The notes beneath the pieces were generated by a model. That model was not told the origin of the DNA. It ran no database searches and worked only from the letters and a program-made list of their open reading frames with translations. The translations under genes and the position numbers were made by a program. DNA of 64,000 bases from Octopus sinensis (taxonomy: Eukaryota): positions 29,636,001-29,700,000 of the forward strand of contig NC_043002.1 of NCBI RefSeq assembly GCF_006345805.1, written 5' to 3'. This document shows, piece after piece, positions 1 through 64,000 of the stretch. How positions within the stretch are numbered: the stretch's first letter is position 1; every line of letters begins with the position of its first letter.

Positions 1-332
1 GGGTTAAGAGTGCGGATTACTAACTCCAAGATTCCGAGTTAGATTCTAAGCAGTGACCTGAACAAGAACAACAACAACAAGAACAACAACAACAACAACA
101 ATAATAATAATAATAATAACAACAACAACAACATCGAAAACTACCTTAGGAATGAAAACCCAGGTTCGAAATTTCCTCACCTTATAACAATGATAATACG
201 TATTTCTTTACGACCCACAAGGGGCTAAACACAGAGGGGAAACAATGATAATACGGTAATGTTGTCACTGCTGGAATATTACTGATCACATTTGTTCTTT
301 GTGCACTGCTTTTGAGCTTCGCAACAACACAA

Positions 333-375
<43 letters not shown>

Positions 376-378
376 TAC

Positions 379-422
<44 letters not shown>

Positions 423-864
423 TGGTATTCAAGGTGAGCTAAGGAAATATTCTACTCAGTACCACCAATTTGCTTGTCATTTGCTTGACTTTAACCTGTT
501 GAGAATGTCCCTTGGTGGCTGCATCTCTGATCACGAGCAGAAGTAGTGGGGGAACATCATAGCCATGTGCTGAGAAGAATTCTTTGGGGTTTGGATAATT
601 CACTTTTGGAAACATGGGTTTTGGTTCAACGTCCTTAAACAGCTATAATTCAGAGATATTTTAAGCGGGATAGAAGAAAATTCTATCTGGGCTCTACCTG
701 CAAGGTCATGCGCTGTTTATCTCGATAAGAGATCACTATGTCACGCACATATCATTGTGATGCATGTGTCAGGTGTACCCTTATCAGACGGATAGTCATG
801 ATGAGCGTACTGGGCTTCGTATATTTTACCTCAGTGTCACTTTTAATTGCATGTACTCTCACTC

Positions 865-865
<1 letters not shown>

Positions 866-932
<67 letters not shown>

Positions 933-973
933 TAATAATAATAATAATAATAAAACAATAATAATAATAATAA
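866..973. repeat. (AAT)n microsatellite
   Basis: Direct reading. Confidence 0.95.
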
Positions 974-1448
974 TGATGATGATACTATAAACGCAAAACT
1001 ATCCTTGAATGCGTCCACCCCATTTCGACTCATAAATGGCGATGAAGTATTATATGCATCGGAGTTTTATATTGTAATACAATATATGACAGACTTTCAT
1101 GTTTAACCTTATCAATAATATCATTTAGATTAATGAACTGATATCAATTCCATGCACCTTATCGCCGTTAATGAGTTAGAGTTTCGTACGTAATGAGATC
1201 ACACTGACAGACACAGAGACACAAACGCACAGCCATATATTTTGTTGTTAAATATTGGGTCATCTAGCAGATTTAGGATCAGTTCTCCACCTCTATGTAT
1301 GTATATATATATTATATATATATATATATATATATGCTTTTCTTTCTATCTTTCTCTCATTCCCTCTCTCTCTCTCTACACACACACATACATATACATA
1401 TAACATATACATATAACATATACATATATCAATCTCTCTCTTTCTCTC

Positions 1449-1487
<39 letters not shown>

Positions 1488-1544
1488 ATATATATATATA
1501 TATATATGCCTGTGAGTGTGTGTGTGTATTGGTTTGGGGTGGTT

Positions 1545-1680
1545 GTTCTGTGTACCAAATTCGTTCACTAGGCATTGGCTCTTCGGCCTGGGCTATAGTG
1601 GAAGGCACTTGCAGAAGGTGCTTCGCAGTGGAACCGAACCCAAAACCATGTGGCTGCAAAGCATGCTTCTTAACTACGTA
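1545..1680 (-). mobile_element. SINE 5' half (43028 family)
   Basis: accaaat...ggctatagtggaaggcacttgc..aaggtgc..cgcagtgg...gaaccc...accatgtgg. Confidence 0.65.
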
Positions 1681-2269
1681 TAAAGAAAAAGACAGATAGT
1701 GATGGAAACAAAGAATGAATGAAGGAAGGAAGGAAGGAAGGAAGGAAAGAAGGAAAGAAAAATAAAAGAATTGAAAAGAAAGGAAGAAGAGATTACATTG
1801 GCCGCGTGTGATCCGAGCGTTGAGGATTGTTCGTTGGTTCGATCTAATAATGTCGGTGGAGTACAGTGGCTTGGAATTTTGTAAATTAAGTCCAGAGATA
1901 TCTAATCTTTCAGTTTTTGTCTTCTCTCCCCATTATTAATGTCTTAATTACACGAATGTAAATAAATTGCAAGCGACATAATATCGAGAACAAGAAAAAA
2001 TTGGACATTTGTCAACGAACATTCAGCAAAAATAACAACAGAAACATCAGCAAAAACAATAACAATAACAACAACAACAACAATGACAACAACATTGGAA
2101 ACGCTAATACCACCAACAACATTAATAAAAATGGCGAGAACGATAATAGCATTGATGATTATAACATTACATTCCCTAATGTTTAACCCACCATCTTGTC
2201 ATTTTTTTTTCATTATTGCGTAATTTTGCCATAATGATCATCATACACATCAATATTCTTATCAGCGTT

Positions 2270-2309
2270 ATCGTCATCATCATTATCAGCATCATTGTCA
2301 TGGTGGTGA

Positions 2310-2341
<32 letters not shown>

Positions 2342-2640
2342 ATAGCTTTCACCGACGTCGTCGTCAACTTCAATCTTCGTCTCCATCGCCGTCGTCATCG
2401 TCGCAGTCGTCGTCTTCGACATCATCCTTTTCATCATCATCATCATCAGCAGCAGCAGCATCCTCATCATCATTAACACTCACACTACTACCACCATCAT
2501 CACCACCACCACCACCACCACCACCACCACCATCATCATCATTACCATCACCACCACCACCACCCGCATCATCATGATCATCGTCATCATAATTATCATC
2601 ATCATCATAATAATAATCATCATCATCATCATCTACATAA
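2270..2640. repeat. Compound trinucleotide tract (CAT/GTT/CGT/CAC)n
   Basis: Direct reading. Confidence 0.9.
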
Positions 2641-2964
2641 TGCATATATGACCTCTATCACAGACATCACTGATGCTATCTACCTGAATACTATTATGAA
2701 AGCAATCACCATTAACATCATTACATTTGACATAGTAATCTTTACTAAATTGTTATTACTAACTTTAGCATTAGTTTTCTTATCACAAATCTACCGATTA
2801 TCCCCACTAACATAGCCATCAATTTTCATAACAAGTACCAAAATCATAACACAAAATACAATCGTAATCTTCAATAATCATAGCAATCATGGGTAGCTGT
2901 GTAGTAAGAAGCTTGCTTTCCAGCCACATGGTTCCGGGTTATTTAGCATCAGAAAGAATAGGAC

Positions 2965-3120
2965 TTGTCTGGCCCTTTGAAATTACCAGTATAACTCATT
3001 TTTGCCAGCCAAGTTGATTGAAACAACGTGAAATAAAGTATCTTGGTCAAGAACACAATGCGATGCGCTGCCGTGAATCGAACTCACGACTTTACGATTG
3101 TGAGCCGAATACCTTGACCA
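2965..3120 (-). mobile_element. SINE 5' fragment (41392 type)
   Basis: caacgtgaaataaagt.tcttg.tcaagaacacaa...gaatcgaactcacgac.ttacgat. Confidence 0.65.
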
Positions 3121-4967
3121 ATATATTCGCTCCATTTTTTATTTTCTTTCTTCTTGCTGTTCCTTTCTTTCAAGCTCTTCTACCCTTTCTCTCGTGTATT
3201 TCTATAATGTTGTTCGTTGTCATATTGGTTCCATTGCTTCCTTGTTGTTTCTGTTAGTTTTAATATAATTATTATTCTTTTAGTTGTTGTTATTGTTGTT
3301 GTCATCATCCCTGCTGCAGCTACAGTTGTTTCCGTTGCTGTTGTAGCTGTTGTTGTGGTGGTTGTGGTTGTTGTTGTTATATGCTAATGATAATCATAAC
3401 TGATGTTTCCTTTTTAGTTGCTCTTGTAGGATTACTCGGTGAACCGGAAAATAAAAGTATATTCATTCCAGAAAACAAAGTACAAAATAACAAGTATAAA
3501 TACGGGCCAGAATGGTTCTGTGTAGATGGCCACTCAGTTCTCTAGAAATGGCAACCAAATTTACCTCGGATCATACTCTACTGTCATGAAAAAGGAAGGA
3601 CTCTTTTGATAAGGCAGTTACCTTTTTATCGAACTGTCCGAATAACAACGATTTGAACGGAGTAATCCAATGATAAATAACAAAAACTACAATAAACTGT
3701 AGATGTATCACTGCGCAGGGTAACATATATACATACATAAAGAAATTTATTCCGTATATACACAGGATACACAGACACACATACATGCACACATACACAT
3801 ATATATGAGGTGAGTTTGGAGGGATATATTTTCTGATCGGATACCATGATAACTCAGTTATGTTCCAGTTTACGGCTAACCACATCGATCTAGGTGTCTA
3901 CTTATCTTTCGATGTATGCATCAGTCGACTCTGAAAAATACTGATAAATATTTAAAAACACAAGACGAACGCCACCTCCCCTTCTGTCACAACTCATTGT
4001 CTCTCTCACTTTCTGTTTTTCTCACATCCTCTCTGTCCCTCCCTACTCTCCCGCTTTACCACTAATTTCAACTATACCACCACTGCTTAACACTTTTTAG
4101 TTCTCTCTCACTTTGACCTTCTCATTCTGACTTTCTCTCTCATTCTGACGTTTTCTCTCACTTCGTCTCTGTCCAGCCTCTCTCTACCGCTTTGCCACTC
4201 AGTTCAGTTATACCTTTTCTGCTTAACACCTTTTCTCTCTTTCTTTGCACCTCTCCATTCAACCTTTTTACCTCTTAATTTGAAGTAAGTGTGACACGCA
4301 CCGAAGGTACGTACAAATGAGTTAGCGAATTGGTAATTCTTAAAAATTAATTTTACCGATATGATGGCTTTTTATACGTTGCAATTGATATGGTATGTAT
4401 ATGTATTTTTTTATTATATATTGGCGGTGTGCCTCTACTGAATAGTGTAAAGTAATTTTATTACAGAACAAGGAATCTTAAGTTATAGGGTTATCCGAAA
4501 TTTTGTAAATGTTACCCATTATGTCGCATTCGGCTTTCTGTTGTGATGAAATAAAGAACAAATTTAGGGTGGCTTGTAGACATTTGACATCTAGTTCTAG
4601 CGTATAGGCGTTGGTAATCCAGCGCCTTTAATTATATTTATATTTTTATAATTATATACAAATATACATATATATATATATATATATATAATATATATAT
4701 ATATATATGTATATATGTATATATATATATGTATATATGTATGTATATATATATACTTATTTATATATGCATATATATATATGCATGAATATATATACAT
4801 CCATGTATATACATATATGGCAGTGTGCTTACACATGTTTATGCACATAATATATATATCTATCTATCTCTCTCTATATATATATACATATATATATATA
4901 TTACATATATATATATATATATTCAAATATGTATATATATTCATATATGTGTGTATATTACATACAT

Positions 4968-5013
<46 letters not shown>

Positions 5014-5488
5014 TATAAATATAAAATTCTAAGTAATCCTTAGGGTAACTAGTAAGTGGGTTTGTACTTCAGAATTATCAGAATCTTGGAGAACGGAAGA
5101 CAGTTTTATGTTACTTAAAAATATATTCTTATTTGTCATTGGGTGTTGCCTGAAATTAAATAGTGACAAACACTAATAACCTACATAAATATGTATACAC
5201 AAACACAGATATCTGTGTATATGCACATATATATATATTTGGGGATGCGTGTTATGAAACGGTGTGTACGTGCGTGTTTGTATACATATGAGTTATATAT
5301 TTATGGTGTGAAATGAGTGATGAATGGAGTAGCTAATTTATACTTTGTCAGCCGCTGTAATGAAAAAAATATGCGTTTTCCTGATAGATGTGTGCAGGCA
5401 TGTGTTTGTATATATATATGTAATCGTAGTATCTGTGCATGCATGCCTCCATACTATTTTATATGGATTATAAATCTGTATACGTGGT

Positions 5489-5625
<137 letters not shown>

Positions 5626-5911
5626 GTATATATATATATATTACGGAGATGTATTCGCATAGCAAGTGACCTGATCTGTGATTGTGTGCTGGAACGAAAA
5701 CGATTGCAGCGTGGAAGGTGTTTATAAGCCATTTAAGAAACACACGAAATCCGTTAGATTCACTTCAACATTTAAATTTAATTTGCCAAAATATTTTCTT
5801 CGCTTTGAGACCGCAACCTGTTCACTGACAAAAGTCCATGCTATATATATATATATATGTATAGTGAGAGAGAAAATGAGAGAAAGAGAGAGAGAGGGGA
5901 GAATGATATAT

Positions 5912-6189
5912 ATGGTTAATCTACCGCATTGCAATAATCTAAAGAAATCCGATTATTGAACGAGAAATTTTGGCCTAAAATTTACTGAACCCCCAAATTT
6001 CCAGGATGTGGGATGACTTTCAAATAATATGATATCTTGCACATTGCAAATGTGAAAATATATTTGGACGCTTATTTGGAAATCATCCCACATCTTGGAA
6101 TTATGGGGGTGGTCAGTATATTTTTTGCCGAAATTTCTCGTTCAATAATCGGTATTCTTTAGATTATTGCAAAGCGGTGAATTAAGCAT
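5912..6189. mobile_element. Foldback/MITE-like element with ~110-bp imperfect inverted arms
   Basis: Left arm ttaatctaccgcattgcaataatctaaagaaatccgattattgaacgagaaattt... pairs with right arm ...aaatttctcgttcaataatcggtattctttagattattgcaaagcggtgaattaa; ~45-bp spacer. Confidence 0.75.
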
Positions 6190-7831
6190 GCTGGTTGGAA
6201 TTCATGGAATATCCCAGAATCTTATGAACAAGATTTTATATAGTTTTTTTTCATTGAACCATATTGGAAATTTCCCTTTAAATTAACTAATTTTAAAATC
6301 ATATTTTTATAATATTAGTTTTTTTCATAATCTAGATTATCTTTTGTCGGTATTCTCTTTTGCACCAATGTGCTGGTGTATCTTAAACAACATAGTTATC
6401 GTCTTGTAGCGAAAGACAACAGGAGGAAAATGTTTCGAGATTCATGGGGAATCGTCTGAGAATTTTGGGAATTTTTGAAACTTTTTGGTATTTTTTTGCA
6501 TTGTCGCAAAAACTTCTTTCTCGAGGTTTTTTAAAAGTTCTTTGAAGTTTATATAATCTACTAAAATCTCACCCTTTCACACTGTCTCTTTTTTTCCATT
6601 TTTTCGTTTTATTTTCCATTTTCTCTATTGATCCTGCTTCCTTTTCTCCTGTTTATGTTCCTAAGTGTTTTTGACTTCTATCGTGTCCCCTGTTCCTAAG
6701 CGTTTTTGACTCCTATTGTGTCTCCTGTTTTATTCAGATACAATACTTCACTCTCATCTTTCACCTTCCTAACCTCTCCTAATAACATCGTTACCTGTTG
6801 TCTTTCTTTCTGTACTACATCATACTTGTACATGAATAGTTCTATACACTTTGAGTATAACTGTCCCAATGAGCCTGGAAAAGAACATGCGCATTGCCAA
6901 GCCTCATGACTAAAAAATCAAAACAATTTAATTGCATATGTATTGGTTTAGTTTTAAATGAATGGTCCCAAAGGAAATAACAATGAATATGATAAGAAAT
7001 GAGGTGCAGTTTTCAACTGTGAGCGAAATGAAGGATAAATGCAAATATTTACAAAGCTATCAGCTCATGGATAAGTTAGTCCAAATAAATATATAAGCAT
7101 TGATAGATTCCCTTCTCAGAAGATATTTAAAGAAGATTTTCTGAATTACTTATACGTGCGAGCACACACACACACACAAATTAACATAATATCTTCGAAA
7201 TGGTCCTCGTGTATGGCTGTAAACTAGACATTAGACTTAACCGTAGCTCATTAGCATCATCACCATGGTCATCATCGTCATCATCATCAACATCATCTTG
7301 ACCATCATTACGATTATTATCATCGTCATCATCATCAACATCACCACCACCACCACACCACCACCACCACCACCACCACCACCACCAGTGCATATTACTT
7401 TTCAAACACACACACACACACACCAGCAAATAAATTCATGTATGTAACTTTTACTTGTTTCAATCGTTAGACTGCAACCACGCTAAGACGCGTTTTTGAA
7501 GATTTTCGTCGAACAAAACAGCTTTTATTATGGTGTCCTCATCTTGATTTCTGTTTTCACTATATTTTTCGCCCATGTATGATCCAGCCTTGTTATTCGC
7601 CTTAGTGCCTTGCCTTGGATTGAACTCAGGACCTCTAAGAATGTGCGCTAGATTAACCAGTGCCTTTATGCCCGTAGTCAGTGACAAGATAGAATTCAAA
7701 AGGCTTATAAACCTCCATCGATACTTTATGTCGCTTCCTTACAGAATGGATAATGCAATTCCTTATTTCTGGGATACGAAAATTAAAATTATGTAGTAGT
7801 CTGAGTGGCGCCCTCACCTATGTTGTTCCTT

Positions 7832-7874
7832 TCACTACGTTTCGGTTGTGTATGCCCCAGCTTTCTTCGGGTGA
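7832..7874 (-). ncRNA. Decayed minimal hammerhead-like motif
   Basis: Minus strand reads TCAC-CCGAAGA-A-AGCTG...CAACC-GAAA-C-GTA-GTGA: perfect stem I TCAC/GTGA, U4 changed to C, two mismatches in stem II. Confidence 0.4.
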
Positions 7875-8750
7875 TTGTGATTTATTTCAGGGTCCTGCTT
7901 GGGACTTAACTACGGTTAATACATAATATAAAATTCCTCATCTCAGAAATATATAATCACAAAATTATGCTTTCTTTTTGCTTTCTTTTTCGTTTTCTTT
8001 TTTCTTTTGTAGTCCCAAGTCTGGTACTTACTCAGCCGGGTGCTTCGGTTGAACCGCTAATTTACTCTTACAGAGCAAAACGAAACCGATCGTCGAGCGA
8101 TGTGGTGGAGAAAAAGACCCACAAATACACACGAATATAGAAACTGTTAACGGTAATGCAAATTGTTAGCTTCAGATCTCTGCTGCAACAAAAATTGTTG
8201 GGAATAAAAATAGATAGGCTGCGCGTTCCTCTGGGATTAGTGAAAAGGCTGAAGACCTCGGATGACAACTCAGTAAGGTTTAAAAATTTATTAAGGTTTA
8301 TCATCGTTTTTTTCTCAATATACGCAGCAATAGCTGAATTAGTCCTGTTTATAAATCTATTACATAGGTTTTATACACACACACACACACCAAATGGTTG
8401 TGTTATAAAATTATTCCGCAGATAGAATAACGGCCATATCAACGATTCCACATACTCCCATCATCAGCCGCCCCACATATATCACTATGGTTTCGACACC
8501 TGCGCAGTACTATTCAACCCGGTAGTATCAGCAACATTAAAATAAGTGCTGTTTCGGTACAAACATACATTACATATCACCACATTCATTCAATCTTAAT
8601 TCTAGGATGGATTAAGCACTAACATTTTTTATTAAAGTACAACAAAGAAACACATTTACCCTGTTTGCAAAAACAGTATCGGTTAATAAATGGAATAAGT
8701 AAACCTATAACTAACTCCTAAATCATCTAACAAAATAGCAACTTAGTCCT

Positions 8751-8784
<34 letters not shown>

Positions 8785-8786
8785 AT

Positions 8787-8825
<39 letters not shown>

Positions 8826-9214
8826 AACACGATAAGGTGCTAAAAATTTCCTAGTTTTAAGGCTATGGCAAAAGACCCGGTTGAAGGCCCAAACTTCCTA
8901 GTTATTTTACAGGGCTTCGAAAAACTGGAGAACTGCTGTAATAAGTGTGCGAAGCTTAGGTGGGAATATTTTGAAAGAAAATCCTGATCAACTGCTCTTC
9001 CTGAATTTTCTTTTGCCCAAAGCCAGGAACTTTTCAGCACCCTTCTACACACACACACTAGAATACATTTGCCAGAGGTAGCGCTATTGGGACTGAACAG
9101 GAAACTATGTTTCTCTAAAGCGACCTTCTTGGCAACACAGTCATGCCTGTGCATACATACATACAGACACACACACAAACACACACATACACGTATGTAT
9201 ACATATATATATAT

Positions 9215-9268
<54 letters not shown>

Positions 9269-10042
9269 GTGTGTATGTATCTATATACATATGTGTGTGT
9301 GAGTGTGTCGTATTTCACACCCAATAGATAAATAAACTAAAAGTTAAAAAAATAAAAATTTCGTCCAGTAGCCCAACCGAAGGGACAAACTCCGTAGACT
9401 ATAAAACATGTGAAGCGAAATTAGATTTAAAGAGATAACTATTCCGACTCACTAACCTATAAACAACAGGCTCCTGTCAGTTTTAGCCAAATATGATGCA
9501 CTTACAAATTAAAAATCTCTGGAAGGAACTATGGCGGTTTCTCTCCACATTACAGTGACTATTAACCTTGTGGAATCAGACTTAATCTCCATAAATAAAT
9601 AATTGAATAAATACAGACATAAATAAATATAGAGAGAAATAAATAAGAAGCTTGAATAAAGAATTGGTTAAAATTGCTTTTTAGATGGAATGGAGAAGTT
9701 TCTTGAAACAATTTAAGGTTAATTTTGCCCTAGTGTATGCTATAAATAACATAATTTCTCTGGTTAAGCGAAAAACGGACTGGCTTGTTATAAACACTGC
9801 TCGATTAGCTTGTATTAAGCAGGCAGCAGACCGTGCAAGATTTAAGATGTATAACGACTTCTGATAAATAAAGATACCATACAAACAAACGATGGCACGA
9901 TTAAAAGAACATTAAAAATAAGATATACATATAGATAGATAGATAGATATACCGTATACACACACGCAGGCACTCTCTCATACACATGCGCGTACATATG
10001 TAAATTTGTATATAGTATATACGTGTGTATATATATGTACAT

Positions 10043-10081
<39 letters not shown>

Positions 10082-10358
10082 TTGAATCTTTCTATGTATA
10101 TATCTATGTGTAATTGATATAAAATATGATAAAGTACTATCAAAGATGTGATAAAAAGCAAAAAAAAAACATTGCAGTTTTGTCAGTAATGTCCGATAGT
10201 TGTAAGTGTTCAAGTGTTTCTCACGCACACTTGTGAATACACGCGCGCGTATGTATAAATACATACAAACATGGATATACGTATGTGCCTGTCTGTCTAT
10301 CTATCTATCGATCTATCTAACCATCTATCTATCCCCCTCTGTCTCTCTCTCCCTCTCC

Positions 10359-10411
<53 letters not shown>

Positions 10412-10837
10412 AAATATAAAGTTGTATCTTGAGTGACAACAACACTCAAGATATATAACGGACTGGAAATAGAAGTGCTCCAATGAGCTGTATACACTTT
10501 TTTATCCAAGGGGAGGCAATAGGAGCAACAACCACAGGAACACCACAAAATCCAAAGATAGACCAAACACATGCAAATCTTATATACTAGTTTATATCTA
10601 TTCAGTCCGACATATCAGAAATTTAAAAATTCAGTAATATATAAGTATCATATACAAGTAAAAATATAAATACAAATACAAATATAAATATAAATTTTGC
10701 ATATAACACGCTTAAAACTGTTAGAAAAAGAGGAATAAATATAGTGATACTATAAAAATATAGCATATCAAGACACAAGTAAAATTCCGGCGAACAGTAC
10801 ATAAAAAATAATATACATAGAAGCTTACAAAAATATA

Positions 10838-10931
10838 ATCTACGGGCCGTTTCGGGGATGTGCCAATCAATACTAGACATATCAGTACTTAAAATAGTAC
10901 TTAAAATTGGCACACCCCCCCTCGTCAGGAT
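10838..10931 (-). ncRNA. Type I hammerhead ribozyme (canonical core, long stem II), probably from a Penelope-like terminal repeat
   Basis: Minus strand reads ATC-CTGACGA-GGGGGGGTGTGCCAAT...ATTGGCACATCCCC-GAAA-CGGCCCG-TA-GAT. Core CUGANGA and GAAA are intact; stem I ATC/GAT, stem II ~14 bp, stem III closing a GCC loop, GUA cleavage triplet. Confidence 0.75.
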
Positions 10932-11276
10932 GTCCTATACAACACATATAAAACATGAACAAATACTCAAATACATAGTCACATACCGGCCATTCTCAGA
11001 ACACGATATTTACGTAATTCCAAAAAAAATTTAAGTCGATCCATACACACTCTTTCGTCCCCAGGAGCGAACCACTAAGGATGCAACAGCAGGAACGAAA
11101 GAAACTTCGGCTGGTATTCACTTTCTGTTTTGTACACTAGAACAACATGATGTAACATACTTTTCACACGGACGAAACGCGTCATTCGAACCAGAAACTA
11201 GACCTTGTGATCGCGTGCCCAACATCCTTTTAACCATCTAGATATTTTTTTGTGAATATCATAACAACTGAATTTA

Positions 11277-12102
11277 CGGACTCTTTTGGCACCCTCTTTG
11301 ATCTCTTTCGGGACCTTCTTTGATCTCTATCGGCACCCTCTTTGATCCCTTTCGGCACCCTCTTTGATCACTTTCCGCTTCCTCTCTCATCTCTTTCAGG
11401 GCTCCTCTTTGATCTCTTTCGGCATCCTCTTTGATCTCTTTTGGGACTTTGATCTCTTTCGGCACCTTCTTTGATCTCTTTCGGCTCCCTTTTTGATCTC
11501 TTTCGGGACACCTCTTTGATCTCTTTCGGCACCTTCTTTGATCTCTTTCGGCACCCTCTTTGATCCCTTTCGCAACACTCTTTGATCTCTTTCGGGACTC
11601 CTCTTTAATTTATTCCGGCACACTCTTTGATCTCTTTCGGGACTCCTCTTTGATATCTTTCGGCACCCTCTTTGATCTCTTTCGGGACCCACTTTGATCT
11701 ATTTCGGCACCCTCTTTGATCTCTTTCGGGACTCCTCTTTGATCCCTTTCGGCAACCTCTATGATCTCTTTCGGGACCCACTTTGATCTATTTCGGCACC
11801 CTCTTTGAGCTCTTTCGGGACTCATCTTTGATCTCTTTCGGTACCCTCTTTGATCTCTTTCGGCACCCTCTTTGATCTCTTTCGGCACCTTCTTTGATCC
11901 CTTTCGGCACCCTCTTTGATTTCTTTCGGCACCCTCTTTGATCTATTTTCGGCACCCTCTTTGATCTCTTTCGGGACCCACTTTGATCTCTTTTGGCACC
12001 CTCTTTGATCTCTTTTGGCACCCTCTTTGATCTCTTTCGGGACTCCTCTTTGATCTCTTTCGGCACCCTCTTTGATCTCTTTCGGGACCCACTTTGATCT
12101 CT
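11277..12102. repeat. Tandem satellite with 22/23-bp units (roughly 37 copies)
   Basis: Interspersed units TTTGATCTCTTTCGGCACCCTC, TTTGATCTCTTTCGGGACTCCTC and TTTGATCTCTTTCGGGACCCAC. Confidence 0.95.
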
Positions 12103-12447
12103 TTAGGGTTAGGGTTAGGGTTAGGGTCCGGGTTAGGGTAGGGTCAGGGTTAGGGTTAGGGTTAGGGTTCGGGTTCGTATTCGAGGTCGGGTTCGGTTTC
12201 GGGTTTGGTTGCGGCTTCGGCTTCGGCTTCAGGTTCGGGTTCAGGTTCGGTTCGGGTTCGGATTCGGGTTCGGGTTCGAGTTCGACTTTGGGTTCGGGTT
12301 CGGGTTCGGGTTCGGCTTCGGCTTCGGTTTCGGGTTCGGGTTCGGATTCAGCTTCGGTTTCGGCTCCGGCTTCGGGTTCGGGTTCGGGTTCGGGTTAGGG
12401 TTCGGGTTCGGCTCCGGCTCCGGCTTCGGCTTCGGCTTCTTCGGCTT
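12103..12447 (+). repeat. Interstitial telomeric array: (TTAGGG)n grading into TTCGGG/TTCGGC variants
   Basis: Four consecutive TTAGGG at 12103-12126, more TTAGGG to ~12167, then a hexamer-phased TTCGGG/TTCGGC/TTCAGG tract. Confidence 0.9.
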
Positions 12448-13862
12448 TGTACAGAAATACCAGCGTTCTGGTTAATGACTTCGAAATATTAATTGATCCA
12501 GTAGCGTATCCATCGACACTCAATAAAATGAAGTTAAGTTTAACGTGTGATATATTTGAAGTAGGTTCATATTTGTGGATACGTCTAAAGGCATGCCAAT
12601 CACGTGATCTGTTGTTCATGTCAATATTTATATGGAAGATATTCAATATAATGAAACAAATCTAGTGTCAAATATGTTTAGGAGAATGAAAAACAATAGA
12701 ACAAGTTATCTCTGAACATCAGCTTGCATAACATATGATCAGCAAGATGCACAAATTCCAATGTGACGTAAGTAAGTACGCATATTTCAACACAATTTGT
12801 TCTTGCTGTCACACAGCATTTAAAAAATAAGGCATTGTAATGGAAAAACATGACATTAGCAATCGTTGTATAAATATTTTAACACTTATTTGCGTCTTAC
12901 TTACCACGTTGTAACAGACTGAATATTGCAATCATGAGATATTTGAGTTGTTTTAGATATCATTATGATGCTCAATGTTGCAGAGTATTGTTAAAGAGCG
13001 GCTGAAATTTGAGATATATTTACGAAATACCATGCAGTATATAATCTTTATATGACACAAAACAAACACTTTTGTTTTATTCAGAGTAATATCAACTGCT
13101 GGCGGTTTGATTATGCAATAAAACTTCTGTACGGAGTTGGGAGTTGAAGCATTGCAATGAATTTACTTGAGATAAGTTCCGTTATAGCATGTCTTGAAGA
13201 AGAACGCTCTCATATAAGATCTTAATTGTGACGACTTGTTCCTCATAGACGAACCACATGTAGAAAAAGCTACCAGAAGTTTTACAAGTCACCCATGAAT
13301 ATATTGAGTTTGCTATGTTGTTAGAAACCAGACTCAAGTACAGTATTTTATTTGTACACAATGTACGCATGTTTCCATACCTCACTTTCACTGAAGTGCG
13401 ATGTCAAAATACTCTAAGCAGTATCATCGTTCTAAATATTTAACAGCTTCACTAGTTCCGAAATTGTGTAACTAAGTCTATCGTTGAACTATGATATAAA
13501 TAATAACAATAATTAGCGCTTTTCAATCAAATCATGCTACAATTACTTAATTCATTTTTTTTTTCAGACAAGACGAACTTACATTTTAAGTTTATTTTTA
13601 AAATTTCAAGCAAAAACGTAACCGATGCTAAGTCAATTGTTAAAAGAAAAAAAAAAGAAAAAGAAAAAAACGGCATATTGTTAGCGCATGTACAGTTATG
13701 CAAATCAAAGAAATCAGATTGGAACTATTTTTCAGGGAAATCGAGATAAAAAGAAAAACAATTGAAATTAGTCGGAAGGGTTTCTTTCCGGAACAAATCC
13801 TAAATAATTTTTTAATCATGTAAGCACATATATTTATACATGCGTACATACATACATACGTG

Positions 13863-13945
<83 letters not shown>

Positions 13946-14617
13946 GATATATACATACACACACACACATATATATATATATGCATCTATCTATCTCTCA
14001 CACTCTCTCTCTCACTTTCTCTCTCTATAAATATATGTATATACAAAATATACGCATAATTATGTGCGTGTATACTCACACACATATACATATATATATA
14101 TGCTCATACACACAGACGCATACGCAAGCACACACAGACACATATATACGTCTGTGTATATGTGTGTGTGTGTGTGTCTGCGTGCGTGTCTGTGTGTGTA
14201 CAAGTGTTGTGCGTGATGTATCAGTCATCTCAACAAGAATACGATATTCAAACACTCTAATGATGTACTTTAACTTTGCAACTGAGACGAAAGGAACGAT
14301 ATTTAAATTCATTTTATATATATCTTTCAATTTTTATTCATTTTCTAAAAGATAGTATTGCCATAGCAGCAGCTGGATATCAGTTGTTCAAAATTTCAGT
14401 GGAGAAATGGTCTTAAGAACAAAATGATATGGCAAAGCATTGGTAAACCAGAAGGCAGCAGACGTGTGGAACGGTGAATTATGGGAATAGCAAAAGTTTT
14501 AAAGATATATCCCTTGGTTTTTAGAGAAAGGAACCAAAATGACACCCTTGAGATTTACTGAAGAAATAATATACATAGTTACTCTAACATTATAAATAAT
14601 TAGTGGGTGGCATTTAA

Positions 14618-14653
<36 letters not shown>

Positions 14654-14768
14654 ACATACAGACACTCAGAAATACCCGCGCGCACAGTTACACACACCAT
14701 ATGTGTGTGTATGCGTATATGTGTATGTGTATTTATACATACATATATATACATATCTTTACATATAC

Positions 14769-14848
<80 letters not shown>

Positions 14849-15137
14849 CACATATATATTTGTATTTTAATAAATACATGTGTATATTACTTATATATTA
14901 TGCCTGCAGACGTTACTGAATGTAACCTGTATGTAGGAACTGAAAAACAAAAAAAAATGGTAATAAAGTCTGTAGAAAAAACAAATTGGAGAAGAGTCTA
15001 TCTATATATAAAAGAATATATGCATTTATATATTCTCATATACATGCATATATGCATGTATGTGTGTGTATGTGTGCATGTGCGTGCGCACGCGCGTATG
15101 TATATTAAATAAATAACAGTCTTCTAAACATGATTTT

Positions 15138-15430
15138 CTGTTCTTTGTTCCTTCTCGTGCCATGCCTAGCTCATAAGGGCCGGTTTCCCGGCTTCCTTGA
15201 CGTATAGGTTCCCCACCTGGACGGGATGCCGGTCCGTTGCAGGTGAGCTGCAAGATGCAGGAGGAAAGAGTGAGAAAATGTTGTGGCGAAAGAGTCAGCA
15301 GAAGTTCCCCATTACCATCTGCTGGAGCCGCGTGAAGTCCAGGTGTATCGTTCATAAACACCCATACATCGCCCGGTCTGAGATTCGAACCCGCGAGTCC
15401 GCTGCTCTAACCACTAGGCCATGTGCCTCC
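15138..15430 (-). mobile_element. tRNA-derived SINE (same head as 55180 family, different tail)
   Basis: Ends on the plus strand with cgcgagtccgctgctctaaccactaggccatgtgcctcc and shares the central gagtgagaaa.tgttgtgg.gaaagagt block. Confidence 0.8.
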
Positions 15431-15629
15431 ACTTGACTTTCTGACAAACTGGTCAGTAAAAGGGAGAGCAATAGGAATATGGAGGGGATCAATAGGTGAT
15501 ATTTATCAACTTTTAGACGTTTCAAGCAAAGCTTTTCGTCAGAAACAGGAGACGGCGTAAAGTCCAAGAATAAAGAAAGATGGAGGAAAAAAGGCGCCAA
15601 CCATCCACATGTATATGTGTGTGCGTGTG

Positions 15630-15667
<38 letters not shown>

Positions 15668-16069
15668 TGTGTGTTTGCATGTGTGAGTGAACAATCTGTG
15701 TGTGATAAAATGTCATCTGAATAAGTAATATTCCCAGGGCAGTCTGTAAATTTTAGCCAAAATATATGAATCGTCATGCAATTATTAAACGGAAATCCTT
15801 TAAATTAATGTCTAATCGGGAGATTGAAATCTGTATTTTTATTGCCGTCATCATACATATTTATTGTGTCACACGACACTAGTATTGATTTACACAACAC
15901 AGCTATTGTATTACAAAGGTCTGCTGTACTCATACAATATTACTGATTACCACATAAGCACCACATGTGAATTTTATTTAATATTTTTACATCTTTATCT
16001 GTGTATCTATCTATCTATATATATATATGAACATATATGAATAGACACATACATACATACATACATACT

Positions 16070-16225
16070 TGTTTCTCTCCTTGTTTTTTCTGTGTTCCTT
16101 TGTGTAGAAGAGCGTAGGCTCGAAACGTAAGAGACGTTTTCTATTCCTGAGCGTTATACTAATACATCTGTTTGTTTTGTACGCCACCTGTCTTCGTCTT
16201 TTGTTTTTTCGTAAACTCTCCCTAT
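16070..16225 (+). repeat. Dispersed ~160-bp repeat carrying the minimal hammerhead motif (probable non-autonomous Penelope-like terminal repeat)
   Basis: Aligns along its length with 41704-41862 (ttctctccttgttttttctgtgt...ctattcctgagcg.tatactaatacatct.tttgttttgtac.ccac.tgtcttcgtcttttg). Both copies end in (TA)n. Confidence 0.8.
16097..16134 (+). ncRNA. Minimal hammerhead-like motif, decayed copy of the 41731 family
   Basis: CCTTT-GTGTAGA-A-GAGC-GTAG-GCTC-GAAA-C-GTA-AGAGA; C3 is changed to G and stem I has a wobble pair. Confidence 0.45.
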
Positions 16226-17097
16226 ATAAATATATATATGTATATGTGTGTGTGTGTGTTTGTGTGTGTATGTATCTGTTGTAAGCAACAGAAGAAGAAA
16301 GATGATTAAAATAGCCATATGTGTAAAAGACTTAATGCAAATTTGTCTCAAAGAGGATAATTTATCGTCTCTAGTGGACGAACTCTTCCTAAAAGCGCAA
16401 AATATATCGGTAACAAATGAAAATCGCCCGGCAGTAACCGATGAGAATGCATTTTGTCCTATTGATCCTTGACAATAGTACGTACTCAGCCAACACGTGC
16501 TACACTTACAGGAAAACTGTAACTGAACAACTGGTATTGAACAAAAATCCGTTATACGTAATATACGCAAGATTAGATTAAAATGATCAACGGCATATCA
16601 TACATAACGTAAATATTTCGCGAAAAAACAATTTTATTGCGGTTTTCAATGGGACAGTATATCTCTTGTGGAAGCACTGTTTAAAAACACGGAATATGTC
16701 GGAAACAGTCGGCAATCGCCTTGCAGCGGTCGGTGAGAATTTTGAGTGCGAGTTTCTGTTGTTGGGCTTTAGGAGTCAATAATATCCCATTACTGACTAA
16801 TAAATATATGTCAGCGGCTACATCAAATCTCTCTCTTAACAGTTCCAATAATTTTAAGGCAAAAGCGTTTTATTTTCTTTTAAAATATCGTGAAATAATT
16901 GGAAATATAGGAAGATTTATAGTGGCCGGAGAAAATGTGAAGTTATCTGAAGACAGTTTTGTGCTAGGCAGCGTTGCTTGCTTGATTTAACTGCTTAGTT
17001 TATCCCAATAGTAATCGTACTTTTAGACAGAAATAAAACAAAATCAAGGGAGATATTAAATACTGAAGTTTCCATTCGTCACAATTTCTTTCTAGAT

Positions 17098-17502
17098 ATT
17101 CTTTTCGACTCTAGGCAAAATGCCCAAAATTTTGGAGGAAGGGGCCAGTTGATTAGAACGACCCTAGTACGCAACTGGTACTTAATTTATCGACCCTGAA
17201 AGGATGAAAGGAAATTCGACCTCGGCGGAATTTGAACTCAGAACGTAAGCGCAGGCGGAATACCTATTTCTATTTCTGTACTACCCACAAGTGGCTAAAC
17301 ACTGGGAGGACAAACAAGGACAGACAAACGGATTAAGTCGATTATATCGACCCCAATGCGTAACTGGTACTTATTTAATCGACCCCGAAAGGATGAAAGG
17401 CAAAGTCGACCTCGGCGGAATTTGAACTCAGAACGTAGCGGCAGACGAAATACGGCTACTCATTTCGCCCGGCGTGCTACCGTTTCTGCCAGCTCGCTGC
17501 CT
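17098..17502 (-). mobile_element. SINE with duplicated central core (dimeric form)
   Basis: Two copies of the gtcgactttgcctttcatcctttcggggtcgataaattaagtaccag-type core in reverse complement; head ggcagcgagctggcagaaacg. Confidence 0.85.
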
Positions 17503-18170
17503 TAGAAAGGAATAATATTAATATGGCTCTTAGCTTGTGTGTTATGCTTTTCTTTATCATTTTCCAAACTCTTTAGAATTACTGCTGATTTTAAATTGTC
17601 GAATTCATATTTTTATTTCATTCTGCTATGGGGGTTAAATTGCTGTATCTATTACATAATCGCTTTTAAATTTACACCCCAAAACAATATGGCGCACGTT
17701 AAAGTAATGCTTAAAAGGAGTGAGGAGTTAAGAGATTTGGGAAGTGTGAGCAACAGCAAGTTGGGTGTTACCCCAAGAACAAACATCAGCACATGCAATA
17801 TGTTATATGAAGACTGTGGTGACTGCGTCAACGGTGTACCAAAAGCATTAACAACAACAACAATAACAGAACAAAACTAGAGCTGATTCATTAATGCGGT
17901 AAATACAAATAGTATTACGACCAGTATCAACATTGTCTAAGGCAGCACAGTTACTATATGGAATAGTGACTAGCCCCAACACCACCTGCATCTACACCTA
18001 CTCACAAAGCCTGATATAAATAACGCCGCTAAAACTGACTCTTTTGTTAAACCACAAGCAGCTGGGCACGGATGTCGCTCACATACACGAAGAAAATATG
18101 AAAAGTTAGATACGCGATATATGCCCGAGCTCGTTTGTATATGTATATATGTATATATGCATATATATAT

Positions 18171-18231
<61 letters not shown>

Positions 18232-18298
18232 ATTTACATATATACATAAAAGTAACAGCTTTTGTTTAATTTCTGCTGCTTTTAAATAATATATATAT

Positions 18299-18358
<60 letters not shown>

Positions 18359-18439
18359 ATATATATATATATAAATATAAATAAAGTATAACGGCGGTGC
18401 ATCAGCATGGCCGCAGCTCTGTGCTGAAACTAGAGAGAG

Positions 18440-18474
<35 letters not shown>

Positions 18475-18637
18475 TCAAATTACGATGAACGAAGTCTGCT
18501 TTAGAAGCGTTTAGATGTCTTAGTAAGTTAAAGAAGTGATTTTAAATTCTCAAACGCAGGATAATGCTAATAATATAGCCTGAACAGGATACGCTACCAT
18601 TATTTTTCAGAAAAAAGTGTTGGCGGCCGGCTATATA

Positions 18638-18685
<48 letters not shown>

Positions 18686-18740
18686 TAGAGATATATAGAT
18701 ATATATATACATATATATATGTGTGTGCTTATCTATGTAT

Positions 18741-18782
<42 letters not shown>

Positions 18783-18929
18783 TATATATATATATATATA
18801 TAATATATACATGTACTTACAAACACATTCACACACACACACACTCTCTAATTCATATGTTTATAATGTAGGTATACAATCATGTATTATAAGCATATAT
18901 ATTTTATCTTCCTATTATGGTTCTTTCTT

Positions 18930-19314
18930 ATTTTAGTTGTTAGACTGCGGTCAGGCGGGTTACCCCCTTGAAGAACTTTACTAGAATAAGACAACTCCAG
19001 TAAGATTTCTTTTTAAGCCTGGTATCTATTCTATCAGTCAATATTGCCGAAACGCTAGATTACAGGACGTAAACACACCAACACTGGTTGTCAAATGGTG
19101 AGGGGTGGGCAGACATAGACACACAGACATATACATTCTCACTCACAGATATATACGACAGGCTTCTCTCAGTTTCCAGTCACCAAATCCATTCACAACG
19201 TCCTTGGTTCACCTGAGGCTATAACAGAAGACACTCGCCAAAGCTACTACGCTGTGGGATGGAAACTGGAACGATATGGTTGGGAAGCAAGCTTCTTACC
19301 AGATAGCCACGTCT
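18930..19314 (-). mobile_element. Diverged SINE (43028 family)
   Basis: Reverse-complement similarity to 43028-43400 over its length. Confidence 0.75.
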
Positions 19315-19465
19315 GGGCCTATGTATATATATCTGTTTGTGCTTGTGTGTGTGAGTGAGTGAATGAGTATGTGTGTGTACATGGTGTATGCGTGTATGTG
19401 TATGTGCGTGTGTTTGTCCGTGTGCGCGCGCACAAGCATAAAGTGTGTAATAAATTGTACTAGCC

Positions 19466-19601
19466 AAATTCTTCCGAGGTCACTTTGCCTTTCATCCTTT
19501 CGAGTTCGATAAATTAAGTACCAGTTGCATACTGGAGTCGACCTAATCGACTGGCTCCCTCCGCCAAAATTTCGGGCCTTGTGCCTTAAATAGAAAAGAA
19601 T
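19466..19601 (+). mobile_element. SINE 3' fragment (33032 family)
   Basis: gaggtcactttgcctttcatcctttcgagttcgataaattaagtaccagttg...aaaatttcgggccttgtgcc. Confidence 0.75.
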
Positions 19602-19854
19602 ATTAAATTGTACTGGCACAAAAAAAGTATTAGTTTTACAACATTTATTTCCAAGAGAGTTTTGTTCACCAAAATGTGTTCTGTTGTATCACCATCACAA
19701 CTATTGAAACACTTCAACATCAGCGTGGTGTTTCCCCTCGTGGGGGAATATTTTTCATTGGGTTTTCATAAATATCATACTACTTAAAACATACAATCAT
19801 CAAATTTTTATGTGAGACCTAAAAATGAAATATGTCTTGTTATTGGTTTCAAAT

Positions 19855-20060
19855 TTTGGCACAAGACCAACAGTTTCGAGGTAGGGGCTCGAGTCGGTTA
19901 CGTCGACCCCAGAGCCCAACAGCTACATATTTTATCGACCCCCGGAAGGATGACATGCAAAGTCGACCTCGGCGAAATTTGAACTCAGAATATAACAACG
20001 GACAAAATGCCACTATAAATTTTACCAGGTATGCTAAAGATTCTGCCAGCTTGCCAGCTC
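19855..20060 (-). mobile_element. Diverged SINE (33032 family)
   Basis: ttatcgacccc.gaaggatga...aaagtcgacctcggcgaaatttgaactcagaa. Confidence 0.7.
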
Positions 20061-21621
20061 GAAATCTGTGACGATATTAACAAACTGTGTCAGTTCGAAA
20101 TTGCGAGACGAAATTTTTGACAACTCACGAAAATAAAATGAAAAGTAAATTTAATAGATTTGTGTATTATTAAATTGTTTTCCTCCGATGTTGTTAATTC
20201 CGTATAAACACAGGATTTGAAATCAGATATTTTCTTATCGTATTTTCTAGCATATATGTCGAACTCTTATTTCGTGTAAATTTGTACTGTAATCATTCAA
20301 ATATCATAACTGTCATTCGAAACCTCCCTGCATTTTCTAAGAAATTTTCAGTACTTTAAATTTGTCAACCTACCTCTTTTGCCATAAAATTTACGTTTCA
20401 AAATTTCGACTTGTATGATTAAAAATACTGTAAATTGTATAAGTCACAAATTTGCCAAAAGTGTAGTTCGTTTAAAATTCTTTGTGTTTATTTTGTCCGA
20501 GAATGTGGGTTAGAGCTCACTTATTATTTAAACAGACTGGTTAAAATATTGTTGTTAATGAGAAATATTATCATTTAATGGTTTATGCCACTAAGGATAA
20601 AACGAAGTAGTAAGGATATACATACAGGGTGTCACTGTTTTGAGAACACAGACATGAGAATTTTAAAATTTTCAACAGAGCTGACTATTTGTCGGTTAGA
20701 GTGTAATATCATATCTTCTTATCATCAATTTTGCTGACTGCAACCCCGACACAGCTCCGCTCTTATCACTATTTCCAGTTTTTCTTCTCCATAACACCAT
20801 CCCTCTTGAGCCTTCTCCTCTGGAGTCTTATTTGTAGATATCGATTTGTAACTGTTTAAATGGAATATCAAATACATCGATTTCGCCGAAATAAGAAGTT
20901 ATTCAAAAATTCAAACGCTATGGCCTTGCTCCATTCCTCAGACCTTCGAGCAACTAAAAAAAAAAGGACACAAATTTTAAAAAAACGCCAAAACACAGTA
21001 AAATGCTTCGCATTTTCTTGAAAGCTTTGCTTTAAGTATGAAATTCATGTGTTTCCTACGAGGATGCTTTCTTTAATTTTTTCACTCTTTTTCCTTTATC
21101 TTTTTTCGTGTTTTCGTGTGGGGGGGGGAGAAATATGACCTGAATCTAGCAGAAAATGTGTCAGAAAAAAATAAGAAAGATAAAAGACAAAGTGAAGTCT
21201 TCAGTTTCAACAGACTGCTTACTGATGCCTGGCATTGTTGATACATAACTTAGCATATGGCATATGGTAACCATTTCACCCTGTTGATCACCTAACTTAT
21301 TATGGCAGATACTGTGACGTATATAACTATGACTAAACTGTATACAATGGACCATCTGTATGCCTGTTATATTATCTATCGATTATATTTGTTATATATC
21401 CATCCATCTACTTAGTTGGATAACTACCTAATTATCTGAACATACATACACGCACATACACACACAAACGCGGTCGCAATCATACACACACGCACACACA
21501 CACGAGCATGCACACACACACATAACACACGCACACACATACACACGTTTATGTGTGTGAATATGCGACTTACTATTTATCATACAGAAATGTTCATTTT
21601 CATCTTTCTGCCTGTTTGCTC

Positions 21622-21715
<94 letters not shown>

Positions 21716-21885
21716 ATACATACACACATACAATAAAAGGGTAAATAATTTTTCCGTGGTTTTTCGTACAACCAACAATTATTTACCGGTAAATTTCGGT
21801 AAATTTAAGTCATAGATACACATATATATATATTGTACATAAGTATATATTTATGCATATATATACATATATTATATATATATAT

Positions 21886-21936
<51 letters not shown>

Positions 21937-22958
21937 AATATGCATAATATATACTTAAAAGCAAAATTAAATATATGCTTAAACGTCTAATTTAGAAAAA
22001 AAAAATCTATCTTTCTCTAAACTGGCTATCATATGTACACACACATATTTTTAGAAATATTCACAAGTCATGTGTTAGACTACATAATGAATAACAAAGA
22101 ATACGGACAATCAACCATACAGAAGAAAAGCTCAGCTTGAGAACGGTCGTGATGGCAGCTGAGATGATTTATAATATATAACACATGTGCACATGCGAGT
22201 TTCCCAATGTAAACTGTTATCGTGGGCAATGTTTAGAGAAACAGCTCTCGGACGGAAGTTCAAAAAGACATCTTTCATATTACCGTAGTTTTTGTGTTTT
22301 GTAGGATCTGTGAGAGAAACGTTTTAATGATTTTCACAATCGTTCTCTTCCTTTCGTCTGTCTTGGTCTCCTGCTGAGAAGAGCTCTCAGATATGGTTTG
22401 TTACAGGTGGAGGTGGATGTGCGGATGATGGTATGTGAGAGGTGACGTCGCTGCTGTGTGTAGTGGTTTTTCGTGATATTGGTTCTGTATTGCTCTGTCA
22501 AATATCACTTCGGTCTCTATTTCTTTTTTTTTTTTCACGACCTAATATAGTTTGTTTCGACTATGATGATGGTGATAGGCTTTCTAGAAGTCATGCGGAC
22601 AGTTATACTTATACACAAACACACACAGACATACACACAGACATGCCTACATGCACACACACACGCGCACATACACAGAGAGATACATAAATACATACAT
22701 GTATGCGTATGTACCTCTCTCTTTATATATATATAGTGCCTTTAACTATATATATGCACTATGTACAAATGTGATTTGTATCCCAAATAAAATGCACCTC
22801 ATGTTCGAGGGTCAGGTGAAGCTATAAGGTGTTATTCAGGCGCTTGACTATGAATTGACTCCTTCTTATAGCAGATAATGGTGTTTGATAATGAAGCTCG
22901 TAAGGTAATCAATTATTCCTTTATCACTTAACTTCATATATATATAATATATAGTATA

Positions 22959-23049
<91 letters not shown>

Positions 23050-23150
23050 TAATACTGCTGCTTCATATATATATATATATATATAATATGAAGTAGCAGT
23101 ATTTAATATATACATTACTGCATTTGTCGGCACTACTGACAACTGAGCAG

Positions 23151-23195
<45 letters not shown>

Positions 23196-23247
23196 ATACA
23201 TATAAGCATGATTCTTATGACGACCGTACAGTGGAAATGTGTATTTA

Positions 23248-23292
<45 letters not shown>

Positions 23293-25380
23293 TGTATGTG
23301 TGTGTGTGTGTGTGCGTGTGTGTGTGTTTGTGTGTGTGTGTGTAAATATCTACAACACGACGGCTAGTGATTACTTGTCTCCGGAAAACGCCGTAGCTAA
23401 GTTGCTTCATAGTGGCCTTCATTCACAAAGATTTTGCGACTGATCGGTCTTTTGTCAGTTCGCAATTTTGAACCGTTTCCTGGAGTGGCTCTCTCCGCCC
23501 AATATTCCTTTAAGTCTTTTACGAAGGAAACTTCGTCTCTGCCTCTCACTGTTAACCTTATCAATATTAAGAAACAAAATGCTGTCACTTGAGGCCGAGC
23601 ATCGTTCACGAGTCGATAAACAAAACTGAATAACGAAGAACATATTTAGATATACAAAAATTAATCATCCCTCAACTCGCTAGAGTGTATATATAAAGTA
23701 ATAAATTCCAAAATTTGAAGATGTAATCAAATTGTATGCAATAAGATGCATGCCGTTATGGAAAGTGAAAGACGTTACACCAAAACGAAGAGTATTTGGT
23801 TTTAGTACTTGTAATTTTCTTCCTTCTAATCGTAAAAGCCTTGAAAATTGAAAGCAGACTTCCTAGTTGTAACAAAAGGTTATGAAGAATATGAAATGGC
23901 AGAACCCGCTTCCCTAACATGTTACAATCAGATATGCCTTCACTGTGAATTTTATTTTAAAGAAAGGCATCCGCAATGGTAGACAAAGTAGAAATGCACA
24001 GGCAACAGGCAAACGCACTAAAAAGAGACATCTGCTGGGCAGCATAACCAAAACATGAAAAGTATTTGTCAGTGTCAATAAGGAAATCAATAGAGAAATG
24101 CAGGAATTAACAAGTTTACAAAGAGAACCAGAACGAAATGGTCTTTCAATATTATGTATGTTTGTCATCTGTCGAAACGATAACTATATGTAACACCCAA
24201 AGACAAAACAAAATCCAACTATGTAGCAGACCAACAAATGTAGATTAATCAAACTAATTAAAATTAATCTGACGTACAGATTAACAGAAATTAATGAAGC
24301 TGTAAATTAAAAATTTAAACAAGCAAGAAATTATGTAGGAAGGCAAAATAACTTATCTGCAAGAGAGTGGACTCGAGATTTGCAAGAGACGTATCTAGGT
24401 ACTCAGGAGTTAATAGTCTCAAGGGTGGCTGCCACCGAAACGATTTCTACCAGGCCCAACAAAACAAACATATACGATCGACCGAACGAGACCCTGTCTC
24501 ATATTACAGACACAACACAATTTCTCACAAATCACAAATGACTATCTGTGAAAGAGTAAACACTGGAAAACGCGATTCCTGATATAAAAGCAGACGCCGC
24601 AATATAGTTCTCATGACTGATATGGGGTTAATAATGAAAAGAAAAATGACTGCAGAAGCTATTACAACTATAGTAACTGCATCTGTAGTAGTCTGTGCAT
24701 GAACACTTGATTTGCTAGAAACAGCAGCACGCACTCCATTTTATCGCAAACTATGCTAGAAAGAGTAGCACGCAATACATCAAATCGCGGAGTATCATCT
24801 TATAATCAAACAGAATAGTAAAATTAGAACATACAGTTTTAGCCAGAAAATAAGTGAATAGAATATTTGATACTGATAGCTGAAGCAATGTATCAGAAGT
24901 CATAGATCTAACTTTTTTTAATTACTAATTAACAAATTACAACAACGGAAACAACAAATACACCAGAACAAGTATCACCAGAACTAGCTACCAATAAAAA
25001 TCCTTATAAGATTGTATTTAGATACTGCTATGACTCAGCAATGATATTACAATACCAGAAAACCAATGTAGTGTGATGACAAGTAAACTTCAGTAGTGAT
25101 TGAGGTCAATGCAAAAGAGTAGAGTAGTTGCTAGAATAATTAACGTCAGATTCATTTTTTTTTTCATGTTCCACATTAGTTTTTCGTTATGGCAAATCAT
25201 ACGTTGTTTGTTGCGATCGAATCTTAAATGAAATTCCACTTGAAACAAAACACGAAGAAATTCCATCGATTGCGAGATATTGCGGTCGTGATAACTACTT
25301 GACATGCGTGCACACATGCATTTATGCTTACATTAATGCAATATACGTACATACATAAAATACATACATATGTATATATA

Positions 25381-25453
<73 letters not shown>

Positions 25454-27793
25454 AACATACGCATATATATACATATTCAAACAGGAACACACTCACACAT
25501 ACACACATATACACACAGATATATATTCAAATAAAAATGTATGTATATATGTATTTGTATATGTAATGCTCATATATATATATATATTTATATATCGATA
25601 TAATATGTGTGTGGAGATAGATAGATAGATAGATAGATAGAAAGAGAGAGAGAGAGAGAGAGAGAGAAACAAAGACACAGAGATTGATAGTCAGAGAGCT
25701 TCCTAGGTTTAGATATAAAGATATATATAAAATATACAATAACAATAAAAATATATAGGCATATGTATGTATGTATGTACACATATGTGTGTATATATAT
25801 ATATATATACATACACACACACACACACACGAATATATATACGTATAAGTATATGTGTATATACATATATGCTTTTGTATAACATTGTGTTTGCATATGT
25901 GGATATTTGCAAACATGTATGGAATGAAGTTAGAAATTAGTCAGACGCAGCACACCTTCACAAACCAAAGCGTGCAAATATGAACGTCTCTCTCTCTCTC
26001 TCACTTCACGCATACTCTCACACACCAAATATAAATGAATACAGCGACACAAACACAAAAAAAACAGACCGAAATGCACAGATACATGGTCGCAAAGAAT
26101 CGGAGACAGACACATACCAAAGAAAATATTTCGACTAACGCAGCATGGAGAAGTCAAATGAAGCACGTACCAATATACCTATACATGTATGTGTGTGTGA
26201 GATATGTGTGTGGATGTGAGTGCGTGCATCGATATATATATATATATGAATGTATGTATGTCTAACTGAACACAGTTACAGACATGCGCATGCGTTGACT
26301 GAATGCAAACGTGTCTATTTTTGTATTTTGTATACATATATATGTAAACATTAGTGCATATATACATATATCCATACGTGCATTCATACATACATACACA
26401 CACACATATATGTATGCATATATATATATTTTATATATATACAAATGCATACATAAGTATATATTAAAAAAATGTGCATATATATATATATACGTATATA
26501 TAAGTGTGTATGTGTGGGGGTATCTGTATGTGCGTGTATGTGTGTGCGTATGTGAGTATGTATATGTCGTACACCTTCACATATTTGTGTGGTTATGTCA
26601 ATTAGTGTATTCACACATGCGCCCATATGCTCCTGATACATGCACAGATATTTGCGCACGTGTGTACATACACTAAATATATAAATATATATATATATAT
26701 ATGTAAGTGCATTATATATATACACCGATATATATATCCATATATATTTCTGTATGCACGTATATATATGGGTGTATATATATATTTATGTCGACATGTC
26801 TGTCTGTATGTATGTACGCCTGTATATATGTATTATATACGTTTGTATATATATGTATGCATATTTGTGTATGCACGTATATCTCTATGCGTAGATGTAT
26901 GTATATGCATACATGTATGCCTGTATGTAAGTATGCATGTATGTATATTTGTGTATCCACGTATACATATATGCTTGTGTGTATATACATATATATATAT
27001 ACATACATATATATATATATGTATGTCTCTCTGAATATATATATGTGTGCGTGTGTGTATGTGGTTGTGTGTGTGCGTGTGTGTGTGTGTGCTTCTGTGT
27101 GTGTGTGTAAATTAGCGTGGATGCTTGCGTGTATGGAGAATCATAAAACTTGAAACGCCATCCAGGTATCAATTGCAATATTATAAGCATGAAGCGCATG
27201 CGCAGCAAAAGAGCCATCATAATCATGCACATTAATGTATATACATACTTTCGTGTCGAAAGACAATTCTAAGCACAATGTATAACTTTTGCAGAGTTAT
27301 ATAATTCACGGACTGAATAACGAGAAAATATTTCTGCGGCTCTTCTACCGATTGGATTGCCTCCCGTGACTACAAACATACATAGAAGAAAAAAAGTGAA
27401 CAGCTATATAGATTTATATATGTTTATTAAAGGCAAGGTGTTCGTGTGTGTATATGTGTATTAGTCTGTTTTCACGTTTGTGTGTGTGCGTGCGCTTTAC
27501 ATTTTTGTATACATGTATATTTATGAATATACGTGTTTCTCTATGACTTTACCAATCTAGTTACTAATGCATATGCATGTACACATGGAAGCACATACAT
27601 GTGTTCCGCTCTTTCCCATCTCTCTGTCTTTCTTTCTCTCCTTCCCTTTCTCTCTGCATATATCTATATATACCATAATATACCATAACTATACATATGT
27701 GGTACTTTTGGATTACACGCATATCGCATATGTATGTGTTTTTATGTGCTTATAATATACATTATACATTAATCTGTACATATAAACATAATA

Positions 27794-27844
<51 letters not shown>

Positions 27845-27959
27845 TATATACATATATATACATATATATGTATGTACGTAAATATATATGATTATGTGTG
27901 TGTTGTAAATATATATATTTATTATATATATATAATAAGGAAAGAAATAGAGAGCAGAA

Positions 27960-27990
27960 TAGGTAGATAGATAGATAAAGAAAGATAGAT

Positions 27991-28023
<33 letters not shown>

Positions 28024-28295
28024 ACACAGACAGACAGACGATAGACAGACAGAGATAGATTGATGATAGATAGATAGTAAATAGATTATATATATATATA
28101 TATATATATATATAGATAGATAGATGAGAGAGAGATAGATTGAAATAGATAGATAAATAGATTATATATCTAGATAGATAGATAGATAGACAGACAATAG
28201 ATAGATTGATATAGATAGATAATAGATTATATATATATTAGATAGATATATAATATATATATATATACATATATATATAGTATATATATATATAT

Positions 28296-28379
<84 letters not shown>

Positions 28380-28385
28380 AGATAG
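27960..28385. repeat. (TAGA)n/(TA)n compound microsatellite
   Basis: Direct reading. Confidence 0.95.
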
Positions 28386-28389
28386 ACGG

Positions 28390-28625
28390 TGCCTATTTTC
28401 CCTTCACTGAATCGTCTCCATATTTGATAAAGACCAGTTCTGGTGTGTCGCCATTGCATTTCGTGCCCATTCCTTGTAAATAGTCACGAGCATAACAACT
28501 TCTTTTCGATGGAGATTTCTGCAATCGTGACTTTGCTTAACATTATCGCTAGCATTTCCTAGATCCCCTTGGTGCTTGATGCCAAAATCAGGAGTGTCTT
28601 GCCTTTTCTGCACATATCAGCAAGT
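28390..28625 (-). pseudogene. Possible highly decayed LINE RT fragment
   Basis: Minus-strand pieces LILASSTKGI*EML and KCNGDTPELVFIKY resemble the post-FADD region and the NGxxLExVxxFxYLG motif. Confidence 0.35.
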
Positions 28626-29649
28626 TCAAAAAATATTTTCATAAAATATTTATAAAAAAATTAAATAGATCTTAAAAAATCTTATGATAGTGTCAGTAAA
28701 AATGGTTTTTTTTTTTTCGTATTTTAGTCAAAACCATCCCTCCCTCTATCCATCACCCCCCTCCATGCAGCCAGCCATTGAACTTCCCAACTAGCCAAAC
28801 ATTCATCGAGTTTTATACAGTTATATAAATAACTTTCTCTTCATTATTCTCATATGATAGGTTTGCTGTACTGTGCTCTCATTAGCTTTAGAGAGTCACC
28901 GAAATCACAATTCAGGATCACATACATGATATATTGGAAAACGGAATCGTGGATATACAATAAAAATGGGATGGCCATCAGTGGAACGCTTTGATCATCG
29001 AACTGCTCGATGAGTACTAACTGGAAGCAAATGGAAAACATCATATAATGCAAAAATAATGCGAAAATTTATAATTCCATCCTGGTAGTCATTAAGTGCA
29101 ATCACATATAAAAGCACACGTATATATACATATGCATGTACACACGCTTACACACACACCACACACACACACACACACATACATGCACATGCACGTGTGC
29201 TGTTGAATATACCAGTAGACGAAAGAATGCTGAATACATGTACTAGAATAGATATTCATTTGAATCTGATAAATACTCACGTCACAACTCTGAGGATCGC
29301 TTATTGTCAAAATATCTGTGTAGCAACGAATAAATGATATCCAAATAAATGAACTGCAATACATTTATATATATATATATTTATTATATCTGAACATATA
29401 TCAGCGTGTGTGTGGTGTGTGTGTGTGCTGTGTGTGTGTGTATTTTTATATATAGCTATATGTATATATCGTATTTCTGCGCATATATACATATATGTGG
29501 ATGTGTATGCCAGTTTCTGCCTGTGCGCATGTGTATGTGAAATATAAACTCAATGCATTTAATGAAATTTATTTTATTCCTTCCGATAACACAGTAATTC
29601 AACAGTTTCTTAAATTGGTACCTACTAATTTCTTAATAACTGATTATCT

Positions 29650-29857
29650 TTTCTTCTTTAAGCACAAGGCCCGAAATTTTGGGGGAGGGGGCAATCGATT
29701 AGATCGACCCAGTACGCAACTGGTACTTAATTTGTCAACCACGAAAAGTTGAAAGCAAAGTCGACCTCGATGGTATTTGAACTCAGAACGTAAAGACAGA
29801 CGAAACACCGCTAAGGATTTCGTACGGCGTGCTAACGTTTCTGCCAGCTCACCACCT
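29650..29857 (-). mobile_element. SINE (same family as 33032)
   Basis: Reverse-complement head, core and aaggcccgaaattttggggg tail. Confidence 0.8.
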
Positions 29858-31865
29858 TTCAATAACTAATTATTTACTAACTTTTTTATCAGTTCATGTT
29901 TAATATCTTCTTGGTTGTACAACTCTCAAATTATTCTACAAACAAATATAGTTTTGTAGCTTGCCATTGTCGACATTAAACTATACTATCTGTATGGTTT
30001 TATAATGTTTAGAATGCTTTTTTATTAAAATATTGCCCCCAAAATGCGATTACAATGTTTCATATAGTTGTGGGGTTTTTTAAAAATATTTCTGATACTA
30101 ATCTGTTTCTCAATCACTTTTTAGTAACTTTTCCATGTCGTCTCTATTGCAAGTATTTGATCCAGATAAAAATATAAATTATTTAAATATCGAAACTTGT
30201 ACGATATGTTATTGAAGAAAGTAGATTTAAATGAATACAAACTTTGTGAGTTTCGTTGTTTTCTTAAGAAAGGTTTCAAATTTTGGCTGGTACTTTCATT
30301 TATCGATAGTGGAAGGATGAAAGACACAGCTGATTCCAGTAGAATTTAAATTCAGAACGTAATGAGTTGGTAGGATTACCACTAGTATATTTTTAATGAT
30401 AGAAACTACATCATCTTCACTAACATGTAATTTTCTGGGGAGGTCTGATATTGGTCATTTTCAGAGAAATTTGACTAAGCCATAACAAAAATCGTCTGTA
30501 TTACGAACCAATTCCGTATACTATAATACAAGACTACCAAATGCAGCTATACATAAACTGCTAGATGTAGCAGCTATATTTATGGAAATTATAACTTAAC
30601 GTTTTAAAAATAATACCAACATAGAACAGTATAGAATTATATACATGGTACTTGGGAAAATGGTAAAATAGTTTTGTTGGAATACTTTTCATCATAACCT
30701 TGGCTTAAAAATTCGTAACATTTATAGTAGCAAAAATAAACATATACACAAGCACAAACATTATTTATTTTACGTCAAATAAGGCAGAATAATAATGGCG
30801 AGATTACAAACAAATCGCTTCAGAGAAAAATGTTATATATTAATTCGACATATTCCGCATTACTGGCGGCAAAATGGTAAATTAAAATTGTTTGTCCACT
30901 TAAAAATCTACATTTAATATAAAATATATTCAATTGAAATACGATAAGTTTTTGAAAGAATTAGAAATATATTAACTTCACCTCTATTTTCATTTCCAGA
31001 TAAATAGAAGTTATATTAAGGTCTTTTTAATTGGATAAATTATTGAAATTTAGGTTGTTCAGATAAAAAATAAAGAAACATATATTAAGAAGGAAAAAAT
31101 AAAGTACAGGAGACATAAAAACGACCACAACGGCGACAGGAATAAAGAATGTACCATCTTCCTCAACAACAGTAACAACAACAATTACCGCTTGAACAAA
31201 TCACTCCATTACTGCGCCTCGATACACACACGTACATATACATAAAGCGGGCACATACAAAGACAGATATATATTCACGCATGCGCGCGCGCACAAACAC
31301 ACACAAAATCCTACTAAATAATGTTGGATGAATAAATGAATTAATGAATAACGACAGTGTCCATTATAAGCGCAAGCGCGCGCACTCACAAACACTCACA
31401 CACACACACACATGACCACCACTAACACCTGTACAACATTGACTACAACCACAAGTATCACAATAAGCTCTCTATTAAAAGAACTACAACAACAATTGCA
31501 ATAGAAGCCAACAGTGGAATAAAGCAATAGCAGCCAAATCTCCCTCAAATTACGCGTAACATATTTAGAAATGGAGAGGTCTTTAAATGACGTAATGTAA
31601 ATAAAATAACTTAATGGTGGATGGAAGGACAGGTTAGTCATAGTTGGAACGCCTATATGCATGACTACTGAGTTCGAGATATCATGGAACTAATAGTAAC
31701 AGTAGCTAGATCTTGTGTAAACCAAAAGCTTAGCTAGAAACACTATATTGGCACTAAAAAGGGATACGATACAATATATCAGGACGGGGGTAAGTGGTCA
31801 TGGTCTGAACGACTTTAGTTAACGGTCTGCTCCATCGAGGGTATGTCTTGTTGAAAGACAATATG

Positions 31866-32008
31866 CATCCCCGTAACTTAGCGGGTCGGCAAAAGGTCCG
31901 ATAGAATAAGAACTAGGCTTACAAAGAATAAGTCCTGGGGTCGATTTGCTCGACTAAGGGCGGTGCTCCAGCATGGCAGCAGTCAAATACCTGAAACAAG
32001 TAAAAAAA
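31866..32008 (+). mobile_element. SINE 3' half (43028 family)
   Basis: ccccgtaacttagcggg...gatagaataag...ggggtcgatttgctcgactaagggcggtgctccagcatggc. Confidence 0.75.
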
Positions 32009-32179
32009 AAGTGAAAGAAAAAAATTCCCTTGAAGCTTCGAGAGAGCCCTTATGTGTTAGAAATAGCAGCTAAATAGCAAAATCTTCCTCAAGTCACCTT
32101 CTATTGTCCAAAAGAGGTGAAGATATGTTAGATGAAGTTGTTCTATGTCTGAAAGAATAAAAGTAAAAAGTAGACATAA

Positions 32180-33025
32180 CACTACCATTGCTACTCCACT
32201 ACAAACACTAAAACCACCACGACCACTACCACCGTAAACACTAACAAAAACCGGCAGCATTAATACAAAACCACCACTACTGCCTCACCACTAACAGCAC
32301 CACCATTCACACCACCAACACTATCATGACAAATACTATTATTAACATTGTCATCAGCACTACATCTGCAGCACTACAACTACGGCTACCACCACAACAG
32401 TTACACAACCATCCCTGCAGCTATACTGTCCCCCCGTCACATTTGCTATACTCACCACCACCACCACCACCACCACCACCACCACCCCATCACCTCCACC
32501 ATCACCACCTCCACCATCACCACCACTACCATCACCACCACTACTATCACTACCACCATTACCACTACTACCACCGTTACCACTACTACCACCACCACCA
32601 CCACCACCACCACCACCACCACAGACCGACCATATATCACGCTTAAAACGAATAATTAGAAGACATTAGCAACAGTAATGAAGAGAGTAACGTGATAAAT
32701 TAAACAATGCTCGTGTTGGAGGTAGTGGCGGCGGCGGCTGCGGCGGTGGTCGTAGCGGTGGTGGTCATGGCGGTGGTGGGCGACTTGAGGTGATTGAGGG
32801 GAGTAGCAGAACTAGTGGTAGTTGGTAGTGGTATTGATGCTTTGGAAGTGAAGCTAATGGTGTCGGTAATGATGGTATCGGTAGTATGTGGTGGTGTTCG
32901 TATTGGTGGGGATGGTAGTGTTGGTGTGACGGTGATGCTGCCCGTGTTGGCGGGAATTGGTACTGGTTGTGATGTTTTTGGTGCTGGTGGTGTTATTTGT
33001 AGTAGTGATGGTATTAGAGGTATTA
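32180..33025. repeat. (CAC/TAC)n tract followed by a (GGT/GTA)n-rich tract
   Basis: Direct reading; the two tracts have complementary composition. Confidence 0.85.
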
Positions 33026-33031
33026 GAAACA

Positions 33032-33351
33032 GGCGGCGAGCCGGCAGAAATGTTAGCACGCCGAGTGAAATGCTTAGCTGTATTACGTCTGCCGTTACGT
33101 TCTGAGTTCAAATTCCGCCGATGTCGACTTTGCCTTTCATCTTTTCGGGGTCAATAAATTAAGTACCAGTGACGCACTGGGGTCGATCTAATTGACTTAA
33201 TCCGTTTGTCTGCCCTTGTTTGCCCTCTCTGTGTTTAGCCCCTTGTAGGTAGTAAAGAAATAGGTATTTCGTATGCCTTTACGTTCTGAGTTCAAATTCC
33301 ACCGAGGTCGACTTTGCCTTTCATCCTTTCGGGGTCGATAAATTAAGTACC
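33032..33351 (+). mobile_element. SINE with duplicated central core (dimeric, 3' part truncated)
   Basis: ggcggcgagccggcagaaatgttagc...gagttcaaattcc...core...tail...ggtatttcgt...second core. Confidence 0.85.
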
Positions 33352-34101
33352 AACTCATCGTCAACTCTTCAACAGTTATCAGTCCGTGGATCAAATGCAA
33401 TTTCGCGCCTTAACGATAATATTGAATCACCTTCTGGTGGCGTCGACGACAAAACGCCGCCTGCAAAACGCTGCCTTGAATTGGCAAGTTGAAAAACAAG
33501 ACAGAAAAGGAACAGACAAGAAATAAAACAACTATGTGACATATGCGATATAGAGAGTTAATTATATTTATGCCACATACAAATGTGGCATAAATATAAT
33601 TCAAGACGAGATATTAGTAGATGGACATGGGATAGAGACGAAAGCATACGAACGATCTGAAATAAATAAGCAAAAAAAAAACAACAAAAAAACAAAAAAC
33701 GAAAAAACTAAGGGTCAGATACGAGGCGAAAATAGTCAACGCCGGATGAATATTCTGAAGTATTAACAGAGAGCAGCAAAAGGTGAATAGATTGTGAAAC
33801 GAGAGAAAATGCGACCGCTTGCGCGGGCAGTCGGCTTTTCTTGCTGGAAGATAAGACGAAGACTGCAGGTCGTTTGTCAGTAGTAAGAAAGGGAAAAGTG
33901 AGAAACACAGAGAGAAAAACAAGAAGGCAAAAGAACGTTACAGATAGCAGCATAGAAGTAAGGGGTGTGAGAGAAAGAGAGTTAGAGAGAGAGGGAGAGG
34001 GGACAGAAAAGAGAGATAAAGTGAAAGAGAGAGAGAGAAGGGAAGATAAACAGAGGAATACACGTCGCACCACAGATACGCAGACATACATACTCGCACA
34101 C

Positions 34102-34145
<44 letters not shown>

Positions 34146-34164
34146 AAAATTACTGGTTTGACAT

Positions 34165-35400
34165 GACTTAACGTTTTGAAGAATTTGTTTTAGCCAGAGA
34201 AGACTAATTCAAGTTTTTGATTCAGTATCTGATTCTCAAGTATATGAAAGTTTTAGGATTCATGGGGACAATATCTGCAGGCTTGTTGCTTTTGTAGTAT
34301 GGCTGCATATGATGATAGATTCCATATGATGAAGTATTCCATTTTTTTTTTTTTAGGAGCACTTCGTCGGTTACGACGATGAGGGTCCCAGCTGATGCGA
34401 TCAACGGAACAGCTTGCTCGTGGAATTAACGTGCAAGTGGCTGAACATTCCACAGACACGTGTACCCTTAACGTAGTTCTCGGGGATATTCAGCGTGACA
34501 CAGAGAGTGACAATGCCGGCTCTTTGAAAATACAGGTACAACAGAAACAGGAAGAAAGAGCGAGAGAAAGTTGTGGTGAAAGAGTACAGCAGGGTTCACT
34601 ACCATCCCCTGCAGGAGCCTTGTGAAGCTTTGGGTGTTTTCGCTCAATAAACACTCACAATGCCCGGTCTGGGAATCGAAACCGCGATCCTACGACCGCG
34701 AGTCCGCTGCCCTAACCACTGGGCCATTGCGCCTCCACATTCCAATTAATGCTAAATGCAGCAAGCTTGAAATTTAATAGCTATATATATTTTGATTGTG
34801 AGGTGTCATTTTTCTTATTGGAGTTTCAAAAGCTATATGTCTCTTGGTTGCATCATATTTTTAACACAGTTCCTCTAGTTCCTATATGTGTAGATGTCCT
34901 AGGTGTGTAGACTTAATAGTTAAGTTGAGCTGTAGGGAATATTATTTGTTGGGCATATTCCTTTTAGATGTCAGGATGGAAAGTTTCGGAAGTTAAAATC
35001 GTTGTTTTTATGAATTGGTTTTGCTTTCTGTATTTTGGAAGTTTTAGAAAAAAAAAATGGGTATAGTTGTTATTCGTGTAATATAATAGTTTTATGTTGT
35101 GTGTGTTTATGAGTATGTAATACATGTGGTTAGGAGGGAAGTATTTTAGGATTATTCTGATAAATAATTGGTTATTGGAATGGAGACTTGTATGATTCAT
35201 GGCAGATTGAAACAGAAAATTTATTTATTTATTTTTATTATATGTTTCTTATATGCTGTGGGCCTGGAGTTGTTTACGTAGAGATTTTTTTCCTTGCAGG
35301 ATGTATTGAGCATTTCGGGACTTGGAGTTGATATGTCATTGTCTGTTTTATTTTTTTCATTGGAAGATTGAGAAGAAATCGTAAACATATGTAGAAATTT
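34165..35400 (-). mobile_element. Decayed Penelope-like element (RT thumb/linker plus GIY-YIG endonuclease remnant), interrupted by a SINE
   Basis: Minus-strand pieces in order: LYVNNSRPTAYKKHII; FIRIILKYFPPNHMYYILINTHNIKLLY; THIGT; SF*NSNKKNDTSQSKYI; then, past the SINE, YFIIWNL..CRYCPHE..ILNQKLELV. These resemble PLE motifs SNHPP, HFPxxHxxxKIFNRNxIKLSY, YIG, STxLSKYIW, CxLCxxE and LNxRxEL. Confidence 0.7.
34355..34736 (-). mobile_element. tRNA-derived SINE, full length, with A-tail, inserted in the Penelope remnant
   Basis: Reverse-complement copy of 55180-55560; T-run at 34342-34354; ATTCCA occurs on both sides (possible TSD). Confidence 0.9.
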
Positions 35401-36041
35401 ATACATACAAGTCGTATGCTATGTATACATGTGTATAAATTTTTGTGATGGCTGGATTGCCTATGTATATATATATATATATATTGAATTATTTTGTTAT
35501 GCTTCTCATAAGGTTGATAAATACTGAATTCTCAATCCAAGATAACATCGAATAAGATTAATGATTTTAGATACCATTCTACTATAATGGAGAAGGTTAT
35601 GCTTTGAAAGACGATGTAGTCCTTCCTAATTATTTTGGGTTTCATTTACTTAGGGAAAGAAGGACGTCGTCCTTACAATGATTATCTGGGACGAAAGGCA
35701 AGTTCTTCTGTGAGGACGTGTTTAGTATGCATGCTGCGCTTACAAGCTGCATGTATCGTTTGCATTTATAGTGTGATACATTAAGTAATTACCGAATGTA
35801 GAAACATATATGACATATATAATAAAGGAATATAAAATCGATGCTCATGTTTTTTCATCTCTTTATTATTCTATAGTCCTTCTCACTCTGTATAAGAAAG
35901 CCATGGAATCGTGAAACGAAGGCCGTTTAACGTGATTACAAATAAAATCTGCAATAATGTACTTGCCGCGCCCTGGGTGCATCCATTTGCGCTACACACA
36001 CATAAAGGAAAATACAATATATATGTGAATATATGTGTGTG

Positions 36042-36082
<41 letters not shown>

Positions 36083-36412
36083 ATACATACATGCATATAT
36101 ATACATATATATTTATATGTATATACACACACACACATATATATGTATACACATATATATACATATATATATACATGTATATATATATAGTATGTAATAT
36201 ATATATATATATATACCTATATATATAGTGTTGTGTGTGTAAGTAGTGCTGTGTGTGTATAGTATGTGTGTGTGCGTGTGTGTTTGTTGTGTGTGTGTGA
36301 GTGTGTGTGCGTGTGTGTGAGTGTGTGTGTGTGTAGTCAATCTAAACAAGAACAAGCAAGAAAGAACAACAACGCGAGGACGTGGTACAGGAAAGGAAAG
36401 AAAGGAAAGAGG

Positions 36413-36447
36413 ATTTTACATTTCGAGCATAGCTCTTCAACAGAAAT
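36413..36447 (-). ncRNA. Minimal type I hammerhead-like motif (A6U variant, second subfamily)
   Basis: Minus strand reads ATTT-CTGTTGA-A-GAGC-TAT-GCTC-GAAA-T-GTA-AAAT. Stem I and loop II differ from the 41731 copy but pairing is retained. Confidence 0.55.
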
Positions 36448-36805
36448 ATAGAAAAAGTCCAAAGAAGGAAGACAGGGAAAGATAATCGCCAACAAAACAA
36501 ATGCGGTCAAATATTGAAATGACCGGACGGAATGGGCGAAGAAAAAGTTCTTTCTAAGACAAGAGAGTGCAAAAGGAAGAAGTATTTGTGTGGATATGTG
36601 CGTGTGATTAGTGACAGCACGTGTATGTGGGTATGTGTATGTGTTTGTGTGGTTGTGGCTGTTTATGTATGTGAGTGGTTGGACTTTGTGTCGCGTAATG
36701 TTGTAAGAAGAATTTATAGTAAGAAATTTGGTAGGAGTGGCTGTTTGTTGTGTGTCTCCCTACACATGTGCGAAGGAGAATGGTCAGTAGAAAGGTATTT
36801 AACAA

Positions 36806-37027
36806 GGCGGCGAGCTGGCAGAAACGTTAGCACGCCGGGTGAAATTCTTAGCGGTATTTCGTCTGCCGCTACGTTCTGAGTTCAAATTCCGCCGAGGTCG
36901 ACTTTGCCTTTCATCATTTCGGGTTCTATAAATTAAGTACCGGTTACGCATTGATCTCGATGTAATCGACTTAATCCCTTTGTCTGTCCTTGTTTGCCCT
37001 CTCTGTGTTAGTAAAGAAATAAGTATT
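36806..37027 (+). mobile_element. SINE (same family as 33032)
   Basis: ggcggcgagctggcagaaacgttagcacgccggg...gtcgactttgcctttcatc... Confidence 0.85.
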
Positions 37028-37350
37028 TAACTGGTAGTTTGAAGTATGTGTGTGTACGTGAATGTATATGTTGTGTGTGTGTGTTTTGTGTGCAGTGTAT
37101 GTTTGTGTGTGCGTATGTATGTGTGTGTACATGTGTCTATGTGTGTATGTGTGAAGTTGTAAGTGAGGTTGTCTCTGGAGTAAATGCACGTTACTCTGTG
37201 CGTGCGTGTGGATGTCCATGTATGGGAGGTATGTGTGGGTTCATTTGCGTACGTGTGTGTGTATGTGTGTGCATATGTATGCGTGCGTGCGTGTGCTTAC
37301 GTGCGCGTGTGCATATATATATATATTATATTATATATATATATATATAT

Positions 37351-37393
<43 letters not shown>

Positions 37394-37647
37394 AATATAT
37401 ATATATATATAGATATATAATTGTATCTGTGTATGTATACTCACACATTTATACACAAACGCAGTGCTAGTGAGTGATAGTAAGAGAAAGAGAGATAATG
37501 ATTGATTTTCTTAGAACAAATAAACCAAAATGCTACTATAAAAATCTATAACAATTCCCATCCTTGTCGTAAGCCAATATACTTAGAAGGGAATACAAGG
37601 CCAATATATATATATATATATAAATATATATATAATATATATTATAT

Positions 37648-37724
<77 letters not shown>

Positions 37725-38025
37725 TTAGATTATTTATTCAGCGTTAATGCAAAATAGCAATATTTCAATAACTTTTTTCTGTCCTAATTAGCTTTTGTTC
37801 TACTTATTAATTAATTTCATTTGGTTCCTTTATTCTCTTGTTATTTTCAATTTTTCTGGCTTGCGAGTTTTCATTGTGTTCTTTGGTAATTTAAATACAT
37901 TTGTACACACATAATTTTATATTAATATATATACAAATATATGTATGTATGCATATATATGACTGTGTATGTATATATACGCGTATATATGTATACATAT
38001 ATACACGTTTATATACACATTTATA

Positions 38026-38073
<48 letters not shown>

Positions 38074-39390
38074 CATATGTTTGTGTATGTGTATATAATA
38101 TATAAATATAAATATATATAAACACTCACACACGCACATACACACATATACATATGAACTCAAAGATGATTGAATGACTAAAATGATCGTTAATTCCACC
38201 ATCGAAAAAAATTATTTTTGTAAAGGAAGAAAAGAATAACCAAGATAATAATAGTAATAATAAGTATATAAAATTACGAAGACAAAAACATCAGAAAAAA
38301 TACAAAGTTAAGAACTAGAAGAATACATAAGATCGTGCCAAGACAAGCGTGAAAGAGAAAGATACGGAAACCAAAAAACACCCAAAGAAATTGGTGAATA
38401 TAATAAAAGAAATAAGGAAAAAACTAATTTATATATTGAATTACGACAGTTTTTCTATTGTTTTCAATCAAGCAACACGTTAAAAATATTTGTGTAAATA
38501 ACAGCTGGTTGTTGTTGCTGCTGCTGTTGTTGTTTTTGTTATTATCATTATTGTTATTCGGCTGTTTCTTATTTCACATTATTTTCCAAGTTGTGGAATT
38601 AATTCTATGGCGCCATCTCTAGGGCAAGCAACGGAAACCGTGGTCAGAATATCAGAATTAAATTTGGATTCTTGATTTTAATAAATCAGAAATTGTAATT
38701 GCGGGCTGAAACAAAACAACAGCGACGTCGTCGACGACGACGACGACGACAACAACAACAACAACAACAACAACAATAATGATAATAAAAAGCATAAGTT
38801 CTTGTATGAAATAGGAATTATCAGATAAAGTAAGGGAGAAGGAGAAGAATGAGTGTTTCTAAAATTCCATGTCAAGAGATTTAATGAAACGTATTGCAAG
38901 ACAGAAATGAAAGCTGACTGATCTATATATATGCTCCTATATATATGTATATATATATATATGTGTGTGTGTGTGTATGTGTGTGTATGTGTGTGTGTGT
39001 ATGTGTGTGTATTTGTAGATACATATGGTAAATATGTATGCAGAAGAACCAGTAGATTTTATTAAGTATAATTTCAAATATCAACCAGCCACAGCATTCT
39101 GTATGGAAAGGAAATGAGTAATTGTATTCTGGTGAACATTTAACAAATTCTAAAATTACTCAAGCCGAATTCTTTTCTAATTACCCGAAAATTAACATTT
39201 GGTGTAACCATACTATCAATCTCACTATCAATTCCCTACCGAATTTAACCTTATTTTCAAATTATATAGTTGTTTATATGTTCGTGTGTAGGGGGATATA
39301 TACATACATACATACATTCATACATACATACATACATACATACATACATACATACATACATACATACATACATACATACATACATACATA

Positions 39391-40058
39391 CGAGGGGTGT
39401 ATGAAAAGCCTTCAGCCTCATTTCTGATGATTTAGTTTTCAACATAGACACCCTCGTTGGCTGAACACTTTGCCCAGTAGAGGAACTCTTTTGTTTGCCG
39501 CTCCAAAGAACTTCCTACAGTGTCTATGATGCCAGGTTTTTTTCATTTTGGGGAATAGATGAAAGTCAGAGGGGACTAAGTCTAGCAAATAAAGCGGATG
39601 GGGAACAAGTTCATATCCACAATCACGAATTGTTGCCATGGCAACCACTGAGGTGTGGGCTGAAGCATTGTTGTGATGAAAAAGGACTCCTCTGGTGAGC
39701 ATTACCGGCCTATTTTCTTTGATTGCTTATCAGAAGTGTTTCAGTAGCTGAGAATAATGCACCCTCGTCACAGTGTGACCATTTTCAAGGTAATGTGCGT
39801 TTCTGTTCAGGAGTCAAAAGGCGAGGGACCCACCTTGCAGAAACCTTGAGAACCCAAGTTCTTTTGTCACAATGTTGTCTACTCTCTCAGTTGAGATGCC
39901 CAGTCTCTCAGCTATCTGACGACATGATATTCGACGATCTTGCATTATCATACCAAGAGTAAGGTCAATGTTGTCCTCGATAAATGCAGTTGGAGGTCTC
40001 CCTGGTCTGAGATCATCTTCCACACTCTGCCTGCCACGCTGGAATTCATTTACCCAGC
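39391..40058 (-). mobile_element. Mariner transposon remnant (5'-truncated, internally deleted, frameshifted)
   Basis: TA|CGAGGGGTG terminal repeat at 39389. Translated pieces: EDDLRPGRPPT, DRRISCRQIA, frameshifted VSARWVPRLLT, LFHHNNA (HDNA-like), HPLYLLDLVPSDFHLF (YSPDLAPSD-like). Confidence 0.9.
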
Positions 40059-40059
40059 A

Positions 40060-40670
40060 TTTGTTGTGAATGTTAGCCGTCTTTGATTTTCTGGGTAGTA
40101 AAGGTCCATATAATGACTTGTTTGGTGTATGGTCGATATCGAAGGTGTTAAAGGATTTGGGCAAAATTTGAGTGTTTGTGTCGTTTAATGATCACTGTAA
40201 CTGACGCCACTGTATTGGGCCACTGTAAGGTACAAGTGTTTAGAATTGTAGAGCAGAACAGATTCTACTCTTGCATAGGTGGATGTCACGTGACCTCCAT
40301 AGTATTTTTCTAATTTTCCATAGCTTGTCGGATACTGGCCATGTTATCGCTCTATGAATGGTAGCATCTATGCTGGTAGGGCATTGATTGTATTTTTCTT
40401 CTTCATGCAAACAACTTCAGTTCAGCCGAAACTGGTTTATGAGGAGAATTTGAACTTTTATGATTGTGCGTGAAACGAGTGCGATCTCATCCGGAAAGTC
40501 GGGATCAATGAGACACGATGCTAGATTACATGAATCTTGGCGGGGATAGAGACTTATGACTCATTCAGATACCAAAGCGTTCCCTAGTACATAGTCCTAA
40601 CCTATACTAGAAAGGAAAAGCGCTAAGGTGTCCCCTTGGAGAACTCCTGTGTTGACTGCAATTCGAAGCC
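40060..40670 (-). pseudogene. Decayed RTE-like LINE reverse transcriptase fragment
   Basis: Minus-strand translation gives, in order: VNTGVLQGDTLALFL (~40655), LIDPDFPDEIALVS (decayed FADD, ~40500), RVESVLLYNS (~40260), HTPNKSLYGPL (~40110). Confidence 0.8.
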
Positions 40671-40699
40671 AGCGCGAAAAGGTAAAGTCAAGTAACACA

Positions 40700-40905
40700 T
40701 AGGATCGACTTGTCTGGAAATTCCACTTTGAAAAGCTGCTCAAGAGCTACACATATCCCACGGGAAATATTGTTGTAACACCAATCTCACCGCTGCTCAC
40801 CAATATTCAAACTGGTGCGATTACATTCAATGAAACAATAACGTCTGCTAAACAGCTCAAGACCAGCAAATCGTGTGGTGTAGATGGGCTGCTTCCAAAG
40901 GTTCT
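40700..40905 (+). pseudogene. Upstream (pre-RT) LINE fragment in inverted orientation
   Basis: Plus-strand translation DRLVWKFHFEKLL ... IQTGAITFNETITSAKQLKTSKSCGVDGLLP matches the WxxHFxxLL / KxxGxDG region that precedes LINE RT. Confidence 0.7.
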
Positions 40906-41154
40906 TCAAAATTCCGAGGTCTTCCATCCTATTATAAATTTTACTTACATCACCTGCCAAGGTCTATCGTGATCCAAGGTGAACGGAATTGTCTGTTACG
41001 AAAGGGAGAGATCTGTCAGAGAAAAAAAGAGAGCGACAGCACAGAGAGAGATGGATATATACATATGTATACATAATAATAATATTAGGGAGTAAATCCA
41101 AACTTACAGGGAAAAATTAGATTTAGGATTAAATCTAATTTTACAGTATAAATA

Positions 41155-41271
41155 TATATATTAAATTAGAGATAAAACCACTATTAGGCAAATCAAACAG
41201 CGAAAACATGAACCTGTGTTTTTCACTGTTTGATTTGCCTAATAGTGGTTTTATCTCTAATTTAATATATA
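41155..41271. repeat. Inverted repeat, ~52-bp arms
   Basis: tatatattaaattagagataaaaccactattaggcaaatcaaacag / ctgtttgatttgcctaatagtggttttatctctaatttaatatata. Confidence 0.9.
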
Positions 41272-41391
41272 CATGTATACATATATATAAACGCACACAC
41301 ACTCACACACTCACATACACATAGGCGTATATATATACACCACACACACACACATGTATATATATGTATATATATATATATATATACACGT

Positions 41392-41685
41392 GAAGGTGCG
41401 TGGCTTAGTGGTTAGGGCATTCGGCTCACGATCGTAAGGCTGTGAGTTCAATTCCCAGTAACGTGTTGTGTCCTTAAGCAAGACACTTTATTTCACGTTG
41501 CCCTAGTCCACTCAGCTGGAAAAAATGAGTAGTACCTCATACTGTGTCTCCTTGAGTTTATGTCACGCTGAATCTCCTTGATAACTACGTTAAGGGTACA
41601 CGTGTCTGAGGCGTGCTCAGCCATTTGCACGTTAATTTCACGAACAAGCTGCTCCAATGATCGTATCAGCTGGGACCCTCATCGT
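41392..41685 (+). mobile_element. tRNA-derived SINE
   Basis: Head GAAGGTGCGTGGCTTAGTGGTTAGGGC...GAGTTCAATTCCC; body cactttatttcacgttgc; tail shared with the 55180 family. Confidence 0.85.
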
Positions 41686-41703
41686 TGGCCACTACACACA
41701 TTT

Positions 41704-41862
41704 TATTTCTCTCCTTGTTTTTTCTGTGTCCCTTTCTGTAGAAGAGCGTAGGCTCGAAACGTAAAAGGCTTTTTTCTATTCCTGAGCGCTATACTAATAC
41801 ATCTATTTGTTTTGTACACCACTTGTCTTCGTCTTTTGTTTTTTTTTCGCAAACTTTCCCTT
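41704..41862 (+). repeat. Dispersed ~160-bp repeat carrying the minimal hammerhead motif
   Basis: Second copy of 16070-16225; ends in (TA)n. Confidence 0.8.
41731..41768 (+). ncRNA. Minimal type I hammerhead-like motif (A6U core variant)
   Basis: CCTTT-CTGTAGA-A-GAGC-GTAG-GCTC-GAAA-C-GTA-AAAGG: 5-bp stem I, 4-bp stem II, palindromic ACGT in place of stem III. Confidence 0.6.
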
Positions 41863-42640
41863 TATATATATATATATATATACATTTGTATGTATATGAA
41901 GATAGATAGAGAGGTAGTTTCATAGACAAATAAGAATAATCGCTTGAACAACATTCTTTAGAATGTACAGAATAGTACAATTGCTTCCAAACATCGTTAC
42001 CCCCGTACTACATTGGTGAGATGACATAAACATATTGTGTAACAAAAGTATTCCCACTCTGTGATGTTATCCAGTAGCCAATTACTGCGAATGAACTTTG
42101 CGTAGCATACCACAAACTTGTTACCAATATCTTATTCAATTATATGTATATGTGCGTGTGTTTGTGCGTGTGTATATTTTGTGTGTATGAGCGTGTGTGT
42201 GTTTATGTATGTATAAGTTTCCTTGAGCGCACATTTGCAGTTACCTATGCTTCTGAATATTAAAAAGAAAGAGCCATAATAAAAATTTTTAAAATGCCGG
42301 GTGTATATGAAATAGTAAAATGTCACATATTGGCAGGTGAAGGAACTAAATACCAAAAGTTGTATAAATCTGTTTCTGTACATAGACCGCCTATTACAGG
42401 ATAAACAGAACGGTTTTAAATATCTCACCTGGTGACATTTTATGCCCTTGTTTATTTCCATAAACAAACAAATTAAAATAACATAAATGCTCTCAAACTA
42501 AAGTGACAAAGTTTTTTTTCAATAAGCTCCAAGGTTGAATGTTCAAAATTGGAAAGGATTATTTAGAGTTTCAGGAGGAAAAGGAATAACCAAAGTAAAC
42601 TACGCAAACACTTTCGAACGCATGCTCAAGAATCCCGACA

Positions 42641-42692
<52 letters not shown>

Positions 42693-42755
42693 ACACACAC
42701 TAACATACGCAGCACACACACACACGCACAAACACACACACACACACACTACACA

Positions 42756-42795
<40 letters not shown>

Positions 42796-42969
42796 TCACA
42801 CAATGAAAAAATTAAATTATACTATATAGAAATTTATTTCGTATTTCTAAATAAGTTTGGAAAATATCTCTAATATTATTATTATTATTATTATATTATT
42901 ATTATTATTATTATAATTATTATTATTATTATACATATATGTACATATCTACATATGAATATATGTATA

Positions 42970-43023
<54 letters not shown>

Positions 43024-43027
43024 ATAT

Positions 43028-43400
43028 GGTGGCTGTGTGGTAAGTAGCTTGCTTTACCAAACACATGGTTCCGGGTTCAGTCCCACTGCGTGGCATCTTG
43101 GGCAAGTGTCTTCTACTATAGCCTCGGGCTGTCCAAAGCCTTGTGAGTGGATTTGGTAGGCGGAAAGTGAAAGAAGCCCGTGTATATATGTATATGTATA
43201 TGTATGTGTATGTGTGTGTGTATGTGTTTGTCCCCCTAGCATTGCTTGACAACCGATGCTGGTGTGTTTATGTCCTCCGTAACTTAGCGGTTCGGCAAAA
43301 GAGGGACCGATAGAATAAGTACTGGGGTCGATTTGCTTGACTAAAGGTGGTGCTCCAGCATGGCCGCAGTCAAATGACTGAAACAAGTAAAAGAGTAAAA
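43028..43400 (+). mobile_element. SINE with internal (TA/TG) microsatellite, near full length
   Basis: gtggctgtgtggtaagtagcttgc...ccgggttcagtccc (A/B-box-like head)...ggtgctccagcatggccgcagtcaaatgactgaaacaagtaaaaga; other copies in the window. Confidence 0.85.
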
Positions 43401-43927
43401 TAGAGAGAGTATATATATACATATATGTACATACCTACATATATATGTGTATATACATGCATATATGGGTACAGGATATGAAAAAAACGTTGGACAGCTA
43501 CTGTTTCTTGCTTGCAAAAATGCCAGTAACATCGCCACAAACATACATGTCCTGCTACCAAGAGTGCAAAAATATTCATCGTAAGTGAACTCTCATTCTC
43601 ATTGCTTCTGAAGTAGAGAATTGATATTTCTCACCAATTGAACGAAGTTAGATAACAGGATTTCGTTGGTGAGACGCTTGTCAAACGATGGCAGGCGGCT
43701 TCATTGATATCGGAGTTGTTTGCAGCGGCTTTCTGGTGTAATCGGTGTGTTTTCTCCCGTAGAAAATTCGTTTGACACTCAAGTAATTGGAGAAGACGAT
43801 ACATGCCACCAGCATGGGTGCCATTTGTGTGACACTCGTATCTGCCACGACTGCGATTTTGCTCAGCTTGATGGGTCTTCTTCTCAAGTACAGCATAATG
43901 TCAAATATCTTGGTCATTGCTTTTGTG

Positions 43928-44027
43928 AGGCCCAACACTCGAAGTGAACTCAGTCACTTTGCCTCCATCAGACCCAACGCTCGAAAGGAACTCAGGCACA
44001 TTGTTTCCATCAGGCCCAACACTTGAA
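43928..44027. repeat. Tandem repeat, ~42-bp unit x2.4
   Basis: ggcccaacactcgaagtgaactcag / gacccaacgctcgaaaggaactcag / ggcccaacacttgaaa. Confidence 0.75.
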
Positions 44028-44082
44028 ATTTAGTTCTCACTGTCCCTCTCTGGTGAAGTGTACAAGCTAAGGGGCAAAACAG

Positions 44083-44365
44083 GTATGATAGTGAGATATA
44101 TGCTGACGATGTGGCTGCGTTTCCGACATAATGATGACTTTATTCTCAACCAGAACAAACTGCAATATCTTTGATGAAATATCGGTAACTTGCAGATTCT
44201 GGAAGGGCAGATTTATATTCAAGAAATACAAATATGATACTGAGATATATGCTGATGATATGGGCAGCATAATGATGACTTTATTCTCCACCAAGAGAGA
44301 CTGTAATATCTGTAACTCATGCAGTTTCTACGAGGGGCAGATGCATATCTCACAAATACAAGTAT
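44083..44365. repeat. Diverged tandem duplication, ~150-bp unit x2
   Basis: tatgata.tgagatatatgctga.gat.tgg...cataatgatgactttattctc.acca...gggcagat.tat...aaatacaa occurs twice. Confidence 0.85.
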
Positions 44366-44979
44366 AAATGTGTTTATCACTTTATAGGTTATTCCAAACT
44401 TAGTTTTCAACAAACGAACGAGAAAAAAAAACTTCAAATGAAAATATCCTTATTTTAATCCATAGAAAACAATTTTTTGACCCTACATAATTATAAATTA
44501 TCTCCCTTGCCATATAACCTAAACGTTTCTAACTTAGTTAAACACAACTCCTTTTCTTTTGTTCTTCATCACATCCTTTCGTTGTTAACCATATATTTTT
44601 GTTGTCACTCTCTCAGCCGTATAATATATATAGTTTTATCTAATACATTTTACATTTTTGTTTCATCTTACTGCTTTATATTCTTTAACTTAGTCTTACA
44701 TATTATATATCAGCATATACTCTACTTTTTTGTAAGCTTTGTAAAGTAGACTAAGGCAAAACTTTGAAGTGTACGTTATCCATTTCAAAGTGTCTGTTTA
44801 TGTATGTGCGTTGGTGTATGAATAAGTGTTTGTGTGTGTTTGTGTCAGTGCATATTCAAGCGTTTGCTCTTTTGAACTAAACACACACACACATACACAC
44901 ACACAAATATATATATATATACAAAGAGAGAGAAGGAGAGAGAGAGATAAATATCCATACATATGTTGTCTATATATGT

Positions 44980-45015
<36 letters not shown>

Positions 45016-45048
45016 CATACCTACACACACATACACACACACCACACA

Positions 45049-45107
<59 letters not shown>

Positions 45108-47759
45108 GATATATATATATATGAGAGAGAGAGCGAGAGAGAAAGAGTCTGGATGAGAAAGCACATCCTGCTTAAGTTTCTCATACACGTTGTGACATAC
45201 AGATATCTTGTATCACATTGTTTAACTCAATTTATTGCTGCTGTGGCAGAGATATCAGCTGGTGTTGTGATGGTTGGTGGTAAAGGTGACGTTGAGAATG
45301 AGGTTGTCGTTGTTGTTCCTGTTTTTGTTGCTGTTGTTGTTGCCATTATTATACTGATGGCGTATGTAAATACATGTCTGTTATTACAGTGAGAAAATAT
45401 TCCAATATACCGCCGTCATCACCACTAACGCTATCACATGTTTTTTCTTTGTTCTTAAACACACTTTCTTCCTCCTCCTTCTGCCCCTCATCTTTATCAT
45501 TATCATTATCATCATCTTCATCCTTATCCTCCTCCTCCTCCTCCTTCTCCTCATCGTCATCATCATCAATGCACCGCTACTACTATCATCGTCGTAGCTC
45601 TCCTCCTTCTCCTCACAATCACCATCATCGGCGTCATTATCAACGCTATCAGCATCATCCATATACTCCTCCCTCCTCCTCCTAATCAACATCATCATAA
45701 TCATCATGTTCAACAGCAACATCTAGGCCATCACCTGCCTCATCGTCGCCATTAGCAACAGCATAAAGAATAAATATCACAAATGCATCACCTCTATATT
45801 GAACAGTGCCTTCTTGATGCAGGTTACCACGCAATACTACATATTATAATACCTATTATAATACCTAAAACTACGCGCCTTCACTAGTCAGTTAAGGTGA
45901 GACAGTGTCACGTGACAACTTACTTGAGCTGCATGCTGGAGCCTAGCGGCAGGTATTTAAACGGAAAAATTGGACAAGTCAGTCAGTCACCGGCTGACAC
46001 TTTGACGATACATCAGAGGCCAGGGAACAGAAGAAAGAAGAAGAAAGAAGACATGCACCCAACACCAAAGCTGAAGACACCTCCGAAGGGGGAGGGGCGC
46101 CACGTCAAAACGGTAGAGGGGTAGGGGCCGAAACCGGACGTGGTTCCACCTGATGACGTCTTGAGCTAACTGGATCCTATAAAGGAGCTGTTGTGGTAGC
46201 AGACCACGAAATACGGTTGTAATTCCCCCTTCCTTTACTACAGAGATGTGGTAAATTGCCTACAGAAAATTTATCTTGACGTGAATAGACTGATGTGAAC
46301 CTGACCCAACCGAAGTCTGTAAACGTGTCTATTATGTTACATATTTCAGCATAAAACCACGTTATAGAAGACTGCTAGCCCTTCAGTTCCGACTGTAATA
46401 TGTTGGACGATCTGTGAGATACGCCCAATTTACGGTCGGGCTTTTATCTACAACCAATAAAAATGGACAGCGTCTGCAGAGGAGGAAAATGTCTGAACTA
46501 GAAATGACATCCTGTTGTTTTCCCCACGAAATCTGGAACTTATCCGTAAACTCTAAACCTTATAAACTTCAGCAGAAACTGCCGAGTAAATATTTGTGAA
46601 CAGTAACAGCATCTATTAGGGCATAATCGCATATTTCCGACGCTAACACTTTATGTAATGAAAAAGTTGATACTGGTTGAGGATATTGAAAATACAGTTG
46701 TGTTAGAGGACTCTGTTATTGTTTCCATATAAATAAAGTAATGAAGCAACATAAATTATAAATAAGCAAGAACTGTTATTTTCTGAGGTGAGATCCATTG
46801 CATTATAATACTCCTTGTTTCTATTTCATGCTGAAAGAGCAAAGCAAATCAAAAACTGATGTACAACTTTCAAATAGCTTGAGAATAACATACCGATTCG
46901 TATACCATTTATAACGTACCTACATAATGTACCGACACTAGCAGAGTTTATTATTTTATCCTACAGAAACTTCTCTTGAAAGACTGTTTGTCTGAAACTT
47001 AGCCCATTATGAATTAACGCCAGCGGACGGGAAGACACCTGTGTTTGCACTTAATACTGCCTCCTCAGGGGCGGACTTTTCCGGATATACTAGGGCAGAG
47101 TTTGGTTCTTATATATAGAAGACAGCAAACAAAGCACTGATTTGTGCAAGAGATGGCTAGACTCATTTTATTACAATGTGAGCATTTAGAACTATATATG
47201 ATAAAAACTGCACTACACGTATCTTATTTGATGTTTGAACTAACATAAAACTGTATCACATACTGTTATTTTTGTCCCAGAGAAACTTCTTCAGTGAATT
47301 TGTTACGTTTTCTGAAAACTTGGTCTTCTGCTTTGCTTGTCTCTTAATTATATATATGTGAGTGTGAAGTGTCACACTTCTCGATCAGAGGGGTAAATAA
47401 AAGGAGTAATTAAAACTCCAACCCCAGTTAACCTCTACTTATCATTATGTTATCCAATGGATCCTTCTCTTTCAAGGTGCTAGTGTTTTTTTTTGCGAAA
47501 GGGTTAGTATCCTGTTCGATGACAATCTTTGTGATATTCTCGCCAATGCTTGTAACTGTAGTTTCATGTTTGATCTTTTACAACAATTCATTCGTATAAA
47601 ACACACACAAAAGACAAAAAACATTCCGTGCAAGTACTTGCCTCGTATCTTATTTGAGTGCCCAGGAAAGGATGAAAAGCAAAGAAACTTCAGCAGGGTT
47701 TGAGCTCCGATGTATATAACCGTAAATAAATAAATAGCGCAAGGCATTTTTATCTAATA

Positions 47760-48270
47760 CTAGCAGTATCGTCCGGCGTTGCTCGGGTTTGTAAGGGAAA
47801 TAACAATATAAGCATTTTTAGAGAGTTAATTCCCTTATAGATGCCAATTCGGCTTTCTTAGCCATTCTGTTTTGGTGTCTTCAAGCCATGAAGTCGTTGT
47901 TCTAAAAGAACGCTGGTCTCCTTGCAAAACGCTTTACGACGTTGATTTCCTTACACTCCCATCTCCACAGCTTCACGAGGGAGGGAAGAAGGGGAGAAGC
48001 AAACAGGTGCAGGTGTGACCATGGACGCCAACTCCGCCGCCATCGACACACGAAAAATTATGCATTAAAATGGAATAAAAAATGATGTTAAATTATTTTT
48101 AAAATCGTAGACTCATCGTAGACGCGCGCTAATACTTAGACGGGCTCGATATGAATCACGACTATAAGATAACCGAATTTGGTTAAACTGCACCGCAAAA
48201 TGTGGGAGTAGTTAGGAATCTAAATCGAAGGGGACAGACACTCACACAACTACAGTTTTATATATATAGA
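47760..48270 (-). mobile_element. Non-autonomous Helitron (~511 bp)
   Basis: Minus strand begins TCTATATATATAAAA and ends with an imperfect GC hairpin CCCGAGCAACGCCGG followed by CTAG. It sits between host A and T with no TSD. Confidence 0.85.
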
Positions 48271-49105
48271 TTGTAATGATCCAGAAGCCCCGGCTCCTAG
48301 AAGCCAGTGAGCAAAGACATTCCAGCCGTGACTAACCTGCCTAATATACTAATATAATAATCTAGGACTAGAAAATTAAACATTTTATTATTCTACGTTC
48401 ACTTTACGAATATTTAGCTGATATTTATAGAAAATCAGCTGATCTCTAATGTTTTTGACATTGTAGTCGCACACATGTAGTTGGTTTTGCGGTTAAGAAT
48501 GGATGATATTTAAGTCTTGCATTTATGAACAGATATATTACAACACAGACTAAGGCACAGATAAAGCGTACGCACACACACAAACGTACAGACACTTGCA
48601 TGCTTACACACGCACACATATATACTAAAAAGCAAATCTTATGAATTCAGGTAAATGGAGACTGAGAACCACAAATACTTTCACACAGACACAAAAACAC
48701 AAATACACACACACAAACACATTCAAACGCATTCACACACACAAACATATCCATACACACACTCACACATAAACACACACATACACACACCATATACATG
48801 TATATGTATTCTGCGTAAATACAAAACACCGCAAACACAACAGAACCAATAGCTAGAATGACAACGCTAACGCCGACTTACAGCTGTGTAAGCAAATAAA
48901 TAGAGAAATTGGCAGCTACATTTTTTTCTTCCTTCGCATTTTTAAAACCAATATGTACGTACATATACTACTTGTATGTATATGGTTATATGTATTTACA
49001 TATAAACATTCAGAAAAACACGCACAGTATACATATGAATAAAAATATATATACATAAATACATAAATACAGATATAATATATATTATATATATATATTA
49101 TATAG

Positions 49106-49139
<34 letters not shown>

Positions 49140-49797
49140 ATAGGTATATGTGTATATATAGATATATATATTTATAATTATGTAAATGTATAAGTATATA
49201 TATGAGTGTATGTATGTAGGTTTATATATACACATAGGTATACACACACGTACACACACACAAATACAAATGACGTGTACAAAGTGTGAATCTTCTTGTG
49301 TAGATGTATAAAGGCGAATATGCAAATAAGTATACATTTGATCCTAAATATATGAAGAATCATATTATTCTTGGATTCATCCACTTTTCGTTGTTTTTTT
49401 TCTTCCTTTCTCTCTCTTTGTTTCTCTCATTCTATAATTAGAGTGTGTGTGTGTGTGTGCGTTTGTGAGTGTGTATGTGAGTTTATGTTAGGATGCACAC
49501 TCACATATAAACATGTTTTTTTATATATATATATTATTATATATATATATATATGTATGTGTAATAATATATATATAATTTATATTATATATATATTATA
49601 TATAATATATGATGTATATATATCTATAATGTATGTACGCATGTATGAATACACGTACAAATACATACATATCTATACTTATATATAGTTACATATACAT
49701 AAATATATTTGTGTCTTTGTGACCATATTATAAGCTATCTTGGTGTCCATGTATATAATGTTACAAATTTACATTGAATCAAGCCTGCCATATATTA

Positions 49798-49847
<50 letters not shown>

Positions 49848-50550
49848 TATATAGAGAGAGAGATACTTATATATATATGTGTGTATGTTTGTATGTATAT
49901 ATGTATACATATATATATATATACATATATACACAAACACGTATCTATTTAGGTATGAGTGTGTATGTTTTGTGAAGGCGTATGAAATATAAAACGCCGA
50001 AAAACGTGGTATGTCGCGGTAAGCAACAGCCGTTGAATAGAAAACCTTTAATTCTGATATTCCACAGCAAGTTTTCTCATGAGAGATCTTCCTTCATTTA
50101 CACCTTACACAGAACGTGTACATATGTGTCGAAGATGTACAAGTGTGGGTAGAAATTAAAGTGAAGACTGAAATTGTACGCCAAAGTATGTATTTTTGTA
50201 ACTCCTTTTCATAACTTAACTACTGCAATTTCTATCGAATAAAATTATCTGCAATATATCTAATATATGTAGTACAAGACATAAATCTTATGTTTTTGCT
50301 AGAATTCTGGATGATTTACGAATGTATATGCGTGTATGTGTGCGTGTGGGTGCGTGCGTTTCGTGAGTGAGCGCGCGTGTATATATAGACGACGTATGAG
50401 GATCCACAATTTCTTACCGAACAACCACAGACGTGATTTGCATATAGTGATCGAATGTTTGTGTAGACATAAGCTCACTCCCTCCATCAAATCGACATTA
50501 CATGTTCAGGTGCAACAGGGTTCCACATGTCAGATGCCGAAGTAATCACG

Positions 50551-50652
50551 GAGCAACGTGAAATGAAGTTGTTTTCTGAAGAACACAACGCAAGACCGGT
50601 CTGGGAATCGAATCCACGATCTCGCAATCGTGAATACAACACCTTAACCACT
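50551..50652 (-). mobile_element. SINE head fragment (41392 type)
   Basis: gagcaacgtgaaatgaagt...gaacacaacgca...ccggtctgggaatcgaa...taaccact. Confidence 0.65.
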
Positions 50653-50939
50653 GTGTATACACACCTACACACACACACCACACACACACACACACACACA
50701 CCACACACACACCACACACATATATATATATATATATATATGTTAGTCAATGAAATTCCAACTTAGTTTGATTTTTCCGTCTTATTATTTGCAATTTTTA
50801 TAAGCTTACAATGTTGAAATAAAGTAGTACTTTCATGCGTTATGCAATCATCAGGTTTATGTAGTGACAGTCGTATTCCTAAATTAACAACTGTGCCAAT
50901 TCTGGAAAAGGAGTGTCACTACATAAACCTGATGACTGC

Positions 50940-51039
50940 NNNNNNNNNNNNNNNNNNNNNNNNNNNNNNNNNNNNNNNNNNNNNNNNNNNNNNNNNNNNN
51001 NNNNNNNNNNNNNNNNNNNNNNNNNNNNNNNNNNNNNNN
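50940..51039. other. Assembly gap (100 N)
   Basis: Run of exactly 100 N, a usual scaffold placeholder. Confidence 0.99.
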
Positions 51040-51360
51040 CAGCTGTCGCTAGTTAGACTCAAGCGCTTGTTTCGAAGGCGAGACAGGACCACCATCGTAA
51101 AACTAGGCCTTCCTGCGAGAGAATTAAAATAAAATTCCAAGTAGCCGGGTGAAAAACGGTTAAGAACACAAAAAGGACGTAATAATAAAATAATTATTAT
51201 ATAATAATATAATAATTATTATTACGTCTTGTTTGTGTTCTTAACCGTTTTTCACCCGGCTGCTTGGAATTTTATTTTAATTCTCTCGCAGGAAGGCCTA
51301 GTTTTACGATGTGTCCTGTCTCGCCTTCGAAACACGCTTGAGTTTAACTAGCGACAGCTG
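51040..51360. repeat. Inverted duplication (~155-bp arms) abutting the assembly gap
   Basis: 51040-~51195 is the reverse complement of ~51205-51360 with small indels. Confidence 0.9.
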
Positions 51361-51831
51361 ATGATCGGGGACTTTTCCTTATTTTCTTGTTATAATTTTA
51401 TGTTTTTCCCGTTTCTACGTCCTGTTGTGGTGTCCTGTACTCACGTATATTTATTATATATGCATGTATATACTGATAGATGTATGGTATGTACATATAT
51501 GTTGTAGTATGCATAATTTAATTATTACATTAATATATCATATGCAGTAAAGCATTACCAACGACAATGTGTAACCAGGAAGCAAATTATTACTTAATGT
51601 CAAGCGCAGAAACTTCTTAAAAAAGGAAACTATTTGATTATTAATTGCAAGCACAAGATTCTTAGAAAACTCAGAATCCTTTTCGAAAAGGGCATTGCAA
51701 CTACCCTACCCGAAAACAGTGGAACACAATTCTCTAGATCTATCGGACACCTACCATTAATTTACTCACTTTTCATTTTAACTGTCTCAAAAAAGGGTAG
51801 ATAAAACTCCTATTAGAGTTTTACTGTACAC

Positions 51832-52090
51832 CACTTTATTTCACGTTGCTCCAGTCCACTGAGCTGGCAAAAGTGAGTTGTACCTTTGAAATACAAAGGG
51901 CTCTTTTTGCCCTTTGTATTTCAAATGTCCAGCTTTATGCCACTCTGTGTAACGCTTAATCCCCCTGAGAACTACGTCAAGGTTAGGTGTCTGTGGAGTG
52001 CTCAGCCACTAGCACGTTAATTTCATGAGTAAGCTGCTCCGTTGATCGTACCAGCTGGGACCCTCGTCGTCGTAACCGACGGAGTGCTCT
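51832..52090 (+). mobile_element. 5'-truncated SINE of the 41392 type
   Basis: cactttatttcacgttgctccagtccact...gctgggaccctcgtcgtcgtaaccgacggagtgctc. Confidence 0.8.
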
Positions 52091-52950
52091 CATGTATATA
52101 TATATTCCTCAGAATTTGTATAGATGAATTACCGAATTATACCTTGAAACTTGAAACTCTCCTAAACCCCTTTATTTATTCATTTTTTCCATTGACACGC
52201 AAACAATCGTCGAAACCGATTTTGTATTCGAAGAAACCTATTACAAGATTATATCTGTTTCAATACACGATTTCACATTATGAATCTTGCAAAACAAATA
52301 TAAATGTAATATAGTTACATGCTTGTACTTTTATCTTTCCCTCCTTTTGTATTTATGTACTTATTAATTTATTTATCTATCCTATGTGCTTGTATTTGAC
52401 TACATTTTGGATGGTAATTATTCAATAATCTCAATCAGGACACGGGTGTTCAAACGTATGTTTTTTGAGAGACCAATTAAACTATATGCACTTCTTATTA
52501 GTGGTAAAGTACGTAACTATCAAACCTATTAAGCAATCAATTACGGGTGAATTGTTGATCACTAAATGATACGTAAGGTTCGCATTTTGTCAGAATCATT
52601 TGGTCATTGTTTGTGAAATCAGCAGAAAAGCTTTCGTAATTCTAAATTTCTAACAAATTATAGAAAAACGTTGTCAAACACATATGGATACACATACACA
52701 ACGATCCATCCATCCATCCATACATACATACATACATACAAACATACATGCATACATACCTGCGTTCATGCATATATATATACATAAGTACATACATATG
52801 TATTTGTTTCAACATGTGTTTGACACTAATCTTATTGGAAACATGTACGTATCTGTGTTCACACATACATGTGCGAATTTCTGAATTCTGAACGCACACA
52901 CATCTCTATCTATATCAGTGTGTGTGTGCACGTGTATATATATGTATATT

Positions 52951-53006
<56 letters not shown>

Positions 53007-53042
53007 GATATATATATATATACAATATATATATATATTATG

Positions 53043-53074
<32 letters not shown>

Positions 53075-53146
53075 ATATAATATAGATATATATATATATA
53101 TATACATACATATAATTATATTGTATATATATATATCTAATATATC

Positions 53147-53205
<59 letters not shown>

Positions 53206-53843
53206 GGATATATATGGACGCGTATAAACAATATATTCGACTACACGTTTCCAGTTGATGCAACAATATACACGTACATACTTTACTCATTTATACACCA
53301 ACCAACGATATGACCAATTTCTTACAATAACAAGACCTTGTCGAATGTGACACAAACCGTCCCTTGGGATATGTCATTTCACAAAGATCTAATTAGGACA
53401 CTAAATTATGTTGAGACGCATTCCGCTATGTCATTTTCTAAATGGATTTCCACACACACATACACATTGTTTTATACAAATACACATGTAAAAAAAAACT
53501 ATGTAATGTGTGAATATGTATGTATGTGTATCTATCTAGCTAGCTAGCTGACTAAATATCTATCTATCTATTTCTCATTCTCTCTCTCTCTTATATATAA
53601 GGATAAAATCTATATAAGATTTATCAAGTAGCCAGCGTGTAAAATCAATTGAGAAAAAAATTGATACAAAGTATATAACTGTTTTCCTTCAATATAAAAT
53701 ACATTATTATATCAAAGGTTATTACTATAAGTAATGCCTCAGGCTATAATGGAAAACTAAAGTCAAACTACTTCATTGCATATACACAGGCACCGAAATC
53801 GTGAGAATGAAAATTGATGAAGTTTCTTTAAAAAAGGCTTAGA

Positions 53844-53914
53844 AACTTTTAAAAATAGCAGCCAAAGAACTTAGCTATTTCTTCTAAGTTCTTTGGCTGC
53901 TATTTCTAAAAGTT
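53844..53914. repeat. Inverted repeat, 31-bp arms, 9-nt loop
   Basis: aacttttaaaaatagcagccaaagaacttag / ctaagttctttggctgctatttctaaaagtt, one mismatch. Confidence 0.9.
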
Positions 53915-54085
53915 CAGTATGTGGCAAGGCAAATGTTTTTTTGCTGAACCCTAATTATAATTATACTCATAATTATAAAAAGTAATGTTTAAGTTTACCG
54001 TAAATGGTCCTTTAAACATGCTGAACACTACTTGGTGGAATTATCAATTACTAATTAATTAATTAATTTTACCCGTTGTTATTAT

Positions 54086-54128
<43 letters not shown>

Positions 54129-54133
<5 letters not shown>

Positions 54134-54199
54134 AAGACCCCCTTCGGTCAGGCACTGACCATGGGTTTGCACCTAGAGAGATACCCTCTGAGGCACAAG
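54129..54199 (-). mobile_element. Inverted 3'-end fragment of the adjacent SINE family
   Basis: Reverse complement of ~54471-54546 with several substitutions. Confidence 0.85.
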
Positions 54200-54200
54200 C

Positions 54201-54546
54201 GAAGGCGCATGGCTCAGTGGTTAGAGCGTCGAGCTTACGATCGTGTGGTTGTGAGCTCGAATCCCGGACCGGGCTGCGTGTTGTGTTCTTGAGGAAGGCA
54301 CTTTATTTCACGTTGCTCCAGTTCACTCAGCTGTAGAAATGAGTTGCGACGTCACTGGCGCCAAGCTGTATCGACCTTTGTCTTTCCCTTGGATAACACT
54401 GGTGGCGTGGAGAGGGGAGGCTGGTATGCATGGGCGACTGCTGGTCTTCCATAAACAACCTTGCCCGGACTTGTGTCTAGGAGGGTAACTTTCTAGGTGC
54501 AAACCCATGGTCAGTCATGACCGAAGGGGGTCTTTATCCTTTACCT
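54201..54546 (+). mobile_element. tRNA-derived SINE with alternative tail
   Basis: Head GAAGGCGCATGGCTCAGTGGTTAGAGC...CTCGAATCCC; body as 41392; tail ...catgaccgaagggggtctttatcctttacct. Confidence 0.85.
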
Positions 54547-55179
54547 TATATATATATGGATGTACGTATCTGTGTACGTTTGCTTACGTATATCATTGAA
54601 ATTCTTAACACGTTCTTCGATGTATTGCATGTTGCTCTTACGCTTCCATTCAGATTGCAAACACGTTTTGTTTTCACAATGCTCGTTATTGTGGATCCTA
54701 GGGAAGATTTCTACCAATCAATTAATGGGGTCAACGTTGTCGACAAATCGCCTCTCCTGAAAATTACTGATCTTGAGCAAAGATCAGAAGGCATTATTAT
54801 TATTATTTTTGTATTGTGTCGAGTTGGCAGAATCGTTCCCATATCAAAATGCATAGTAGAATTTTCGTCCGTCTTTCGTTCATCTAATAATAATCCTTTT
54901 TACGCAACTGAAGCAACACTAAATTAAAACAGCAATCTGTGTACCATACATAACGTAGATACACAGTCGACGAGCAAGATATTGTAGTTTTCGTTGAAGG
55001 TGGAATGTCTTACAGATGTGCTGTTTTTAAAAGCATAAAAAAATAACGGATGGAGACAAAAATCGTCCTTGCAGCGGTTGGCGAGAACGCCAAATTTCTT
55101 ACGTATGTAAATATCTATTTGTATGCTACATGCGAGTAGTGTATTTATCCTCCGCTCATGTATGTGTGTGTGTGTATGT

Positions 55180-55560
55180 GGAGGCGCAATGGCCCAGTGG
55201 TTAGGGCAGCGGACTCGCGGTCGTAGGATCGCGGTTTCGATTCCCAGACCGGGCATTGTGAGTGTTTATTGAGCGAAAACACCTAAAGCTTCACAAGGCT
55301 CCTGCAGGGGATGGTGGTGAACCCTGCTGTACTCTTTCACCACAACTTTCTCTCACTCTTTCTTCCTGTTTCTGTTGTACCTGTATTTCAAAGGGCCAGC
55401 CTTGTCACACTCTGTGTCACTCTGAATCTCCTCGAGAACTACGTTAAGGGTACACGTGTCTGTGGAATGCTCAGCCATTTGCACGTTAATTCCACGAGCA
55501 AGCTGATACGTTGATCGTATCAGCTGGGACCCTCATCGTCGTAACCGACGGAGTGCTCCT
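55180..55560 (+). mobile_element. tRNA(Arg)-like-derived SINE, full length
   Basis: Head GGAGGCGCAATGGCCCAGTGGTTAGGGC (A box) ... GGTTTCGATTCCC (B box); near-identical inverted copy at 34355-34736; 3' stem-loop. Confidence 0.9.
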
Positions 55561-55594
55561 ATTCGTGTGTGTATGTGTATGTGTGAGAGATGGG

Positions 55595-55631
<37 letters not shown>

Positions 55632-55780
55632 TAAATGTAAAATGAGTGCGTGTGAGTATTGATGTGTTCTTTTTTGTAATATCGGAGTGTCGTTCCATAT
55701 GTTTTCACAAAAATTGTCACTAAAATACTCACACATAGACATGCACGCACGTATATGCTTACAATGTGTACCTTTCTGTG

Positions 55781-55989
55781 TCTTTTATTCTTTAACTTGA
55801 TTCATTCGTTTCACTACGGTCATACTGGAGCACTGCCCTGAAGTGTTTTAATTGAACCAATCGACCCCAGGACTTTTTATTTTGCCTTAGTACTCACTCT
55901 ATCGGCGCTGTTGCCGAACCGCTATGTTACTGGAAGAAAAGACATCAACAACGGTTGTCAAGATGTAATGGTGGCACTAACACATACAC

Positions 55990-56067
<78 letters not shown>

Positions 56068-56193
56068 ATACGCTGTTTCCGTCTACCAAATCCATTCAAA
56101 AGGATTAGGTCGGCCAAAGTCTAAAATGGAAGACAGGACTAATAGTGGAACTATGTGGTTGGGGACCAAGCTTCTTACCACAAAGCTACGCCT
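55781..56193 (-). mobile_element. Diverged SINE (43028 family)
   Basis: cggtcatactggagcac, tcgaccccaggact, ttgccgaaccgcta, tttccgtctaccaaatcca, aagcttcttaccaca. Confidence 0.75.
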
Positions 56194-56202
56194 GTACATC
56201 TA

Positions 56203-56276
<74 letters not shown>

Positions 56277-56440
56277 AACACATATATGCACACATTCGTA
56301 CATAAAGGAACACTCACAAATACAGAAAAGCATACGTATGCGTCACATGCATATATGTGTGTGTGTGTGTCAGTCTGTGTCTATGTGTGTGTCTGTGTGT
56401 GAATGTGTGTGTATGCGTGTATTTGTGTATATGCATGCAT

Positions 56441-59400
56441 ATTCATGTCAGGTCTCCGCTTGGAGCTACTGGTAACATGTAACCCAGTACAACCTGTTAC
56501 ATGGTCGGGTCGTTGGCGACTAAACTGGCAACCCCACCAAGATTTCTTGGTGAGGAGGGTGATTTGGACACCCAGCAGGACTAAAAACAAAACCTGTCAA
56601 AGGTCAGAGGAACTCTCTCTCATGAGTCAATGGCCATCCAAAATCCGTAGTGGAGCCCCTAAGGCGGTTGGATTGCGCCATGCGTGCCACCTTCCGGCAG
56701 CTCCTCCTGCTCTTGGTCTACCCCCAGTCGTCTTGACTTTGTCTTGCTACTGGATCCGGCGCACCAGGACGAGAGAGTGAGGCTGATCCTGCGCAAGTCA
56801 CCCTCACTATAATCCAAGTCACGCGCATGTCACGACATCATGACGCCATGACACCATCCAAAGTCCTGTGGCGATGGGGAAACGGCGAAGTAGCAGGTGA
56901 GGATACACTGGGAGCTGCAGTCGTGAACCCACACCAGGCGGCTCAGGACATGTGGTCGCCCCTCACTGAACTGAGGCAGCAGTGGAGTCCGGCAGCCTCC
57001 TGAGTGACCGAGCAGCCCTCTTCAGGATCGCTCTGCTCGCCTCCCCAGCATGAGGACGGGGCTAGAAAAGGTTGCCCTAAACATAGCCTGCCTCACCTCA
57101 CCCTGGTCAGCAAACCGCGGCTGGCGGGGATCCTTTCCAAGCGGTCGAAACAAAGAAAGAAGAAAACAAACAAAGGTGCTCACTTTCGCAACTTGGAACG
57201 TGAGAACTCTGCTTGACAACACCAAAGCGGACAGACCAGAGAGACGAACTGCCCTGGTGGCGAGAGAACTGAGCCGATACAGTGTCGATATTGCAGCACT
57301 GAGCGAGACCCGCCTTGCGGACAAAGGCCAGCTGACAGAGACAGGCGGCGGCTACACTTTCTTTTGGAGTGGTCGCAGCAGCGAAGAGCGTCGTGAGGCT
57401 GGTGTTGGTTTTGCCATTAAGTCAGTACACGTGCGGAAACTGGAAAGCCCCCCCGAGGGTATCAACGATCGGCTGATGAAGATGCAGCTCCCACTTGGAA
57501 ACAAGACTAGTGCGACCATCATCAGTGCTTACGCCCCCACCATGACCAACCCTGAAGAAGTTAAGGACAGGTTCTATGAGGAACTCGACTCCCTCATCAC
57601 GTCAGCCCAGCCTGGGAAGCTCATCCTCCTTGGGATTTTAACGCCCGTGTCGGGACTGACCACCAAGCCTGGCATCGCGTACTGGGAAAGCAAGGAATCG
57701 GAAAGTGCAACAGCAACGGACAGCTCCTCCTGCGTGCGTGTGCCTCTCATGATCTTACCATCGCCAACACCTTGTTCCGTCTGCCAACACGCAACAAGAC
57801 ATCATGGATGCATCCACGCTCCAAACACTGGCATCTGATAGATTACGTCATCGTCAGGGCGAAAGACAGGCGGGACGTGAGACTGGTCAAAGCCATGTGC
57901 GGAGCTGACTGCTGGACGGACCATCGCCTCATCATCTCCAGGATGGATTTCTACATCCGACCTAAGAGAAGACCACAGGGTCAGAAAGTGACGAGGAAGC
58001 TTAACATCACGAAATTAAAGAACCAGCTGACTGCACAAGATCTCCAGTCACGTATGGACAGTAAGCTGTTGGACATTCGGAGTGACCAGTCCAGCATCGA
58101 TGAGCAGTGGGAATCATTCAGGGACACGGTTCATTCCATCGCCCTTGAAACTCTGGGCCAAATTACGAGGAACCACCAGGACTGGTTCGACGAAAACGAC
58201 CAGGAATCCAAAAGCTCCTGGAAGAGAAACGCCGTCTGCTGCGGGCTCACCAAAATGACACCACCTGCACGGCAAAGAAGGCCGCTTTCAACAACATTCG
58301 CAGCACAGTCCAGGCTAAACTCCGCCTCATGCAAGACGCATGGTTAAGCGCCAAGGCGGATGAGATTCAGGGATACGCAGACAAACACGACACCAAGAAA
58401 TTCTACGAGGCGCTGAAAGCTGTCTATGGACCGCAGTTCTCCTTTGGATCAACCCCCCTGCTCAGCTCAGATGGAACCTCACTCCTGACTAACAAGAGGC
58501 TGATCCTGGAGAGATGGGCGGAGCACTTCAACATCGTGCTCAACCGACCAGCCCAGATCAACGAGGAAGCCATCGCACGACTCCCCCAGGTGCAACAACC
58601 ACGAGTTGGCTGTTCCCCCTGCAGTCGAGGAAGTGAGCAGAGCCATCAAAAAAATGTCCACCGGCAAAGCTCCAGGCTCTGACGCCATCCCTGCAGAGGT
58701 GTTCAAGTCGGGCGCCCCACCATGATCAGTCAGCTCACCAGCCTGTTCCAGTCGATGTGGGACAGGGAACAACTCCCTCAAGATTTCCGGGATGCAACAA
58801 TCGTTCACATTTATAAGCGGAAAGGAGATCGGCAGTCCTGCGACAACCACCGAGGTATTTCCCTCTTGTCCATAGCAGGCAAGATCCTGGCCCGGGTCCT
58901 GCTTGACCGCCTTCTGGAACACTTGGAGCAAGGCCTTCTCCCTGAGAGCCAGTGTGGCTTCCGTGCGGGTCGAGGGACCACTGACATGATATTCGCCGCC
59001 CGCCAGCTCCAGGAGAAATGCATGGAGCAGCACCTTGACCTCTGCATGACCTTTGTTGACCTCACCAAGGCCTTTGATACAGTCAGTCGGGAGGGACTAT
59101 GGAAGGTCATGGGAAAATTTGGTTGCCCCAGCAAATTTATTGCAATTGTCCGCCAGTTCCACGACGGAATGACAGCCAGAATCCTTGAAGACGGCGACTC
59201 ATCTGAAGCCTTCCAGGTGACCACGGAGTCAGGCAGGGCTGTGTCCTGGCCCCAACACTGTTCAGCATCATGTTCTCGGCAATGATGTCCGACGCCTTTA
59301 GGGACTGCAAGTCCGGTATCAACATCAAGTACAGGACAGACGGGAAACTTTTCAACTCCAGAGATTGCAGGCTGTCACAAAGGTGAGGGAGACAGTCGTC

Positions 59401-60412
59401 AGAGACTTTCTCTTTGCTGACGACTGCGCCCTTAATGCAATCGATGAGCAGGAGATGCAGCTCGAGATGGACAGGTTCTCATCAGCCTGTGACAACTTCG
59501 GTCTCACCATCAGTGCAAAGAAAACTGAAGTGATGTTTCAGCCAGCCCCCGGCAAACAATACCATGAGCCTCAGATAAGGTTGAACGGACGGATCCTACG
59601 AGTGGTGGAAAACTTCACCTACCTGGGCAGCACTCTCTCCTGCAATGCCAACATAGATGCTGAAACCATCAACAGAATCTCCAAGGCAAGCAGCGCGTTT
59701 GGGAGACTGCGAAAGAAAGTCTGGGAGCGGAGAGGAATCAGCCTCAACACCAAGCTGAAAGTCTACCGGGCAGTCGTGCTTACCACCCTACTATACGGCT
59801 GCGAGACGTGGACTGCTTACCGAAGGCACGAGCGCCAGATAAACCACTTCCATCTCAGGTGTCTTCGGAATCTCCTTCACATCCGCTGGCAGGACAAAGT
59901 CCCAGACACGGAAGTTCTGAAGCAGGCAGATCTCCCTAGCACCATCACAATCATGCGCAAGGCCCAGCTGAGATGGGCGGGCCACGTCTCCCGCATGTCC
60001 GACACTCGCATCCCAAAACAGCTCTTCTACGGTGAACTCGGCCAGGGCAGGCGCAAAGTCGGAGGGCAGAAAAAGCGCTACAAGGATAGTCTCAAGCTCT
60101 CTCAAAGACTTCTCCATCGGAACAGAGACCTGGGAGACACTTGCTGCCAACCGCTCATCCTGGCGCAGCGCAATCACCGTGGGAGCAGGGACAGCCGAGG
60201 AGGGACGGATTCGGTCAGCGGAGCAGAAACGTCAGATGCGTAAAGTCAGAGCCGCCTGCACCAGTAGCACTGCCCCTACCCACTTCTGCCCCACCTGTGG
60301 GAGGGGCTTCCTTGCCCGGATTGGCCTCACCAGCCACCTCCGGTCTCATGGCGGCAGTTCCATCAGATGATGTCAGTTGGTCATCTTCGAACCGAAGGAC
60401 GAACATTATCAT
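56441..60412 (+). mobile_element. Full-length RTE-clade non-LTR retrotransposon (LINE)
   Basis: GC-rich block flanked by a perfect 13-bp direct repeat TATATGCATGCAT (56428-56440 and 60413-60425). It has a ~600-bp 5' leader, one APE-RT-ZnF ORF, a 3' stem-loop (60380-60400) and a short CATTATCAT tail. Confidence 0.97.
57050..60370 (+). pseudogene. RTE ORF: APE endonuclease, reverse transcriptase and C-terminal C2H2 zinc finger, split by about 7 frameshifts
   Basis: Motifs in correct order across ORF pieces: TWNVRTL, IAALSETR, SAYAPT, HLIDYV (APE); RGISLLS, ESQCGFR, FVDLTKAFDTV, FLFADD, FTYLGS, LYGCETW, LRWAGHV (RT); CPTCGRGFLARIGLTSHLRSH (zinc finger). Confidence 0.95.
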
Positions 60413-60767
60413 TATATGCATGCATCCATTTATCTATAAGCACACGAATACATACGCATACATCGCTGCCCACATACATACACATTCACGCACACTTATG
60501 TCTTACATGTAAATACAAATTCGCGCGTGTGCGTATGTATATATGAAAGTATGTATATATTATATATATATAATTATATATATATATGCATATATATACA
60601 CGTATATATAAATGTGTATACATATATACTTATATATACGTATATATATATATATATATACATATTCTATAAGTACATATATGTTTATATATATTTATAT
60701 ATATATATGTTATGTGTATATGTACATTATACATACATACGTACTCGCATATATATATATATATATA

Positions 60768-60802
<35 letters not shown>

Positions 60803-61467
60803 ACTATAAACTATAAAACTTCTGGCTTGTTGCCAGTCCGTCTGGGAAAGCATTTTCTATTTGACATTCTTTAAGACAAAGTGATTAATTTAGTAAAACA
60901 GGTGTTTGTGAAATTAAAAACGGTCAAATTGTAGGTGTCGCTAGTGAGATGGCTTTAGCATATTTCTCATATAACTCTCATACATTCTGAAAGCCTGGTT
61001 GGGATTATTGAATAAACAAAACGAGGAGCAAAAGACCTAAACAAACATGAAAATCTCTACAAGAAAATTGGCCAATAAAAAACAAACAAGAAAAACAAAT
61101 TATCATCTCGTAAAGTATGCAGTCATAAAGTTTAAACAATATAAATATACACAGAACCATATACACTCACAAACATGCGCACGTACATTGATATGCTTAT
61201 GCACACAGATATATACACTCAAATACATACATGAACAGACACAAACAGATAGGGAAAAAAATATTGTTATTCTTCGTGTTGTCACATTTATATGAAGGTA
61301 TATATGTAGCTATAAATAGATACATACATGTGTTTATATACATGTACGTTCATACATTCATACATATATATATATACGTCTATATATACGCATAAATACA
61401 TATACATATATGTATATTATATTATATATATATATATATGTCTATAAGTATATATATGTGTTTAATA

Positions 61468-61536
<69 letters not shown>

Positions 61537-62064
61537 GCGTGTATGTACATATATATATATATACACACACATACGTATATATATATATATATACGTGTGT
61601 ATGTGTGCATATTGTATGAACAACAATATATATTTATATATATGTATGTATATGTATATATGTATCTATATATATATATAGATATATGTATAATATATAT
61701 ATATATGTGTACGTATATAGGTTTATATATATGTGTCTGTGTGTGTCTGTGTGTATGTATGTATGTGTGTCTTCGTGCGTGTATGCGTGTGTGTATCTAT
61801 ATATTTTCCTATGGTACGGAGATGTACTTCGCTTCAACAACACTAAAGACTAAAGACAATAACAACAAGGTCTACATCAATTATAGTGCCAGGAAGAAAT
61901 TGTACGGACGACCACCATAAAGGTTTCATGATGAAGTTTATTAGAAAACTATGTAGAATACAAAAATATGCCTCTCTCACTCTCCCCTTCTCCCATGACC
62001 CTTCCCTCCCACCCTCTCCCTCACTCTCTCTCTCTTTTCCTCTCTCTGTCTATATATGTACGAG

Positions 62065-62107
<43 letters not shown>

Positions 62108-63369
62108 AAGTATGTACATCTATACATATACATGCATATGTGCGTATGTATTTGTCTCCGCGTACCTAAATCTGTGTATGTGTATCTATCCATATGCCTG
62201 TCTTTCTATATCTATATATATTTTATCTCTCGTTACACCTACACCCCCATCCACCCCCCATACACACACACGCACACACACACATTTGTCCAAATATCTC
62301 TAGACTGTATGATTCTATGTGCTTGAATGTGCGCTACTGTTAGTGTGGTATATGACAGTTTAGACATATTTTTAATTACACATACTTTCATATAGAAACG
62401 CACACATTTATGTATGCATATATATATATATATATATATGTATATATCTTTGTGTGCTCGTCGCTGCGTTATAATTACATATGTGTGTGTGTATTTGTAT
62501 GTATGTGCATACATATAACTGTGTATGTGTGTGAGTGTGTATGTAAGTTAACATAAGATTAATGAGGATTTTCAAAGAAATATTTTCATATTTTTTCTCA
62601 TTCTTTCACATATGATAATACAAGCGTAGAAGAAAAATGATGAAGCAAAAACATAATGTGGGTGGTAGGAATGGTAGAATTTGTTTATAGGGTACATGAA
62701 CGGGTGGTTTCAGGGGTGGGCTGATGTTTGACAGCCTTATACTTACGAGCTGTAATCATCTTTTGTTTTCTTTCTGTTATATTTCGTTCCAAATACATTA
62801 GTAACCGTATCTCTATTGAGCGAGCCAGATACCGTGTGTGTATGAGTGTGCACACGCACATACACACGGGCATATATATTCTTATATACAAACACACATA
62901 TGTACACACACACACACACACACGCACGCACACACATGACAAGGGTTTCATTTGTTGATTTGGACAGGGAGCCACAAGACTGAAATGTATGAAGAATGGT
63001 TCCTCAAATTTTGAAAGAGAGAAAACGAAGCACAAGATTAAGAAAAGGCATAGAAAGAATGAACTTGTGGAAAACGCGAGAGTGTTGCTTTTTATGTGAG
63101 TGATTTGAGGGACGAAATGCTTGAGTCATGCAGACCTGGTAAACCATCAGAAAGCTCACGGATAATCAACCCATTGTAAATTGTTATAGGTCTATTGTTC
63201 ACAACAGAACAAGTGCAACATGTGGAGAGGTGTACCTTTCAGTTTGAGGATTGAAAAGGCATGTCAAAAGAATTCCTACTGTGGCACTTGCTCCCTCCAC
63301 GAGCCAGCAAAGCTGTGCATTATACAACAGAATGGACAAATCTATGGCCCGGTTCAAGAGTCATACAAG

Positions 63370-63516
63370 TACTTGTTCTATCCGTGTCTTTTGCTGAACC
63401 GCTCAGTTACAAGGACGTAAACACACCAACATCGGTTATCAAACAATGATGAGTGACAAACATACACGCAAATACATACATACATACATACACACATACA
63501 TACATACATACATACA

Positions 63517-63579
<63 letters not shown>

Positions 63580-63655
63580 TTACATATACAACGGGCTTCT
63601 TTCACTTTCTGTCTGCCAAATCCACAGACAAGGTTTTTGTCGGTTTCGGTTAATT
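63370..63655 (-). mobile_element. SINE fragment (43028 family) with expanded (TACA)n
   Basis: ttttgctgaaccgct.agttac..gacgtaaacacaccaacatcggtt...acgggcttctttcac. Confidence 0.7.
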
Positions 63656-63882
63656 ATATAATCAGGATCATATTTCGCAATAGTTCTGAATAGTTTTGAC
63701 AATACAACTATAAATTGTTTTTACTCGGACTAAAACCGCAGTCTATAGCTTTTCAGCCACTTATATATATTCATTACGTTATATTGATGATGTATTTACC
63801 ATTGAGCTGGATCTGTTGAATAAATGACTTTTTGTTCTCTTTATGCGGCGCTTTTTCATACCAGAGTATATTTTAAATACTA

Positions 63883-64000
63883 TACGAGGAAGTGCGGAAA
63901 GTTCCTCACAGATTCACACAAATTTCCAGTGTTCCTTCAACTTTTGTAGCCCTGTAAATGAACTCAGAATGTTGGGCCACCAACCAGGACTTTCGCGACA
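63883..64000. mobile_element. Possible mariner end, cut by the window edge
   Basis: TA|CGAGGAAGTGCGGAAAGTTCC resembles the TA|CGAGGGGTGTATGAAAAG end at 39389. Confidence 0.35.

What the first reader, a model, noticed from the sequence alone, without database searches (positions are those of the whole stretch)
41731..41768. Dispersed family of ultra-minimal hammerheads with a non-canonical CUGUNGA core
Seen: a 38-nt motif CCUUU-CUGUAGA-A-GAGC(GUAG)GCUC-GAAA-C-GUA-AAAGG, with relatives at 16097-16134 (+) and 36413-36447 (-). All three have U where hammerheads normally have A6, an extra A after A9, and no stem III loop; the 41731 and 16097 copies have the palindrome ACGU there. Known: Penelope-associated minimal hammerheads with palindromic stem III can cleave as dimers. 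Inference: A6U shared by two different subfamilies is unlikely to be random decay and may be an undescribed lineage-specific variant. Three copies in 64 kb suggests high genomic copy number.
Basis: partly seen in the sequence, partly recalled or inferred. Interest (0 to 1): 0.8.

Follow-up and report, generated by a model that had tools for sequence, protein, structure and literature searches.

The report
U6-core hammerhead in young Penelope retrotransposons
A very abundant and recently copied family of Penelope-like jumping genes carries a small hammerhead RNA motif with U at a core position that is normally A; the rest of the motif has stayed unchanged through the family's history, so it likely still has a job, possibly slow protein-assisted self-cutting, which is untested.

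Summary
The motif at 41731-41768 is real. It is the minimal hammerhead at the 3' end of a 5'-truncated Penelope-like element (RT, CX4CxxC linker, C-terminal GIY-YIG; Neptune/Nematis type). U6 is the family state, not decay: 16,186 of 16,928 exact tetraloop copies in the genome have U6 and 274 have A6. All 20 long-ORF elements examined have U6 at their 3' end. A sister family keeps A6 (4,407 triloop copies without U6).

Along the U6 lineage (about 0.9 synonymous changes per site) the other core positions show no master-level change, while N7 and the cleavage-site base change repeatedly, as in hammerheads.

The 36413 copy is a decayed member of the A6 sister family, and the 16097 copy has lost C3. 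The extra A, the missing stem III loop and the ACGU palindrome were described in 2014.

I found no A6U hammerhead in the papers I could search (Lünse 2017 was not held) or in this scan's earlier notes. Cleavage is untested. Best reading: a weakened, protein-assisted ribozyme (0.5). Main rival: a non-cutting structural signal (0.35). Verdict: new variant of a known kind.

The parts
41687..41862 (+). 5'-truncated 3' end (pLTR fragment, about 175 bp) of a U6-type Penelope-like element, subfamily with A7/A17; ends in a (TA)n run from 41863; 5' boundary approximate (41681-41690)
   Evidence: blastn to relatives L004 and L131; tree placement of L001, which is this copy
41731..41735 (+). stem I, 5' strand (CCUUU)
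   Evidence: pairing
41736..41743 (+). core strand C3 U4 G5 U6 A7 G8 A9 plus the extra A between 9 and 10.1; U6 at 41739
   Evidence: family counts
41744..41755 (+). stem II GAGC/GCUC with loop GUAG
41756..41763 (+). G12 A13 A14, palindromic A15.1-C-G-U16.1 (stem III only between two copies; inferred), H17=A; predicted cut between 41763 and 41764
   Evidence: architecture as in PMC4209133
41764..41768 (+). stem I, 3' strand (AAAGG)
41769..41862 (+). conserved 3' tail, about 100 nt from the motif to (TA)n, as in most copies (29 of 30 loci have a (TA)3 within 200 nt, mostly at 91-105)
16068..16224 (+). second fragment of the same U6 subfamily; core broken (G at C3), stem I partly lost
36335..36493 (-). 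decayed fragment of the A6 sister family with copy-specific U6 (motif 36413-36447)

Best explanation
The motif is the minimal type I hammerhead at the 3' end of a Penelope-like retrotransposon lineage in which U replaced A6 and stayed fixed, and it likely still works as a weakened ribozyme that would cut only when two copies pair through ACGU and the element's own protein helps it fold. Shown: position 0.4-1 kb after the RT-GIY-YIG ORF and about 100 nt before a (TA)n run; U6 as the family state; recent copying of U6 elements; an A6 sister lineage; no master-level change at the other core positions while N7 and H17 change. Inferred: one origin of U6; purifying selection on the motif after that origin; transcription of tandem elements bringing two motifs (about 4.4 kb apart) into one RNA; dimer formation; protein assistance (by analogy with the anole element); cleavage after H17. 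The copy at 41731 itself is a truncated single relic and is probably inert.
For: U6 in 16,186 of 16,928 tetraloop copies with CUG, in 30 of 30 loci picked without regard to position 6, and in 17 of 17 tetraloop copies found by their 3' tail alone in 664 kb. All 20 long-ORF loci have a U6 motif 3' of the ORF, and 5 of 20 have a second motif about 4.4 kb upstream; 5'/3' pLTR identity is 286 of 290 in L131. An ORF-based tree of 44 copies has internal length 0.90 at fourfold sites and 0.07 at zero-fold sites. On a tree built from flanks only (146 of 194 copies; 48 dropped as sister-family, junk or tail-divergent), 11 core columns show 0 internal changes, N7 6, H17 3-4. The 14 motif columns not used in my pattern show 1-2 changes in all, against 0.68-0.86 per column in the 3' tail. 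H17 is A, U or C in subfamilies; G17 is sporadic (350 C/G matches genome-wide, 13 of the first 30 G, spread over all N7 classes), which fits the NUH rule. C3 and U16.1 are kept although unpaired in the closed hairpin fold. One stem I pair switches C-G to G-C between the U6 and A6 clades. A natural A6C hammerhead keeps low activity (PMC3088659 section 8; PMC7151607), and the anole Penelope hammerhead cuts only with protein (PMC11167929).
Against: A6 substitutions cut activity sharply: A6C gave 3.55e-6 per min against 0.3 per min at 0.3 mM Mg2+ in one ribozyme (PMC7151607), and all CUGA mutants except the C3/G8 swap were of low activity in a deep scan (PMC9901934, passages). Penelope min-HHRs are already weak (PMC4209133). 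In the anole element, cleavage-dead mutants still inserted in vitro and no RNA reads ended at the cut site (PMC11167929). U6 can pair with A15.1, and each U6 copy folded is predicted to close the core as UGU/ACG. Stem II and its GUAG loop are fixed in sequence with no covariation, which suggests sequence recognition beyond catalysis. Persistence of any single site, U6 included, is not significant alone (about e^-0.9 = 0.4). Columns G8-A15.1 were part of my search patterns, so their invariance is partly built in. The stem I covariation is one event between two clades.
Confidence: 0.5

Rival explanations
1. The motif no longer cuts. It is kept as a structured RNA signal (for example a binding or folding site for the RT-EN protein near the 3' end), an extended hairpin in which U6 pairs with A15.1 and G8/A9 form tandem G-A pairs with A13/G12.
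For: Predicted UGU/ACG closure in U6 copies. That fold would leave N7 and H17 free and explain U4, G5, U6, A15.1, C15.2 and G16.2. The GUAG loop is invariant. Cleavage was dispensable for insertion in vitro and Naiads proliferate without canonical hammerheads (PMC11167929; PMC8557442, passages). The tandem G-A pairs are recalled from minimal hammerhead structures, not computed.
Against: It does not explain fixed C3 and U16.1, or the lack of any G17 subfamily. The closed fold is only 0.2 kcal/mol better than the open core in the A7 and C7 subfamilies (2.4 in the U7/U17 one), and A6 sister copies have comparable closed folds.
Confidence: 0.35
2. The constraint is at DNA or splicing level: the stretch is part of the pLTR promoter or of a splice acceptor (a pyrimidine tract runs up to the core), and the hammerhead look is inherited.
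For: Sequence-level invariance without stem II covariation; pyrimidine-rich 5' flank; pLTRs hold promoters and, in Drosophila virilis, an intron end overlaps the hammerhead (PMC6765202 passages; PMC4209133).
Against: The two positions that change most are N7 and H17, the hammerhead's free positions. N7 changes would create and remove an AG without apparent cost.
Confidence: 0.1
3. A6U killed the ribozyme and the motif is a neutral passenger that has not yet decayed.
For: Single sites have a 0.4 chance of no change over the sampled lineage; sampling by motif pattern favours intact motifs.
Against: 14 unselected motif columns show 1-2 internal changes where the tail rate predicts about 10-12; copies found by tail or by RT similarity also have intact motifs.
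Confidence: 0.05

Closest known systems
Minimal type I hammerheads (min-HHRs) of metazoan Penelope-like elements (Cervera and De la Pena 2014, PMC4209133); the Acropora digitifera Neptune entry GCU CUGACGAA GGGC UAAC GCUC ... is the closest look-alike in Fig. S3
   Same: Location in pLTRs, extra nucleotide between 9 and 10.1, G10.1-C11.1, no loop III, palindromic 15.2-16.2, short stem I, U-rich 5' flank, mostly single truncated copies.
   Different: Their consensus is CUGANGAH and every listed example I read has A6; the only core variant described is U3-A8. Here U6 is fixed in the dominant lineage.
Penelope-associated hammerhead variants with diminished stem III that cleave as dimers (Lünse, Weinberg, Breaker, RNA Biol 14:1499; paper not held, seen only as cited in PMC6765202)
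   Same: Short palindromic stem III, dimer model, Penelope linkage.
   Different: I could not check whether their set includes U6 cores.
Natural A6C hammerhead of phage Bcep176 (PMC3088659; PMC7151607)
   Same: Natural substitution at position 6 in an otherwise complete core.
   Different: C not U, a single phage example, monomeric; low activity in Mg2+, rescued by Mn2+. The case here is at least 16,000 copies of a proliferating retrotransposon.
Hammerhead of the Anolis Poseidon element PAc (Frangieh et al. 2024, PMC11167929)
   Same: Penelope pLTR hammerhead; supplies the protein-assisted model.
   Different: Penelope/Poseidon clade, with the ORF starting inside the ribozyme and no A6 change reported in the text I read; here the motif lies in a long non-coding 3' region.
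Neptune / Nematis clades of Penelope-like elements (diagnostics from Craig et al. 2021, PMC8557442)
   Same: RT with DKG motif, CX2-5CxxC linker, C-terminal GIY-YIG with CCHH, (TA)n-associated ends, tandem pLTR layout.
   Different: Clade not placed on a reference tree here; nearest database proteins are only about 45-60% identical.

Membership tests
Hammerhead ribozyme | C3 U4 G5, G8 A9, G12 A13 A14, A15.1-U16.1 core | tested here: met
Hammerhead ribozyme | A at position 6 | tested here: not met
   U6 in 16,186 of 16,928 tetraloop copies
Hammerhead ribozyme | N7 free; H17 not G | tested here: met
   N7 T12 C8 A7 G3 of 30; G17 only sporadic
Hammerhead ribozyme | Stems I and II, supported by covariation | tested here: inconclusive
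   Both stems pair (90.9% of cells in 22 copies); one compensatory C-G/G-C switch in stem I between clades; none in stem II
Hammerhead ribozyme | Match to an Rfam hammerhead model | tested here: not met
   No hammerhead match at E<=10 in 41690-41830; I did not test whether A6 min-HHRs match these models either
Hammerhead ribozyme | Site-specific self-cleavage | not testable with these tools
   Only assembled contigs were available
Penelope min-HHR (PMC4209133) | Extra nt 9/10.1, G10.1-C11.1, palindromic 15.2-16.2, no loop III | tested here: met
Penelope min-HHR (PMC4209133) | Lies in pLTRs flanking an RT-EN ORF | tested here: met
Penelope min-HHR (PMC4209133) | CUGANGAH consensus | tested here: not met
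   CUGUNGAA; the A6 sister family meets it
Neptune/Nematis-type PLE | RT plus C-terminal GIY-YIG in one frame | tested here: met
   835-aa frame in L131: RVT_1 E 9.5e-08 (above cut-off), GIY-YIG E 0.0057 (below cut-off); IIYCISC...YIGQTG seen directly
Neptune/Nematis-type PLE | DKG motif, CX2-5CxxC linker, CCHH in the endonuclease | tested here: met
   ADKGG, CSRPRCRTC, CISCSLC...HL...HF read; diagnostics
Neptune/Nematis-type PLE | Placement in Neptune versus Nematis on an RT tree with reference elements | not tested
   No named reference elements among the hits

The most novel reading that the evidence does not exclude
The CUGUNGA motif is an active hammerhead class that tolerates loss of A6 through its invariant GUAG loop or the element's protein, invisible to all descriptors that require CUGANGA. 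Or, equally novel, it is a ribozyme that turned into a non-catalytic signal while its retrotransposon outgrew the A6 sister lineage, showing that Penelope elements need the fold and not the cut.
Probability: 0.3. Interest if true: 0.75.

Novelty: new variant of a known kind. Interest (0 to 1): 0.55.

Why it matters
What hammerheads do for Penelope elements is open: they cut poorly in vitro and cutting was dispensable for insertion in the one reconstituted system (PMC4209133, PMC11167929). This genome holds a natural pair of sister lineages with the same stem II, one A6 and one U6. U6 has more exact pattern matches (16,186 against about 4,400) and includes very young copies. Assaying the two natural motifs side by side tests directly whether catalysis matters. 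The motif is also missed by searches that require CUGANGA (the descriptor in PMC8557442 and the consensus in PMC4209133), so 'no hammerhead' calls in other Penelope families may hide such variants.

Tried and rejected
Copy-specific decay for U6: rejected for the 41731 family, accepted for 36413. A shifted register that restores CUGANGA: not possible, since the U7, C7 and G7 subfamilies have no A between G5 and G8. RNA editing as a rescue: no known editing turns U into A (general knowledge). A second U6 family with another stem II: 797 matches against 105 control; the 100 listed are mostly point mutants of the GAGC or GGCTGG families. A small CTGTTGAGGTAGCGAACCAC repeat (L200, L203) has a mismatched stem II and G17 and was not accepted. 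Rfam: the 150 listed of 396 window matches were almost all miRNA models on microsatellites, none a hammerhead; none locally. Folding z-scores of the monomers were weak (-0.3 to -2.1), and nearest-neighbour energies did not separate U6 from A6 families. Sequencing runs: no RNA holder listed. Four runs laid were contigs only and cannot show ends. No difference was listed at position 6, but none at the variable N7 either, so the test is insensitive; one contig of X2 spans the motif with no difference. The first pair count used a mis-set structure and was redone. Literature: 'hammerhead'+'A6U' gave one twister paper (listing only); 'hammerhead'+'CUGUNGA' gave 0; 'hammerhead, octopus, ribozyme' and a core-variant search gave nothing on this in listings. 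Lünse 2017 and a further paper on core mutants were not held; their content and supplements may bear on the novelty claim. Earlier scan notes: none with A6U or a similar sequence.

Full report
Observation. Window 41731-41768 reads CCTTT CTGTAGA A GAGC GTAG GCTC GAAA CGT A AAAGG. In hammerhead numbering C3 is 41736, position 6 is U at 41739, and H17 is A at 41763. The 16097 copy has G at C3. The 36413(-) copy has a three-base loop and UGU in place of CGU. A fourth relative with A6 lies near 15514-15542(-). Rfam gives no hammerhead match locally.

Copy number and position 6. The window lies in G000 (2.72 Gb). Its size and repeats look octopus-like to me; that is recalled, not tested. The position-6-blind pattern GAAGAGCN4GCTCGAAACGT has 18,889 exact matches, reversed control 0. 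With CUG in front, position 6 is U in 16,186, A in 274, and C or G in 468, so U6 is 95.6% of 16,928. The first 30 loci all have U6, while N7 is T 12, C 8, A 7, G 3. Copies found only by their 3' tail in 664 kb gave 28 hits: 17 tetraloop copies, all U6; 5 triloop copies, all A6; 5 without position 6; 1 duplicate. Most A6 tetraloop hits sampled sit scattered inside U6 subfamilies as back-mutants; some belong to a true A6 sister family.

The A6 sister and the 36413 copy. Canonical A6 minimal hammerheads are common in this genome too: 15,885 matches against 271 control. They include a sister family with the same GAGC/GCUC stem II and loops UCC, UUU or GUCU. Among triloop copies, 4,407 lack U6 (98 of 100 listed are A6) and 82 have it, 18 of them with sister-type loops by eye. 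The 36413 copy is one of those 18 and falls outside the U6 clade on the tree (that tree held a few false-positive rows and its U6 node had support 0.77).

What carries it. Upstream of U6 motifs, on the same strand, lie RT and GIY-YIG remnants (8 of 90 loci; more). A search with the RT piece gave 10,735 candidates, 150 scored, dozens with the same score and open frames up to 835 aa. I fetched 20 loci with long frames: all 20 have a U6 motif 3' of the ORF, and 5 have a second motif about 4.4 kb upstream in pLTR-ORF-pLTR order (the upstream one in L131 has C6). The L131 frame has RVT_1 (E 9.5e-08) and a weak GIY-YIG match (E 0.0057, below cut-off), with DKG, CSRPRCRTC and CCHH motifs. These are the Neptune/Nematis diagnostics in PMC8557442 (passages). 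The frame is open from stop to stop and shows no start methionine near its beginning, so this copy may not be intact. The youngest copies differ by 1.2-1.6% at fourfold sites and the two pLTRs of L131 match at 286 of 290. Mean pairwise distance is 0.04 in the youngest U6 group and 0.08 in the 41731 group, against 0.15 and 0.21 in the two A6 sister groups; the U6 sample was partly chosen by RT similarity, the A6 sample was not. The window copy is a 175-bp 5'-truncated end next to a SINE-like repeat and ends in (TA)n.

Selection after A6U. A tree from the ORF ends of 44 copies is ladder-like, with internal length 0.90 at fourfold and 0.07 at zero-fold sites; N7 changes several times along it and U6 does not, apart from two copies picked for A6. 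On a tree from flanks only (146 of 194 copies kept; position 6 and 10.2 masked in copies selected for them), internal changes are 0 in the 11 core columns, 6 at N7, 3-4 at H17, 0-1 in the GUAG loop, and 58-73 over 85 tail columns. G8-A15.1 were in my patterns, so the fair test is the 14 columns that were not: 1-2 changes against about 10-12 expected at the tail rate. H17 is A, U or C in subfamilies. C or G at 17 totals 350 matches, with 13 of the first 30 G and spread over all N7 classes, which is the sporadic level. Covariation is thin: one stem I pair is C-G in the U6 clade and G-C or G-U in the sister; stem II does not vary. U6 staying unchanged is not significant alone (about 0.4 under neutrality); the motif as a whole is.

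Mechanism. The pattern is the hammerhead's: N7 and H17 free, no G17 subfamily, C3 and U16.1 kept. I therefore favour, at 0.5, a weakened ribozyme that cuts as a dimer with help from the element's protein. The supporting analogies are low but real activity of natural A6C (PMC3088659 section 8 and passages; PMC7151607 parts 1-2 of 4) and protein-dependent cutting of the anole Penelope hammerhead (PMC11167929 parts 1-2 of 4). Against it, A6C lowered one ribozyme from 0.3 to 3.55e-6 per min in 0.3 mM Mg2+ (PMC7151607), CUGA mutants were of low activity in a deep scan (PMC9901934, passages), and cutting was dispensable for insertion in vitro (PMC11167929). U6 can also pair with A15.1 and close the core, which gives the main rival, a non-cutting structured signal (0.35). 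Energies do not decide between them. The invariant GUAG loop is explained by neither. No expression or cleavage evidence could be obtained: only contigs were on offer.

Comparison. The extra A, missing loop III, palindrome and Penelope linkage are all in PMC4209133 (parts 1-2 of 4 of the text; supplement parts 1-2 of 3, including Fig. S3), whose consensus is CUGANGAH and whose only core variant is U3-A8. The motif works like, and descends from, those min-HHRs, but fails the A6 criterion, so I file it as a variant of unproven activity. Searches for A6U and CUGUNGA found nothing relevant. I also saw PMC6765202, PMC6962438 and PMC13282606 as passages and bioRxiv 10.64898/2026.07.22.740005 part 1 of 5; none mention it in what I read. 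Lünse 2017, the most relevant survey, was not held. This scan's earlier notes cover U3-A8 and similar variants, none A6U.

Verdict. Real feature, new variant of a known kind, interest 0.55. It is an undescribed (as far as searchable) fixed change at a near-invariant core position in at least 16,000 copies of a recently copied element, with a natural A6 sister as control.

Noticed in passing
window 15514-15601 (-): Decayed relative of the A6 sister family, CTGACGA A AAGC TTT GCTT GAAA CGT C, with A-U in place of G10.1-C11.1.
   Followed up: partly
window about 41389-41686 (+); relatives at 55455-55539, 51987-52070, 34376-34460: Repeat directly 5' of the element that looks like a tRNA-derived SINE (label recalled); its 3' 85 bp recur at least three more times in the window.
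   Followed up: no
window 57008-60243 (+): LINE remnant in several frames with endonuclease and RT-like sequence, RTE-type by recall; GC 51-54%.
   Followed up: no
window 39814-40191 (-): Short frame resembling a mariner-type transposase fragment (recalled from the sequence).
   Followed up: no
L152, L159, L160, L180 and many more in G000: A second abundant canonical A6 minimal hammerhead family with a long stem II (CTGATGAAGGCTGGAGGGTATATCAGCCGAAACGTT), about half of the first 100 matches; its carrier was not identified.
   Followed up: no
L312 (Ga0126336_10014829), 55-80 (-) and 151-177 (+) region: Inverted pair of Penelope-type motifs resembling the Acropora Neptune entry of PMC4209133; one has A6, the other U6 with both stems intact. 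A single case, possibly sporadic.
   Followed up: partly
U6 clade, loop II: The GUAG loop is as invariant as the catalytic core across U6 subfamilies, while the A6 sister families use UCC, UUU or GUCU. No conserved pairing partner stood out by eye.
   Followed up: partly
L200, L203 and about nine more among the first 100: Small repeat with CTGTTGAGGTAGCGAACCACGAAACGTG; hammerhead-like boxes but mismatched stem II and G17; identity not established.
   Followed up: partly
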